Assembly (NCBI GenBank): GCA_963664015.2
Contig: CAXXLF010000001.1
Location: 800,001 to 864,000 of the forward strand
DNA length: 64,000 bases
Source: Candidatus Binatia bacterium
GTDB lineage: Bacteria > Desulfobacterota > Binatia > UBA9968 > CAXXLF01
Direction of reading: 5' to 3'
How positions within the stretch are numbered: the first letter of the stretch is position 1; each line of letters opens with the position of its first letter. This document shows, one piece after another, positions 1-64,000 of the stretch. Made by a program: the position numbers and the translations under genes. A model generated the notes under the pieces. The model worked only from the letters and a program-made list of their open reading frames with translations. It had not been told where the DNA came from and ran no database searches.

Positions 1-2
1 TC

Positions 3-221
3 GTCGACCGGAAAACAATTCGTTCCCATGAGCGGGTCGTTGTTATCTCAACGGCACATGGGCTGAAATTCGCGGACCAAAAAATCGCCTATCACCTCGA
101 TAAACTGGAAGGCATACGCCCCGGACATCAGAACCAACCCGTCGAGATCAAGGCCAATATGCAACAAATTACCGATGCCATGAAGCGACACGTCGAGCGG
201 ATGCGCCTTCTCGAAGGATAA
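3..221 (+). CDS. thrC: Threonine synthase, C-terminal part (runs off the window start)
   Basis: Frame from nt 3 reads VDRKTIRSHERVVVISTAHGLKF...RLLEG*. STAHGLKF is the plant-like ThrC C-terminal motif. The TAA overlaps the next ATG (TAATG). Confidence 0.8.
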   Translation, partial: VDRKTIRSHERVVVISTAHGLKFADQKIAYHLDKLEGIRPGHQNQPVEIKANMQQITDAMKRHVERMRLLEG

Positions 222-1486
222 TGGACAACGAGAATAACCCTAAAGGTTCGGGCGAGGGTGCTTCACCCAAGCGCACCAAGACCGAGAATCCTCCAAGCGA
301 AACAAACCCCAAAGAGAAACTGGGGATCAGCACCCTCGCCGTCCATGCGGGGGAGCCCCATCCCAAGCTCGGCAACGCACTTGCGACGCCGATCATTCAG
401 ACGGCCACCTACACCTTTGCCGATACGGCGGAACTTCGCGACCACTTCGAGCGGCGCATCGAGCGTGAAGAGTACGGCCGTTACGGCAATCCAACCCAGC
501 GCATCGCCGAGCAGAAACTAGCCGTTCTCGAAGGGGCTGAGGATTGTTTGCTCTTTTCCAGCGGTATGGCAGCCATCACCACGGCCCTGTTCGCCATGCT
601 CTCACGAGGCGCCCATGTGGTGGTTACCGACGATTCGTATCGCCGCACACGCCAGTTTTTAACACAGGTATTGAACCGTTACGGAATCGAGGTGTCCATT
701 GCGCCGGCGGGAGATTACGAGGCCATTGAAGACTCCCTCCGTCCCGCCACAAGAGTCCTGATCAGCGAGTCTCCGACCAATCCCTACAACTACGTCCTAG
801 ATCTGGAACGCTTCGCGGATATCGGGAAACGACATCGGGTCACGACGATCATCGACGCCACCTTCGCAACGCCTTTCAACCAGCGACCGCTGGAGTTTGG
901 CATAGACCTGGTATTACACTCGGCCACCAAGTATCTAGGCGGCCACAACGACCTGCTGGCGGGAGCCGTCCTGGGAACCGCCGCAATGATCGACGGGATT
1001 CGGGCCCTACAGGGTGTCACAGGGGCCGTCCTGGATCCCTTTGCGGCCTATCTGTTACTTCGCGGCTTGAAAACCTTTGCGCTTCGCATCGAGCGGCAAA
1101 ACGCCAACGCTCAGGCCCTCGCCGAATTCCTCGCCACCCACCCGCGAGTCACCACGGTTCATTATGCGGGTTTGCCTAGCCATCCTCACCACCAGGTCGC
1201 ACGGCGTCAGATGAAAGGCTTTGGCGGGGTAGTCTCCTTTGAGGTCAAAGGAAATCTGGAAGAGACGTCAAACATCGTGGACCGCTGTCGCATCCCGCAA
1301 ATCGCCCCCTCCCTGGGAGGCGTGGAAAGCCTGATCGAGCAGCCGGCGTTGATGAGTTTCTACGAACTCACGACAGAGGAAAGACTTTCCGTCGGAATCA
1401 AAGACAATCTGATCCGATACTCGGTTGGCATCGAGGATGCAAAAGACCTGATTGCCGATCTCGCAAATGCCCTCAAAAAGAGCTAG
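221..1486 (+). CDS. metB: Cystathionine gamma-synthase, plant-like (Cys/Met metabolism PLP enzyme)
   Basis: Motifs YGRYGNPT, SSGMAA, ESPTNP, DATFATP, HSATKYLGGHND (PLP lysine) and IAPSLGGVESL. Confidence 0.85.
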   Translation: MDNENNPKGSGEGASPKRTKTENPPSETNPKEKLGISTLAVHAGEPHPKLGNALATPIIQTATYTFADTAELRDHFERRIEREEYGRYGNPTQRIAEQKLAVLEGAEDCLLFSSGMAAITTALFAMLSRGAHVVVTDDSYRRTRQFLTQVLNRYGIEVSIAPAGDYEAIEDSLRPATRVLISESPTNPYNYVLDLERFADIGKRHRVTTIIDATFATPFNQRPLEFGIDLVLHSATKYLGGHNDLLAGAVLGTAAMIDGIRALQGVTGAVLDPFAAYLLLRGLKTFALRIERQNANAQALAEFLATHPRVTTVHYAGLPSHPHHQVARRQMKGFGGVVSFEVKGNLEETSNIVDRCRIPQIAPSLGGVESLIEQPALMSFYELTTEERLSVGIKDNLIRYSVGIEDAKDLIADLANALKKS

Positions 1487-1535
1487 CACCCCAATCCTTA
1501 AAGCACTGATCTAATCGCCTGTTGAATCAAGCATT

Positions 1536-1847
1536 CTAGCGGTCGATTTTCTTCTTAATGTATCGTTTGATTCGATGGTAAGAGTAATCCAATTGGGTCA
1601 GCAGACTCTTCTGTCGATCCGCAATCATCCGAAGCTCTATTTTCTTGACCTGATCGCTGAAGGCCTTTGTCTCTCCGTTTGGTTCGATGATTCGGGTCAC
1701 GCCCTCTTGGGATTTGGCGTCGAGAGCCCGACTTCCCACACCTTCAGAAGTAAAAAGGACCTCTTTTTTCCGCTCCTGATAATCCACCCAGACCAAGGCC
1801 CCTATTACAATGAGGACAAGAACAAATATAAAAGTCCGCCGACTCAT
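1536..1847 (-). CDS. Small hypothetical protein with N-terminal membrane anchor
   Basis: 103-aa ORF with hydrophobic stretch FIFVLVLIVIGALVWV after MSRR. Confidence 0.55.
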   Translation of the reverse strand: MSRRTFIFVLVLIVIGALVWVDYQERKKEVLFTSEGVGSRALDAKSQEGVTRIIEPNGETKAFSDQVKKIELRMIADRQKSLLTQLDYSYHRIKRYIKKKIDR

Positions 1848-2074
1848 GATGATTCAGGACAGCCTACGGCTGCTTCGAAGCTGTACCTATCCTCTGCACT
1901 TCTACACGGTGCTTAACCTGTCCGTCAATACGGGCCCGCCCCGAGAAGGCATTGTTCACCCACCTGGTTATCATTGACACGGGAAGTCTGTTTCGGCTAG
2001 TCTCAGCCGGTCGTCATCACCGGGGCTTGGACACCGAAGCAAAGGCAGGAAAACACTATCGCAGGAATGGTACC

Positions 2075-2905
2075 ATGTTGAATACCAAGATCAGACATGT
2101 CGCGACCATGAGCGAGAACTGTCCTCGGCTGGCAAAGTTTTACGAAGCTGTTTTTGGCATGAAACGGTTCAAGTCCGGACCGGAGCCCGATGACCTTTCG
2201 CTAAAATTAAAGCCTAAGGCCATAACCGTCAGTGACGGTTATGTGGGATTCAACTTCAATCCCAGGAAACCAGGTCGACCAGCGGCACTGGATCACTTCG
2301 GCTTTGAAGTAGACAATGCACAGGACGCCTGCGCTCGCCTCCGTGACAAATACCCTGAGGTCAAGGTCTTGAGCCGCCCTTCCAATCGACCCTTTGCCGG
2401 GCTCACCACCCATGACCCGGCGGGGAACATCTTCGACCTATCACAAAAGCAGATGATTAACCGACGGGACGTCTACGTTGCCGAAGGTTGGACGGCACAA
2501 CGCTCCCTGCACCATTTCGTACTGCGCGTGTTGGACCCGCCTTCAATCGCCAGGTTCTACAAGGAGATTTTTGAGCTCGAAGAGCAAGAAAAGGCCCTGG
2601 AGGACCCCAATATTTATTTATCCGACAGGAGGGTGACTATGGTCATTGCCCCCTGGGACATTACCAACTTCAAAGGAACCGGGGTCGAGCGGCCCAGCAT
2701 GGATCACCTAGGTTTCAAAGTCGAAAGCATCGCCGCGGTCAAAAGCGATCTAGAGGAACTCGCCAATTCCGATCCAACCAGCGCCGCCCGGCCGGTGGGG
2801 GTCGGTCCCGAAAGTGAGGCACGGCTCGCCCTTCTGTCGACCTGCCGTTACGGGAAATCACAACTTTCCGATCCCGATTGCGTTTTCATTGATATTCATG
2901 CATAG
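2075..2905 (+). CDS. Two-domain VOC (glyoxalase/extradiol dioxygenase-like) protein
   Basis: IRHVA..LAKFYEAVFGM, LDHFGFEV, HDPAGNIFDL; second domain LHHFVL..MDHLGFKV..DPDCVFIDI. Start moved to ATG 2075 after AGGA. Confidence 0.75.
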   Translation: MLNTKIRHVATMSENCPRLAKFYEAVFGMKRFKSGPEPDDLSLKLKPKAITVSDGYVGFNFNPRKPGRPAALDHFGFEVDNAQDACARLRDKYPEVKVLSRPSNRPFAGLTTHDPAGNIFDLSQKQMINRRDVYVAEGWTAQRSLHHFVLRVLDPPSIARFYKEIFELEEQEKALEDPNIYLSDRRVTMVIAPWDITNFKGTGVERPSMDHLGFKVESIAAVKSDLEELANSDPTSAARPVGVGPESEARLALLSTCRYGKSQLSDPDCVFIDIHA

Positions 2906-2974
2906 GGCGAATAGAGAAGAGATATCCATTGGACTTTTGAATTTGGAGACACGGGTCCCCTCAAGGTCTTTTTA

Positions 2975-3020
2975 ATGAAGCCTCCACGGGCTTACGCCCA
3001 TAGTCTTCTGCGAAGGCGGA
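2975..3020. repeat. REP/IS200-end-like palindromic repeat, copy 1
   Basis: atgaagcctccacgggcttacgcccatagtcttctgcgaaggcgga; the first 20 nt are identical to 62171-62190. Confidence 0.7.
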
Positions 3021-3045
3021 TCGAAAGGTTGACCCGCTAGCGTTT

Positions 3046-4257
3046 ATGAAAGAAGCCGACCACAACCCACCTTTGTCTGGATACCGCGTGTTGGACCTGG
3101 CGGGGCCAATGGCCTTTCATTGCGTAAAGCTTCTCGCCGACATGGGCGCGGATGTGTTGAAGATAGAGCCACCGGGAGGCGACCCAGCCCGCAGGATCCC
3201 GCCCTTCAAGGACGACCAGCCCCATCCTGAAAAAAGCCTTTATTTCCTGCACTACAATTCCAACAAGCAAGGTATCACCCTGAATTTAAACTCAGCCGAC
3301 GGCCGGGCCATCTTTTTGGAACTTGCTCGCTCCGCCGACGTCGTCATCGAGACCTTTCGTCCCGGGCATATGGAAGGGCTGGGCCTGGGGTACAATGTGT
3401 TGAGTGACGTGAATCCGGGCCTGATCATGGCATCCGTAACTCCCTTTGGACAAACGGGTCCCTGGCGGGATTATGAGGCGATGGATATTGCCGGCCTGGC
3501 GCTCAGTAATCTGATGATCCTCACGGGAGAACCCGGAGAGCCCCCGGTTCAAGGCCCCGGTGAACTGGCATACGGAATGGCCTCGACCTACGGCGCCTTT
3601 GGGATCGCCACCGCCCTGTACCATCGGCTGGAAGTCGGCAAGGGCCAGCAGATCGATGTGTCGATGCACGAATGCGCGGCCCACATTGCCGGTTATTTCA
3701 TCCCCAATTACGCTTACAGTGGGGCCATGCCCGACCGCGCCTCGCGTACAGGAGAAGAGACGGATCTATACGACCCGTACCCGGCGAAGAACGGGTATGT
3801 ACGGCTGTTCATTATCCCGGTAGAGCAGTGGCGGCGGCTGGTAGACTGGATGGGCCGTCCAAAGCAGATCGCTGATCCGGCCTTTGAAAAGATGGAGTTT
3901 CGTCGGAAACACTCGGAAATCGTTCACACCATCATCAGTGATTTCTGCGCGCGGCATACCAAAGAGGAGCTCTACGAGGAGGGGCAGCGGCGCCGCATCA
4001 GCGTTACTCCTATCAATACGCCACGGGAATTCATGGAGAGCGCCCATACGAAGGCCCGGCAAATTTTTATTGAGATGGAGCATCCGGTCGTTGGCACGTA
4101 CCAGCACTATGGGGCAATCCCCAAATTCAGCGATTCACCGGGGCGGGTAACCAGAACTGCACCATTGATCGGAGAACACAATGAGGAGATCTACCGTGGC
4201 CGGCTTGGACTCTCCAAAGAAGACCTGTTCGCATTAACGGCCGCCGGCATCATCTAA
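3046..4257 (+). CDS. CaiB/BaiF family III CoA-transferase subunit, catalytic Asp absent (BbsE-like)
   Basis: RVLDL, LADMGADVLKIEPPGGD, ADVVIETFRPG, SVTPFGQTGPW. The Asp position reads LAYGMAS. Confidence 0.85.
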   Translation: MKEADHNPPLSGYRVLDLAGPMAFHCVKLLADMGADVLKIEPPGGDPARRIPPFKDDQPHPEKSLYFLHYNSNKQGITLNLNSADGRAIFLELARSADVVIETFRPGHMEGLGLGYNVLSDVNPGLIMASVTPFGQTGPWRDYEAMDIAGLALSNLMILTGEPGEPPVQGPGELAYGMASTYGAFGIATALYHRLEVGKGQQIDVSMHECAAHIAGYFIPNYAYSGAMPDRASRTGEETDLYDPYPAKNGYVRLFIIPVEQWRRLVDWMGRPKQIADPAFEKMEFRRKHSEIVHTIISDFCARHTKEELYEEGQRRRISVTPINTPREFMESAHTKARQIFIEMEHPVVGTYQHYGAIPKFSDSPGRVTRTAPLIGEHNEEIYRGRLGLSKEDLFALTAAGII

Positions 4258-4287
4258 TGGGTAATAAGTTGATAAAACTTTCTGTTT

Positions 4288-4473
4288 GCAGGCTGGTCAA
4301 AAAGAACTCAGAGGCGAGGCGCGTGAAGATTTGACGAGCGGAGGCGTACTTAGGCGGTACGTTGGAGCGAGGACCCTTGGAGCGAGAATGATTTCCGCAG
4401 CGATCGAGCGCAACAATCCTAAACGCCTGCTTGAAGCAGGCTGTTGGCATATGGGTCTTTTTCAGCAGTCTGC
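4288..4473. mobile_element. MITE-like non-coding element with terminal inverted repeats
   Basis: Left end gcaggctggtcaaaaagaac; right end reverse-complements to gcagactgctgaaaaagac. Internal ggaggcgtac/gtacg palindrome. Confidence 0.6.
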
Positions 4474-4485
4474 TGAGGAGAGGTT

Positions 4486-5694
4486 ATGGCAAAGCTAGCA
4501 TTGGAAGGGATCCGAGTCCTGGAGATCAGCACTGGCGCTGCGGGCCCCACCTTGGGCAGAGTACTGGGTGAATTCGGGGCGGAGGTCATCCGTATAGAGA
4601 CCCGTCTTCGGTCGGACGGGCATCGAGGCGAGAGCCCTGAGAAATGGAACAAGCGGCCCGACTTCGTCAAACTGCACAGGGGGAAAAAGTCGTTTACCGT
4701 GAACATGAAAACGGAAAAGGGCTGTAACCTGGTTAAGAATCTCGCTAAGAAGTGTGACGTTGTGGTGGAGAATTACGGCCTGGGGGTCGTGGAGAGATGG
4801 GGACTCGACTATCCGCAGGTGAAAGAGCTTAACCCCACATGCATTTTCGTTCGGGTCAAGGGTCTAGGCTGTACGGGCCCTCACGCGGCAGACCTGACGT
4901 GGGGTCCTAACGTGGCCAACCTCAACGGGAGTACTTACCTGTGGAATTACCCTGGAGCGTCGACTCCAACGGCGGAGCCCAGGAGCCAGCACCCGGATTT
5001 TATGGGTGGGGTCACCGGTGCCTTTGCGGTCGTGCTGGCGCTGATTCATCGGAAGAAGACCGGCCGCGGCCAATGGATCGACAGCGCGCAGCTTGAAATC
5101 GGGGCATCCGTTTTAGGCCCGAGGTACCTGGAATATTCCGTTAACGGTCGAGAGCCGCAACCCGAAGGCAACCGAAGCGTGGTGGCGGCACCCTACGGCG
5201 CCTATCGATGCAAGGGCGACGACCGGTGGTGCGTTATCGCCGTCGATACTCAAGACAAATGGGAACGTTTTTGCGACAAGCGGGGAGATTCCCAACTGGC
5301 CCGCAACGGGAAGTTCGCGACCCACCTTCAGAGGGTGCGTCACCGGGCGGAATTGGACCAGTGGGTTGACGCGTGGACCAGCGAACACGATCCCTACGAG
5401 GTGATGGACATTTTGCAGGGCATCGGTATTTGTGCCGCAGTCGTCCAGAACGTGGAAGATCAATTCAAGCATGATGTGCAGTACGCTACCACTGGCTTCC
5501 TCGTAAAGACGAAGGAGCCTGAGGCGGGAGAAGTGGTCACCGAAGGGATCCCTCTCCGTTTGTCAGACACACCGGGGACCATGGACCGGCCGGCACCACT
5601 TATGGGCGAGCATACCCATGAAATAGCTTCCCAGCTGCTTGGCCTCAGCGATGAAGAAATCAATACTCTGGAGAAAGAAAATGTCCTTGTTTAG
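4486..5694 (+). CDS. CaiB/BaiF family III CoA-transferase subunit, catalytic Asp present (BbsF-like)
   Basis: LEGIRVLE, GAEVIRIE, HRGKKS, DVVVENY, HPDFMGG, TGRGQWID, APLMGEHT. Confidence 0.85.
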   Translation: MAKLALEGIRVLEISTGAAGPTLGRVLGEFGAEVIRIETRLRSDGHRGESPEKWNKRPDFVKLHRGKKSFTVNMKTEKGCNLVKNLAKKCDVVVENYGLGVVERWGLDYPQVKELNPTCIFVRVKGLGCTGPHAADLTWGPNVANLNGSTYLWNYPGASTPTAEPRSQHPDFMGGVTGAFAVVLALIHRKKTGRGQWIDSAQLEIGASVLGPRYLEYSVNGREPQPEGNRSVVAAPYGAYRCKGDDRWCVIAVDTQDKWERFCDKRGDSQLARNGKFATHLQRVRHRAELDQWVDAWTSEHDPYEVMDILQGIGICAAVVQNVEDQFKHDVQYATTGFLVKTKEPEAGEVVTEGIPLRLSDTPGTMDRPAPLMGEHTHEIASQLLGLSDEEINTLEKENVLV

Positions 5695-5728
5695 GGTAAA
5701 TGTATTCATTCAATAAGAGGGAGCAATC

Positions 5729-6547
5729 ATGGCAGAACCCATCGTAATTTACGAAAAACGAGAACCTCATACGGCTATCATTCAGATGAATCGACCGGAA
5801 AAGAAAAATGCGATCAGCAGCGATCTCTACTGGGCGATGGAGGAGGCTTGGAAAAATGCAAAGGAGGATGACGACGTATGGTCGATTATTCTTACCGGCT
5901 CCGGCGATTCCTTTTGTGCCGGCGGTGACTTGAAAGAAAACCTGGCCTCGGCGCGAGGCGAGCTCAAGAGACCGCGATTTGGGAATCGACCCTACCCGGA
6001 CCTCCATGCCCTGGAAATGAACAAGCCCATCATCGCTGCAATCAACGGATTTTCCGTGGGTGGCGGCTTTGGCCTCGCCCTGAACTGCGACATCCGCTAC
6101 TGTGTGCCGCAGGCAAAGTTCGGGTGTTCCGAGGTGCGCTGGTCACACCTGGCCGCGTGGCCTTCCTACGTGACCACCCTACCTCTGGGATGGGCCTTCT
6201 GGTTTGGCTTGACCGGCCAGACGGTAGACGCGGAGACGGCTTTCCGACTGGGGCTCGTGCAGAAGATCTGCGAACCGGACAAGCTTCTAGAGGATTGCCT
6301 GGAACTCTGCGCAACCATCAATCAAAACGGAAGGCTTATCGCGGCTCATACCAAGGAGTACATCCACAAGCTGATGTACGGCATCCAGGGCTGGGAGGAA
6401 GGTTTCAAGCTGCACCGTGAGTACTATGCCCGCCTACGCCAGAGCAAGGACTACGATGAGGGCTCTGCTGCCTTCTCTGAGCGGCGCGACCCGAAGTTTA
6501 CCGCCACCTATTATGACAAGGACAAGAAGCCGCCGGGAGTTTCCTAG
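5729..6547 (+). CDS. Enoyl-CoA hydratase/isomerase (crotonase) family protein
   Basis: NRPEKKNA, FCAGGDL, KPIIAAING, GGGFGLAL, SEVR, EGSAAFSERRDPKF. Confidence 0.85.
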   Translation: MAEPIVIYEKREPHTAIIQMNRPEKKNAISSDLYWAMEEAWKNAKEDDDVWSIILTGSGDSFCAGGDLKENLASARGELKRPRFGNRPYPDLHALEMNKPIIAAINGFSVGGGFGLALNCDIRYCVPQAKFGCSEVRWSHLAAWPSYVTTLPLGWAFWFGLTGQTVDAETAFRLGLVQKICEPDKLLEDCLELCATINQNGRLIAAHTKEYIHKLMYGIQGWEEGFKLHREYYARLRQSKDYDEGSAAFSERRDPKFTATYYDKDKKPPGVS

Positions 6548-6677
6548 GTCAGCTCTATTTTCTTAGACCATTGGCCACCCTTGCAAAGGTGGCCGATCCA
6601 AAGAGGCTCCATTCGCGGGGACCCTTTGGGCAACGGCAAACCCGCAGATCCGCTAGATGAGCTCATTAGATGAAACC

Positions 6678-7113
6678 ATGAAGTTCCTATTCATTTGTTT
6701 CGCAAACGCCGGACGCAGCCAGGTGGCGGAAGGGTTGTTCAAGAAGCTCTCCAGACACGATGCGGCAAGCGCAGGCACCAATGTCGCGGAACTGTTGGCT
6801 GGGAGGAACCCGCTCAGCAGCAGGGTCAAAGACGCCACCGGTGGACAGACGGTCACTCCTTTCCTATTTGATGGAACAGGGGATCAACCCCGCCGACAAC
6901 ATAAGACAACAGCTCACTCCTGCAATGGTCGACGCCGCCGACCGAGTGATTGTCATTGCATCCAAAGAAAGTTGGCCCCCATACCTCGGACAGAGCCCCA
7001 AGGTCGATTTCTGGGACATCCCCAATGCTGTAGGGATGACTTCCGAGGCTGCGCATCAGATTTATGACCAGGTCAAGCAGCGAGTTCTCGCACTGGTTGA
7101 GGAAATAGGCTAA
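6678..7113 (+). pseudogene. LMW phosphatase / ArsC-like protein, frameshifted
   Basis: MKFLFICFANAGRSQVAE (CX5R) and SAGT in one frame; QLTPAMVDAADRVI..WDIP..IYDQVKQRV in another. Shift near 6850. Confidence 0.75.
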
Positions 7114-7128
7114 CGCATCCCTGCGTAT

Positions 7129-8605
7129 TGCGCCACACCATGTATAATCTAACCCAAGGGCGATACGACACCGCAAAGGCCCAAGAGGCCGCCAACGTTG
7201 CTTAGCCATTTGTGATTCTAACCCTCCAAGGGCTCACATTAGAGCTCAAGGAGGGCAACAATGGAAGGGTTCACCATGGCACGACGATCCAAGCAGGAGT
7301 ATTTACGATCCATCTATGATCGTTATCAGCACGCACCACGGGCACAGAAGGGAACGATGCTAGAGGAATTCTGCAAGGTTTACGGCTACAACCGCAAATA
7401 TGCCATCTGGCTTTTAAACCGGCCCTTGCCCGAGGCAACTGTACGCAAACGGGGTGCACCTCGCTCTCCTACATACAATCGGGCAATGGTAAGGATTTTG
7501 GCAAAGGTGTGGGAGGCCTCGGGGTATCTGTGCTCCCAACGTCTGAAGGCCGCCCTTGTACACTGGTTGCCCTGGATAAGGCAACACTTCGAGCTGACCC
7601 AACCGTTAGAGGATCAGCTCCTGGCCATCAGCGCCCGTCAGATGGATCGGCGCCTGAGGGAAACCAAGCACATCGTGAAACGCCGACTCTATGGCACCAC
7701 TCGGCCCGGATCGCTACTAAAGCAGATGATCCCGATTAAGACCGATCACTGGGATGTGAACCGGCCGGGCTATCTGGAGATTGACCTGGTGTCACACTCA
7801 GGGGCCTCAGCGGTTGGGGAGTTTGTCCATAGTCTGGACTGTGTCGACATTGCTACCTGCTGGGTAGAGCGCAAGGCCGTCATGGGTAAGAGCGCTTTGG
7901 GTGTCTTGAATGCGGTCACCGAGATCGAACACCAGCTTCCTTTTCCCCTCAAGGGGATCGACTCCGACAACGGCAGTGAGTTTATCAACAACCGCCTTCT
8001 TGCCTTCTGTCAACAACGCCCAGCTGGCCACACCATTCAGTTCACCCGCTCGCGTCCCTACAAAAAAGATGACAACGCGCACATCGAGCAGAAAAACTGG
8101 ACCCATGTCAGAAAGCTTATGGGCTGGGATCGCTACGACACCGCAAAGGCCCAAGAGGCCGCCAACCAGCTCTATGATGAGCTTAGGATCTTCCAGAATC
8201 TGTTCCAGCCCTCCATGAAGCTGCGATGCAAGATCCGTATAGGCTCTCGACTTATTCGCCGCTATGACACGCCTCGTACCCCGTTCGAACGGGTCGTGGA
8301 GTCCCGAAAGGGAGACCCCAAAAAGCTGGCAGCCCTCAAGCACACGCTTAAGACAACTGATCCCTTCGAGCTCTCTACCCGAATCGATCAGCAACTGCAG
8401 CGGATCTACAAGCTGGCCAGCCATGCAGACAGAGCCCCACGAGAGAGACCACCGCTGAAACAAACGCCGTGGAGAAACTGGACCTTCAGCAAGAAACTAC
8501 AGCGCCAACAACAGGACATGAAACGACAGATGCGAGACGACTTCGGTTAGATTTTGTAATGACGCAACGAATCCCGCTAGGGTTAGATTTTTTGATGGCT
8601 TAACA
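7129..8605 (+). mobile_element. Insertion sequence with DDE (rve-type) transposase and two TCTAACC repeats at each end
   Basis: TCTAACC at 7148 and 7217; GGTTAGA at 8545 and 8581; right end ..gatggcttaaCA at 8605. No target duplication recognised; the left limit could be 7129 or 7199. Confidence 0.75.
7261..8550 (+). CDS. DDE transposase/integrase (rve domain, ISNCY/IS481-like)
   Basis: PGYLEIDLVSH, GIDSDNGSEFIN, FTRSRPYKKDDNAHIEQKN; N-terminal HTH-like GYNRKYAIWLL. ATG 7276 is an alternative start. Confidence 0.9.
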   Translation: MEGFTMARRSKQEYLRSIYDRYQHAPRAQKGTMLEEFCKVYGYNRKYAIWLLNRPLPEATVRKRGAPRSPTYNRAMVRILAKVWEASGYLCSQRLKAALVHWLPWIRQHFELTQPLEDQLLAISARQMDRRLRETKHIVKRRLYGTTRPGSLLKQMIPIKTDHWDVNRPGYLEIDLVSHSGASAVGEFVHSLDCVDIATCWVERKAVMGKSALGVLNAVTEIEHQLPFPLKGIDSDNGSEFINNRLLAFCQQRPAGHTIQFTRSRPYKKDDNAHIEQKNWTHVRKLMGWDRYDTAKAQEAANQLYDELRIFQNLFQPSMKLRCKIRIGSRLIRRYDTPRTPFERVVESRKGDPKKLAALKHTLKTTDPFELSTRIDQQLQRIYKLASHADRAPRERPPLKQTPWRNWTFSKKLQRQQQDMKRQMRDDFG

Positions 8606-9135
8606 CGCCTGGAATCCAAGACGATTCTAGGCCTTGAATAAGTTGAAGAGACTTTTCCCCGATACATTTCAGCGCATTTGGGAACAGAGTGGAATAAGGG
8701 GGCCTGGGGCGAGTTTCCCCCTCTTGCAGAGTCTATTCCCAGTGACTATAGTGACGCCGTCTTTGAACAGAAACTCTCATAAAACGGTTTACGACAACAA
8801 TCATTCTCTCGGTCTTGATATCAGCAGTTCCTATGGGTGTCACCGCCAGTGATAAGTGGCAGAAAGGCGGAAATCGACGCCGATATCTTCTTAGTAAGTG
8901 GATTCTATTACTATTACCACCGGCGATCCTGGTTTGTGGCGAAGCACTACAACGGTCCTTAGAGGGCCATTTAATTTCATAGAATACCCCCCGGTCTGAA
9001 GGGCAAATCTCCCAGGAGACTTAAAGCCAAGGCCTTAAAGGGAAGAAACGGCCGCAACAGTAAGAAGAGATCCTGAGGTCTGAATATCTGCCTAGAAGTT
9101 TGAAGGTAAAGGCCAACAACCGTCTGGTTAGAAGG

Positions 9136-10308
9136 TTAAATTGACGAGGTATAATCTTTCGTCAGTTTATTCAATTCGGCTTCGCTTGTCTCTTGGTCTG
9201 ATATTTGGACTGCTCCCTCGGCGCCTCGTGCGCTTTCGCAGTACTTACGCCACGCAATGATGGACAGGTCCGGCCGGAAGAGTCTTTCGGGGGGCGCGTC
9301 CATGGAGCTGATCATCAACCCGTCCTGATTGGTAAACAATCGCTGATTAATCCACCGAATATAGGTCCAGTACCGGATTCTAAAAACGAATCTCTGCCAC
9401 GGCGAGCCAAATTTGACCGCTAACTGAAGATAGCGGTGGTGATCGGCGTCTGTCCCCATGAACCATGAGTAGATGGACCAATCCGGTTGCTCCACCCTCA
9501 AAAGCGAGGGAAGACGAATGGAAATCCTCATCGCCACACCTCGCCCCTTCTTCCACCACGACCGAATCGGCCATTCCCCAAGGTTCGGGAACATGGTTGT
9601 ACGATGGACCTTGTCAGCCACATAGGTCAGCCATTTGCCGTGCTCAATGGTCTCGACGTGGGAGCGAGTCCAGCCGGGAAGGTTATAAAACATCCGCCAA
9701 AGAGAATTCCGATGCAGGTATCGGGGATGGGCCTCGTCGAAACCGTTTTCCGCACCATAACGCCAGTTCCCCGCACGCTCGCGGACCTGTCCAAAGATGG
9801 CTGCGTTCTTGGCAAAGAGCTGCTCCGGAATGTCTTGCTCTACCGGTGGAGGGTCACCGTCACCGATGTATACCCAAACGAGACCTAACCTTTCCTCTAC
9901 CGGGTATGTTTTTACCCGAACCTTACCGCAGATTGGTGAATCCGGGCCATCGGTCAACGCGGCGACAAGATTCCCCGTCTTCAATTCATAGGTCCAACCA
10001 TGATATCCGCAGGTGATCGTCCCAGGAAATTCCTGTCGCGAGCCCGTGGATTCACCGAAATAACCGGACCCAAGGGAAAGGGGGACGCCACGATGAACAC
10101 AGCGGTTGTTCAGCGCAAAAACCCGCCCCCGGTCGCGAATAAACATGATCCGTTCGCCCGTGAGGGTTACCGGGACAGGTTTACTCCCCACATGACGCGA
10201 CCACATGACAGGATACCAGTAATCCCTGAAACCCGTGACCGCGGCATTATATCTCGGCCAAGTACTCCAGTCCTGTCTTCCCGGAGTTTCTTTTTCCGAA
10301 TCACCCAT
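9136..10308 (-). CDS. Rieske non-heme iron oxygenase, CarAa/OxoO-like
   Basis: CVHRG..CGYHGW Rieske motif; NWRYGAENGFDEAHPRYLH mononuclear-iron motif; GFRDYWYP. Confidence 0.85.
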   Translation of the reverse strand: MGDSEKETPGRQDWSTWPRYNAAVTGFRDYWYPVMWSRHVGSKPVPVTLTGERIMFIRDRGRVFALNNRCVHRGVPLSLGSGYFGESTGSRQEFPGTITCGYHGWTYELKTGNLVAALTDGPDSPICGKVRVKTYPVEERLGLVWVYIGDGDPPPVEQDIPEQLFAKNAAIFGQVRERAGNWRYGAENGFDEAHPRYLHRNSLWRMFYNLPGWTRSHVETIEHGKWLTYVADKVHRTTMFPNLGEWPIRSWWKKGRGVAMRISIRLPSLLRVEQPDWSIYSWFMGTDADHHRYLQLAVKFGSPWQRFVFRIRYWTYIRWINQRLFTNQDGLMISSMDAPPERLFRPDLSIIAWRKYCESARGAEGAVQISDQETSEAELNKLTKDYTSSI

Positions 10309-10331
10309 TGGTTAATTTACCCCTTAATCTG

Positions 10332-10360
10332 CGTATAATCCCATCATGTCACTCTGTCAA
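10332..10360 (-). promoter_or_regulatory. Sigma70-like promoter for the Rieske gene
   Basis: Minus strand TTGACA-17 nt-TATACG, 24 nt upstream of the start codon. Confidence 0.55.
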
Positions 10361-10543
10361 ACTAAAAACCTGAATTATATAGTCCAATATGAACAGAAAG
10401 GCGTCCCCATCTGGGATCCCCGTACTGTTAACTAGAAGGATGTACTCTGGCTGGATCAGTCCGTGAACGAGTAAAGCGAGCAATGATATATTGATTGCAT
10501 GGGTTTTTGTGAGTTACCCACCAGCAAGTCCTGTAACGGTTAT

Positions 10544-11002
10544 TTATCGAACGGAGCGTAGCCGACGCAACCGCTGCCCCTTAGTCTTGGCCTGCTGACC
10601 AGCGCTCCACTCAAGCAGCAGTTGCACCATCTTGAAGAGTTCCTCTTTCACCAGGGGTCTGTGAAGCATAAGATCGGCTCCTGACGAAATACCCTTCGAG
10701 CGTTCCAGAGAGAGATGGCCGCCTAAAAGTAAAAGGATGGGCACCTCCTGGTGGGTCAAGGAAGCTCTTATGGACTTACACAAATCAAACCCGTCCATCT
10801 TCCCTTTCAAATAGACATCGACAATCAGGAGATCGACTGGCTCGTTCTCCATTTGGGCCAAGCCCGCTTCCGCGTCCTGGGCGGAAATAACCGTGAGTGC
10901 CTCACCAAGGTCATCCAGATGGCTCAGGATCGACCTGGACTGGCTCAGGTAACCCTCAACTAAAAGAACCTTAGAGGTCTGAATTGTTTCCGTGGCACTC
11001 AT
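10544..11002 (-). CDS. Single-domain response regulator (atypical receiver)
   Basis: KVLLVE, DLLIVD, MDGFDLCKSIR, VPILLL, GADLMLHRP. Confidence 0.75.
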   Translation of the reverse strand: MSATETIQTSKVLLVEGYLSQSRSILSHLDDLGEALTVISAQDAEAGLAQMENEPVDLLIVDVYLKGKMDGFDLCKSIRASLTHQEVPILLLLGGHLSLERSKGISSGADLMLHRPLVKEELFKMVQLLLEWSAGQQAKTKGQRLRRLRSVR

Positions 11003-11192
11003 TATCCAAATCTTTCGAATCTCAAATATCACAACTCATAGGATAATGTACACGTTAAAATACCTTAATGGGTTCCAATTTATGCGCTGGTCATACCAAA
11101 AACCCGAGCGGGTCTCTGTCATTCAGTAACAATTTTAAGAGTTTAGTTCATTTAGGGTAAACGTCGGCCACCAGGTCAACTACTGGCCACGG

Positions 11193-12386
11193 CTAAACTC
11201 TTGTTTCGGGTCCATAGACCCAAGTGACTATCGCGCTCAAGGCAAGCAGGATTGAAACAATAGCAAACGTAGCTGCCATACCGACGGTCTCGGCGAGAAA
11301 ACCCAGAAGTAAGGGCGCAATAATTGCACTCGAATGGGTAAAAACGGACCAGACACCGAGAAAGGCTCCACGCCTCCGCTCCGGAGCCAGGTCCATGGAG
11401 TAGACCTGTGCCGTGCCCATCGTCATGCCCACACCCACGCCGTAAACTACTACCACCACGACGACCGCCCAGTATTCAAAGCTTTGCGCCAGAAGGTAGC
11501 TTGAGATCCCCAGTATGAAAAGTCCGGGGATGAGGGTCTTCTTACGGCCATACCAATCGACAAGAACCCCGTTAGGATACGAAATCAGCAACGTGGTAAT
11601 GCTGGCAATGGTGATCATGTAACCAATATCGGCAGCGCTAAAATTAGCGGCCTGTTGAACATAGAGGGGGAACAGGGCAGAAAAAACACCTTGTACCATC
11701 AAACCCATTCCAAACGTAGCCAATAATATCACCAGGACGCCCCGGGTGAGGAACAGGGAAAGATCTAACTTTTCATCGACTCCTCTAGGCTTTACGGACT
11801 TGGCGCTCTCAGACTCCGGACGGGTCTCTTTGATCAGGTAAAAAACAATGATCAGGACCATAAATTTGGTCACCGCATTGAAGAGAAATATGGACCGTAG
11901 GCCAAAGGCCCCCGTAAGAAGGGCGCCTATGAACGGACCGGCGATATTCCCCATGCGGACCGACATTGTTCTTACAGCAACCGCCCGGCCTCGGTTTGTC
12001 TTGTCGGTCACATCGGCGATTAGAACCGAAGATCCTGTGGTCCAGACTGAAATCCCCAAGCCCCCAATGAACTCCCAAATCAAAAATTCCAGATAGCTCG
12101 TCGCGAAATACTCGGCCAGGGCAGTCATTAATCTCAGTGCAACACCAGCGATAAGCAGCGGCCGCCGGCCCCATCGATCCATCAGGAAACCGGTAACCAC
12201 CCCGGAGATGAGTCGGGCAATTGCGTTGGAGGAAAAGATCACCGCAACAAGAAAGACCGGCACACCAAACGAAGCCGCAAAGAGCGGCCTTGCGATGTGC
12301 ATTCCGCCCATACCAACACTCCAGAAGAAGAAGGTTGCAAATAGGGCCAATCCTTGCGGCCCCAACACATTAATACGTAAATTCAA
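11193..12386 (-). CDS. MFS transporter
   Basis: About 12 hydrophobic segments; motif A GFLMDRWGRRP and GVLVDWYGRKK. Confidence 0.9.
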   Translation of the reverse strand: MNLRINVLGPQGLALFATFFFWSVGMGGMHIARPLFAASFGVPVFLVAVIFSSNAIARLISGVVTGFLMDRWGRRPLLIAGVALRLMTALAEYFATSYLEFLIWEFIGGLGISVWTTGSSVLIADVTDKTNRGRAVAVRTMSVRMGNIAGPFIGALLTGAFGLRSIFLFNAVTKFMVLIIVFYLIKETRPESESAKSVKPRGVDEKLDLSLFLTRGVLVILLATFGMGLMVQGVFSALFPLYVQQAANFSAADIGYMITIASITTLLISYPNGVLVDWYGRKKTLIPGLFILGISSYLLAQSFEYWAVVVVVVVYGVGVGMTMGTAQVYSMDLAPERRRGAFLGVWSVFTHSSAIIAPLLLGFLAETVGMAATFAIVSILLALSAIVTWVYGPETRV

Positions 12387-12667
12387 TCCTCACCTCGATG
12401 CTCTGCTAGGACACTTGCGTCAGAATCCTTCCCGAACGCTGTCATCGCTGTGTTTCCTCTTCCCTTTAGACTCACCTGAGTCATGCCCATTGTTTCCCCT
12501 CAGCCTTAGTGGTCGTTCCGGACCGTTGTCAAGGAGCCGTGGACTTGATACTCGTACCGTATTACAATTCCGCGTACGCTATGGGGCGATGTGTTCACGT
12601 TTCGCTAGTCACAAAGCGTTGCACTCACCGTATCGAATAAACTGAATCGTCATCGTAAGATCAACCC

Positions 12668-13384
12668 ATGGACACGCATAAGAAACTCAACGTTCAAATG
12701 TCAAAATACCAGAGGGAAGCCAATCCCCGGTTGAGCGCACTGGTCGAGGAGATCGAGCGTAAGCACGATGCCATCAAGCAACCAAAGGCACTCTACATTC
12801 GAGGCCATCACCTGGTGGTCGATCCCGGGGTGTTCAACCCCGAATTTTCTATGACGGGGGAACTCTTTGCAGTCAACATTTAGATACCGGCCGGTGCCAG
12901 TGTCCTCGATCTTGGGGCAGGGACAGGCTTTCAGGCAATTATGGCCTCGGACCGGGCCGGGAGCGTCGTTGCCCTGGACAAGCAGGAGGAGGCGGTTGAA
13001 TGTGCACGTAAAAACGTGGCGTTAAATCACCTGGAAACAAAGGTCCAAGTCCGGCATGGAGACTTGTTTTCCGCCCTAGAGGTCAATGAACGATTCCATG
13101 TTATCCTATTCAACATCCCCTTTCCCCCATGGAAACCCAAGACCCCATGCCAGGAAGCCAACTTCGATGAAGGCCATCAATTGCTCACACGATTTATTAA
13201 AGAGGCGAAATCCTACCTGCATCCGGTCGGGCGTATCGGAATGACTTGGTCCGATATCGGCGATACGGATCGTTTTCACCAACTGCTCGCAACGAAAAAC
13301 TATTCGTATCGGGTCCTTGTGGAGCGAAAGATCGGTGAGGTCGGTCAGCACGTTTACGAGCTGACTCCCCACGCAACTGGGTAA
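12668..13384 (+). pseudogene. Class I SAM methyltransferase (HemK/MTS-like) with in-frame TAG at 12881
   Basis: VDPGVFNP..VNI*IPAGASVLDLGAGTG..GDLF..ILFNIPF in one continuous frame. Confidence 0.75.
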
Positions 13385-13771
13385 GCAAGGGAGCCTAACC
13401 CAACCAGGCCTTCACAACCTAGCGAAACTTTGTCCTGGAATTGAAAAGTCGGATTTGGGTGGATAAGGGAAAAGTCATGCATGGCACTTCACCAAGACGA
13501 ATGCAGCGCATGGCCGATCCGGTCCTCGTCTCCATGGTCCGGGCCAAGGGGCTTGATAAAGTACCGTCGCAGAGTAACCGCCCGCCCAGAATCAACGAGC
13601 ATAATCAAACCTGGGTGAGAAAAAGGAACGCTTGGGATTTTTACAGCAGAAAAACTAAGCCCAGAGGTTCACACCTGGTCCGCTTATTCACACCTAGCCG
13701 CGAGCCGCAAATTAATTTGTAACAATATCCATTTAAAAGGACAATCAGCACTCGGATTGTGGATACTCTCG

Positions 13772-14569
13772 TTACTGATTTTGTCGCGTACGAACAGGTT
13801 TTCCAGCCCGAATGTCGTCGGCAAACTTCTTAGCCGCTTCAAAAAAAGCAACGCCGACGGGTCCATATTGGGCCCGGGGCCGGTCCAGTTCCTCCACATT
13901 GAAGCCTAATGTCCCATGGGTAACTCCGATGTTACCGCTACAGTCGTCACCGGATCCGAAACCGCTGACGGTAGGAATAGCCACCTCTTCCGTGATCCGT
14001 TTCGCCAGATCCGGAGGGACCCGGGTGAGAAGCAGGGAGAAGGCCCCCGCTGCAACCAAAGACCTGGCATCATTCCAGACCTTTTCTTCCGGCACCCCTG
14101 CTCCCTCGGAACGGTACCCACCGGACCCCATGGATGTCTGGGGCGTTAAACCCATATGGGCCATAACCGGAATGCCGGCCTTAACGACAGCCTCCACGGT
14201 GGACGCATACTCGGCTCCGACCTCCAGCTTCACCGCCTGAGCCTCTCCCTCCGCAATCAGACGACCCGCATTGCGTATGGCTTCTTCTTTGCTGATTTGG
14301 TAGGACATAAACGGCATGTCGCCTATCACCAAGGCACGCTTCGCCCCCCGACTGACAGACCGCGTCATCAGGACCATCTCATCCATTGTAACCGAGTTGT
14401 TGTCCTCATGGCCCAGGAGGTTTCTCCCACCGCTATCCCCGACAAGGATCATCTCCACTTCGGCACGATCGATAAGACGAGCCATTGAATAATCATAGGC
14501 TGTCATAACCACAATTTTTTTCTTCTCGCTTTTCATCCGGTTTAAATCCGGGATCGTTACTCTTGCCAT
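13772..14569 (-). CDS. PanB (ketopantoate hydroxymethyltransferase)-like protein, divergent paralogue
   Basis: MTAYDY, LVGDS, GDMPFMSY, AVKLE, HMGLTPQ present; the usual LE(C/G)VP reads LTRVP. Confidence 0.8.
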   Translation of the reverse strand: MARVTIPDLNRMKSEKKKIVVMTAYDYSMARLIDRAEVEMILVGDSGGRNLLGHEDNNSVTMDEMVLMTRSVSRGAKRALVIGDMPFMSYQISKEEAIRNAGRLIAEGEAQAVKLEVGAEYASTVEAVVKAGIPVMAHMGLTPQTSMGSGGYRSEGAGVPEEKVWNDARSLVAAGAFSLLLTRVPPDLAKRITEEVAIPTVSGFGSGDDCSGNIGVTHGTLGFNVEELDRPRAQYGPVGVAFFEAAKKFADDIRAGKPVRTRQNQ

Positions 14570-14598
14570 AATCACCTCACTTATAAATTGACTGATTT

Positions 14599-15567
14599 TT
14601 ATCGGTCGCCGTTTTCCAGTTCCCAATAGCCGAGGCCCATTCCCATGACCCCGCTGTAAAAGGGCTCATAGGTGAGGACCTTCGCCGGCACGGTCCCCAT
14701 TGCTCCCATAAGGATGATCCAGCTTCTCATCTCGATATCACCGTGATCGAGCAGATCCTTTGACGTCAGCTGGGCAAGCTTCTCACCTTCGCCCTGAGCC
14801 ATATGGGAAATGGCCTTGCGGTCAAAGTCCTCACTAATGGATCCTAATCCATATGGTCCTTCATAATGGGACCAGGGATAACCGGCTGTAAAGTGGGAAA
14901 GCCCTCCCGACGCATAAATTGCGATTCGCTCGCCGGAAGGCCGGCTTTCGATAACCTCTCTAATGGCACGACCAAGCCGGTAGCAACGCCCCGGACTCGC
15001 TGCCGGCACATGAATCGCATTGACAAAGAGAAGGATTACAGGGATATCCGCCTCGGGCAGCATCATCCGCAAGATCGGGGCATGGGCGTGGGATATTAAC
15101 TCAGAATTGGGAAAAGATTTACAGTAGGACATATCGAACTCACGGTCGATAAAACCGTTGAGAAGGCTTCCCGCTAGGTCCGTGTTGCACCGATATCTGG
15201 ACCCTCGCGTCCTTACACCATCCAGCCCGCGTTCGGTAGAAAAGAACTCCTCTCCCGTATAAATCGCAAACTGCGGCACATTCTGTTCCGTGAAATGCTC
15301 GTCTTGATCGTCCCCAATAAGAATCAATGCATCCGGACGCTTCTCTTTTAGTTTTTGTTTCAACATCTCGAACCCTGAGCTGATCCGGCTGTACCGCGCC
15401 TGGGTTTCCTCCAGGCCTTCTTCTGCCACCTTGGGATGGAGGGTGGGTTCCGTCCCATAACGACGCTTATAGTTGGCTCGGGTCCGTTCACGCATTTTAT
15501 CCCAACCCGTCGGATTGACCAAGGCGTAGGCATGTGAAGAAGCCATACCGGCTATGATGTTTCCCAT
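14599..15567 (-). CDS. Extradiol ring-cleavage dioxygenase, LigB superfamily (DesZ-like)
   Basis: ASSHA, IGDDQDEHF, SHAH, ASGGLSHF, EDFDR, GDIEMRSWI. Confidence 0.8.
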   Translation of the reverse strand: MGNIIAGMASSHAYALVNPTGWDKMRERTRANYKRRYGTEPTLHPKVAEEGLEETQARYSRISSGFEMLKQKLKEKRPDALILIGDDQDEHFTEQNVPQFAIYTGEEFFSTERGLDGVRTRGSRYRCNTDLAGSLLNGFIDREFDMSYCKSFPNSELISHAHAPILRMMLPEADIPVILLFVNAIHVPAASPGRCYRLGRAIREVIESRPSGERIAIYASGGLSHFTAGYPWSHYEGPYGLGSISEDFDRKAISHMAQGEGEKLAQLTSKDLLDHGDIEMRSWIILMGAMGTVPAKVLTYEPFYSGVMGMGLGYWELENGDR

Positions 15568-15590
15568 ATGTTATCCTCTCTCTTTCTCAT

Positions 15591-15725
15591 TCAATATCGG
15601 CAACCGGGACCTGGTGCGACATGTAGACTTCCCGCCGCTCCGCCGCAGACTGGAGAATTTCCTGGCACACCTTCATCTCGCATCCATTTCTCGTTGGGCG
15701 TAAACCGCTGCACCTTCTCGGCCAT
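15591..15725 (-). pseudogene. 44-aa ORF, probable internal-deletion remnant of an operon gene
   Basis: RBS GAAGGGGAAGG then MAEKVQRFTPNEKWMRDEGVP followed by low-information sequence; co-oriented within the operon. Confidence 0.4.
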
Positions 15726-15769
15726 AACCTTCCCCTTCAGTCACAACATTGGAATTATTGGTGAGAACT

Positions 15770-16648
15770 CTACCAGAATCGCCTCCGATAGGTATCGATA
15801 AGGACCTCGTCCGGTTTCTCAGTGAAGAATTCAATCAATGTCCGATTGAATACGTCCGCTTGCTCGAACTGGGGCCAGTGTGCCGCCTTATTCACCATGA
15901 CAAACCGCGAACCAGGCACCGTCTGGTGAACCTTCTCGGCCACGTGCCAGGGGCAGGTCGGGTTGTGGGTCGTCCAGAAGAACAGGATGGGGGCCTTCAG
16001 TTTCGGGATCTTTTCGATCAGACCGTAGGATTTTCTTCCCGCCGCGGCGCTTCCTCCACTGGCCTCCTGCTTTGGCCGGGAGTAAATTTTCAGTCGCACT
16101 TCCACCAATTCGTCCGGTAAAGTTTTTGGATCGTAAAACAACCATTCCATCCGTTTGCGAATGGTTTCCATCGTAGGGTTACCGGTGGCCACTTTGCTCA
16201 GTTCTTGAAACTGCGTAATACCGGCGACGTAACCATGCTCCGCCGATGGGATTCCACCTACGATGAGACCGAGTTTTTCTACCCTTTCAGGATGCTCATG
16301 GGCCATCAGTACGGATATCTGCCCTCCCATGGATTCACCCACCAGATTGGCTTTTTCTATCCCCACCGTGTCTATGAAGCTGATTAAATGCTTACAAAAG
16401 TCGTCCAGATTACGATCCATCCCTTCCGGTAGGTCCGTGTATCCGTGGCCCAGGTAGTCTAGGGCATAAACGTGGAAATGTTCCGAGAGGGGGATGACGT
16501 TGCGCACCCAGGCTTCTGCATGCCCCCCGCCACCATGAAGGAATATCAGTGGGCTTCCACTCCCCTTCTCAAAGCAGCGTGTGCGAATCCCTCCGACGTC
16601 GTAGTATTTCTCCAACGCAGCGAAATCCTCTAATTCTTTAGAAAACAT
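15770..16648 (-). CDS. Alpha/beta hydrolase, meta-cleavage product hydrolase-like
   Basis: LHGGGGHAEAW, GESMGG nucleophile elbow, AAHWPQFE catalytic His. Confidence 0.8.
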   Translation of the reverse strand: MFSKELEDFAALEKYYDVGGIRTRCFEKGSGSPLIFLHGGGGHAEAWVRNVIPLSEHFHVYALDYLGHGYTDLPEGMDRNLDDFCKHLISFIDTVGIEKANLVGESMGGQISVLMAHEHPERVEKLGLIVGGIPSAEHGYVAGITQFQELSKVATGNPTMETIRKRMEWLFYDPKTLPDELVEVRLKIYSRPKQEASGGSAAAGRKSYGLIEKIPKLKAPILFFWTTHNPTCPWHVAEKVHQTVPGSRFVMVNKAAHWPQFEQADVFNRTLIEFFTEKPDEVLIDTYRRRFW

Positions 16649-16698
16649 GGTTCCTCCTAAATTCATAATTCCTAAGATTTAATCCCCAACCCGACTCG

Positions 16699-18132
16699 TC
16701 ATTTGTCCAACCATTCATCCATCTTCCACTTGTTCAAGGCTTCATTACGCCTTTCCTTGCTAAAAAGATTGACTGGAGGAAAATCCTTAAGGCGTTCGAA
16801 CGGACGGCATCCGTTTATTATGAGACGCTTGTACGGCATAGGCCCCCGATGGGCGCGATCCTCTATCCTGCGAAAGGGATCCAGCAGCCAATCGCTGTGG
16901 ATAACGCTCAGCCGAAGCCCAGTGGTCGGATCAAAACGCGAGCCGACGGCCCAAAGCACATCAAGGGGATCCTCCGGATTGATGTCGTCATCGACGAGAA
17001 TAAACAGACGGCCGGGACCATGAATTTTATCAATCGCCCTCATGATCCGGTCGATATCATCTTCCTTTTCCTGGTGAACAGCGATGACGGTAGCTCCCAT
17101 CTTAACGAGACTGGTCACACGGCGAACTGGAAGCCCCTGCTTATCCAACCGGCTCCATAAGCTGGTCACGGAAGTCATCGGTAACGAGAAAGAGTACGCG
17201 TCACCATGGGGCTTTAACGGAGAGGCACCGAAGAGAATAGGATTCGTCCTATGATACATGGCCTTGACCCGAATAACAGGCTCAGGGATGGAACCATCCA
17301 TATAATAACCGGTCCACTCTCCAAAGGGCCCCTCCGGCCTTTTCTCTATCTCCGGAGGAGGGATCTCCCCCTCGATAGCAACCTCCGAGTGCGCTGAAAT
17401 CGGCAGACCGGTCAGCGGTCCCTCGACGACAGGTATCGGTTCGTTAAGAATAAATCCCGCATAATCGTATTCGGGCACGCGCTTGGGACATCCCGTAGAG
17501 CCCGAGGCGGTAAGAAATATAATCGGCTCTGGTCCCAGGGAAACGGCTACAGGGCATGATTTTCCCGCCTTCCAGTACTTATTGATGATCCCCATCCCGT
17601 CATTACCAGGCTCACAGAAAATGCCCGTGGTGTACCGATCATGGAGTTGAAGACGATAGCTCCCAAGATTGACCCAACCACTCTCGGGATCTTTAACGAT
17701 AACCGCCAAACCCGTACCGATGAAGGGACCTCCATCCAGTTCATGCCAGATTGGAACCGGGATCTTTTTGAGATCGACTGCTGCGCCATTTAGGACGTTC
17801 TCCAACACGGGACCGCTTTCGACCGTCACGGGGGGAATGGGCTTAAAAGCGTCCCACCGTTTTTTGAACTGGTGCATCGCCTCGGCTTCAGGCAACTCGG
17901 GATCCATGCCTATGCCCAGAAGGGACCGTCTCCTCGTACTGCAAACATTTGAAGCCACACGGTAATTGGGAGGATAACCTGCAAACCGATCGAAAAGGAG
18001 AGCCGGCCCGCTTCGTTGAAAGGCCAGTTCTGAAATAACTCCGACTTCGTATTTAAGTTCGGCGCCGCTGATTTTTCGCAGGTCTCCCGTTGCCTCCAGT
18101 TTTTCGAGAAAGGTTCTGAGATCGAGTATCAT
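16699..18132 (-). CDS. UbiD-family (prFMN-dependent) decarboxylase
   Basis: DLRTFL, DGGPFIGTG, NLGSYR, EGPFGEWTGYY, VDDDINP, INGCRP. Confidence 0.9.
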   Translation of the reverse strand: MILDLRTFLEKLEATGDLRKISGAELKYEVGVISELAFQRSGPALLFDRFAGYPPNYRVASNVCSTRRRSLLGIGMDPELPEAEAMHQFKKRWDAFKPIPPVTVESGPVLENVLNGAAVDLKKIPVPIWHELDGGPFIGTGLAVIVKDPESGWVNLGSYRLQLHDRYTTGIFCEPGNDGMGIINKYWKAGKSCPVAVSLGPEPIIFLTASGSTGCPKRVPEYDYAGFILNEPIPVVEGPLTGLPISAHSEVAIEGEIPPPEIEKRPEGPFGEWTGYYMDGSIPEPVIRVKAMYHRTNPILFGASPLKPHGDAYSFSLPMTSVTSLWSRLDKQGLPVRRVTSLVKMGATVIAVHQEKEDDIDRIMRAIDKIHGPGRLFILVDDDINPEDPLDVLWAVGSRFDPTTGLRLSVIHSDWLLDPFRRIEDRAHRGPMPYKRLIINGCRPFERLKDFPPVNLFSKERRNEALNKWKMDEWLDK

Positions 18133-18141
18133 TCCACCCCC

Positions 18142-19377
18142 CTATGCCTTCTGACGCCGATCATTCTCTAACGATTTGCAGTAGTCCTTCCAGTCCATGG
18201 TACCCGGGATATACCCCTCCGTTCCGATGACCTCCGGAAAACGATTTGCATCGGATTTTCTTATCACACCCGGCGGCTCACGGCCCTCTTGGACATCCTG
18301 AATCGCCTTCATAAGAATCTTTCGTGAAACCACGATGGGCGCATCTGTGGCTACGAGATGTTCTCCTGTCCTGTCCTGAATCGCCCCCATACCTTCCGTT
18401 GCGTACACATCGTGCATCTGAAAGTTAACACCCATGCCGCTGTAGCTTACCGATTTCATGGATTGCCGATCCTGCAGGTACCGGTTAGCCTTGTTCCGGC
18501 TTGGCCTATAGCCATCGATAATCTGAGAACTCCGTTCACGCACCGCTTCCATGTCTAGAGGCCCTTCTGGATTGATCGTGTAGGTGTATTTCCAGTGGTG
18601 AGTATCGTCGATAGGGACGTGCCAATTGGGGTAACCTCCCGGCACTACGGTAAAGTTAGGTAGGACAAATGTCGCCGCCCGAATATAGGTCTTCCCCGGC
18701 TCCACCTTCCGAATCCTGCAGAATCTAAGACCCACATCTATTAATTCGGCTTCGAAGGTCTCCATTTCCGGAAAGGCCCCTCGGTTACTTAATTCGGATT
18801 GCCCTTCCATGAGATCCCGCTCGCTATAATGCAGGAAGGGGACGTGAAGAAGGTCGATATTCCCTTCATTGCCCTGTAAGTAGCTGCACTCGTGCAGGAG
18901 CTTGTTTACGGCAAAGTGACCTTCCGCAAGTGTTAGAAAATCGTAGTTCGGCAGGAGAGGTGATTTGCCAGGCCCCATGTAGGCAAAGATCACTCCCGCC
19001 CGCTCCTGGCATGGATAGGCGGGATGCCGAATAGCGTCCTTGTGCTCCCCACCACCCGGTTCTCCCGGCTGATCCAGGCATCGGCCTTGAATATCGTAAA
19101 GCCAGCCATGGTAGATACATCGCAATCCGCCATCCTCTACCCGGCCAAAACTCAAATCCGCCCCTCGGTGAGAGCAGTGTATCCCTAGCAATCCGGGACG
19201 ACCCGCATCATCTCGAAACAGGACCAGATCCTCCCCCAGAAGACGGACAGGCAAAGGCGCTCCGCCGGCAGGCAACTCTTCGGAAAGCGCAGCCGGCTGC
19301 CAGTAGCGTCGCATCAGCTCTCCGCACGGAGTCCCCGGCCCAACTCGGGTCAATAAATCATTTTCTTCCTTTGTCAT
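18142..19377 (-). CDS. Rieske oxygenase, phthalate 4,5-dioxygenase/LigX-like alpha subunit
   Basis: TPCGELMRRYWQP, CSHRG..CIYHGW, EGNIDLLHVPFLH, VPIDDTH. Confidence 0.88.
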   Translation of the reverse strand: MTKEENDLLTRVGPGTPCGELMRRYWQPAALSEELPAGGAPLPVRLLGEDLVLFRDDAGRPGLLGIHCSHRGADLSFGRVEDGGLRCIYHGWLYDIQGRCLDQPGEPGGGEHKDAIRHPAYPCQERAGVIFAYMGPGKSPLLPNYDFLTLAEGHFAVNKLLHECSYLQGNEGNIDLLHVPFLHYSERDLMEGQSELSNRGAFPEMETFEAELIDVGLRFCRIRKVEPGKTYIRAATFVLPNFTVVPGGYPNWHVPIDDTHHWKYTYTINPEGPLDMEAVRERSSQIIDGYRPSRNKANRYLQDRQSMKSVSYSGMGVNFQMHDVYATEGMGAIQDRTGEHLVATDAPIVVSRKILMKAIQDVQEGREPPGVIRKSDANRFPEVIGTEGYIPGTMDWKDYCKSLENDRRQKA

Positions 19378-19453
19378 TGGCTCATGGATCTCCAGGGTTA
19401 AATAGGTTCAATGCCTACGGTGTGTCCCAACTACCTCCTCCTCCCGGGTTTTT

Positions 19454-20581
19454 TCAAGGTCTTTCTTTAAGGAGTTGCCGGATAGGCGTCAGGTCAATGT
19501 ACTCAGCCGGATTGGCCATCATATAATCGACACCTTTTTGACGCCGGTAGATGGGAAGTCCCTTATCCTTGGAAATATTCTCTCGCATGGAGTTGTTCCA
19601 CCCCCGATGGAGGTCCTGGAAAACAGTTTGACCTTGCCTTGAAAGGAGCCAGTTGACTGCGACCTTGGCCGCGTTGGGGTGCGGTGCCTGGTTCATATAA
19701 CTCACGAGTCCGCTTCTAGGTGATACAAAGGCTCCTTCCTTAAATAAGCCAGGTGGAATCATGGCTATGGGGAGTCCCTGATCGATAGCATCCTCAGTGC
19801 CCCTGGTAAAAAGGGCAAAGGAGTATTTACCGATAGCCAGCCAGTCGAGGACCTGGCGGTCATCCCTGCTGATGGGAATGTCCATCTCGCCGTAGAGCCG
19901 GCGGATAAAGTTGGGCCCTAGGGGGGGGTAATTATAGAAGAAACTGAGGTTTTGTTGCGACGATCCATCGACCAAGGGATCGATACTGATAATCTTACCC
20001 TTCCACTTGGGATTTAACAGGTCGAAGAAAGACTTGAGCTCTTTCGGGTCGACGAGCTTCGTGTTGTACACGATACCACCACCCTGAGGGGTTCCTTCGT
20101 ACATGAGCGTATACTTGCTTTGTTTATCAATATAGTAGTCTTTATGCTGGGACCAGTGATACCGATCGACCACCTCGGGAAGAGCCAGGAGCGGTTTCAG
20201 GGGCGGTACCGCCTTTGCCGTGATCAGGGTTTTAGTCACGTCCGTGGGACTACCGATATAAATGTCCACATTGTAAATCCTTGCACGACGCTCGGCCATT
20301 ATCCGTTGGATACGGACGCTGCCCCGGCCCGCACTTAACGTCGTAACCTTGATATCGGGGTAAGCCTTCTGGAACCCTTGACCAAACATAATACCGATAT
20401 CCGACGCTCCATGGACCACCAGTTTGCCTTATCTCTATGCCGCCTCAACCGTTTCATTCCACCCCGCTTGCTGCGCGAAGGACACTCCGGAGGCGCTGGC
20501 CAACAGGTGGCCAATAAGCCCCAGGGTCAGCAAACCTTTTTCAACGTAAGATCTTCTACCGCACGATCGTTCAGTGATCAT
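19454..20581 (-). pseudogene. ABC substrate-binding protein (Fe/thiamine-like class) with two in-frame stops
   Basis: From ATG 20581: signal peptide, then WNETVEAA*R*GKLVV (expected AAKREGKL), then LLNPKWKGKI, APHPNAAK, WLLSRQGQ. Confidence 0.75.
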
Positions 20582-20601
20582 AGTTATTTCCTTTCACTTT
20601 G

Positions 20602-22059
20602 CTAATCGAACACGTCCTTCCATTTTTTCAGTATGTTCTCGCGGAACTCGGGACTGTTGGAACATACCGGAGGGAACTCCTTGATCCATTCGTAGGGACG
20701 GCAGGCATTGATGACCAGGTTATGAGCGGTATACGGCTTTCGCCCTTCATCCTTGTTAGGATCTGAGCGATCGTTCGGCGGAACCCGCGGGTCCAGCTGC
20801 CAGACCGCCGTTCCCGGGATCACTTGAACCCCCTGCTCGGGAATGCACCGGCTGGCCATCGCCCACATGACCTCATCGCTGTTGGAAACATCGATATCGT
20901 CATCCACTATGATCCACACCATGTGGCCATTGTACTGATCTCCTCCGGGAAGCAATTCTCGGATGACGTCGTTGACCTGACCAAGATAACTCTGACGTAG
21001 TGCCACCACATTCAAATGAGGCTTGGAAAGCCCGAACACTCGGGTCACTCCCGGTATCCCAGCCTTCTCAAGCCTTGCGATGGCGCGCATATTGTCACCG
21101 CCCAGACTGGCAAAGTACTCACAACCCACGGGCCGAACCGGGGGCGCCCCGAAAATGATCGGGTCGTTACGATGATAAACCGCCTTGACTTCGATGATAG
21201 TCTCCGGACGTCTCCCATGAGCATAGTAGCCAGTCCACTCCCCGAAGGGTCCTTCCGGGACGAGCGCCTCGTTAGGCGACGGGATGAAGCCCTCGATCGC
21301 GATCTCCCCTCCCGCCGGAATGGGAAGGCCGGTAAACTCACCGGTGACAACCGGATAAGGTGAATGGTGCAGATATCCAGCGACTTCGAACTCGGACACA
21401 CCTTCGCTTGCGTAGTGGACGCGGGAACCTGCAAGAGAGGTGAGGATGGGTTCCTGTCCCACCGATACGACGACCGGACACTTCACCCCCCGATCCCAGT
21501 ACTTTCTTCGAATGACGTCGCCGTGCTTGCCATGCTCAATAAAAATCGCGCAGGTGTTGCGATCATAAACCGACACCCGGTAGGCGCCGCAATTAATAAA
21601 AGCCGTGTCCGGGTCCTTTTGAATCACACAGACGCCGGTACCGATATAACGTCCGCCGTCGTTTTCGTGCCACTTGGGCGTAGGAAATTTAAAAAGATCA
21701 ATATCATCTCCCTTGAGTACGTTCTCCATCACGGGACCCGAAGCCACGGTTTGGGGCGGCACTGGCCGAAAATCGCGCATGATCGCCTCGCTTTTTTCAG
21801 CTAGGGCTTGGGGACCGAGCTCGGGAGGAAGCCCGAAGGCGATGGCGGTCCGTTTGGGGGTATTGTAGACGTTAGAAATGACCCGATACCCCTTGGGATA
21901 ATCTTTGATATCATCGAACAACAAGGCAGGACCGCGTCTCTCGGTCATGAGCTCGGTGATGCCTCCGATATCGTTCTCCCAATGGGCTCCAAGGACCTTT
22001 TTTAGCTCTCCGGCTTCTTCCAATTTCTCCAAAAATTCTCGTAAATTATTCCACAACAT
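20602..22059 (-). CDS. UbiD-family decarboxylase
   Basis: NLREFL, DGGRYIGTG, NCGAYR, EGPFGEWTGYY, VDDDIDV, INACRP. Confidence 0.9.
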   Translation of the reverse strand: MLWNNLREFLEKLEEAGELKKVLGAHWENDIGGITELMTERRGPALLFDDIKDYPKGYRVISNVYNTPKRTAIAFGLPPELGPQALAEKSEAIMRDFRPVPPQTVASGPVMENVLKGDDIDLFKFPTPKWHENDGGRYIGTGVCVIQKDPDTAFINCGAYRVSVYDRNTCAIFIEHGKHGDVIRRKYWDRGVKCPVVVSVGQEPILTSLAGSRVHYASEGVSEFEVAGYLHHSPYPVVTGEFTGLPIPAGGEIAIEGFIPSPNEALVPEGPFGEWTGYYAHGRRPETIIEVKAVYHRNDPIIFGAPPVRPVGCEYFASLGGDNMRAIARLEKAGIPGVTRVFGLSKPHLNVVALRQSYLGQVNDVIRELLPGGDQYNGHMVWIIVDDDIDVSNSDEVMWAMASRCIPEQGVQVIPGTAVWQLDPRVPPNDRSDPNKDEGRKPYTAHNLVINACRPYEWIKEFPPVCSNSPEFRENILKKWKDVFD

Positions 22060-22120
22060 ATAAGACCTTCCTTCAATTGGTTTTCCACCCCATTATTAGC
22101 AACTGATTCTGCCCCCTCCC

Positions 22121-23419
22121 TTATCGAGCCGACTTGGTATGCCACCCCTGCCCCTCGGCGGCCAGCTCTTCGCAGTACTTTTTCCATCCCGTGGACTCGG
22201 GCAGTACACCATAGGTGGCGACGATCTGCGGGAAACGGTTCAACTCGGGGTCGCGGACCACGTGAGGCGGGTCCTTGCCCTCTTGTACGGAATTCATAGC
22301 CTGTTGAAGAACCTTACGGCAGGCTACAATCGGCATGTCTGTCGTGACCAGATTCTCTTTGGTCCTGTCTTGAACAGCGCCAGCTCCTTCAATCACACAG
22401 GTATCCTGAGCTGCAAAAAACTTCGGGTATATACCGCTATAGATCGTGGTTTTCATGGCCTCCCGATCCTGCTGGTATCGGTTATCCTTATTCGCCACCG
22501 GAATGTAGGTAGGAGGCGGTGCCAGCACGTTTCTTTGGTTCTCTCCCCTTCCGATGGCCTTTTCCCTGCTGAAGGCGATAATGTACTTCCAGTGGTGGGT
22601 GTCATCAATGGGGACATGCCAATTCACCCCTCCCCCTGGGATAACGGTCAAATTGGGAAGGATAAAGGTCGCCACTCGGATGTAACTTCGTCCCTCGCCC
22701 ATGACACGAAGCTTACAGACCCTCACTCCAAGATCGAGAACCTGAGCGTCGGTCGATTCCATACCCGGGTCGGGCCCCCTCCCCGTCAACACCCCGGGAT
22801 TAGCAAAACGGTCCATGACCTGCTGGTACTCTTCCGGGTTCAACCGCTCTAGATCCTTTTTAACGAAATGGACAAAGTTGTTGTGGATCAGATCAATATT
22901 GCCCTCGTTGCCTTGCAGGAAGTTGCATTCCGAGTATAGCTTGTGCACCGTTCGATGATCGTCCGGGACGTTGAAAAATTCGTAGTTGGGGAGCAGCGGC
23001 GGCTCGCTCGGCCCCATATAGGCAAAGATTATACCTCCCTTTTCCTCGCAAGGGTAAGCGGGTTGCCGGATCGCGTCCTTATGCTCCCCGCCTCCTGGCT
23101 CACCGGGCTGATCCAGACATCGACCGTGGATGTCGTAAAGCCAACCGTGATAGATACACCTCAGTCCGCCATCCTCCACCCGGCCGTAACTCAAATCCGC
23201 GCCGCGGTGCGAACAGTGTATCCCTAGCAACCCGGGTCGTCCCTCATCGTCACGAAACAGGACCAGGTCCTCTCCGAGAAGCCGGACAGGCAAGGGAGCT
23301 CCTCCCACGGGCAACTCCTCCGAGAGCCCGGCCGGTTGCCAGTAGCGCCGCATCAACTCTCCACAAGGTGTCTCCCGTCCAATCTGAGTGAGCAGATCGT
23401 TTTCTTCTTTGGTTATCAC
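22121..23419 (-). CDS. Rieske oxygenase, phthalate 4,5-dioxygenase/LigX-like alpha subunit
   Basis: CSHRG..CIYHGW, EGNIDLIHNNFVH, VPIDDTH, AQDTCVIEG. Confidence 0.88.
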   Translation of the reverse strand: MITKEENDLLTQIGRETPCGELMRRYWQPAGLSEELPVGGAPLPVRLLGEDLVLFRDDEGRPGLLGIHCSHRGADLSYGRVEDGGLRCIYHGWLYDIHGRCLDQPGEPGGGEHKDAIRQPAYPCEEKGGIIFAYMGPSEPPLLPNYEFFNVPDDHRTVHKLYSECNFLQGNEGNIDLIHNNFVHFVKKDLERLNPEEYQQVMDRFANPGVLTGRGPDPGMESTDAQVLDLGVRVCKLRVMGEGRSYIRVATFILPNLTVIPGGGVNWHVPIDDTHHWKYIIAFSREKAIGRGENQRNVLAPPPTYIPVANKDNRYQQDREAMKTTIYSGIYPKFFAAQDTCVIEGAGAVQDRTKENLVTTDMPIVACRKVLQQAMNSVQEGKDPPHVVRDPELNRFPQIVATYGVLPESTGWKKYCEELAAEGQGWHTKSAR

Positions 23420-23489
23420 TTCACGTCACCTCCTATGAATCCTCCACGGTCTCACGCCCGTGGTATCCTTCCTTATCTTTGGCGTCATC

Positions 23490-23579
23490 CGCCGAAGCAC
23501 CTACCTTTGCCAAGGCTACGGTCGGTTCGTCCATCGCATCGTCCATGGGCTTATCCCCAGGTTTTTCTGCGAAGGCGAA
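23490..23579. repeat. Degenerate member of the REP-like repeat family
   Basis: ccatgggcttatccccaggtttttctgcgaaggcga resembles 2985-3020; ccgccgaag..ctacgg resembles the 62190-62230 insert. Confidence 0.45.
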
Positions 23580-23805
23580 AAGATGCGGCCTGGACAGGGG
23601 GCCGTAACTGCGAACCAGTACCGGACCATACCAATCGGCGTTGCCCCGAGCCAGCAACGTACTGCGATCAATCGCAAAGATTGCTGGCCAACGATTTTAC
23701 GCTTTAAGGTCTCCTCCTACGAAGAACGTTCCCGTCCCCCTCACGACGCTCCGGCTTTACTGTCTAGGACCAGGAGGTAATCTGGAGGTCAACTCAGGTG
23801 TGGCC

Positions 23806-23834
23806 CTTTTAGTAAAAGGCTCAATAATTGTCAA
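23806..23834 (-). promoter_or_regulatory. Sigma70-like promoter of the Rieske/UbiD operon with overlapping inverted repeat
   Basis: Minus strand TTGACA-17 nt-TAAAAG; cttttagtaaaag palindrome at 23806-23818. Confidence 0.45.
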
Positions 23835-23927
23835 CTCAATCACAGCAGGCTGGTTGGGAAAAATCCGGTCAGAATCCCGCCCTTAAGCCCACTCAGCAAC
23901 TCGGGTCAATCGGCAGGAAACCCAGGA

Positions 23928-24641
23928 TCAAAGCGGCCGATAGGATTGGATCTTGCCCGCATCGATTTCTTGCAATCTTTCTTTTGACAGCGGTTGGCCG
24001 AATAGCTCATTACGCATAACCAGGTACTGTCGGGCCACTCTTTTGTTCGCCTGCTTGATCCTTTCAATTTGCTCAGAGTCGAGATTCGAAGCTTGCAGCT
24101 CCTTCCATCCCATCCGGTAATGCTTCAACTCGTCTGAATAGATGTGCTTGTAGGCCCCGGCTACTTTTTTCTCCAGTGGTCCGCCGGTTACATTCTTCAT
24201 GACCGAAGCAAAAACGGTTTCGTGGGCCACATTGAGGTGGGGGGCAAGATTGAGGTCGTCTCTCAGCGTCTTCCTCAGTTCTTCCAGATTCGATTGCTCC
24301 GGCGATGTGGGACACTTATCGGCAATGACTCGCTCCCCCGTCATCCCTTCCATGATATCTGCCAAAAGCCTGTAGTGTTTGACCTCATCGGCCAACTCGT
24401 AGGCCAACCCCTCGTAAATCCTTCGATCGACCTCCCGATCGATCTGCGGGAACTGATCCCCCAACAACCCCAGGATCTTCGGGATCGCCTTGATCTCTTT
24501 GTACTGCGTGACCTTAAGCCAAAACAAGTCCTGCTCGACGGGCCGAGGTTTAGAGAAATAGAGTCCTACCAGCTCCTTCAACCCGCCCCAAGAGTGCTCC
24601 ATGGGGGATTCGATGTCCTGTTTGATTTCTTTGTAGCGCAT
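23928..24641 (-). CDS. Ferritin-like (diiron four-helix bundle) protein
   Basis: YKE..DEVKHY and HE..DELKHY paired ExxH motifs. Confidence 0.65.
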   Translation of the reverse strand: MRYKEIKQDIESPMEHSWGGLKELVGLYFSKPRPVEQDLFWLKVTQYKEIKAIPKILGLLGDQFPQIDREVDRRIYEGLAYELADEVKHYRLLADIMEGMTGERVIADKCPTSPEQSNLEELRKTLRDDLNLAPHLNVAHETVFASVMKNVTGGPLEKKVAGAYKHIYSDELKHYRMGWKELQASNLDSEQIERIKQANKRVARQYLVMRNELFGQPLSKERLQEIDAGKIQSYRPL

Positions 24642-24903
24642 CTTGTTGAACCTTCTCCAATCTACGCTTTAGTTTCCGACTGTAACAATGCGACCAAGAC
24701 TACCCATATTCGTGGTCTCAATCAAGCATAGCCAAGGCTGTGAAGATGTTCCGATATTGCTTGGAGAGGGTCCCTCAGACAGGAATGGCCTACTTGCGAT
24801 ATTTCCTGTGCTACAGCGGAAAACGAGGCAGCGATACACGGAAGAAGAGCTATCAACAAAAGCTCAGCACCGTTTGCTATCGCCTGACAATTAAACATCT
24901 TTC

Positions 24904-25041
24904 TCACCTCTGCCCCAAATTCACCGTCTTAAACATCGGCTGATACGTCGCCCTCTCCACCTTCAACTTCTCCATAAACTCATCCTGAGTGATCAGCCCC
25001 TTCTCGATGAGGAGCTCCCAGAGTCCATCTGTCTGGGCCAT
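24904..25041 (-). CDS. Small hypothetical protein
   Basis: MAQTDGLWELLIEKGLITQDEFMEKLKVER; amphipathic and protein-like. Confidence 0.45.
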   Translation of the reverse strand: MAQTDGLWELLIEKGLITQDEFMEKLKVERATYQPMFKTVNLGQR

Positions 25042-25076
25042 GAATACACTTGTTAAATTGTACGGATTTATGTTAG

Positions 25077-26213
25077 ATGACCACAGGCAAAAAAACTTGG
25101 GCAAATTTGGAGATTTCGATGCGTTACAAAATATCACTATCATGGGTCTTGAGCGTCTTAATTATGGTATTTGCAATGATACCAGAGCTAGTCCTCGGAG
25201 CTGGCAAATGGGATCAAGTCAAGAAATTGGCTCGTCAAGAGGGTAAGGTCGTACTAGGGACAAACATAGGCTTACCTAAATTTCGCCAGGATCTAACCAA
25301 AGCCGTTAAGAAGCGATATGGCATTACAGTAGAGCTTCGCAATATGAAGTCAGGCGCACTCTCACAGATAGTAGACAGGGAAGGCGCTGCCGGCAAACCT
25401 AGCATGGATGTATTGATGGGCGGTAACAGCGAGGTCATGACCGTCTACCCCAAGGGCCGCCTTTCTCCGGTATTGCCGAAGTTGTTGATGCCTGAGGTAA
25501 TTGATACCAAGCTTTGGCGAGATGGAAGGCTTAAATTTACGGACCCCGAGGAAAAGTACCTGTTGCAGACGGGAGCCTATTTGTCACCCGCGGGTATCTA
25601 TAATACGGACCTTGTAAAGGCTGGGGATCTTAAGTCCGTTCAGGGCCTATTGAATCCCAAATTTAAGGGCAAGATCGCAAGCTTTGATCCACGTCGTGGG
25701 GGAGCGGGGCGCGGAGCAGCTGCCTATTTTTTGTTAAAACTAGGCCCTGATTTTATTACTACACTCTTCAAGGGGCAGAATGTCACCTACACCTCGAACC
25801 ATCGCCAACTGGCGGATTGGATTGCACGGGGAGTTTATGCCATCGGTATCGCTTCACCCTCTAGGGCCTATCTGCCTCTAAAACGTGAGGGCCTGCCTGT
25901 TACCGAGCTCGCCTTCGATGATTTGCTTGACAAAATGTCTGGTGGCAGCAGTGTGCTAAAGTTGGTCAAGGGGGCTCCCCACCCAAATGCTGCAGTCGTC
26001 CTGCTCAACTATATTGCTTCGAAGGAGGGACAGCTAATCTTTGAAAAGTACGTAATACAGAAAAGCCGACGACTAGACGTAATAAACCCTGAAATGCCGA
26101 AATCATTTATTCCAAAAGCAGGCATGAAATACCACGACACGTACTCGTTCCAGTACTACACTAGGGACCGTAAAGCGGGCCAAAGGCGGGTGAAAAAACT
26201 GCTAAAGAGGTAA
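25077..26213 (+). CDS. ABC substrate-binding protein (Fe3+/thiamine-like class)
   Basis: Signal peptide, ARQEGKVV, LLNPKFKGKI, GAPHPNAA, SKEGQ. Confidence 0.85.
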   Translation: MTTGKKTWANLEISMRYKISLSWVLSVLIMVFAMIPELVLGAGKWDQVKKLARQEGKVVLGTNIGLPKFRQDLTKAVKKRYGITVELRNMKSGALSQIVDREGAAGKPSMDVLMGGNSEVMTVYPKGRLSPVLPKLLMPEVIDTKLWRDGRLKFTDPEEKYLLQTGAYLSPAGIYNTDLVKAGDLKSVQGLLNPKFKGKIASFDPRRGGAGRGAAAYFLLKLGPDFITTLFKGQNVTYTSNHRQLADWIARGVYAIGIASPSRAYLPLKREGLPVTELAFDDLLDKMSGGSSVLKLVKGAPHPNAAVVLLNYIASKEGQLIFEKYVIQKSRRLDVINPEMPKSFIPKAGMKYHDTYSFQYYTRDRKAGQRRVKKLLKR

Positions 26214-26368
26214 TCTCAGCGCGCCAAGACGTTTGAGCCTACCAGCCACGCCCGTGGAGCAACAAATCTAGACTTTATGGTGTCGCTCCTTACTAGGATG
26301 GGCTCATGGAAATTTAATGGATTGATCAATCAATCTATATTTTAGGAAGGTTTTAATTAGAATCGTCG

Positions 26369-26402
26369 AGCAAAAGGGAGAGCCGGTCTTCTCCCTTTTG
26401 CT
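26369..26402. terminator. Strong intergenic hairpin (terminator or mRNA stabiliser)
   Basis: agcaaaagggaga-gccggtct-tctcccttttgct, 13-bp perfect stem. Confidence 0.6.
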
Positions 26403-26471
26403 AACTCTATGGGGTATGCGCCTACGGCAAGCCTGTGTGGGCCTAATAATCAATTCTAGGCAGGTGTCTAA

Positions 26472-27599
26472 ATGGATAAAACTTTTGCTAAATCCGAAAA
26501 CCCGCTTCTCAGCGTTAGAGGCCTGAACAAGTTCTATGATTCCGTTCAGGTGTTAAAGGACGTCAACTTTGACGTATATGAGAATGAAATTCTGGTCATC
26601 TTGGGTCCTAGCGGCTGCGGTAAAAGCACGACCCTGAGGGTAATATCCGGACTAGAACGACCGGAGGCGGCGAAAATTCAACTTAACGGAAGGATCATCT
26701 CGGATTCTGAAAAATGGATATTTTTACCGGCCGAAAAGCGGAACTTGGGAATGGTTTTTCAGGCCTATGCAGTATGGCCACATATGACGGTGGAAGAACA
26801 TGTCGCATTTCCCTTAATAGTCAGACGAAGCTCAAAGGCGGATATTGGGCCTAAAGTCAAACATATGTTGCAGTTTGTCGACCTTCAAGGATTTGAAAAA
26901 CGAAATGCCAGCAAGCTTAGTGGCGGACAGCAGCAGCGATTGGCCCTGGCGCGTGCACTGGTTTATGAGCCGGATTTACTTCTTTTGGATGAACCACTGA
27001 GCAATCTGGATGCCCAACTGCGGCAAATGATGCGAGTCGAGCTAAAAGATTTACAACAAAGATTGGGTACGAGCTTCATCTTTGTAACTCACGATCAAAC
27101 CGAGGCAATGACATTGGCTGATCGAATTATGCTGATGAAGGATGGACAGATCCAGCAACTCGGGACACCCGATGAGTTGTATCAAAATCCTGTGAACCAA
27201 TTCGTGCATTCATTCTTAGGTAAGACGATCTCTTTTGAAGGTCAGTGGGCAAAAGATGGAAGCCATGAATTCATCGAATTAGCGGGTGGCTATAAACTTC
27301 GAGCCGACAACGGGGGAGCAGCCCTTTCATCAAAGGCTTATCATCCAGAACAGGGAGCTCCAGTTCAGATAACCGTGAGGCCGCAACACCTCAAAATAAT
27401 TACTGAAGAGCGAAAACCACAGATGGACGAGATTGAAGCGGTAGTCGAAAACGTTATGAATTTGGGCGATCAATACGAAATTGCTTTAAAAGCCTGTGAT
27501 AAACAATTCGTGCTTACCGTCAGTGAACTGGTATCGAAGGCAGGCGATAAAATTTTATTAAGACTTGAAGCAGAGCAGGTCAAGGTATGGCTTTCATGA
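26472..27599 (+). CDS. ABC ATP-binding protein (FbpC/PotA-like)
   Basis: GPSGCGKST, LSGGQQQR, LLLDEPLSNLD, VTHDQ; C-terminal TOBE-like region. Confidence 0.92.
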   Translation: MDKTFAKSENPLLSVRGLNKFYDSVQVLKDVNFDVYENEILVILGPSGCGKSTTLRVISGLERPEAAKIQLNGRIISDSEKWIFLPAEKRNLGMVFQAYAVWPHMTVEEHVAFPLIVRRSSKADIGPKVKHMLQFVDLQGFEKRNASKLSGGQQQRLALARALVYEPDLLLLDEPLSNLDAQLRQMMRVELKDLQQRLGTSFIFVTHDQTEAMTLADRIMLMKDGQIQQLGTPDELYQNPVNQFVHSFLGKTISFEGQWAKDGSHEFIELAGGYKLRADNGGAALSSKAYHPEQGAPVQITVRPQHLKIITEERKPQMDEIEAVVENVMNLGDQYEIALKACDKQFVLTVSELVSKAGDKILLRLEAEQVKVWLS

Positions 27600-29311
27600 C
27601 GGAATCAGACCTGCAGGGCCAGTCCAAAGTCTTGCCGGAATCGCGATTGTCGCGACACCCATTTCTAGGAATAAGCTTGCTTGTTCTACTGGGAGCCGCC
27701 TCGGCTAGTGTGCCACCGGTGGCGTTTATTCTCTTAAACGCCTTTAACAGTGCTGATCCCGGGGAGGCCTTCAAGTTTGGGTTTAGTGGATGGGATAGAG
27801 CCTTTAACAATGAAAACACCATGAGCTCTATCGGCTATAGCTTCCTTCTCAACATTCGAACCTTTATCGGAATCGCCTTCGCCTTTTTATTTTCCTGGTT
27901 GCTTATCCGAGTTCGCATTCCCTGCAAGGGTTTTATTGAATTTTCGCTTTGGATCGCATATTTCTTGCCCTCTCTGCCGCTTGCCATAAGCTGGATCCTG
28001 CTCTTGGATCCTAATTACGGGATTTTGAATCAATGGTTTGGAGGTTGGGGTTTTAAACTAACCCCTTACTCAGTTTATGGAATTATATGGGTGCATTTGA
28101 CGGCGAGCACCATACCGGTCATGACCATCCTGCTAGCTCCAGCCTTTAGACAATTGGAGTCTTCATTGGAGGAAGCTGCTCGGGTCTGTGGCGCTGGAAC
28201 CTGGCAAACATTCAGACATGTGCTAATTCCCGTCCTAGGACCAGCTTTGTTCACCGTATGGTTGGCAGGGATGATTCGTGGGTTGGAGTCCTTCCAGGTG
28301 GAGCTTCTGCTGGGACAGCCAATAGGAGTTGATGTGTTTGCGACTCGAATTTATGATCTCATTTCCTGGGAGCCCCCCGAGTTCGCCCAGGCGATTACGC
28401 TGAGCACATTTTTCCTCGCGATCTTGTTCATTCTGGCCATGCTTTACCAGTCCTATACGAAGGACCGCCGTTACGTAACGGTGTCCGGTAAGGGCACTAA
28501 CTTCCGCCCCATGGATCTTGGCTTCATGAGATATGTCATTTCTGCCGCCATGATAGTTTTCATTGCGTTTGCCGTGTTCCTCCCAATGGGGGCTTTGGTT
28601 TTGGGTTCTAGTATGAGGATATTTGGATATTTTGAGATATCTAATCCCTATACATTGGCTCACTGGAAGGCTGTATTTGAGGATCCGGTCTTCATCACCT
28701 CGACATGGAATTCCATAATTTTAGGACTTTCTACCGGGGTCGTGGCCTTACTCGTGTACTGCCTCCTGGGCTATGCGCTGATTCGGTTGCCTTTGCAAGG
28801 AAAAACTTTGTCTAATATTTTTATATGGCTCCCATGGGCGGTTCCCGGAATTATAATGAGTCTGGGAATGTTATGGATGTTCCTATCGGTGCCTTTTCTG
28901 TCGCCCTTGTACGGTACAATCTTTAGCTTGATTTGGGTCTTGATTATCAAGGAGCTCCCAATTGGTGTCCATCTGATCAAGACGAGTTTCACGCAGCTTT
29001 CGGAAGACCTGGAGCAAGTTGCTAGGGTGTGCGGTTCCAGGTGGTGGTACGCTTTTCGCCGGATCACTCTACCACTGATTTCCCCCACGTTGGTCGCTAT
29101 TTTTGTTATTGTTTTTATGGCTTCGATTCGGGATGTGGACAATGTGCTTTTGCTGGCCACCTCGTCGACAAGACCCTTGGCACTCTTAATGATGGAGTAC
29201 GCACTAGGAGGCGAAATGGAATCGGCCTCTATCGTTAGCGTTATTTTAGCTTGTTTTTCCGTCGTTGTAGCTATTTTTGTTCGAAAATACGGATATCGTA
29301 TGCAGTCCTAA
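27587..29311 (+). CDS. ABC permease (FbpB-like, two fused modules)
   Basis: Two EAA loops, LEEAARVCGA and LEQVARVCGS; many transmembrane segments. Confidence 0.9.
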   Translation: MAFMTESDLQGQSKVLPESRLSRHPFLGISLLVLLGAASASVPPVAFILLNAFNSADPGEAFKFGFSGWDRAFNNENTMSSIGYSFLLNIRTFIGIAFAFLFSWLLIRVRIPCKGFIEFSLWIAYFLPSLPLAISWILLLDPNYGILNQWFGGWGFKLTPYSVYGIIWVHLTASTIPVMTILLAPAFRQLESSLEEAARVCGAGTWQTFRHVLIPVLGPALFTVWLAGMIRGLESFQVELLLGQPIGVDVFATRIYDLISWEPPEFAQAITLSTFFLAILFILAMLYQSYTKDRRYVTVSGKGTNFRPMDLGFMRYVISAAMIVFIAFAVFLPMGALVLGSSMRIFGYFEISNPYTLAHWKAVFEDPVFITSTWNSIILGLSTGVVALLVYCLLGYALIRLPLQGKTLSNIFIWLPWAVPGIIMSLGMLWMFLSVPFLSPLYGTIFSLIWVLIIKELPIGVHLIKTSFTQLSEDLEQVARVCGSRWWYAFRRITLPLISPTLVAIFVIVFMASIRDVDNVLLLATSSTRPLALLMMEYALGGEMESASIVSVILACFSVVVAIFVRKYGYRMQS

Positions 29312-29499
29312 GACAGGGCTCCGAACCTTTTTAAAGTTTTGGCTGTGACCTTCAAACTTATACAGAGGCCCGGATACTATGGTTTAAATGCCGATCTGGC
29401 ACGAATCCATTGCCCGTGTTTTCTGCGAGTACTGAAGTAGACAAGCCCCAAAGGCTTAGCCCGACCGCCGAAGCGGTCCACTGAAGGCTCATCCCCATC

Positions 29500-29830
29500 A
29501 TGAGGGAGATCAAGGTCAGCAGACACCGTCAGGGGAAAGGCCCAAGCAGCCAGCGCCTTTGAGTCTGCCCTGTCGCGTTTACTGGTGCTGCGCGAGGCCT
29601 ATCCTCAACTCAAATCGAACGAGTCCTTTATCAAGCTCCAGGACCAGCTTGCGGGTACTGAGAACCGACTAGCCGTTCAATGCAAGCGTTACGATGATGC
29701 CGTCAGAGAACTCAACACCTTCAGACGAAAGCTGCTTGGACGAATCTATGCGGGCCTCGCTGGCGTGGAGCAGGCCTAATGCTTTAAAATGACAGAGGCA
29801 GTGCGGATTGTCCCAAGGGTAAAGTTCTGA
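29500..29830 (+). pseudogene. lemA: LemA family protein, 5'-truncated fragment with internal TAA
   Basis: SALSRLLVLREAYPQLKSNESFIKLQDQLAGTENRLAV..EQA*CF..PRVKF*; start coordinate approximate. Confidence 0.75.
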
Positions 29831-29860
29831 ACCGTTCCAACGAGAGTAAGCCGATTCATA

Positions 29861-30085
29861 CTAGTTCAGTCCCATACCAATCACTAGACCGATCGCAATA
29901 CCCAGCGCAATAAATATAGACCCCACTACAATTCCCACAGCTATATTCTGTTCCGCTAACTGCTTCGACGTATCGAATGGAGTCATCTTGTCAAAGATCT
30001 TATAACCCATGAACATGAACCCCAGCGTTATCAAGGCGCCAACTATGGCGTACGCTAGGTTCAACAATGTGATGAAAATTTCCAT
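29861..30085 (-). CDS. DUF350-like small membrane protein
   Basis: GYKIFDKMTPFDTSKQL..NIAVGIVVGSIFI; two transmembrane segments. Confidence 0.7.
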   Translation of the reverse strand: MEIFITLLNLAYAIVGALITLGFMFMGYKIFDKMTPFDTSKQLAEQNIAVGIVVGSIFIALGIAIGLVIGMGLN

Positions 30086-30660
30086 TACCTCAACACCCCT
30101 TTGATCGTATGGATTTTTGCAACATAGCCAATGGTCTCTTTACTGTGTCGGCCTGTGACGTGAGGCAAAGTCTGCTCTATAGACCTCCACAAGTTGCGGC
30201 TCAGCCCCTTCTTCTTTGCAACCCTTTGTGCCTTAATAATATTGCCTTTGCCAGCGTTGAAAGACGCGAACATGAAATTAATGCGGTCTTGCCACGGGCG
30301 TTTGCCCTTCCACGCCTTCCACAGCGTCCTGTCATAATAAATCCCTGCAGCGATATTCCAACGTGGTTGTTCTCTCGTGCCTTTAATACTTGGGTTCTTC
30401 CTCCGAATTTCTTCAAAAGTCTTGGGCATAATTTGCATAACACCTAGTGCACCCACGCGTGATCTGGCTTTTGCTCGCAATCTCGATTCTGCAACAGCTT
30501 GAGCCTTGAAGTACTTCCAATCAAAACCTGGGCCAAAAAATCTCTTTGAATATTTTGAGAAATATTTATCATAGGTGACTACCCTGTTATATCGCTGAAA
30601 AGCGTGAGCGTAGTAGGGTATGAGCAGCAGTACAACTATGAGAACGAATCTTTTCATCAT
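30085..30660 (-). CDS. Lytic transglycosylase (SLT domain), secreted
   Basis: AQAVAES (catalytic Glu), GALGVMQIMP, ASFNAG, ETIGYV. Confidence 0.85.
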   Translation of the reverse strand: MMKRFVLIVVLLLIPYYAHAFQRYNRVVTYDKYFSKYSKRFFGPGFDWKYFKAQAVAESRLRAKARSRVGALGVMQIMPKTFEEIRRKNPSIKGTREQPRWNIAAGIYYDRTLWKAWKGKRPWQDRINFMFASFNAGKGNIIKAQRVAKKKGLSRNLWRSIEQTLPHVTGRHSKETIGYVAKIHTIKGVLR

Positions 30661-31214
30661 TGTTTTTTCTTCAGACGTTGTTCGCCTTCTGCCACCGAGC
30701 CGGTAGGGTCATACCCGTGCTCATCTCGTGTCTCCTCAAGATGGCTTCCTTCGTTCCCCCCTCCGTTGGCCTCACATTACGCTAGAAGCCACTCAATGAT
30801 AGGGGAGGCTCATGCTTATTAGTCTGTGACTAAGAGACCAATATCACAGGGGGAAGGGTTGTCAACCATTCCAGCATGCAATTAAACGACGCTTTAATTG
30901 CGTTTGGCGCCATTTGGCCGGCTAAATTTGCTGGGTTTGGGTTGTCGTGGCTAACCACTACTCCTCTAAGAGAAAAGCATTGGTCCGAGATAGAGGCCGA
31001 TCATAAAGCAGAGCCAGCCAAGGATAGGCCTTTCTGCCCACTTAAGCCCGATCAGAACCAAACTCATTTAGTGTCACTTCTAGGTGGGCTAGGACCCGTT
31101 CTGGGCATGGATTTGCTCTGCATCAGGCCGCCAGGACGCAATTAATGAGCGAATGAATTGCGTCTTATACGGTTTTGGAGAAGAAAACGGCGGCATGGTC
31201 TGGACCGCCGCCAG

Positions 31215-31394
31215 TATAGTCATAGTAGTATCCAGATCACAGTGGACACCTACGGTCACCTAGTCCCCGGAGGCAACAGACAGGCCGTTGATAAGCTAGA
31301 TGACGTGGAACAAGGGACAGAACTGGTAGAGACTGAACAGGGTGGGCACAAAATGGTCACAGAGCAGCTTGATAGAATGGCAGATGATGCGTAA
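31215..31394 (+). pseudogene. Tyrosine integrase C-terminal remnant
   Basis: HSSIQITVDTYGHLVPGGNRQAVDKLD (box II with catalytic Tyr), ending 14 nt from the tRNA 3' end. Confidence 0.75.
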
Positions 31395-31408
31395 GCCATT
31401 GAAAGATA

Positions 31409-31485
31409 TGGTGCGCCCGGAGGGATTCGAACCCCCGACCTACAGATTCGAAGTCTGCCGCTCTATCCAACTGAGCTACGGGCGC
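31409..31485 (-). tRNA. tRNA-Arg (anticodon TCG), CCA encoded
   Basis: Reverse complement GCGCCCGTAGCTCAGTTGGATAGAGCGGCAGACTTCGAATCTGTAGGTCGGGGGTTCGAATCCCTCCGGGCGCACCA folds as a cloverleaf. Confidence 0.97.
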
Positions 31486-31495
31486 GTGGTGAGAA

Positions 31496-32070
31496 TTAGA
31501 GGGTTTCTTCCTTGTATATAAGGTCCCAGTTTTTCTTTCCTGGATTCAACCGTTTGACCTGATCAAACGCCCGGAAGACTTCCTTCACCCCCCGCAGCCC
31601 GCGCTGTTCCCGGAGGATCTTGAAGAGGTATTCTCCCCTCTTCACACGATACACCTGACCACCCTGCGGCTCATTGTCGATTCGATGCTGAGGATCTCAT
31701 CGGGTTGAATGGGGATAAAGAGCAGGTCTCCAACTCTGAGAATATTGGGATCCTTGATCTGAGGATTCAGGGAACCGACCAGGACCACGTAACGCCGGAA
31801 GTCCTGTCCCGAAAGCCCCTGCTCATTTACGAGGATCCGCCACAGGGTATCCCCTGGAACGATTTGTCGTTCCTTTCCCTGAATCGACCGGCCCTCGTGC
31901 TCACGCTCCTTGACGGTCTTACGCAAGTGGATGGTCGCTCGACCCTGGGAAATATAGTTGTCCGGTGTCTCCTGGCCCAAACCGGGGTCCATCCAGACCA
32001 GGCTGATTAGCACTACAAGTACCCAACCATACGGCTTTTTCCAACGATTCGTTCTCATTGAACCTTCCAT
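31496..32070 (-). pseudogene. LysM-domain protein, frameshifted and truncated
   Basis: PGDTLWRIL..LNPQIKDPNILRVGDLLFIP; a second LysM (YRVKRGEYLFKIL..LNP) is in another frame and stops at 31496. Confidence 0.65.
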
Positions 32071-33467
32071 AAGGTCCCTCCTGGAGTATCTTCGAGGGTA
32101 ATCCCCTTGTCCTTCAACTCATTGCGAATCCGATCGGCCTCATCCCACCGCTTATTATTGCGGGCGGCATTTCGCTGGCGTATCAACTCTTCAATATTCT
32201 GGGCAGAAATGCCATGACTCTGCAGCCAACGTTCGTTTTTCCTGTCACGAAAGGTGTCGGGCTCTCCTTGCAATATACCGAGAACCTCACCGACCTGTTT
32301 CAATTGGGCCAGCCGGGTCGCCAGCCCCTTGGTCTCTCCCCGGTCCAGCAAGCGATTAAGCGAGTGGACCTCCTCGAACATCAACGCCAACGCCCGGGGG
32401 GTATTGAAATCGTCGTCAATCTCCTTGCGGAACTCGTCCAAGAGCCCGGCCTTCACCGGCTCGGACCCATTGGATTCGGGCAGCTGGTTCATTCGATCCA
32501 CAGTCTCATAGATTCGTTCCACGGCCTTTTCCGCTTCCTGCAACCCCTGGTACGAGAAGTCCAACGGGCTCCGGTAGTGGCTGGTCAGAATATAATGCCG
32601 CAGAGCTCCGGCATCGAACTGTTCGAGGATTTCCTGAATGGTGTAGGTGTTGCCCAAAGACTTGGACATCTTCTCCTGATTGATATTGACGAAGCCGTTA
32701 TGAATCCAATAGCGGGCAAAAGGTAGATCGCAGGCCCCTTCCGACTGGGCAATCTCATTCTCATGATGAGGGAAGACCAGATCCACTCCCCCACCGTGAA
32801 TATCGAACGGTTGCCCAAGATACTTGACGCTCATGGCAGAGCACTCGATATGCCATCCGGGCCGCCCATGACCCCAAGGGCTCTTCCAGGAAGGCTCACC
32901 TTCCTTACTCTTCTTCCATAGGGCGAAATCCATTGGGTGCTTCTTGCGTTCGTCCACATCAACTCGAACCCCCGCTTGCAACTCCTCAAGCTTCCGGCCA
33001 GACAGCTTACCGTAGGGAGCAAACCGGTCCCCGGAAAAAAAAACATCGCCATCCACCGGATAGGCTAGGCCCTTCGATTCAAGCCGGCTGATCAGATCGA
33101 TCATCTCGGGGACATTATCCGTAGCCTTCGGTTCGTGATCCGGCGGGATCAGTCCCATAGCGTCGCTATCACGATGAAATTCTTCAATATACCGCCCAGC
33201 GATGGTCTGTGGCGCTACTCCTTCTGTTTCGGCCCGATGAATAATCTTGTCGTCTATATCCGTGAAGTTACGCACAAAAGTGACCTGGTAGCCGAGGAAT
33301 TTAAGGTAGCGCAGGACGAGGTCAAAGGTTATTAATGCCCGTGCATGCCCCACATGGCACTGGTCGTATACCGTAACCCCGCAGACATACATCTTCACCT
33401 CCCCTTTGCTGAGGGGGGCAAATTCCTCCTTTTTGCGGGAAAGGGTGTTATAGATGGTCAGGGACAT
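32055..33467 (-). CDS. cysS: Cysteine--tRNA ligase
   Basis: MYVCGVTVYD, HVGH, GRPGWHIECSAM, DIHGGG, KMSKSLGN. Confidence 0.97.
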   Translation of the reverse strand: MSLTIYNTLSRKKEEFAPLSKGEVKMYVCGVTVYDQCHVGHARALITFDLVLRYLKFLGYQVTFVRNFTDIDDKIIHRAETEGVAPQTIAGRYIEEFHRDSDAMGLIPPDHEPKATDNVPEMIDLISRLESKGLAYPVDGDVFFSGDRFAPYGKLSGRKLEELQAGVRVDVDERKKHPMDFALWKKSKEGEPSWKSPWGHGRPGWHIECSAMSVKYLGQPFDIHGGGVDLVFPHHENEIAQSEGACDLPFARYWIHNGFVNINQEKMSKSLGNTYTIQEILEQFDAGALRHYILTSHYRSPLDFSYQGLQEAEKAVERIYETVDRMNQLPESNGSEPVKAGLLDEFRKEIDDDFNTPRALALMFEEVHSLNRLLDRGETKGLATRLAQLKQVGEVLGILQGEPDTFRDRKNERWLQSHGISAQNIEELIRQRNAARNNKRWDEADRIRNELKDKGITLEDTPGGTLWKVQ

Positions 33468-33572
33468 GTATTATTGTTCCCTTATATTACGTATAACTCC
33501 CTAATTTATCAAGTGTGATCATGCATCCCGACCCGTGACCGGTTGCGCAAGGAGCCAAAAAGGCTTACAGAG

Positions 33573-35231
33573 ATGCCCATGAATCACCAAAAACCTCATC
33601 ACGACCTAAGGGAATTGATTCAGGTACTCGAGGAAAACGGCAAGCTCTTCCGGATCCAGAAGGAAATAAACAAGGACACTGAGCTGCAACCTCTAGTTCG
33701 CTGGCAATTTAGAGGCTTGGGGGAAGCGGATCGCAAAGCCTTCCTATTCGAGAAAGTCACGGATTCTAAAGGGAAACATTATCAGGGCTCGGTTCTCGTC
33801 GGTGGACTTGCCGGCTCGGCTGCCATTTACTGTCTGGGGTTGGGATGCCAGCCTGAAGAGGTTCCCGATCGGTGGCTGCATGCCATGGAGCACTGCATAG
33901 AGCCCGAAATTGTAAGCCGCGGCCCTGTCATGGAAGAGATTCATAAAGGTGCAGATCTTCTTTCCCACGGTGGCCTAAGTGAATTTCCCATACCCATCTC
34001 CACCCCAGGCTTCGATAATGGTCCGTACATCACGGCAGGCCACTGGATCACCAAGGACCCGGTAACGAAACAGAGAAACATGGGCAACTACCGCGGCCTG
34101 ATCAAAGGACCCGCCCTGGCGGGACTTTGGGCAGGTACTCCTCAGGACATCTCGCGCCACTGGGAGGAGTGCAGAAAAAGGGGGATCCCGCTTGAAGTAG
34201 CCGTGGCGGTGGGGACCGTCCCAGTTATCTCCTACACGGCCACACAGAAGGTTCCACCGGACATGGATGAATTGGCCTTAGCGGGAGGGCTGGCCGGTGA
34301 ACCCATCCAGATGGTTCGCTGCCAAACCGTGGACCTGGAAGTCCCGGCGACCGCGGAAGTCGTCATTGAGGGAAGGATTCCCACTCGCTATCTGGAGGAG
34401 GAGGGTCCCTTCGGGGAGTCCATGGGCTATGTCGATCCGCGTACCTTAAGCCCATTTCTTGAAGTCACGTGCGTGATGCACAGAAAAAATCCCGTCTGGG
34501 TATCCATCATAAGCCAGGTGACCCCCAGTGAGAGTTCCAAAATCAAGGCTATGGGGATGGCGACGTTGATCCACCGATATCTGTTACAAAAAGGCTTCAG
34601 TAGCGTGCTCGAGGTCTCCTTGATGGAGCCGCTGGTGAACCTACGCCCATACGTCGTTCTCAGGATGGAGAAGAGAGACGACAAGGATCCCTCGGCGGCC
34701 ATGGACGCACTGCTCGGTTACGGTGACAGGGTTGGAAAGTTCGTCATCGCCGTAGATGACGACATCAATCCCCATGATCCCGTGGCCGTAACCTGGGCCA
34801 TCACGCACAGGTCTCAGCCCCACAAGGACGTGCGCATCGTGGGCGATCGACCCTTCGGCGCAACTCCCATTGGGATGCTGGTAAGCCACCCGACCAGCCG
34901 CTATGACAAGATGGAGTCATCCCTGTTGATCGACGCGACCCGAAAAGCTGACTTCCCCCCGCTCTCTCTTCCCAAAAAGGAGTATATGGAACGAGCCAGG
35001 GTGATCTGGGAGGAACTGGGACTACCCAAGCTGGAGGTTCAGGAACCCTGGTACGGTTATCTCATGGGCCTTTGGCCCGAAGAACTCGATACGGAGGCCC
35101 AACTGGCGGCACAAGGGGAAGTTGAAAAGATTGGAGAGAAACTGAGGGCGACCCGGTTGGAAGTGGGTGAAGGAGAGTCGCTCGGTTCCATGCGTGATAA
35201 GTGGGCGCGCACTCACTCGGGCAGGTCCTAG
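33573..35231 (+). CDS. UbiD-family decarboxylase (third paralogue, distinct clade)
   Basis: DLRELI, ISTPGFDNGPY, NMGNYR, EGPFGESMGY, VDDDINP, IDATRK. Confidence 0.88.
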   Translation: MPMNHQKPHHDLRELIQVLEENGKLFRIQKEINKDTELQPLVRWQFRGLGEADRKAFLFEKVTDSKGKHYQGSVLVGGLAGSAAIYCLGLGCQPEEVPDRWLHAMEHCIEPEIVSRGPVMEEIHKGADLLSHGGLSEFPIPISTPGFDNGPYITAGHWITKDPVTKQRNMGNYRGLIKGPALAGLWAGTPQDISRHWEECRKRGIPLEVAVAVGTVPVISYTATQKVPPDMDELALAGGLAGEPIQMVRCQTVDLEVPATAEVVIEGRIPTRYLEEEGPFGESMGYVDPRTLSPFLEVTCVMHRKNPVWVSIISQVTPSESSKIKAMGMATLIHRYLLQKGFSSVLEVSLMEPLVNLRPYVVLRMEKRDDKDPSAAMDALLGYGDRVGKFVIAVDDDINPHDPVAVTWAITHRSQPHKDVRIVGDRPFGATPIGMLVSHPTSRYDKMESSLLIDATRKADFPPLSLPKKEYMERARVIWEELGLPKLEVQEPWYGYLMGLWPEELDTEAQLAAQGEVEKIGEKLRATRLEVGEGESLGSMRDKWARTHSGRS

Positions 35232-35275
35232 CATCGCTCCCCATCGCCGGTGAATCAACCAGTTCAAATTGCCCC

Positions 35276-36199
35276 ATGATCGTTGAAGCCAGTTCCGTCT
35301 CCAAGAGCTTCGGTCAACGATTGGCCGTGGATCGGATCAGCCTCCAAATCCCTCCGGGTGTCTGCTATGGCCTGCTGGGTCCCAATGGGGCGGGAAAAAC
35401 GACCACCCTTCGGATGATCTACGGTGTTACGCGCCCTACCACCGGAAGGATCCTGGTCTTCGGGATCGACATTGCCTCCGATCCACGGGCCGTCAAGGCC
35501 CGCATCGGTGTAACTTTACAACAAAACATTTTCATCGAGGTCCTTTCACCAGTAGAAAACCTGCGCGTGTTCGGCCGCCACCACCTTCTAAGTGAGTCAG
35601 AGATTTCGCGCCGGGTGGAAGAGCTTCTCGACTTCCTTGAGCTAAGTAGCCATGCCCATTTACCGGCCCGGTTCCTGTCCGGCGGCCTGCAGCGAAGGCT
35701 CGCCATTGCCCTCTCCCTCATCAACCGACCTGAACTTCTAATCCTCGATGAACCGACGACAGGTTTGGACCTGGCCGTACGCCTCGCCCTGTGGTCTCGA
35801 ATCCGCGACCTGCAGGCCAAGGGAACGACCGTGCTTTTAACCACCCCCTATATGGACGAAGCCCAGAGGCTCTGCGACCGCGTGGCCATCATCTCCAATG
35901 GCCGGGTCGTCGATGAAGGCAAGCCCGCGGATCTGATCTTGAGCCATCTGGCCCGTGAGGCGGTCGAACTTGACTGCACGCCCGAGGACGAAGCATCTTT
36001 CCTTGACGGCAGTGGTTCGGCCAGGACAAGCATGCGATCCGGTCGGCGTATCACGACCTACGTAGATGATGCTGCCCCTCTGGTCGACCAAATCCGCGCC
36101 CGAGACCCCGAAGATCGGCGCGCCCTCGTGGTACGACCGACCAATCTCGAAGACGCATTCTTGGCCGTGACGGGGAACACACTGGAGGGTTCATCGTGA
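35276..36199 (+). CDS. ABC-2 exporter ATP-binding protein (NodI-like), H-loop altered
   Basis: GPNGAGKTT, LSGG, LILDEPTTGLD; TTPYMDEA where TTHYMDEA is usual. Confidence 0.8.
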   Translation: MIVEASSVSKSFGQRLAVDRISLQIPPGVCYGLLGPNGAGKTTTLRMIYGVTRPTTGRILVFGIDIASDPRAVKARIGVTLQQNIFIEVLSPVENLRVFGRHHLLSESEISRRVEELLDFLELSSHAHLPARFLSGGLQRRLAIALSLINRPELLILDEPTTGLDLAVRLALWSRIRDLQAKGTTVLLTTPYMDEAQRLCDRVAIISNGRVVDEGKPADLILSHLAREAVELDCTPEDEASFLDGSGSARTSMRSGRRITTYVDDAAPLVDQIRARDPEDRRALVVRPTNLEDAFLAVTGNTLEGSS

Positions 36200-36963
36200 G
36201 CCTATCGGTTCCCCACGCGCTATCCGTTTGGAGACGCAATGCCGCCATGTACCGTCACACATAAAAATGGAACCTCTTCCCCAACTTCTTTGAGCCTGTG
36301 CTCTACCTGGTCTAAATAGGCATTGGCGTCGGCGCGTATATTAACCAGATGGGTGGGACCTCATACGTCGCCTTTCTCGTTCCGGGCCTGATTTGCGTAG
36401 CAGCAATGAACGGGGCGAGTTTTGAAGTGACCTACAACATCTTTGTACGACTCAATTACGAAAAGGCCTACGATGCCATGCTCACAACCCCCGTCGAGCC
36501 CGATGACGTCTTGTGCGGCGAGGTTCTGTGGGCCGTCACGCGTTCGTCCATCTACGGTGGGTGCTTTTTCATCGTCCCGACCCTAGCAGGACAGGCACCC
36601 CTTCCCACCGCCCTGCTGGTCCTGCCACTGATTCCTCTGGCTGGTTTGCTGTTCGCTGCTATCGGCCTCGCCTTCTCGGTCAGGATACCCAATATTGACC
36701 TATTCAGTTTCTACTTTACCCTGTTCCTGACTCCACTCTTTCTATTCTCGGACGTCTTCTTCCCCATCAATGAGCGTCTGTCAGGTGGCTGGCTCTGGGC
36801 GGCCGAGATTCTGCCGCTCCTCCATCCCGTGCGGCTAGTCCGCTTCATCTTTCGTGGTGATCCCTACTCCGTTGCCTTATGGGACCTAGCCTACACACTC
36901 GGGATGTCGGCACTGCCCATTATCTGGGCCCGCCGCGGTTTACACCGGAGGTTAAAGAACTAA
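36196..36963 (+). pseudogene. ABC-2 permease (NodJ-like) with in-frame TAA at 36262 and 36313
   Basis: GTG overlaps the ATPase stop; WRRNAAMYRHT*KWNLFPNFFEPVLYLV*IGIG..YVAFLVPG. Confidence 0.75.
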
Positions 36964-37037
36964 CGAGACCGAAATTCAGCCTGAACGCATCACGTAGGAA
37001 TTTACATCATCGCAGTTATATGGGAGGTTCAACACCT

Positions 37038-38426
37038 ATGGGATTAACACACGAAGTCGCTGCCTTTGTTCAAGAGAGCCAGTACAAGTCCATACCCGAG
37101 CCGGTAATCCAAATCGCCAAAGGATTTATCCTCGATGGTCTGGCGGTGATCCTGGCAGGTACCACCGAAAAAAGCGCCAAGATCCTTCATCGCCAGGTCG
37201 GCAGCATGGAAGGGAAAGCCGAGTGCACTATCCTCGGCACCGGGCGTAAGGCACCTGCACCCAAAGCAGCCTTGCTCAACGGCGTCGCTGGGCACGCGAT
37301 GGATTACGACGACACTCAGCTCTCTACTTCCAAGGAGGGAGTCTACGGCCTGCTGACTCACCCCACTGTACCGGTTCTGGCCGCTGCCCTGGCAACAGGC
37401 GAGCAGCTGAAGGTTCCCGGTAAGGGACTCCTCCTGTCCTATATTGTCGGTGTCGAGGTCGAGTGCCGGATTGCCGATGCCATCTCACCACGCCACTATC
37501 AGTCGGGATTTCACTCGACCGCAACAATAGGAGGACTCGGCGCCGCCATGTCCGTGGGAAAATTGCTCAAACTCAAAGTGGAGCCACTGGAGCGCACCCT
37601 GGGGATAGCTGGCAGTATGGCGTCCGGGTTGAGGGAAAACTTCGGCACCATGACAAAGCCCCTTCACGCCGGGCGATCCGCTGAGAACGGCGTCACGGCC
37701 GCTAACCTGGCCAAATTGGGATTTACCGCAGCGCCTAATATCCTCGAAGCCAAGCGGGGCTTCTTCAACGCCATGGCCGGGGGATTTGATGAGACAAAGA
37801 TCGCAGGCCGCCTCGGACAACCCTATTTTATGCAAGAGCCCGGGATATCCATCAAACCGTATCCATCAGGATCGCTGTCCCATCCAGCCCAGGATCTCAT
37901 CCTGGACATGGTCAATGAACATGGGATCAACGCCAGCGACATTGAAGCTATCGACGTTGGAACCAATTCGAACGTTCCCAATGCGCTGATCTACCCCATG
38001 CCGACAACCGCCCTGCAAGGTAAATTCAGCATCCCTTTTTGCATGGCGATCGGGGTCCTCGAGAGAAAGGCAGGCATTGCTCAGTTCCGCGACAGTAAAA
38101 CCCGGCAACCGAAGGTTGTCGACATGATGAAGCGCGTCACCCTCTACGTGGACGAGGAGATGGAAGCCCTGGGCTACGATCAGGTCCGCTGTCGTATTCG
38201 CATCAAACTCAAGGACGGAAGAACCGTAGAAGGAAGGGCCGATGTCGCCAAGGGACACCCCTTGAAGCCCATGAGTTGGGAAGAGTTGAGTGAAAAATTC
38301 CGTGACTGTGGGAGCCTGGTCCTTCCCCGCCAAAAGGTCGATCAAGCCATCGATCTCGTTGGACAACTGGAACACGAGCGGAACATCTTGCCATTAATCC
38401 GCCTTTTGGCAGGAGGGAAGAGATAA
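37038..38426 (+). CDS. MmgE/PrpD family protein
   Basis: NGVAGHAMDYDD, HPTVP, GFHST, GTMTKPLHAG, IKPYP, KFSIP, KGHP. Confidence 0.9.
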   Translation: MGLTHEVAAFVQESQYKSIPEPVIQIAKGFILDGLAVILAGTTEKSAKILHRQVGSMEGKAECTILGTGRKAPAPKAALLNGVAGHAMDYDDTQLSTSKEGVYGLLTHPTVPVLAAALATGEQLKVPGKGLLLSYIVGVEVECRIADAISPRHYQSGFHSTATIGGLGAAMSVGKLLKLKVEPLERTLGIAGSMASGLRENFGTMTKPLHAGRSAENGVTAANLAKLGFTAAPNILEAKRGFFNAMAGGFDETKIAGRLGQPYFMQEPGISIKPYPSGSLSHPAQDLILDMVNEHGINASDIEAIDVGTNSNVPNALIYPMPTTALQGKFSIPFCMAIGVLERKAGIAQFRDSKTRQPKVVDMMKRVTLYVDEEMEALGYDQVRCRIRIKLKDGRTVEGRADVAKGHPLKPMSWEELSEKFRDCGSLVLPRQKVDQAIDLVGQLEHERNILPLIRLLAGGKR

Positions 38427-38512
38427 CGTCCTGCTGTTGATCCGCCGCTGCGAAATCGGCCGCTAATCGACAGGGTGATGGGTGCGGAATTGAGAGTTAC
38501 CAGATCTTGTGA

Positions 38513-39135
38513 TCAGTCCGCAACAAAGCAATAGAGAAGCCCCGTGCCACCTGAGCCCTTCAGGTTCGCTGCGCTGCAGCCGCGCGAGTTATGCGAGGAA
38601 TTCCATGATTTCAACGACGCATCGCTACCACGACCCATACGATCGTGATGGCCGACTTTGGCGCTCCCCTCTCCGTTCTTGGTCCAGTTGCCGCAAGTCA
38701 TATCCTTGCCCGGCGGATAGGCCCGTCCGTCCGCAGTCGAGCCCGTCAGAATATAATGCTGGTTGACGACGAAATGACGGCCCGGAATACGCCGGCCGTT
38801 CTCGGAGCGACCGATCTCCACATTGATATTGTTTTTGTCGGAATGCAGCTCCTCTACATTAGCAGCAACCTGCACTCCCTCCATATTCACCCACGGACCC
38901 TTCCACATACGATCCCGTGCGTTGATTACCGGTTTGCCGCCAATGCCTGGCAGTGTTTATCAGCGCCTTCGATACCGCCAAAATTGGCACCATCAGGACC
39001 GCTCTTATTTGTGATAAAAAACGTCATTTCCGGAAATTGCGGTGGTCGTCTTCTCTGCGCCTCCGCTGAGCTACTCCATAGGAACGGTACTATTATCGCG
39101 GCAAATAAAATTGTGTAGGTTTTATTGAAAATCAT
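38513..39135 (-). pseudogene. Secreted lectin/endostatin-like protein, frameshifted
   Basis: Signal peptide plus MTFFIT..GANFGGIEGADKHCQALA; continues in another frame as GPWVN..ILTGS..TCGNWT..GHHDR..GLLYCF. Confidence 0.65.
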
Positions 39136-39332
39136 TTGTCTCCTTTGGATTGAATTTCGACCATCGGATGGCCCGGTGAGCGGTCCGAGAGCTAGGGTAC
39201 TGATAAGTAAACACCTAGAAGGGAGATCCTATTCCACCTCATGATGCAGTTCAACAGGGACTTTTCGTCAAATGCTTTTCCCCTCCCTAATAGGCCATCA
39301 AAACAGTCATTAGAGCAGGGCTATTCGCTGCG

Positions 39333-40223
39333 TCAACTGGCCTTCTCAACCCTGAGATTCATGATTCCGATGCCTTCAATCTCGAATTTGAGAGCATCAC
39401 CGGGCTTGAGCTCCTGCTGAAAATCCGGCGCGTCCGGGTTACCCGTCGAAATGAGGTCGCCAGGATACAGGGTCCCCACCTGGGAAAGAAAACTAACGAG
39501 TTCGGTGACTCCATTGATCATGGCATCGGTTTTCGCCGACTGCCGGATTTCACCGTTGACCCACAGACTCATGGAAAGGTCCTGTGGATTTGGAATCTCG
39601 TCCTTGGTGGTGATCCAGGGACCCACAGGACAAAAGGTATTGAACCCCTTGCGCACACATCGGCTCCCGATTAGGTTTTTTCCCGAACCGTAACCACGGG
39701 CGGTCACATCCAGGATGATGGTATAACCGAAGACGGCCTCAAGGGCGCGCTCCCTTGGTAGATCATGTGCCTCTTTTCCTATGACAACTCCGAGCTCGAG
39801 TTCCGGAAAGATCGACTCTGCGTTCTTTGGAATGATGATGGCCTGCTCGGGGCCGATCACTGATGAAGTCGGCTTGAGAAATATGGACTCGAGAAGATGT
39901 TCGGGAGGAACGTTTTCTGCAGCACCTCGCCCCTTGGACTCTCCGATGTCCGAGCTGCCCCGTTTATAATTACCAGCTGCGGCCCAGACCTTCGAAGGCT
40001 TTTCCACAGGAGTTTTAAGCTGTTTAGGATCGGGTTTTAAAATCTTGCCTTCTTTTAACGCTTTGGCAATAACCCCCTGAGCACGGTCAAAGTTCGTCAT
40101 CAGGTCGATCATGGACGCCCCCTTGGGCAGGACCCCCTCCCGGGACAGCGCCTCTCCTATGAGGACATACGCGTCGTCCTTAATAACGGCTAATTCATCT
40201 GGTTTTATTGAGGCAAATTTCAT
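39333..40223 (-). CDS. Fumarylacetoacetate hydrolase family protein
   Basis: AAGNY, FLKP, ELELGVVIG, GYTIILDVTAR, TFCPVGP, PGDLISTG. Confidence 0.9.
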   Translation of the reverse strand: MKFASIKPDELAVIKDDAYVLIGEALSREGVLPKGASMIDLMTNFDRAQGVIAKALKEGKILKPDPKQLKTPVEKPSKVWAAAGNYKRGSSDIGESKGRGAAENVPPEHLLESIFLKPTSSVIGPEQAIIIPKNAESIFPELELGVVIGKEAHDLPRERALEAVFGYTIILDVTARGYGSGKNLIGSRCVRKGFNTFCPVGPWITTKDEIPNPQDLSMSLWVNGEIRQSAKTDAMINGVTELVSFLSQVGTLYPGDLISTGNPDAPDFQQELKPGDALKFEIEGIGIMNLRVEKAS

Positions 40224-40274
40224 CTTTTACTCCTTTTTATTATTGTCTTGACTGATAGAATCTTAACGATAAAA

Positions 40275-40620
40275 TTCCAAAAAAGAAAACGACTCCCGCT
40301 AAGCCGCAAAGCACGCCAAGCTCGGAAAGAGTTATTAACCGCAGATATTCGCCGATGGACACAGAATGAAATCACTTTAATAGTATTACCGCAGAGGGCC
40401 CAGAGAATGGCCTTTTTTGTTTGTCGGGAGACGAGGACAAACAAAAAGTTGCTCAAATTAGAGCTGTGAATTTTTAGCCAATCGTCGTCTCCCGATTGGG
40501 TAAAAGGGATTCCCTTTGCGTACTCTGCCCTTCCGCCCATCGACAGGCTCAGGGTGGCGAGTTATCTCGAACCACAAGCTCAGGGTCCCGAGCCCACTCG
40601 AGGGACGACTCTGCGGTGAG
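40275..40620. repeat. Composite non-coding palindromic repeat cluster
   Basis: Recurrent ccgcaRag units, tttttgtttgtc/gacaaacaaaaa hairpin, gggagacga/tcgtctccc pair, duplicated gctcagggt. Confidence 0.45.
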
Positions 40621-40733
40621 ATGTCCGAATCCTTATCTACGATAATCGGCGAAAATCTACGGTTAAGTTATTAAAGATTTGATGAGTAGGATCCTAAGGG
40701 GAAAAGATACCGAATAAACCAAAACCAATCGAA

Positions 40734-41204
40734 GTGACTGTCGATTCCAAGACAACGGCTCTGCTCGTCTTGGATCTGAACGCCCGATGCGAAGACCCGA
40801 AGCAGGTATGCCATAAGCTGGTGGAACCGGTGGCAAAACTCCTTGTCCGAGTACGAAATGCGGGGATGCCAATCTTCTATACGGTCTCCCGGAGCCACAA
40901 GGGAACCCCGGAAAAAAGGATACCCAAGGCCTTCGATAAGTTTTACGGAGGAGAATTGGAGCGGATGCTCAAAGATCGTGGCATCAAAACCGTTATCGTT
41001 ACCGGCACCTCAAGCAACCAGGAGGTCCTCTATACGGCAACCTCAGCCGTCAGACCTCTAGGCTACAACGCTATCATTCCCCTGGACGGGCTCATCGCCC
41101 ACGGCGAGTATGAGCACGAGTATACTCTGCACCAATTCACGGTCCTTTCCGGGGTAGCCGACAAGTTTACCTTTACAGAGCTCGACCGGATTACTTTTAA
41201 TTAG
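40734..41204 (+). CDS. Isochorismatase/cysteine hydrolase family protein, atypical
   Basis: TALLVLD, LKDRGIKTVIVTG, VLYTA; the catalytic Cys position reads NQEV. Confidence 0.7.
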   Translation: MTVDSKTTALLVLDLNARCEDPKQVCHKLVEPVAKLLVRVRNAGMPIFYTVSRSHKGTPEKRIPKAFDKFYGGELERMLKDRGIKTVIVTGTSSNQEVLYTATSAVRPLGYNAIIPLDGLIAHGEYEHEYTLHQFTVLSGVADKFTFTELDRITFN

Positions 41205-41258
41205 TGAATTGCGGTCCGACCCAACAGCGCAACAGCGTCAGCGCACCCCAATAAACAC

Positions 41259-42224
41259 TCAAATTTTATAGCCATGCTCCCCGTACCACTGGGCCGCCCC
41301 GGGGTGCAGTGGCACGTCAAGCGGCGTCGCCTCCGTGTCCTGTCCCAACTGTCCAATCCCCGTATAGGCCCCTGCTTCCCAGGGAATCTCAGAGTTCCGG
41401 GCATCCAACGCGGCGCAGACCTTGTATACCACTTCGTCGGGAATGGAGGCACGGGTGTAGAGCGGCCAGCCGCCAAAGTCGATGCAAAGATGATCGGACG
41501 TGAGGTTCGGATACCGTCCGGCGGGAATCAGCGCCCGGCGCCATCCTAGCGCTTCCAGCTGTTGCAGGACGGCTTCCTCGATCTGGACGGGCTCCAGGCC
41601 GGCCGCCAAAGCTATTGGGACCCAGGTCCGCAGCCCCTCGTCGAAAACGGCGTCGATGGTTCCCTGTTCCAATGCGTTGAGGCGCCGCTTATCCCCCGGA
41701 CCGCCGACCAGGAACAGGCTGCCACCCCAGGACTTGATATCAGCTAGGCTAAAACCATAAGCGGCCAGTATCTGGTCCACCAGGATCCGGGTCGAATGGG
41801 CAGGGTCTTCACGGATACAGAGGCGAAGCGGAAAACGCTGCTCCTTGATCTGCGCGATAGACGACAGGCCGGTGCGCGGGTGTATTAGGCAGGCAAATCG
41901 ATCCCAGGACGGGTAGCATGCCACCACCTGTACGGGTAACGGATCGGAGAACACACCGGCCCCCCGATAGGCCTGGGTCAACATGCCCGAAGGGTTGACC
42001 ATGGCCATGTCCAGGTCCCCACGCACCACAGCCCCGGCGAGTAAGGCGGATCCCGTGGACATCTTCAGGTACGGGCGAAAACGGTCTCCGGACCCGGAAC
42101 CGACGGTGATGCACGTATCGCGATTACCCATATAGGGTTCGTTGGGATCCCCGGCAATATGAAGCCCGATTTCCCAGAGCATTTTGGCACGCTTGAAGTT
42201 GGCGCCCGATGGCAAAGATTCCAT
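41259..42224 (-). CDS. TAXI-family TRAP solute receptor-like protein
   Basis: GDLDMA, GTIDAVFDEG, IPAGRYP, IPDEVVYKV, VPLHPGAAQWY. Confidence 0.7.
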   Translation of the reverse strand: MESLPSGANFKRAKMLWEIGLHIAGDPNEPYMGNRDTCITVGSGSGDRFRPYLKMSTGSALLAGAVVRGDLDMAMVNPSGMLTQAYRGAGVFSDPLPVQVVACYPSWDRFACLIHPRTGLSSIAQIKEQRFPLRLCIREDPAHSTRILVDQILAAYGFSLADIKSWGGSLFLVGGPGDKRRLNALEQGTIDAVFDEGLRTWVPIALAAGLEPVQIEEAVLQQLEALGWRRALIPAGRYPNLTSDHLCIDFGGWPLYTRASIPDEVVYKVCAALDARNSEIPWEAGAYTGIGQLGQDTEATPLDVPLHPGAAQWYGEHGYKI

Positions 42225-42377
42225 AGTCGACCTCCTGAAGAAGAATGGTTAAACCGGTGAAGTCTACGTTCAGTCTCGGCCAGATGTCAACGCCACTGGG
42301 GCGGGGGGCCAGCAGGTTGCGGCCTGCCCTGCAGCTTTGCTACTTGTAGAGGGCTTGGGTCATCAAGTGGCGATTCC

Positions 42378-42851
42378 ATGAAACGCGAAGTGCAAGTCAC
42401 AATCAACGGCCGCAATTATCACGAGGAGGTCGAACCCCGTCAGCTCCTCTCCCACTTTCTGCGTGAAACCATTGGATTAACAGGCACCCATATCGGTTGC
42501 GTGGTTGGAGAATGCGGCGCCTGTACTGTTATTGTGAACGGCAAACTCGTAAAGTCATGTCTCCTCATAGCGGTACAGATGGAGGGGAAGGAGATCTTGA
42601 CCGTGGAAGGCATGGCCAACAACGGCGAGCTCCATGCCATCCAGGAGGCCTTCGTCCAAAAATATGGTTTCCAATGCGGCTACTGCACGCCAGGTATGAT
42701 TTTAGCGGCTCACTACTTGTTATCCCACACTCCTGAGCCCACCGATGATGAAATCCGCGAGGGACTCTCGGGAAACCTCTGTATGTGCACCGGTTACATG
42801 CAAATTGTGGAGGCAGTGAAAGAAGCTTCCAGGAGCCTCAAAAATGGCTAA
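42378..42851 (+). CDS. Mo-hydroxylase small [2Fe-2S] subunit (CoxS-like)
   Basis: GCVVGECGACTV, QCGYCTPG, GNLCMCTGY. Confidence 0.92.
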   Translation: MKREVQVTINGRNYHEEVEPRQLLSHFLRETIGLTGTHIGCVVGECGACTVIVNGKLVKSCLLIAVQMEGKEILTVEGMANNGELHAIQEAFVQKYGFQCGYCTPGMILAAHYLLSHTPEPTDDEIREGLSGNLCMCTGYMQIVEAVKEASRSLKNG

Positions 42852-45261
42852 ATATGTGGGCCAATCGACGAGAAGCAAAGAGGGTCCGCGCCATGTCTCG
42901 GGTGCTAGTTTTTTCACCGATGAAGTGAGACTTGCCGGGATGCTTCACGCGGTGATCCTAAGAAGTCCTCACGCCCACGCGCGCATTCTCAATGTGAATA
43001 CCGATGCGGCCCTTCGGGCTCCAGGAGTCATCGCCGCTTTTACTCCCCAAGAACTCAAGGAAAAGACAAAACCATTCAGACCGGGACGCTATTCAGCGGG
43101 CTTGGCGAGGCCCATTCAAGAGTACGCGGGGGCTATTAATAAGGTACGCTACTTTGGTGAGCCCGTGGCGGCGGTTGCCGCGCGAAGTCGTGCCGAGGCC
43201 GAAGATGCCCTTGAACTGATTGAAGCGGAATACGAACCGCTTTCTCCCGTGATCGAGACATCGGACGCCCTTCGACCGGACTCGCCACCCATTTTCGAAG
43301 AACTGGGCTCCAACAGGGCCTGGACAGGCACCCTGACCTACGGTGACATCGAGGGCGCCTTTAAACAGGCGGACAGGATCGTCGCAGAGAAGCTTAAGAT
43401 TCATCGCTACAGCTCCACACCCCTCGAGCCCTTGGCCTGTGTGGCTTCTTTTGACGCAGCGAGCAAAAAACTAACCGTTTGGGTCAACGCCCAGGTCCCG
43501 GACAACATTTACGACGCTCTCAGGGACGCCTTTGGGCTGGATGATGTCCGCGTGATCATTCCGGACATCGGTGGAGGTTTTGGGCAAAAAATCCATTTGA
43601 TCAAAAACTACGCTGTCCTCACCAGTTTCCTCGCTATCAAGAGTCATCGCCCGGTCAAGTGGATTGAAGACCGGACCGAGCACATGATGGCTGCGGGCCA
43701 TTCCTGCCAACAGGAGTTTGAGGTTGAAGCCGCCGTCAAAAAGGACGGGACGGTTTTGGGACTCAAGTTCAAAGAGTACGATGACGTTGGAGGATCCGTC
43801 AGCACGCTCACAATTCACTTCACGAATAAGCTGAACAACCTCACCAACACCTATAAGGTGAAGGCCATTTCGATGGAGGGTAACTCCCTTATCACAAATA
43901 AATGTCCCGTGATTCCTAACAGAGGCATTGGCAAGCCGGCCATGTGCTTTGTGTGGGAGAGAATGATGGACAAGATTGCCGAAGAGCTGAATATGAGCCT
44001 CATTGAGGTCCGTTCGGTCAACCTGGTTCAAGCTTCCGAAATGCCATACGAAACCCCCAATGGAAATATTTATGATAGTGGCGACTACCCGGGTCTCCTG
44101 AAGCGACTGCTAGAGAAGATCGATTACGACGGCTTAAAGAAAGAGCAATCAGAGAAACGGAAGGAAGGACGACATTTGGGGATTGGTGTGGTCATCGGCG
44201 TGGAGCCGGGCGGCAGAAATGCAGCGCGCGACATGGCGGTCTTTCCCGAAATGAAACAAGTCCCAGGAGCCGGTGGAGTGAATGGCGCAACCGTCAAACT
44301 GGAAAAAAACGGCACCGTCGCTCTCTTTTTGGGATCACCCAACTGCGGTCAGTCTCATGAAACCACTAGTGCTCAGGTGACTGCAGACATCCTCGGGATC
44401 TCGCCTGACCGCATCAGCGTGACCACGCCTTTCGACAGTGATCTGGCTCCTTGGGGCGTCTCAGCAGCAAACAGCGGCAACAACTTCCATCTTTACGACA
44501 TCGGGGCTATCCATGGCGCTGCACATAAACTCAGGGAAAAGATTCTAACCCTTGCTGGGAACGTGCTTGCCACGACTCCGGAAAATCTCACCATAGAGGA
44601 TGGAGTTGTATTTGCAACTGATTCAACAGCAAAAAAAATAACCCTGACCGACTTGGGGCGACTGGCCTATAGCAACCAATCGGTGATGCCGACCGGACTC
44701 GAGGGAGGGTTACACACCACCTTTTATTACACCTACCCCCATGCACAACCCTATTTGACACCGGACGTAAACCGCAAAGTGCGAGCCCAATTTTCCTTCT
44801 CTGCGGCAGCCCACGGGGCCGTGGTGGAGATCGATACGACGACCGGGGAGGTCAAAGTCCTACGCTACGTGATCGTCAGCGACAACGGAACTATCATTAA
44901 CCCTGACGTGGTCGATGGCCAGGCCTACGGCTCGGCGGCCCATGGGATCTCCGTAGCCCTTGGTGAAGGTTTTGTGTATAGCTCGGACGGTCAGCTCCTA
45001 ACCGTAACCCTTACCGATTATGGCAAGTCCTCCGCATTGGAGACACCCAAGTTCGAGTTAGAGCACTACCCGGTACCCTCTCCGTTCAGCGCTCTGGGAC
45101 AAAAAGCAGCTGGCGAAGGGGCAGCCATACCTTCACCTGCCGCTATAGCTAGTGCCGTGGAGGACGCCTTGAAACCTATGGGGGTCAAGGTAAGGGAATT
45201 ACCATTGTCCCCCGAATCAGTCTGGCGCCTCATTCAAGATGCGAAAAGGAACTCGACATGA
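42844..45261 (+). CDS. Mo-hydroxylase large subunit (xanthine dehydrogenase/CoxL family)
   Basis: RSPHAHARI, GGGFGQK, YDSGDY, GQSHET, KAAGEG; active-site loop PNRGIGKP. Confidence 0.9.
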   Translation: MAKYVGQSTRSKEGPRHVSGASFFTDEVRLAGMLHAVILRSPHAHARILNVNTDAALRAPGVIAAFTPQELKEKTKPFRPGRYSAGLARPIQEYAGAINKVRYFGEPVAAVAARSRAEAEDALELIEAEYEPLSPVIETSDALRPDSPPIFEELGSNRAWTGTLTYGDIEGAFKQADRIVAEKLKIHRYSSTPLEPLACVASFDAASKKLTVWVNAQVPDNIYDALRDAFGLDDVRVIIPDIGGGFGQKIHLIKNYAVLTSFLAIKSHRPVKWIEDRTEHMMAAGHSCQQEFEVEAAVKKDGTVLGLKFKEYDDVGGSVSTLTIHFTNKLNNLTNTYKVKAISMEGNSLITNKCPVIPNRGIGKPAMCFVWERMMDKIAEELNMSLIEVRSVNLVQASEMPYETPNGNIYDSGDYPGLLKRLLEKIDYDGLKKEQSEKRKEGRHLGIGVVIGVEPGGRNAARDMAVFPEMKQVPGAGGVNGATVKLEKNGTVALFLGSPNCGQSHETTSAQVTADILGISPDRISVTTPFDSDLAPWGVSAANSGNNFHLYDIGAIHGAAHKLREKILTLAGNVLATTPENLTIEDGVVFATDSTAKKITLTDLGRLAYSNQSVMPTGLEGGLHTTFYYTYPHAQPYLTPDVNRKVRAQFSFSAAAHGAVVEIDTTTGEVKVLRYVIVSDNGTIINPDVVDGQAYGSAAHGISVALGEGFVYSSDGQLLTVTLTDYGKSSALETPKFELEHYPVPSPFSALGQKAAGEGAAIPSPAAIASAVEDALKPMGVKVRELPLSPESVWRLIQDAKRNST

Positions 45262-46118
45262 TTCCATGCGCCTTTGATTATGAGGCTCCAACTTCTCTGG
45301 AAGAAGCCCTCTCGCTCCTTTCCACCCGTGGTCACGAAGCGAAACTCCTCGCCGGCGGCCAGAGTCTCCTGCCCTTGATGAAACTACGCTTTGCCCGGCC
45401 TCGGATCGTTATCGACCTGGGTGGTATATCCGGGTTGCGGGGTATTCGCCGTGACGGAGATCAGATCGCCATCGGGGCCTTGACGAGCTACAGCGAAATC
45501 GTTGAATCGGAACTCCTGCGCTCCCACTGTGCACTGCTCCCCCAAACGGCAGTCACAGTCGGCGATGTTCAGGTCCGTAATCAGGGTACCCTCGGCGGGG
45601 CCTTGGCCCACGCGGATCCGGCCGCTGATATGCCAGCGGCGATCGCAGCCCTGGACGCTAACCTCAAAATCGTCGGCCCAAAGGGGGAGAGAATCGTCAA
45701 GGCTCATGATTTTTTTGTCGCGATGCTGACCACCAACCTTGCCCGCGATGAGATCCTAACCGAAATCCGGGTTCCCCGACTGGAACAAACGCGATGCACC
45801 TACGTGAAGGCTGCCAAGAGGGCTTCCGGCTTTGCCATCGTTGGCATAGCGGTGCGCCTTCGGACATCAGCTGATAGAGTCTGTGAGGAGATCGCCGTCG
45901 GCCTGACCGGGATCACCGACCGGCCGCACCGGGCCGAAACCGTGGAAAGCATGTTGAGGGGAAAGAGACTCGACCGGCAACTCATCGAGCAGGCCGCCCT
46001 TGAAGTAACCCGGGGGTTGGACGTGACCGCCGATATAAACGGCTCATCCGAATACCGCTCACACCTGACCCGTGTCCACATGGCTCGCGCCCTCCATGCG
46101 GTGAGCGGGGATACCTGA
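45258..46118 (+). CDS. Mo-hydroxylase FAD subunit (CoxM-like)
   Basis: AGGQSLLP, VRNQGTLGG, HADPAAD, EYRSHL. Confidence 0.92.
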   Translation: MIPCAFDYEAPTSLEEALSLLSTRGHEAKLLAGGQSLLPLMKLRFARPRIVIDLGGISGLRGIRRDGDQIAIGALTSYSEIVESELLRSHCALLPQTAVTVGDVQVRNQGTLGGALAHADPAADMPAAIAALDANLKIVGPKGERIVKAHDFFVAMLTTNLARDEILTEIRVPRLEQTRCTYVKAAKRASGFAIVGIAVRLRTSADRVCEEIAVGLTGITDRPHRAETVESMLRGKRLDRQLIEQAALEVTRGLDVTADINGSSEYRSHLTRVHMARALHAVSGDT

Positions 46119-46184
46119 TCAATCATTTGGAAGACAAAAGAAGGGGAAGGAGTCGACTTCGAGGTCTGGTCTAGATGGATCGAC

Positions 46185-46510
46185 CTATCGGTTGAGCTCC
46201 TCTTTAGCGTGCTGTATACGGATTTGAATAGCGCGCTTTCCGATTTCCGCCGCTTCCCGCAGCCGCTTCATATTCAATAAGAGGTGGGCATAACCCTCCA
46301 GAATCAACCCCACCTGGGGATGTTCCGCTCCCTGTTTTTTCTCTGAGATCTTCAAAGCACGCAGGTAAATGGGCTCAGCCTCACTACAACGGTTCTATGC
46401 GCGGTAAAGGTCGGCAAGGTTGCTGAGAACGAGGGCAACCTGAGGATGTTCGGCACCGAGGATCTTTTCAGTAATCTCGAGGGTCCGTAAATAAAACGGC
46501 TCCGACTCAC
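46185..46510 (-). pseudogene. TPR (kinesin light chain-like) protein remnant
   Basis: Fragments EAEPIYLRALKISEKKQGAEHPQV and GAEHPQVALVLSNLADLY, broken by frameshifts; 5' limit approximate. Confidence 0.55.
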
Positions 46511-46791
46511 TTCGGCTCCCTTGGGTCTTACTGGCACGAAAACTCCTCCCACCCCAAATAAGCACCCTTACAATTCAAGCACTTCGATAGTGTCCTCAGC
46601 ATCGGGACGATGACAAAAATCGCTAATGTGACATAGATTGAGACGATTCTAATGCATTGATACTGGCACTTGTGCGGTGGCGGTGAGCGACCGTTGACGG
46701 ACCTTTTGGGGAACCGTCCTTGACTTCGCCCATGGGACAGCCGACTCCAACTTCGGAAAAATCAACCTTGGAATAAAATGGAGGTGAGTCG

Positions 46792-46820
46792 TTGACAGGA
46801 GTCGCGGTCCCGACTATGAA
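46792..46820 (+). promoter_or_regulatory. Sigma70-like promoter
   Basis: TTGACA-17 nt-TATGAA. Confidence 0.5.
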
Positions 46821-46934
46821 TGGTTTGACCTGGGCGCCCCATGGCCGTTAGCCCAGTGCATATCAGGCCATGGGACACGAAAATGGGCATTGCCGTAACG
46901 GTTATACCAGGAGCCGTAAGGAAGAAACCGAGCC

Positions 46935-47171
46935 ATGAGCGGCTCTCAGATATTGAATACTAAAATTCCCGTCAAATGGTCCAACTTCTGGAATAGCCAG
47001 AAAATGTTTCCCTTACTCGTCGACCCGGCCATTGATGAAGATTGTTTTACGTTTAACGATAATGAAGTCACCTTCTTCACCGATCCGCCCCCTCGGAAGA
47101 AAATCGCTACCGGCGCCTTATCGGGCAAAGGTCCTTCTGGGGTCTTCCTGAATCTGCTAGAAGAATTTTAA
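46935..47171 (+). CDS. Hypothetical protein
   Basis: 78-aa ORF downstream of a promoter and structured leader; no family recognised. Confidence 0.35.
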   Translation: MSGSQILNTKIPVKWSNFWNSQKMFPLLVDPAIDEDCFTFNDNEVTFFTDPPPRKKIATGALSGKGPSGVFLNLLEEF

Positions 47172-47369
47172 CCAAAAAGAAACGCCCCGCCGATAGTTGA
47201 TTCTCAACCAGGCGTTCCCGCTCGCCATACGAGTCCAATCCACTGCAGGGCGTTATAAAGCCCTGTTTCCAAGGGCGACCCAGCTTGAGGTACAACACAA
47301 TACGGTATACAATCCGCCTCTGTTCTTTCCTATCAACACTAAATAAAGATTAAAGGAGGGATCCCATTC

Positions 47370-48134
47370 ATGGCCGTAGCAAACAAAGATTTCGATCAGC
47401 AGGTCGTCCTGATTTCCGGCGGAGCCATGGGGATTGGCCGGGCCACGGCGCAGCTCTTCGCAGAGCGCGGTGCCCAGATCGCCTTTTTTGATATCAGAGA
47501 AGCCGAGGGCCGGAATTTTATAGAGGAGCTTCAAGGCAAGGGGACCAAGGCCTCATTCTACCCATGCGACGTGACTCGCCGTACCGATGTGGAGCGCGGG
47601 GTCCAGGGGGCTCTCAAGGATTTTGGTCAGGTCGATGTTTTGGTTAATGTGGCAGGCGGATCCAAACTCACTCCCATCTGGGAGTTGACCGAAGAAGATT
47701 GGGACGCCCAGGTGAACCTGAACCTCAAGGCCGCCTTTCTGTGCGTTCGAACCGTGATCCCCCATATGATGGAGCGGCGCAAAGGCAGTATTGTCAGCTT
47801 ATCGTCCGGTCAAGGGGCTTCACCCGCGCCGGGGCGCGCTCCGTATTCGGCGGCCAAGGCTGGTATCATCGGTTTTACGCGGACAGTAGCTACCGAATTG
47901 GGCCCCTATGGGATTCGAGTCAACGCCGTGGCGCCGGGGGCCACAAAGACCGAGCGAACTCTAGCAGCCGAAGCCGCCACTGGCGAGATGGCGAAGCGTG
48001 TTGCTACCATTCCGTTGGGCCACATCGCCGAACCCAAGGACATCGGAAACGCAGTGGTCTTTCTGGCCAGTGAGCAGGCACGTCACATGACCGGTCAGGT
48101 CCTATTCGTTAACGGCGGAAATTTCATGCCCTGA
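47370..48134 (+). CDS. Short-chain dehydrogenase/reductase (FabG-like)
   Basis: SGGAMGIG, NVAG, YSAAK, NAVAPG, TGQVLFVNGG; RBS AAGGAGG. Confidence 0.92.
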   Translation: MAVANKDFDQQVVLISGGAMGIGRATAQLFAERGAQIAFFDIREAEGRNFIEELQGKGTKASFYPCDVTRRTDVERGVQGALKDFGQVDVLVNVAGGSKLTPIWELTEEDWDAQVNLNLKAAFLCVRTVIPHMMERRKGSIVSLSSGQGASPAPGRAPYSAAKAGIIGFTRTVATELGPYGIRVNAVAPGATKTERTLAAEAATGEMAKRVATIPLGHIAEPKDIGNAVVFLASEQARHMTGQVLFVNGGNFMP

Positions 48135-48155
48135 TGCAAGGACACCCTTGCCTTT

Positions 48156-49040
48156 CTAAATCACCCGCCTCCTTAAATAAGCGCTGAGGTAGTCTACGGC
48201 CGTTACCAGGACATACAGGGCAATCAGAAGGGTCAAGAGTTGATGGCCCCAAAAAAGGCTGATGGCAACGTGAATTCTCTGACCCAGCCCACCCGCCCCG
48301 ACAAACCCGAGCACCGCAGCGATGCGGATATTCACCTCCCAACGATAGAGAATGTAGGAGACAAACTGAGGCAGCACCTGGGGCAGAATGCCGTAAAACA
48401 GGATCTGCATTCGGGTGGCACCCATGGATTGAAGGGACTCGATGGGCTGAGGGTCGACGTCTTCCAGGACCTCCGCAAAGAGTTTACCCAAGACCCCTCC
48501 TGTATGCACCCCCAGGGCGAGTACCCCAGGGAAGGGGCCGAGGCCAACCAGAAAAACAAAGATCAACGCCCAGACCATTTCCGGGACCGTGCGCAGAAAG
48601 TTTAAAATCCCTTTTGCTATTAGGTAAGGGAACATACGCGCCAAACGCTTCCAGCGCCCAATTCCCTCCATCTCATAGAGCAAACCTGAATAAACCAGAT
48701 TTCTGGAGGCAAAGAAGACCAACAACAGGGCAATGACCGTGGCCATTAGAATCCCCACGAACGATATAGCGAAGGTCTCCATCGCGCCCACCGCGGCATC
48801 GACAAGCACCCCTTGGGACAGATCCGGCGGGAACAGCCCCTTGATGTAGACAAAGATCTGTCCGGCTCCATCCTGGCTAAACAATTGCCCAAGGCGGACT
48901 TCCGACCCTTGATAACTCCAAACGAATAACGCGGCGAGGAGCGCTAAAAAGAAATAAACTCGCAGCGATACCCCACGGGATACCCGATATTGATTCCACG
49001 GCTGATCCGTGTTGGTTGTCCTCAAGGGACCATTACTCAT
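48156..49040 (-). CDS. phnE: PhnE-type ABC permease
   Basis: RTVPEMVWALIFV..GLGPFPG, GKLFAE, YRWEVNIR, GAGGLG. Confidence 0.85.
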   Translation of the reverse strand: MSNGPLRTTNTDQPWNQYRVSRGVSLRVYFFLALLAALFVWSYQGSEVRLGQLFSQDGAGQIFVYIKGLFPPDLSQGVLVDAAVGAMETFAISFVGILMATVIALLLVFFASRNLVYSGLLYEMEGIGRWKRLARMFPYLIAKGILNFLRTVPEMVWALIFVFLVGLGPFPGVLALGVHTGGVLGKLFAEVLEDVDPQPIESLQSMGATRMQILFYGILPQVLPQFVSYILYRWEVNIRIAAVLGFVGAGGLGQRIHVAISLFWGHQLLTLLIALYVLVTAVDYLSAYLRRRVI

Positions 49041-49876
49041 AAAAGACCCCGTATCTTGGCGCTGATGTAGTCTGCGGCTGAAACCAATATAAAAAGCATC
49101 CCCAAGAGCGTCAGCACTTCGTGAAAATTAAACATACGCATGGATATCTCAATCTGCTGGCCCAGTCCTCCCGCACCCACCAAACCTAAAATGGCTGATG
49201 TCCGCACCGCGCACTCCCATCGATAAAGGGTATAGGAAACAAAATTGGGCAGCACCTGAGGGAACCAGCCGTAGAAAAAGATCTGTAACTTGCCGGCACC
49301 TGTGGACTGGAGCGCCTCCAGCGGCCGGGTATTCACCGACTCAAAAATTTCCGCGTAGACCTTTCCCAGCATCCCTCCGTATGCCACCCCGATGGCGAGA
49401 ACGCCCGGAAAAGGTCCCAGACCGACAGCACGCACAAACATAAAGGCCCATACGAACTCGGGTATGCAACGGAACAGGCTGAGAACAGCGCGGGCAAGGG
49501 AGTAAATCGCTACCCTCAGGCTATAACGCCTTATGGAACCCTGAACATCAGCTTCATTGAGGACACCTCGAAAAAGCAACGTACTGGTGGCCAGGAGTCC
49601 TAGGGGAAATCCGATCACCACAGCAATCAGGGTCCCCATAACCGAAATCTGAACGGTTTCCATGGCAGGGCCGACCATGGTGGAGAGAAAGTCCCAGGAG
49701 AGTTCCGGTGGAAACATTCCGCTGACAAAACCCCAAAAATGCTCCCTTCCCTCTTTTTCAAAAAAGAATAGAAAATTGACTTCCGCCCGCCGCCAACTAT
49801 CCACTAGGGCAACGACAAAGAATATTCCGAAGATGTAGGGGAAATAAGAGGTTTGTCGTTTATCCAGCTCGACCAT
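49037..49876 (-). CDS. phnE: PhnE-type ABC permease
   Basis: RCIPEFVWA, GLGPFPG, LYRWECAVR, GAGGLG. Confidence 0.85.
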   Translation of the reverse strand: MVELDKRQTSYFPYIFGIFFVVALVDSWRRAEVNFLFFFEKEGREHFWGFVSGMFPPELSWDFLSTMVGPAMETVQISVMGTLIAVVIGFPLGLLATSTLLFRGVLNEADVQGSIRRYSLRVAIYSLARAVLSLFRCIPEFVWAFMFVRAVGLGPFPGVLAIGVAYGGMLGKVYAEIFESVNTRPLEALQSTGAGKLQIFFYGWFPQVLPNFVSYTLYRWECAVRTSAILGLVGAGGLGQQIEISMRMFNFHEVLTLLGMLFILVSAADYISAKIRGLL

Positions 49877-50035
49877 GTTTAATCCGGAGGCTTACGTAGG
49901 GAAGAGGTCCACGCCCTTGGAAAAGTTGCCCCATCAGGAACTGGGGATAGCCCTTCTTAGTACGGTCATAGACTCGGGGTCAATAATTCTCGAGGACGAA
50001 TATCCGATTAGCATCGAAAAACAGAGTATTGACCT

Positions 50036-50839
50036 TTAGCTACAAACGCGTGGGGTGTGCTTCCTGGTTAGAGATTCCTCTTGCCCGTTTTCGGGGAGAT
50101 GTCCCGAATAGAGTTCCTCTAGCAGATCGTCGCTCACCTGATCGGGGGCAAGATCGAAAAGGGGCTTTCCGTTTTTGATACCGATAATTCGGGGGAAGTA
50201 AGACAGGGCTAGTTCAATACCATGGAGATTGACCATGAGGGTCTTTTGCATGTTCTGACTGATTCCGATCAGCAATTTCACGATGCTCGAGGCCAGCGAC
50301 GGGTCCACTGAGGAAACCGGCTCGTCTGCAAGAATGACCTCCGGGTCCTGGACCAATACCCGGGCGATAGCCACTCTCTGCTGCTGTCCTCCGGAAAGTT
50401 CATCGGTCCGGCAAAAAATCTTGTCCTCTATACCGACATCCTTGAGCGCCTCATAGGCTCTCTCGATGTCCACTGGCCGGACAAGCGACGCAATAGAGCG
50501 AGCCAGGGACCAGCGGCCGAGCTGTCCGCACAGGACATTGTGGACCACCTTCAAACGCGGGACCAGATTGTGCTGTTGATAAATCGTCCCTATCTTGCGC
50601 CGAACCTCCCTGAGTCTCGAGCCGTGCAGATTCCCGGTTTCGTCCCCGTTGATCCAAAGCTGGCCCGATGAGGGGCGCAAGGTGCAGTTGAGCATGCGAA
50701 AGAGGGTGGTCTTACCTGCCCCGCTGGGACCGATCAAGGCCACCCTCTCCCCCTTCTTTACGTTTAGACTGATGTCGCTAACGGCAACTTGACGCTGGGC
50801 AAATTCCTTGGCGACACCTTCCAGGCGATACTGATACAT
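50036..50839 (-). CDS. phnC: PhnC-type ABC ATP-binding protein
   Basis: GPSGAGKTT, LSGGQQQRVAIAR, LADEPVSSVDP, NLH. Confidence 0.88.
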   Translation of the reverse strand: MYQYRLEGVAKEFAQRQVAVSDISLNVKKGERVALIGPSGAGKTTLFRMLNCTLRPSSGQLWINGDETGNLHGSRLREVRRKIGTIYQQHNLVPRLKVVHNVLCGQLGRWSLARSIASLVRPVDIERAYEALKDVGIEDKIFCRTDELSGGQQQRVAIARVLVQDPEVILADEPVSSVDPSLASSIVKLLIGISQNMQKTLMVNLHGIELALSYFPRIIGIKNGKPLFDLAPDQVSDDLLEELYSGHLPENGQEESLTRKHTPRVCS

Positions 50840-50854
50840 ATACCTAGCTCAATC

Positions 50855-51715
50855 TTAGTTGACTTTTAGCAACCCCGCTGAGATGGCTGCCTTCTCAATC
50901 CCCTCCCACTGAGAATCCTTGGCGGGGATATATCCCTTGGTCCTGTGTAGCTTGAGCAGCTTTTTATGAGCTGGCTTATTATCATCGAGCTTGAGAAAGG
51001 CCTTGGAGATCCTGTTGACTAAATTTTGATCGATCCCACCCCTGATGGTCCAAACGTAATCCACGTAGTCAGGAGTGGTCACAAAAACCTCAACTTTACT
51101 CGTGTCGACCTTCTTGGTCTTAACCAGCTTTTCCCAGACCAAATAGTTAAGGGCACCGGCATCGACTTTTCCCGCTTCCACCCATGCAGCCGTCGCGTCG
51201 TGGGCCCCACTGAAGGCAAACTTCGAAAAGTCCCTTTCCGGTTTGATTCCGGCCTGTTGCAAAAAGTACCGGGGCATCAAATGGCCCGACGTGGAACTGA
51301 CACTGCCAAAGGCAAAGGTCTTATCTTTGAGGTCCTTCAAAGATCGAATGCCGGATCCTTTACGGGCAATGAACTTGCTTTTGAACGTTGCGTCCTCTTT
51401 GCGCATGATGATTCGTTGGGCTCCCTTGGCTCGATACGCGGCCTGAACCGAGGTAAAACCACCATACCAGACCAGATCCAGCCGTTTGGCCGCGAGGCCT
51501 TCCACTGTCGCCGCGTAGTCCACCACGGGAACGAATTTGACGGGAATACCGATTTCTTTCGACAAATATTTGGCGAAAGGCTTATAGATGCGCAGGAGCT
51601 CCTGTGGGTTTTCATCGGGAATGGCGGAGACCCTGAGCTGCTTCAGTTCTTGAGCAGAGAGCGGTGCCGCGACAAGCAGCAGCGAAACAAGAAGCCAACT
51701 GATTCGTTTTTTCAT
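50855..51715 (-). CDS. PhnD-family substrate-binding protein, resembling the putative selenate-binding subfamily
   Basis: SAIPDENP, DYAATVE, WYGGFT, STSGHLMP, SGAHDAT, TPDYVDYVW. Confidence 0.8.
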   Translation of the reverse strand: MKKRISWLLVSLLLVAAPLSAQELKQLRVSAIPDENPQELLRIYKPFAKYLSKEIGIPVKFVPVVDYAATVEGLAAKRLDLVWYGGFTSVQAAYRAKGAQRIIMRKEDATFKSKFIARKGSGIRSLKDLKDKTFAFGSVSSTSGHLMPRYFLQQAGIKPERDFSKFAFSGAHDATAAWVEAGKVDAGALNYLVWEKLVKTKKVDTSKVEVFVTTPDYVDYVWTIRGGIDQNLVNRISKAFLKLDDNKPAHKKLLKLHRTKGYIPAKDSQWEGIEKAAISAGLLKVN

Positions 51716-51747
51716 TCTAACCTCCTGGGATTAATGAACCCACGACT

Positions 51748-51763
51748 TAACGATATATCGTTA
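51748..51763. promoter_or_regulatory. Perfect 16-bp palindrome upstream of the ABC operon (candidate operator)
   Basis: TAACGATATATCGTTA, next to a minus-strand TTGACA at 51769-51774. Confidence 0.55.
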
Positions 51764-51856
51764 CTATATGTCAAATAGATTTTACCTATGGACGATGGAG
51801 CATTGCAGGTTGTTCCTATGAGGCCAAAAATCCAATCCGGCTCTGAGTGGATCCGT

Positions 51857-52771
51857 CTAGGGATGCTGCCTGAGAAAGTGCAGGAAGGCGTGGGACACGG
51901 GAGAAAGGGAGCGGTTCCGGTGATGAACCTGGTAAAAGTCGCGCTCCAGTTTGAGCCCTCGGATGGGCACGACCTTGAGGAGGCCGTCCTGAACCTCCCG
52001 TCGGATGGTCGTCCTGGACAGAATCGAAACCCCCATCCCGGCGATCAATGCCTCCTTAATGGCGGCCGTACTACCAAGCTCCATCGTTACATTGAGCAGT
52101 TTATTCGACGCATACCCTTTCCGTGACAGGAGATTCTGGAATGAACGCAGCGTCCCCGACCCACCCTCACGGGAGATAAACCTGCCCTGGTGTAAATCGT
52201 CCAGAGTGATGGAGCCACGGCGACACCAGCGATGCCCCTTGGCAACGGTAAGAACCATCTGATCCTTCCAGATTCGATGAAAGGTTAGTCTACGGTCCTC
52301 CCCCTTGAATCCTACGAATCCAAGTTCCACGCCGCCATCCAGGATATTTTCTACAATTTGTGCGGAATCGGCGATCCGTAAAACCGGCTTCACTTCAGGG
52401 AACTTTTCAGCAAATTCTCCCAACTTACCAGGCAAAATATACTCACCCGGAGTATTGCTACCGCCGACCAGGAGTTCCCCTCGAACCTTTCCCTGGAATC
52501 CGTCCACAGCGGCCAGGGTCTCCCTTTTTAATGTCAACAGGGCCTTCGCCCGTTCGAAAAGTATCTGTCCCAAAGCGGTCAGGGCTACTCCCCCCCCCGT
52601 CCGGCTCAATATTTTCTCTCCAAGGTTGTCTTCAAGTTCACGGATGTGAGCGCTTATCGTGGGCTGGCTTAAGGAGAGATGCCGTGCAGCAAGTGAAAAG
52701 CTACGTAGTTCCGCCACCCAATAGAAGAATTCGAGCTTTCGGAGGTCTATATTATCTTTGATCTTGGCCAT
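51857..52771 (-). CDS. LysR regulator (CysL-like / selenium metabolism-associated type)
   Basis: SFSLAARHLSLSQPTISAHIRELE, GGSNTPGEYILP, SREGGSGT, LGSTAAIKE. Confidence 0.85.
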   Translation of the reverse strand: MAKIKDNIDLRKLEFFYWVAELRSFSLAARHLSLSQPTISAHIRELEDNLGEKILSRTGGGVALTALGQILFERAKALLTLKRETLAAVDGFQGKVRGELLVGGSNTPGEYILPGKLGEFAEKFPEVKPVLRIADSAQIVENILDGGVELGFVGFKGEDRRLTFHRIWKDQMVLTVAKGHRWCRRGSITLDDLHQGRFISREGGSGTLRSFQNLLSRKGYASNKLLNVTMELGSTAAIKEALIAGMGVSILSRTTIRREVQDGLLKVVPIRGLKLERDFYQVHHRNRSLSPVSHAFLHFLRQHP

Positions 52772-52900
52772 GGATTGATAATCTTATCATACCCCTAAAT
52801 CGTCCGACATGGGCAATTAACGATTACGTATCAAAACGTCCCGCCCCCCGTACCGCTACCGATTGCCTTCCTAATACGAGGTAGATATATTTCATAAACC

Positions 52901-53983
52901 ATGGCTAAGCCGTCCCCTCTCACAACTCTGCACACGAAAAATGGCGCCCTGTTCCGGGAAGACCAAGGGTGGATCCTCCCACTTCATTGGGGCAACGTGC
53001 GGGATGAATATAACGCCATTCGCTCCCATGTGGGAGTGCTGGACCTTTGCAACCGTAGCCTACTCCGTTTCACGGGCAGCGATCGAGTCTCTTTTCTCCA
53101 AGGCATGGTCTCAAACGATGTGGCCAGACTATCCCCCGGTCATGGCATAGCCGCTGCCGTCACAGATATCCAGGGGAAGATCCTTGCCGACATAAAACTC
53201 TTCTGTATCGAAGACGCTTACGTTCTATACTTAATCGATCCCTTGAAGGATAAGATCGTCGGCCATCTGAGCCGTTATCTCATAGCCGACGATGTTGAAA
53301 TCACCGACTTAAGCGCCGAATATGGCATTCTATCGATTCAGGGACCCAAATCAATTGAGCTGCTTAAGACTCTGCTAGGGGTCCGGGAGTTGCCTTCCGA
53401 CGAACTGAGCCACGAACAGGTCCAGCTCGATTCCGTCCAGATTCGTATCATACGGGCGACTCACACCGGCGAACCGGGGTTTGATCTCTGGGTACCGGCC
53501 GCTGACCATGTGGCGGTAGCTCAATCGCTCCAGGAAAAAGGACGATCTTTCACTGCTCGCTGGATTGGCACCGACGCGCAGGAGGTCTTCAGAATCGAAG
53601 AGGGCATCCCCCGATACGGTATCGATATGGACGAGCAAAACATCCTGTTGGAGACCGGGCTGGAGAATGCCGTGAGCTTTGACAAGGGCTGTTACCTTGG
53701 ACAAGAGGTCATTGAGAGAATCCACTCCCGAGGCCACGTCAATAAACGGCTTACCGGAATTATCCTGGAAGGAGGAGAACCCGCCCATCCCGGCGACAAG
53801 CTGGAAGCCAGGGAGAAAGAGGTGGGGACAGTGACCAGTTCCACCCTCTCTCCTCGTCTAAATCAACCGGTAGCCCTGGCCTACATCCATCGGGATTACC
53901 TGACTCCGGGCACCTACCTTACTCTCCGGCATAACAACCAGAAGCTCGCCGCCCAAGTCTCCTCCCTACCCTTTAGGGCTTGA
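52901..53983 (+). CDS. YgfZ/GcvT-family folate-binding protein
   Basis: FLQGMVSND, HTGEPGFDL, KGCYLGQE (YgfZ motif), GTVTS. Confidence 0.88.
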   Translation: MAKPSPLTTLHTKNGALFREDQGWILPLHWGNVRDEYNAIRSHVGVLDLCNRSLLRFTGSDRVSFLQGMVSNDVARLSPGHGIAAAVTDIQGKILADIKLFCIEDAYVLYLIDPLKDKIVGHLSRYLIADDVEITDLSAEYGILSIQGPKSIELLKTLLGVRELPSDELSHEQVQLDSVQIRIIRATHTGEPGFDLWVPAADHVAVAQSLQEKGRSFTARWIGTDAQEVFRIEEGIPRYGIDMDEQNILLETGLENAVSFDKGCYLGQEVIERIHSRGHVNKRLTGIILEGGEPAHPGDKLEAREKEVGTVTSSTLSPRLNQPVALAYIHRDYLTPGTYLTLRHNNQKLAAQVSSLPFRA

Positions 53984-54122
53984 GTTCGACCGATACCATC
54001 GGTTCCTAAAATGAAAATAAACCCAAGTCAGCGCAGCCATGCGGAGGTTAGCATTCCCCGACCACTTTAAAGGGTGGATGATCTACGAATCAATACCCAA
54101 ACCAGTCTAGGAGGAAGCATCG

Positions 54123-55121
54123 ATGCCGAAACGTGTTGCCATCAACGGCTTTGGGCGAATCGGAAGGTTGAGTCTGCGAGCTATGCTGGAAAGGCATAAG
54201 GACCTGTCCGTCGTTGCGATAAACGATATGGCCGATCTGGAGACCAACGCCCATTTGTTCCAGTACGACTCGACGTACGGGAATTTCCCCGGCTCGGTCA
54301 ACGTGGGCGAAGGGATCCTGAAGATCAACGGCAACAGCGTTACGATTTTCAACGAGAAGGACCCTGCCAGGCTCCCGTGGAAGAAGCTTGGCGTGGACAT
54401 CGTGATCGAGTCAACGGGAATGTTTACCGACGCTCATAAGGCGCAGGCTCATCTCGAGGCGGGCGCAAAGAAGGTCCTCATTACCGCGCCGGCCAAGAAC
54501 GAGGACCTCACCGTGGTCCTGGGAGTCAACGACAAGGCCTACGATCCAAAAAAACACCGGATCATCTCCAATGCCTCCTGTACAACCAACTGCCTGGCCC
54601 CGGTGGTCAAGACGTTGCATGATGCCTTTGGGATCGAAAGGGGGCTCATGACCACCACCCATGCCTATACCAACGACCAGCGTATCCTCGATCTGATGCA
54701 TAAAGACTTGAGAAGGGCCCGGGCCGCTGGTATGAACATCGTCCCTACGACAACCGGTGCAGCGGCTGCCATTGGACTGGTTATCCCTGAGATGCGCGGT
54801 AAGCTCGACGGGCTTTCGCTACGCGTCCCGACCTCAACGGTATCGATTGTTGACCTCGTGGTGAACCTCAAACGTTCAACCTCCGCCAAGGAGATCAATA
54901 CCGCGCTTAGAAAGACCGCTGCCGGGAAACTCAAGGGCATCCTGGAATATACCGATAAGCCCCTGGTTTCAAGCGATTTTCGCGGCCACCCGGCCTCGTC
55001 TATTGTCGATGGCCTCTCGACCGTGGTACTAGACGGAAGGATGGCGAAAGTTCTCGCTTGGTATGATAATGAATGGGGCTACAGTTGCAGGGTCGGCGAT
55101 CTGGCGGCCCGAATGCTGTGA
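54123..55121 (+). CDS. gap: Glyceraldehyde-3-phosphate dehydrogenase, type I
   Basis: [37 protein letters not shown]. Confidence 0.97.
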
Positions 55122-55149
55122 TAAGGATTAACCACTAAGGAGAAGAACC

Positions 55150-55539
55150 ATGCTCGCCAAGGATATCATGACCAAGAAGGTGATTACCGTAAGTCCTCAG
55201 ACCACCGTCAAGGATCTGGCCAAGACCCTCACCAAGCACAAGATAAGCGGCACTCCAGTCACGGACAAGAGCGGCAAGCTCATGGGCGTGGTTTCTCGCA
55301 CCGATATCGTGGACAAGATCGGGAACAAGGTCAAAGAGATCATGAGCCAGGACATTGTCCGCGTCAGCGAAGAAACACCGGTCGAGGAGATTGCCAACCT
55401 CTTTACCACATACAAGATCAACCGTGTGCCGGTGCTGCAGGGGAAAAAGCTTACGGGGATCGTGAGCCGCGCCGACATCGTCCGGGCCATCGCTATGGGC
55501 AAGCATATAGCGCTGCACACACCCATTTACGACCTGTAA
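55150..55539 (+). CDS. CBS-pair domain protein
   Basis: AKDIMT..PV..GVVSRTDI and VKEIMS..PV..GIVSRADI. Confidence 0.88.
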   Translation: MLAKDIMTKKVITVSPQTTVKDLAKTLTKHKISGTPVTDKSGKLMGVVSRTDIVDKIGNKVKEIMSQDIVRVSEETPVEEIANLFTTYKINRVPVLQGKKLTGIVSRADIVRAIAMGKHIALHTPIYDL

Positions 55540-55548
55540 CCGGATCAG

Positions 55549-55578
55549 CCCCCGGTCGCAATCCCTTGCTACCGGGGG
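55549..55578. terminator. Hairpin between convergent genes
   Basis: cccccggtcgcaa-tccc-ttgctaccggggg. Confidence 0.5.
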
Positions 55579-55616
55579 TCGAACCGAACCAACCTAATTT
55601 ACGGCCTCAATTAGCC

Positions 55617-56078
55617 CTAATTTATTTTGTCCAACTCGGCCAGGAGGTCTTTGTTTTCCGGGATGCCTTTCTCATACACCTGCCTGAAGCGCACCACACC
55701 CTGCTTATCGATGACAAAAACTGCCCGCTTGGGGTATCCCTCGGGTTTGAGGCAGTCGTACTTGATACTGACATCACCGTGGGGGAAAAAATCCGACAGC
55801 ATCGGAAAATTGATCCCACCCATTTTCTCGGCGAATGCCTTGTGCGAAAAGACCGAATCTACGCTTACGCTCAGGACCTGAGCGTCTTTAGCCTCGAAGC
55901 TCTTTCGATCAGCCTCGAAGTTAATCAATTCCTGTTGTCAGCCGCCGGTAAAGTCCAGCGGATAGAACGCTAAAACAACATTCTTTTCCCCGGTAAAATC
56001 CGCCAGCCCAACCTTCTGGTCCCTCGCCACGGGAAGTGAAAAATCAGGGGCTTTGTCCCCTACATTCGGTAGGCCCAT
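55617..56078 (-). CDS. Peroxiredoxin (AhpE/BCP-like) selenoprotein; UGA at codon 47
   Basis: [31 protein letters not shown](55938-55940)-[21 protein letters not shown]. The TGA falls on the peroxidatic Cys of PxxxTxxC. Confidence 0.88.
55892..55920 (-). promoter_or_regulatory. Candidate bacterial SECIS hairpin
   Basis: After a 17-nt gap from the UGA: CUUCGAGGCU / GAUCGAAAG loop / AGCUUCGAGG; 10-bp stem, loop begins with G. Confidence 0.6.
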
Positions 56079-56192
56079 AACTCTCTCCTTATCTATAATT
56101 TGAAATTTGAAGTTTCAGGCAGGCATTCCCCGCGGATCATTGCCATGCCGAAAGCATTTATAGCATGCTTACTGCTGACATTAAACCCCGAC

Positions 56193-56735
56193 CTATTTCA
56201 GATTCGGGTAAAGCTTGATGTAATCACTCAGGGCTTCCTGAGTGCTGGGAAAGGCGAGTTCTTCCCATGGAAGATTCGAGAGACTGAAAGTCCGGGCCTC
56301 GACACTCTCGTCCTGGGCCTTGAGTTCCCCTCCAACCACTTCCGCAGCATAAACCACGATCACGTCCCGCTTCCCGGGATAAGAGTACACACCGAGAAGT
56401 GAGCTAAGGCGGATATCGAGATCGGACTCTTCCTTGGTTTCGCGCACCGCCGCCTCCTCGACGCTCTCGCCCCGGTCCACGTAGCCTCCCGGGAAGACCC
56501 ATTTCCCCATGGCCGGCTCGATCCCCCGCCGCAACAGGGCCAACCCGCCGTCCACCGTAAAGATCGCGCCCGCCACCACCTTAGGGTCCAGATAGAAGAT
56601 ATAGGAACACTTCTGACAGACCAGCCGTTCCGGCTCATTGGCCTTAAGCCGGCGCGACTCCAACGACCCGCCACAACTGGGACAGAAACGGTACTCTCCT
56701 TGCCCGTGGTGATGGTGGTGGCTATCCTCTGCCAT
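56193..56735 (-). CDS. NUDIX hydrolase with N-terminal zinc ribbon
   Basis: FCPSCG..CQKC; Nudix box GGYVDRGESVEEAAVRETKEES. Confidence 0.9.
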   Translation of the reverse strand: MAEDSHHHHHGQGEYRFCPSCGGSLESRRLKANEPERLVCQKCSYIFYLDPKVVAGAIFTVDGGLALLRRGIEPAMGKWVFPGGYVDRGESVEEAAVRETKEESDLDIRLSSLLGVYSYPGKRDVIVVYAAEVVGGELKAQDESVEARTFSLSNLPWEELAFPSTQEALSDYIKLYPNLK

Positions 56736-56796
56736 AATATTCCCCTCCACTCCCTTTAGGTTGAATTGGAACCCCAGATTCGTTAAGCGTTAAGAT

Positions 56797-57489
56797 ATGT
56801 TAAGGGCTGTGATCTTCGATTTCAACGGGGTACTCATCGACGACGAACCCATCCACCTTAAAATGATCCAGAAGGTCCTGGGTGACGAGGGTTACTCTCT
56901 AGACACCGACGACTACTACGCTAACTACCTGGGATTCGATGACCGGGACTGTTTCCGAAACTACTATCAAAGACATAAACTCCCTATTAAGAATAGAGCC
57001 CTGGAGGAGTTAGTTACCCGTAAGGGTCGATACTACCGCGAGGGCATCGAGGAGCACATCACTGTCTTTCCAGGGGTCAAGAAACTGGTCTCGGACCTTG
57101 CCAAGCGCCTCCCCCTGGGGATCGCTTCAGGTGCTTTAAGAGTCGAAATCGACTTGATCCTAACGAGAATCGGCTTAAAAGACCACTTCCCAGCTATTGT
57201 TTCGACAGAGGATGTTTCCAAAGGAAAGCCTGACCCCGAGATCTACGTCAAGGCTCTGAGCCTGCTGAATCAAAAGGCCGGTGAATCTGCGATTCAGCCC
57301 TCCGAATGCCTGATTATCGAGGACTCAAAGGAAGGCATCCGAGCCGGCCGGGCGGCAAAAATGCCCTGCCTGGCCGTCGCCAACTCCCTCCCCGCGCGCG
57401 AACTCACGAACGCGAACGCTGTAGTTCAAAGCCTCGAAGAGGTTACCCCCGAATTTTTGGAAAAGCTCTTTCCCACCCCCGGTAAATAA
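56797..57489 (+). CDS. HAD-family phosphatase
   Basis: IFDFNGVLID, IASGA, KGKPDPEIY, IIEDSKEG. Confidence 0.9.
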   Translation: MLRAVIFDFNGVLIDDEPIHLKMIQKVLGDEGYSLDTDDYYANYLGFDDRDCFRNYYQRHKLPIKNRALEELVTRKGRYYREGIEEHITVFPGVKKLVSDLAKRLPLGIASGALRVEIDLILTRIGLKDHFPAIVSTEDVSKGKPDPEIYVKALSLLNQKAGESAIQPSECLIIEDSKEGIRAGRAAKMPCLAVANSLPARELTNANAVVQSLEEVTPEFLEKLFPTPGK

Positions 57490-57862
57490 CGGCTCTTTTT
57501 CCTATCGAGCCATTTCATCAGCCAAAGACATGCTCCGACACCCGAAGCTTCTCGGGCACAAGGCTGTCGGAGCATAATAATCTGTATCCAAGTTTCGAAT
57601 CGAGGCGGTCGGGCTGTCCACAGTCCCGCCGACGGACTGAATACCATTCAATAGGCTCCGCATTCGTAACCCTAAATACACTGACCAGACCTGCAGTGCT
57701 TCCCTAATAGGGCAGCTTTAATTTATTCTTGTTAAGCTATCAAGATCGCCGTAGAATTGATTTTAGGGCGCGATTGGCAGTTCGGTGATACATTGACCAG
57801 CGCCCCCAATACACTTATCAGCATACTCACTGGTTAGTCCCTTAGATGGTCGAAAGGAGAAC

Positions 57863-58350
57863 GTGAAAACATTTATTCATGTATGATTATTGTCCTTTTT
57901 ACACACACCATCTCTTGGTCCCATCAATTCGTAAATGCAGAAGACTTAGAATATTCGTTGAGTTCACATAACATAGTTTATCAAGGTGAAAACACTTTCA
58001 TTTTTTAAGAATATCAAACAATTCGAATGAGGGATCAGAAATCCCAGGCTATTATTATTACTTACAGAGATTTGTGGCCCATAATGACAAGAGTGAAAGC
58101 TCAGTGACGCAAGTAATGTGGGAAATTTCAGAAATAGAAAGATGGAATATGGGACAATACTTATACCACCACAATCATATAAGACCTTAGGATTGCTCCT
58201 GAATAATTTATTTGAGCATAAGAGCACAGGGAAACATCTAATCGTCAATTTTAGAAGATACCTAAAAGATACATCTACGATAACTATTAAGGATCCCTTA
58301 TGGGGTGGCAAGGAAAGAACTAACTAATGATCATTCGATTAACGCTACCT
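57863..58350 (+). pseudogene. AT-rich decayed gene cassette
   Basis: RBS AAAGGAG plus GTG, signal-peptide-like start, several stops and shifts, ends at an attC site. Confidence 0.35.
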
Positions 58351-58416
58351 AACAAAACGCTGCAACCGACCTGTCCCCGCTGTCCGGGTTCAGGCCACTG
58401 AGCTTAGACGTTAGAG
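58347..58416 (+). mobile_element. Integron attC site 1
   Basis: ACCTAAC..GTTAGAG boundaries (RYYYAAC/GTTRRR), 70 bp, imperfect palindrome; the next ATG follows at 58423. Confidence 0.7.
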
Positions 58417-58422
58417 GTACAA

Positions 58423-58662
58423 ATGGACTCACCTGAAAATATTGCTCAAAACTGCGCTTCCATAGAGGAAGCTCTTGCTGTGCTTCATGACGCCGGCGCG
58501 TCTCCAACCCAGGCCATCAAAGCACTGCAGGAGGGGAGAGGGCTTTCCTGAAGTGAATGCAAGGCGGCACTGCATGGCTCACCGGCATGGTCAGCCGAGG
58601 CAAAGGCCGCTGAATTACTGCGCGACGAGATCATCAGGGCATTGAAAGAGAAAGATCTCTAA
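58423..58662 (+). pseudogene. Cassette ORF (79 aa) with in-frame TGA at 58549
   Basis: MDSPENIAQNC..AIKALQEGRGLS*SECKAALHGSPAW..KEKDL*; the stop lies within the TAAC of attC site 2. Confidence 0.55.
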
Positions 58663-58719
58663 CGAGCCGATCCAGGCGGATAGCTCTTCGAACCGCCGCT
58701 GATCGGCAAGACGTTAGCG
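58657..58719 (+). mobile_element. Integron attC site 2
   Basis: CTCTAAC-gagccgatccaggcgg..ccgccgctgatcggc-aagac-GTTAGCG, 63-bp palindrome. Confidence 0.75.
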
Positions 58720-58734
58720 AGTTGAATAACGCGA

Positions 58735-59355
58735 ATGCAAGCACTTTGGCTCGCGATTTATTTCACAGTGCTCATGTGGTCTGTGATCGAACCGCACGAT
58801 TTCTTCACGTGGTTCCTGGAGGTATCATCGGCTATGATAGGGCTGATGGTTCTGGCTGCAACACAGGAAGCATTTCCCCTTACCCGCCTGACCTACAGTC
58901 TCGTATTAATTTACTGCATTATTCTCATGATCGGTGGACACTCTATCTATGCGGAGGTGCCATTTTTCGACACCCTCGGCGGGTTTTTCGAATGGGAGAG
59001 AAATAACTACGACAAGGTTGGCCATTTTGCCCAGGGCTTCGTCCCCGCAATTATTTCCCGAGAGATCCTGATCCGGAATTCGGTCGTGAGGAACCGTCCC
59101 TGGCTCAATGTGATGGTTGTCTCTCTATGCCTCGCGATCAGTGCCCTCTACGAGTTACTCGAGTGGGGGATTGCCAGATTGAGCGGTCAAGCAGCCGAGG
59201 CGTTCCTGGGCACGCAAGGATATGTTTGGGACACCCAGTCGGACATGGCGATGGCGCTTATGGGGGCGATCCTGGCATTGATTACGCTCAGCAAGACGAA
59301 TGACCGCCAGATCAATGGTTTAAAATTTAACGACTCCATAAAACCGGATGGATAA
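58735..59355 (+). CDS. DUF2238 (YjdF-like) inner membrane protein
   Basis: TWFLE, GGHSIYAEVP, RNNYDKVGHFAQG, YELLEW, FLGTQGYVWDTQSDM. Confidence 0.85.
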   Translation: MQALWLAIYFTVLMWSVIEPHDFFTWFLEVSSAMIGLMVLAATQEAFPLTRLTYSLVLIYCIILMIGGHSIYAEVPFFDTLGGFFEWERNNYDKVGHFAQGFVPAIISREILIRNSVVRNRPWLNVMVVSLCLAISALYELLEWGIARLSGQAAEAFLGTQGYVWDTQSDMAMALMGAILALITLSKTNDRQINGLKFNDSIKPDG

Positions 59356-59497
59356 TTGCACAACGTTTCAATTGCACGCGGTTATCCCTCACGTGATGGC
59401 AAATCCTCGAAAAAGATTAAGCTTTACTTACTACCCTTGATGACGTAACAACAAAAAGCTAGCATTCGAGCGACAACGGCGTTTCGCTCTTATTACC

Positions 59498-59806
59498 ATG
59501 GCCAATCAATTGACCGTTCTCGAAGTATTCAATAACGCATTTGAAGCGGAACTGGCTCGCGAGCGGCTTAAAGCCGCTGGGATCGAAGCCTTCGTAGTCA
59601 AGGACGACGCGGGCGGGACAAGACCCGAATTGCAGTTTGCCAGAGGTGTAAGGCTTCTGGTGGCCGAGGAAGATATGGAATTGGCCGGAGAGTTGCTCCA
59701 CTCGGCCGGCTCCGATCCGGATAAGAACTGGACCTGTTCCGGGTGCAGCGAATCCATCGAGAGCCAGTTTTCCGAGTGCTGGCAGTGTGGGACGGTCAGA
59801 AAATAA
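59498..59806 (+). CDS. DUF2007-like protein with C-terminal zinc finger
   Basis: EAELARERLKAAGIEA..GVRLLV; WTCSGC..FSECWQCG. Confidence 0.75.
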   Translation: MANQLTVLEVFNNAFEAELARERLKAAGIEAFVVKDDAGGTRPELQFARGVRLLVAEEDMELAGELLHSAGSDPDKNWTCSGCSESIESQFSECWQCGTVRK

Positions 59807-59839
59807 CAAAGCCAATGGAAGAGTCCACCAAAGAACGAT

Positions 59840-60528
59840 TTGAGTTTCAAAGTATCGAGGGTTTTGGACGTCAAAGATCATATCTGCCCCTTATGCAGAG
59901 GAGCTAATACCGGCCAGTTCTTTCAGGACCAGAGTCGCGACTATCTTCTTTGTCCGACGTGTTCCCTAATTTTTGTACCCTCTGAACAAGTTTTATCCGC
60001 GGTAGAGGAAAAAGCCCGATACGATTGACACTAAAACAGCCCTGATGATCAGAGGTATCGACAGTTTTTGAATCGGATTTTCATTCCCATGCAAGAGAGA
60101 TTGGCGACGGGAAGTCATGGCCTGGATTTCGGCTCCGGTCCCGGCCCAACACTTTCAGTGATGTTTGAAGAGATTGGCCATTCCATGGCGATCTATGACT
60201 GTTTTTAGGCAAAGGCCTCAACCGCACTGCTGGAGCAATACGATTTCATAACCGCCACGGAAGTATTGGAGCATCTATATGATCCCGGAAAGGAATTGGA
60301 TAGGCTGTGGTCCATCCTTAAACCGGGGGCAATCTAGGAGTCATGACTCGGCTAGTACCGAATCGGGAGGCTTTTGCCCATTGGAATTACAAGAACGATG
60401 ATACCCATGTCTGCTTTTACTCACCGTCGACCTTCCAATGGCTGGCCGGCCAATGGCGAGCAGAGGTTACCTTCCCCGCCAATGATTTGATTCTCTTTTA
60501 TAAAATGAGTCGCGCGTCCAAAATATAA
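59840..60528 (+). pseudogene. Zinc-ribbon class I SAM methyltransferase with three stops and a frameshift
   Basis: CPLC..CPTC..EKARYD*H*NSPDD..GLDFGSGPGP..F*A..TEVLEH..KPG (G-run shift) ..YKNDDTHVCFYS. Confidence 0.8.
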
Positions 60529-60601
60529 AAAGACCAGAGTTACCCTGAGCCCTCTTCGCTTATACCCGTTTCATGATATAAAATTATAGAAGCTTGGTAC
60601 C

Positions 60602-61045
60602 ATGTATAGACTCGCAGTCATTCTTCATCTTATTGGCGCTACGGTGTGGGTCGGCGGCCACATTGTGTTATGTGTGCGCATTCTTCCGCATGCGCTACGC
60701 CGAAAAGACCCCACCCCCTTACGCGACTTCGAGCAACTCTTCGAACCCGTGGGAATGACCGCCCTTGTGCTTCAGATCGTGACTGGCCTGTGGCTCACCT
60801 ATCTCTACATGCCGGAATTTTCCGCCTAGTTCTGGCTCGATTCGGCCTTTTCCAGAGGAGTCGTGCTGAAATTCGTCCTTCTGACCGCCACCCTAGTCCT
60901 CGCCCTACACGCCAGGCTTCAAGTTCACCCCAAACTTGGACCAGACAATCTGGGGTCTCTGGCCATTCACGTCGTTGCTGTCACGCTACTATCCCTATTA
61001 CTGTTGATCGTTGGGGTGGCCATCAGGACCGGGGGGTGGCTCTAA
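60602..61045 (+). pseudogene. CopD-like membrane protein with in-frame TAG at 60827
   Basis: LHLIGATVWVGGH..FE..QIVTGLWL..SA*FWL..KFVLL..LALHAR. Confidence 0.7.
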
Positions 61046-61071
61046 TCGGGCCTCCGAAATGGGGTTCTGGG

Positions 61072-61550
61072 ATGGCACACTTTCCCGAGCCATGCGCAGA
61101 TAACAGCTATCGGGTAGAGCATACAAGGATGCTCCTGGAGAGCTCCACCCGATGGACCGGTCGTCAGTTCATCGACGGGGGGCGCTCGCCATGGAAGAGC
61201 AGGCCAGGCAGCTCTGCTATGCCCCCTTCGCCGTAGCATCCCATGACACCTCCCTTGATCCGATTCTCAACTACGGCAACAAGACTGCCCTCGATCTCTG
61301 GGAACTGTCCTGGAGCGACTTTAGATCTACGCCATCGCGTAAAACCGCCGAAACCATCACCCAGGAGGAGCGTAGCCGCCTCCTCGCCGAGGTAACCACC
61401 CATGGATTCATCGACTAATACAAGGGCGTACGCATAACGGCAACGGGCCGTCGCTTTATGATCGAAAGGGCAACTGTTTGGAACCTGATCAACGATGCTG
61501 ACGAGTACCGCGGTCAAGCAGCTATGTTTCGAGACTGGCGGTTTTTATAG
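61072..61550 (+). pseudogene. MEKHLA-domain protein with frameshift and in-frame TAA at 61416
   Basis: APFAVASH..DPILNYGN..ALDLWE..PSR..GFID*YKGVRITATGRRFMI..VWNL..GQAA. Confidence 0.8.
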
Positions 61551-61610
61551 AACCCAGACTAGTCTAGCCATCAGGAAGACAGCTATCAAACAAAATTCAG
61601 GGAAAATATC

Positions 61611-62150
61611 ATGACACCAAGCATACACTGGGGAATGCTCCGTGCCATCCTGGTGCTTCCCGGCACGGTACTGGTATTCGTACCAGCGGCGCTCCTCTGG
61701 TTTTCGCGAGAATTGCGCATGGGGCCCGTACCGGCAAACCCTGAGCAGTTTCACTTTTGGTTGGCCGTGCTGGCTACCCTGATAGGGCTTGGGTTAAGTG
61801 TCTGGACATGCACCCTCTTTTTGCGGTTCGGCGAAGGCACCTCCGCTCCATGGGAACCGCCAAGCAAACTCGTAGTGCGTGGACCCTATCTTCACGTCAG
61901 GAATCCCATGATCTCAGGCATGCTGCTGATCCTCACGGGAGAGGTCCTATGGTTTCAGTCCTGGCCCATTGCCGGCTGGACCGTAGTGTTTTTGATAGGC
62001 AATGTCATTTATTTTCCCTTGGTCGAGGAAAAAGAATTGGCGAACAGGTTCGGCGCCGAATACAACAAATATAGGGCCAATGTTCCTCGCTGGATACCAC
62101 GACTCCGCCCGTGGAAGCCAGAGGACACCCAGCAAACCCCTAGACAATGA
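61611..62150 (+). CDS. Isoprenylcysteine carboxyl methyltransferase/PEMT family membrane protein
   Basis: GEGTSAPW, LVVRGPYLHVRNPM, EEKELANRFG..Y..VPRWIP. Confidence 0.85.
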   Translation: MTPSIHWGMLRAILVLPGTVLVFVPAALLWFSRELRMGPVPANPEQFHFWLAVLATLIGLGLSVWTCTLFLRFGEGTSAPWEPPSKLVVRGPYLHVRNPMISGMLLILTGEVLWFQSWPIAGWTVVFLIGNVIYFPLVEEKELANRFGAEYNKYRANVPRWIPRLRPWKPEDTQQTPRQ

Positions 62151-62170
62151 TTACACGATCGAACCCCATC

Positions 62171-62255
62171 ATGAAGCCTCCACGGGCTTACCCAGCCTTC
62201 GTAGCCCAGGCGACTACGGCGGAGTAGGCCGCCCATGATCTTCTACGAAGGCGGA
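62171..62255. repeat. REP-like repeat, copy 2, with nested hairpin insert
   Basis: Same ends as 2975-3020 with about 39 extra nt (..ccttcgtagcccaggcgactacggcgg..) in the loop. Confidence 0.7.
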
Positions 62256-62401
62256 CAGAAGTTCAGCGGCTGCCGCTTGGATTGCTTCAATTCACCGGAC
62301 CGTGATAAAAGAAAGAATAGCCAAAGCGCATCAGGAGACGACAAGCGTAAGAAACAACCTACAGGGGACCGACACAAGGATGTCCATAATCAGGAGGGAA
62401 T

Positions 62402-62791
62402 ATGAACATTAAAAGTCTCAGTGCCGGCTTATCCTTCCGGGGCCGGGTCGACGGCCAACGGCAGGTCTATTACGTATTTGAGGGCCCAAAGATATTTCTA
62501 GTATTTTCTTTCTCACGCTCGAAGCCAAAGGCTGGGTATTTCAATGCCGTGGACATGGAGGCGTACAAATACGTGGCACGGTTGATCAAGGGTAGACAAG
62601 GTGTTACCGCCCAATCCTTATTCAAGCGATCTCGTAAACCCAGATACGTGGGTTCGTCCATAGAGGCGCTAAACCTCCTCTATGTGCTCGTTGCAACCGG
62701 CAAGGCAAAGATCGATCGCCGGTATAAAACCAGACAACTCATCTCCAATCTTACCACCCGATTCTGGGAACCGTGCAGGATCGAGGGATGA
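62402..62791 (+). CDS. Hypothetical basic protein
   Basis: RBS AGGAGG, 129 aa, no recognised motif. Confidence 0.6.
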   Translation: MNIKSLSAGLSFRGRVDGQRQVYYVFEGPKIFLVFSFSRSKPKAGYFNAVDMEAYKYVARLIKGRQGVTAQSLFKRSRKPRYVGSSIEALNLLYVLVATGKAKIDRRYKTRQLISNLTTRFWEPCRIEG

Positions 62792-62795
62792 CCGG

Positions 62796-63539
62796 CTAGG
62801 ACGCTTTTTTGCCCGTGAGCCCCACGGCCTTATGTAACGCCTCGACCTCGTCTTTAGTCAGACGACGAAAACCGCCCATGGGAAGAGAACCCAGCCGAAT
62901 GGGGCCAAAGCGAACACGCACGAGCTTTTCCACAGTGTAACCTACAGCCTCAAAGACCCTGCGCACTTCCCGGTATCGCCCCTCGTGCATTTCGACCTCC
63001 AGCCAGGACTTGTTTTTCAATTTCCTTTTAACCCGGACCTTGACGGCCGCCACGACGCCTTCCTTCAGCTTTACTCCCCTACGCATCCGCTGGAGTTCCG
63101 TATCCGAAAGCAAGCCATGGACCTTGACCTCGTAAATTTTCTTTACTTCAAACCGTGGATGGGTCAATCGAAAGGCCAGGTCGCCGTGATTGCTCAGAAG
63201 CAGAAGCCCGGAGGAGTTATAGTCCAAACGTCCCACGGGGAACAGCCGCTCCCCCTTCCGCAGACGCTTGAGCAGATCTCCCAGGTTGGGTCGATTTTGG
63301 GGATCGCCGAGGGACGTAATTAATCCCGACGGCTTATGAAAGGCGTAGGTTGTGTGCGGTTGTCTCTGAAATATGATGCGCCCGTCGACTTTGACCTTGT
63401 CTTTTTCCGAATCCGCTTGAAAACCCAGCTTCTGGATTACCGTGCCGTTGACGGTCACACGCCCTTCCCGAATCCATTCTTCAGCCTGCCGGCGCGAGGC
63501 CAGCCCTGCGCGTGCAATGATTTTTTGCAAACGTTCCAT
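62796..63539 (-). CDS. rluB: 23S rRNA pseudouridine synthase (RluB/RsuA family)
   Basis: MERLQKIIARAGLASRR S4 domain; PVGRLD; EGRYREVRR. Confidence 0.9.
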   Translation of the reverse strand: MERLQKIIARAGLASRRQAEEWIREGRVTVNGTVIQKLGFQADSEKDKVKVDGRIIFQRQPHTTYAFHKPSGLITSLGDPQNRPNLGDLLKRLRKGERLFPVGRLDYNSSGLLLLSNHGDLAFRLTHPRFEVKKIYEVKVHGLLSDTELQRMRRGVKLKEGVVAAVKVRVKRKLKNKSWLEVEMHEGRYREVRRVFEAVGYTVEKLVRVRFGPIRLGSLPMGGFRRLTKDEVEALHKAVGLTGKKAS

Positions 63540-63567
63540 AACTATCGTCAAAAATTCGGTTCACCCG

Positions 63568-64000
63568 CTACCCTTCGGTTTTTTCGCTATGGTCGTCAGT
63601 CTCTGTGCTGTCGTTGTCGCTCTTTGCTTGGTCATCATCATCCTCGATAGGCAAGATGTTCTGTTCAGGGACCTCGGGAAGCGTGATCTCATCCATTTCC
63701 TTAAGCGTCGGGAGCTCGGTCAGGTCTTTGAGGTTAAAGAGCTCCAGAAACTCCCGGGTGGTCCCGTACAAAAAAGGTTTACCGGGGATGTCTTTTCGTC
63801 CGACGATGCTTACCAGCTGCCGCTCGAAGAGGGTCGAGACGATTCCGTCCACATTCACGCCACGGATTTGCTCAATCTCACCTCGCGTCATGGGCTGTTT
63901 GTAAGCAATAATCGCCAGGGTCTCGAGCGTCGCCCGACTCATCCGGGTCGCCTTGCCGCGAAACAGGTTTTTGACCCACTCCGAGTTCTCCGTGGGTGTC
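63568..64000 (-). CDS. scpB: SMC-Scp complex subunit ScpB, 3' part (runs off the window end)
   Basis: ATLETLAIIAYKQPMTRGEIEQIRGV, GKPFLYGTTREFLELFNL; adjacent to rluB. Confidence 0.92.
   Translation of the reverse strand, partial: TPTENSEWVKNLFRGKATRMSRATLETLAIIAYKQPMTRGEIEQIRGVNVDGIVSTLFERQLVSIVGRKDIPGKPFLYGTTREFLELFNLKDLTELPTLKEMDEITLPEVPEQNILPIEDDDDQAKSDNDSTETDDHSEKTEG

Follow-up and report, generated by a model that had tools for sequence, protein, structure and literature searches.

At the left end of an insertion sequence (IS) within the 64,000-nt stretch of DNA analysed here (the window), a segment of the element's own transposase gene lies between two copies of an end repeat. The question raised by this locus is whether the segment was placed there by a dedicated process, in the way that a spacer is placed between repeats, or whether it is a mutational scar. 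A sequence-only reading had left open spacer capture by a DDE enzyme, a self-targeting guide or immunity RNA, and a templated insertion that disables the end. The evidence favours the last of these. The segment is likely to be a mutational scar, left by a single, one-off and complex microhomology-mediated templated insertion that has probably crippled the left end. As a system the locus is of low importance, since nothing in the evidence speaks for immunity, a guide RNA or the capture of spacers. Its interest lies in being a clean natural case of multi-patch templated insertion in a bacterium in which Ku and reverse transcriptase were not found, and in which the normal state that preceded the change is known exactly, because both the sibling copies and the corresponding site in other samples show it.

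The element and the changes at its left end

For definition of the element, the four copies present in the genome (window copy included) were aligned together with their flanks. The window copy extends from 7124 to 8607 on the plus strand (1,484 bp), and the extent first assigned to it, 7129–8605, was corrected on the basis of this alignment and of the target duplications. All four copies have the termini CGTATTG ... TTAACACG. In the window, the element is bordered by a CCTG target-site duplication, at 7120–7123 on the left and repeated at 8608–8611, adjoining the right end. Target duplications of 4–5 bp were found for 7 of 10 full IS copies examined. Normal sibling copies measure 1,446 bp. 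The transposase gene of the window copy (7261–8550, plus strand) is an intact open reading frame of 429 aa.

Each IS end is made up of two tandem copies of a site of ~36 nt. The outer, terminal left repeat unit (7124–7165, plus strand) is a presumed transposase-binding site that stands in tandem with the inner unit in normal copies, and it contains TATAAT at 7143–7148 and TCTAACC at 7148–7154. The inner left unit (7197–7233, plus strand) carries its TCTAACC at 7217–7223. At the right end, the inner and outer units together occupy 8536–8607 (plus strand), with GGTTAGA at 8545 and 8581; they are unchanged in the window copy, and the stop codon of the transposase gene sits in the inner right unit. 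The two direct repeats said to flank the segment are thus present. The spacings given for them also agree with ours: the left TCTAACC motifs start at 7148 and 7217, 69 nt apart, and the right GGTTAGA motifs at 8545 and 8581, 36 nt apart. In the sibling copies, the left TCTAACC sites are 36 nt apart, the same as at the right end.

The identity that first drew attention to the locus was reproduced letter for letter. Positions 7164–7196 equal 8134–8166 on the same strand, and with flanks included 35 of 36 positions agree (7161–7196 against 8131–8166). An exact 33-nt repeat within 1.5 kb is far beyond chance. This 33-mer occurs five times in the 3.51-Mb genome, in the four transposase genes and as the extra copy at the left end in the window; its reversed control pattern occurs nowhere in the genome. 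The donor sequence is in frame and corresponds to codons 292–302 (YDTAKAQEAAN). As previously placed, it lies within the transposase past the third DDE residue, 16 codons beyond the presumed E276, a residue assigned from its motif.

Comparison with the siblings revealed three insertions in the window copy, of 5, 30 and 3 nt, all confined to the first 81 nt and all absent from each of the three sibling copies. The remaining body of the element (7205–8607; 1,403 nt) shows no mismatch to two siblings and two mismatches to the third. The left end had been described as carrying 33 extra nucleotides in one block; the length holds, but the extra DNA consists of 30 nt and a separate TTA at 7202–7204, within the inner left repeat. 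The 30-nt insertion can be placed at 7167–7196 or, with a common G, at 7168–7197 (plus strand), and is equal to 8137–8166. The normal end already has the TAC(G) with which the 33-nt copy starts, and these bases are therefore junction microhomology rather than inserted DNA. A further change, which had escaped the first description, is the 5-nt insertion ACACC at 7135–7139 (placement ±1 nt; plus strand) in the terminal repeat. The point of the 30-nt insertion lies 1–2 nt inside the inner unit's counterpart of the IS terminus, so that the first one or two bases of the inner left repeat (C or CG, 7166–7167) are severed from it. That 81 nt contain three indels while the other 1,403 nt have no substitution suggests one complex event.

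Related copies and the same locus in other samples

Homologues of the IS were sought in 61 related genomes and were found in 9, the window's own counted. Alignable left ends came from five genomes (G000 among them) and ranged from 71 to 100% identity. None of the 17 other aligned copies from these five genomes carried an insert at the left end. Two repeats at normal spacing were seen in 15 of the 17, and the remaining two (L028 and L032, which have differing flanks) had a single hybrid repeat.

Two public collections were then scanned with a pattern anchored in both repeats, with a gap of 3–63 nt allowed; the window, with a span of 82 nt, served as positive control, and the anchors were exact, so that copies with mutated anchors would be missed. 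Among metagenome contigs, 68 of 69 loci had the normal 49-nt span. The one exception, L065 (84 nt), proved to have its 35-nt repeat unit duplicated in tandem, and involves neither foreign nor self-gene DNA. Among genome contigs, all 70 loci had the 49-nt span; 54 of these are in one metagenome-assembled genome titled Candidatus Binatia, with possible overlap with the genomes of the 61-genome search. The 17-nt segment between the repeats occurred in 31 sequence variants and in one length in 138 of the 139 loci. The outer left repeat unit was likewise constant in length in the 137 loci of 139 whose contig reaches the terminus. All 137 complete termini had the same 14-nt stretch before TATAAT, and the 5-nt insertion was absent from every one of them. 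A variable insert among homologues, which had been proposed as the sign of capture, was thus looked for and not found in these 17 copies and 139 loci, where length varied once, through duplication of a repeat unit.

An insert private to one copy points to an ordinary DNA-copying scar rather than to a capture or guide system. Capture in its functional form would have the DDE transposase, or a partner, put 'spacers' between the end repeats to give a guide, immunity or decoy RNA. The patch is indeed derived from the element and lies exactly between two presumed binding sites, with a TATAAT upstream of it, and the earlier description of a self-derived segment between two repeated end sites stands to that extent. 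The part of it that invoked spacer capture, a guide or an immunity RNA does not, since no homologue has an insert and both repeats, 36 nt apart, pre-exist the insert as the normal end architecture. The two additional small insertions damage the repeats, and the insert lacks a target duplication although the enzyme makes duplications of 4–5 bp. No Rfam family scored above its gathering threshold, the lone match having an E-value of 0.22. The TATAAT at 7143 is present as described, but its proposed role as a promoter was not supported, because a consensus scan of 7050–7320 gave no complete sigma-70-like site. In addition, the patch is a sense copy, for which pairing with the transposase mRNA is impossible. 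Taken with these results, functional capture is highly improbable.

Other systems with which the locus might be compared are CRISPR arrays, CRISPR-associated transposons with end-proximal guides, and the bridge or seek RNAs of IS110/IS1111 elements. The order repeat–insert–repeat near a mobile-element terminus is a superficial likeness to these systems. In contrast to them, the insert in the window is not variable among copies, the repeat was not duplicated, no RNA family was matched and the transposase is probably an rve-type enzyme.

For examination of the same locus in other material, contigs of four sequencing runs from four studies were aligned to it; the depth of the organism in these runs is ~6–8. 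The best indexed run contains 0.71 of the sampled words of 6950–7450. In two runs, X15 and X16 (two studies; contigs of 58 and 2.8 kb), the unique flank runs on to the element across the identical junction; these contigs have no differing letters, but leave out 5 nt at 7133. Both flank contigs break off ~30 nt inside the element, where a repeat would be expected to stop them. In the IS contigs of all four runs, 7167 is joined to 7205 with TTGC between them, which is the normal left end, and positions 7164–7196 are covered only by contigs whose loose ends have the context of the transposase gene. The junctions of the insert are in no contig of the four runs, where contigs show presence and not absence, and no single contig extends across the entire region compared. 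The normal terminus at the same site in X15 and X16 indicates that the locus was once normal, and that the changes arose either in place or in assembly.

The same data allow two other explanations to be weighed. That the insert-bearing end is the older form, since lost by all other copies, is scarcely credible. Across all lineages, to an identity as low as 71%, the normal left end has the same 36-nt spacing as the right end; the patch is 100% identical to the present donor, whereas the genes of relatives differ by up to 29%; and X15 and X16 have the normal terminus at the same locus. The second explanation is an artefact of assembly or library preparation, for example one caused by chimerism or faulty polishing of a long read where a repeat has low coverage. 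With no indexed run exceeding 0.71 of the words and the junctions in no contig, the assembled form of the left end rests on one assembly. The lack of the 5 nt at the locus in X15 and X16, the absence of the insert junctions from contigs of all four runs and the low depth of the organism also fit an artefact, and a four-copy repeat is troublesome to assemblers and polishers. On the other hand, an exact 30-nt copy with joins of 2–4 nt and a return to the original sequence is not random read error, a k-mer graph would need reads holding the junctions, mixing of reads between copies would make the window copy more normal, and the compared runs may be of other strains or samples. The specific suggestion that the 33 nt reflect an assembler k-mer of 33 fails, as only 30 nt are new and the junctions appear to join unlike sequences through 2–4 nt. 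On balance, an artefact is rather unlikely, and a scar formed in place is the reading preferred below.

Junctions, donors and a proposed route

All 30 nt of the main patch are identical to 8137–8166, and donor and copy are in the same orientation, 970 nt apart. The left junction has 4 nt of microhomology, TACG (6 of 7 when read as CG-TACG), and the right junction has 2 nt, AC. With the TAC microhomology included, the donor occupies 8134–8166 (plus strand), and the three other genomic copies are equally possible sources. No 4–5-bp duplication surrounds the insert, whose flanks read ...GATAC(G) and (G)TTGC... with one ambiguous base in common, and this argues against integration by a DDE enzyme.

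The 5-nt insertion together with its flanks (GCC + ACACC + AT) matches 10 nt at 8027–8036 on the same strand, 107 nt upstream of the main donor, which makes this a possible donor for the smaller patch. A spanning match of at least 10 nt in the IS exists for only 14 of the 1,024 possible 5-mers (1.4%). For TTA no convincing donor emerged: the best match is the 6-mer GCTTAG, situated 18 nt past the main donor in the downstream direction, and a match of this length is at the low end for any 3-mer.

Templated insertions and complex indels are known as products of replication slippage, of MMBIR/FoSTeS and of synthesis-dependent MMEJ, and most documented template-switch indels are eukaryotic. Short-range template switching has been described (PMC7954356). 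The changed left end resembles template-switch indels in its exact copy from nearby on the same molecule, microhomology at both junctions, lack of target duplication, small fillers and one-off occurrence. It differs in being bacterial, in a genome in which Ku and reverse transcriptase were not found, and in having acceptor and donor within the same IS. In literature on templated insertions in insertion sequences we did not find self-copied IS-end patches, and no claim is made that they are absent from print.

Under the templated-insertion reading, a normal 1,446-bp IS would have inserted first, generating the CCTG duplication. Later, and in place, a strand being synthesised through the left end would have quit its template and paired via TACG (6 of 7 with CG-TACG) with the transposase gene ~970 bp downstream, or alternatively with its counterpart in a sister molecule or in a different copy of the IS. 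After 30 nt had been copied, the strand would have returned through the 2-nt AC overlap; the 5-nt patch and the 3-nt filler probably stem from the same event. Host polymerases may have switched templates in the course of replication or repair, and the initiating break may have come from the transposase nicking the inner repeat as though it were the IS terminus.

Candidates for a dedicated repair pathway were sought in the genome, which is 97% complete. No match to the Ku family and no RVT_1 match for a reverse transcriptase was obtained, and the control genomes gave matches for both. These results disfavour classical end joining and RNA-templated repair, so that template switching by host polymerases would remain. 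Dedicated break repair, whether by Ku/LigD end joining or by a reverse transcriptase copying transposase mRNA into a break, is accordingly very unlikely, even though a patch in sense orientation that derives from a transcribed gene would be compatible with an RNA template. A role in microhomology-mediated end joining is reported for group II intron-like reverse transcriptases of bacteria (10.1101/2022.03.14.484287).

The terminal repeat is imperfectly palindromic (CGTATTGCGCC / GGGCGATACG). Stalling driven by a hairpin was considered and set aside, since the DNA folds of the normal and mutant left ends and of the donor were no better than those of shuffled sequences (z = −0.46, −1.60, −0.21 and −0.44).

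A more specific origin for the scar is as a by-product of the element's own chemistry, in which the transposase nicks the inner repeat, transposase bound to both repeats obstructs the ensuing replication or repair, and two patches are copied from the transposase gene. The left junction (T36–G39 of the normal IS) brackets the inner-repeat position equivalent to the IS end. We consider this origin quite unlikely. If it were general, 'pseudo-end' cleavage with self-templated patching would constitute an unrecognised form of in-place inactivation of multi-site IS ends.

Classification of the element and probable consequences of the insertions

The transposase was compared with profile, structure and sequence collections. 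All profile matches were below cut-off: 20 bits against Pfam rve (cut-off 32.6), 31.8 bits against the NCBIfam IS481 model NF033577 (cut-off 224) and 19.6 bits against the IS3 model (cut-off 160). Its predicted structure has a mean pLDDT of 69.5, with low confidence at ~266–290 and a long C-terminal helical part. In Foldseek the top-ranking structures were integrase cores of HIV-1 (E = 4e-5) and the IS21 protein IstA (E = 4e-4), at TM scores of 0.25–0.6, which are low. The fold search returned a generic integrase/IstA core and no closer family. A sequence search of solved structures in the PDB gave integrase cores at insignificant E-values of ~0.5–1. Public collections contain more than 8,000 homologues, most of them without a name and located on contigs of ~1.5 kb, and a protein atlas returned only unnamed clusters of the rve type of ~420 aa.

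A single DDE-type gene, 4–5-bp duplications, a length of ~1.4 kb and the best of the weak profile matches are all as in IS481 and IS3 elements. Scores far below the cut-offs, a transposase of 429 aa and ends built as tandem double repeats set the element apart from them. Ends with several transposase-binding sites are also known from phage Mu and IS21. For the IS1202 family, the published description notes an 'additional Tnp binding site near each end', outer ends of the form 5'-TGT...ACA-3' and a Q seventh after the catalytic E (PMC10132070). The element shares with that family (PMC10132070) two repeat units per end, a comparable length (1,446 bp, against ~1.3–1.75 kb), a comparable transposase (429 aa, against 394–507) and duplications of 4–5 bp, against 3–5 bp in one subgroup. 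Unlike IS1202 elements it has the termini CGT...ACG, with TGT/ACA-like triplets only 2 nt inside, and in QKNWTHVRK, the sequence after the presumed E276, the seventh residue is H or V and not Q. With termini that are not TGT/ACA and the Q motif missing, the IS is left unclassified among DDE elements of probable rve type.

An outer and an inner site of ~28–36 nt at conserved spacing is a feature that the element has in common both with IS1202 (PMC10132070) and with the TnsB sites of Tn7 and CRISPR-associated transposons (PMC10201428). It differs from the Tn7 and CRISPR-associated transposons in having one gene and no helper proteins. The comparison of normal and altered copies thereby reveals the end architecture of a widespread unclassified IS group, with two tandem sites per end and strict spacing.

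In the window copy, the sites of the left end are now 69 nt apart instead of 36, and each is also split by a small insertion. The spacing of transposase-binding sites is reported as crucial in a Tn7-like system (PMC10201428). Given this dependence and the strict conservation of length in the IS group, the left end is probably dead or weak, in keeping with the disabling effect first suggested for a templated insertion. The intact transposase gene could still act on other copies.

In folds of the leader RNA, CCCUCC pairs with the GGAGGG ribosome site whether the patch is there or not, and since this hairpin is unchanged, there is no sign that the insert affects regulation. A deletion of 970 bp could in turn arise by way of the newly formed direct repeat of 33 nt.

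Left-end repeat units and leader hairpin

The number of left-end repeat units was not constant among natural copies of the IS, with one unit found in L028 and L032 and three in L065. L028 and L032, both from another genome (G002), each carry a single hybrid left-end unit, and because the flanks of these two loci differ, a left end with one repeat seems still to be mobile. In L065, a metagenome copy, the three units arose via a 35-nt tandem duplication (L065:1489–1584).

Base pairing between CCCTCC of the inner left repeat and the GGAGGG ribosome-binding site encloses an inner stem (window 7221–7257). Both stems are kept in L066, a relative (71–75% identical) in which the letters of the inner stem differ. 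The segment looks like a conserved translation-blocking hairpin, and in this putative role it resembles other IS leaders.

Candidate promoter at abutted ends

The right end of the IS closes with TTAACA plus CG (window 8599–8607), and a TATAAT lies 14 nt inside the left end (7124–7148). If the two ends were abutted, as in a circle or tandem junction, these elements would form a −35/−10 pair with a spacer of 16 nt plus any junction bases, making the pair a possible junction promoter. As such, it would resemble the junction promoters of the IS3, IS30, and IS21 families. The 5-nt insertion in the window copy (7135–7139) would lengthen its spacer.

Insertion sites and spread

A 117-amino acid ORF (6760–7113, + strand) ends with its stop codon 10 nt upstream of the window copy; the insertion site is intergenic, and no gene is broken. 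L003 and L004, two further copies in the same genome (G000:C1:1239681–1241126 and 1247288–1248733), lie in the same orientation ~6 kb apart, and their flanks (ACCG/GTGT and ACCG/CATG, respectively) do not match as target duplications. L023 likewise lacks a target duplication. A composite structure or recombination among the copies may account for such unmatched flanks.

Window positions 7382 and 8353 are the sole substitutions among the IS copies. At 7382, A is found in three copies of the window's own genome and G in L004, in G004 (a genome of another genus), and in contigs of sequencing runs X1 and X6; the 8353 A>G change is confined to L004. G004 holds at least six IS copies (L009, L018, L023, L026, L029, and L031) that are one base (7382 A>G) off the window IS body. 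These copies, together with the finding that 54 of 70 genome-contig matches to a pattern anchored in the two left-end repeats fall in one MAG titled Candidatus Binatia, suggest a very recent spread and burst of the IS among related bacteria.
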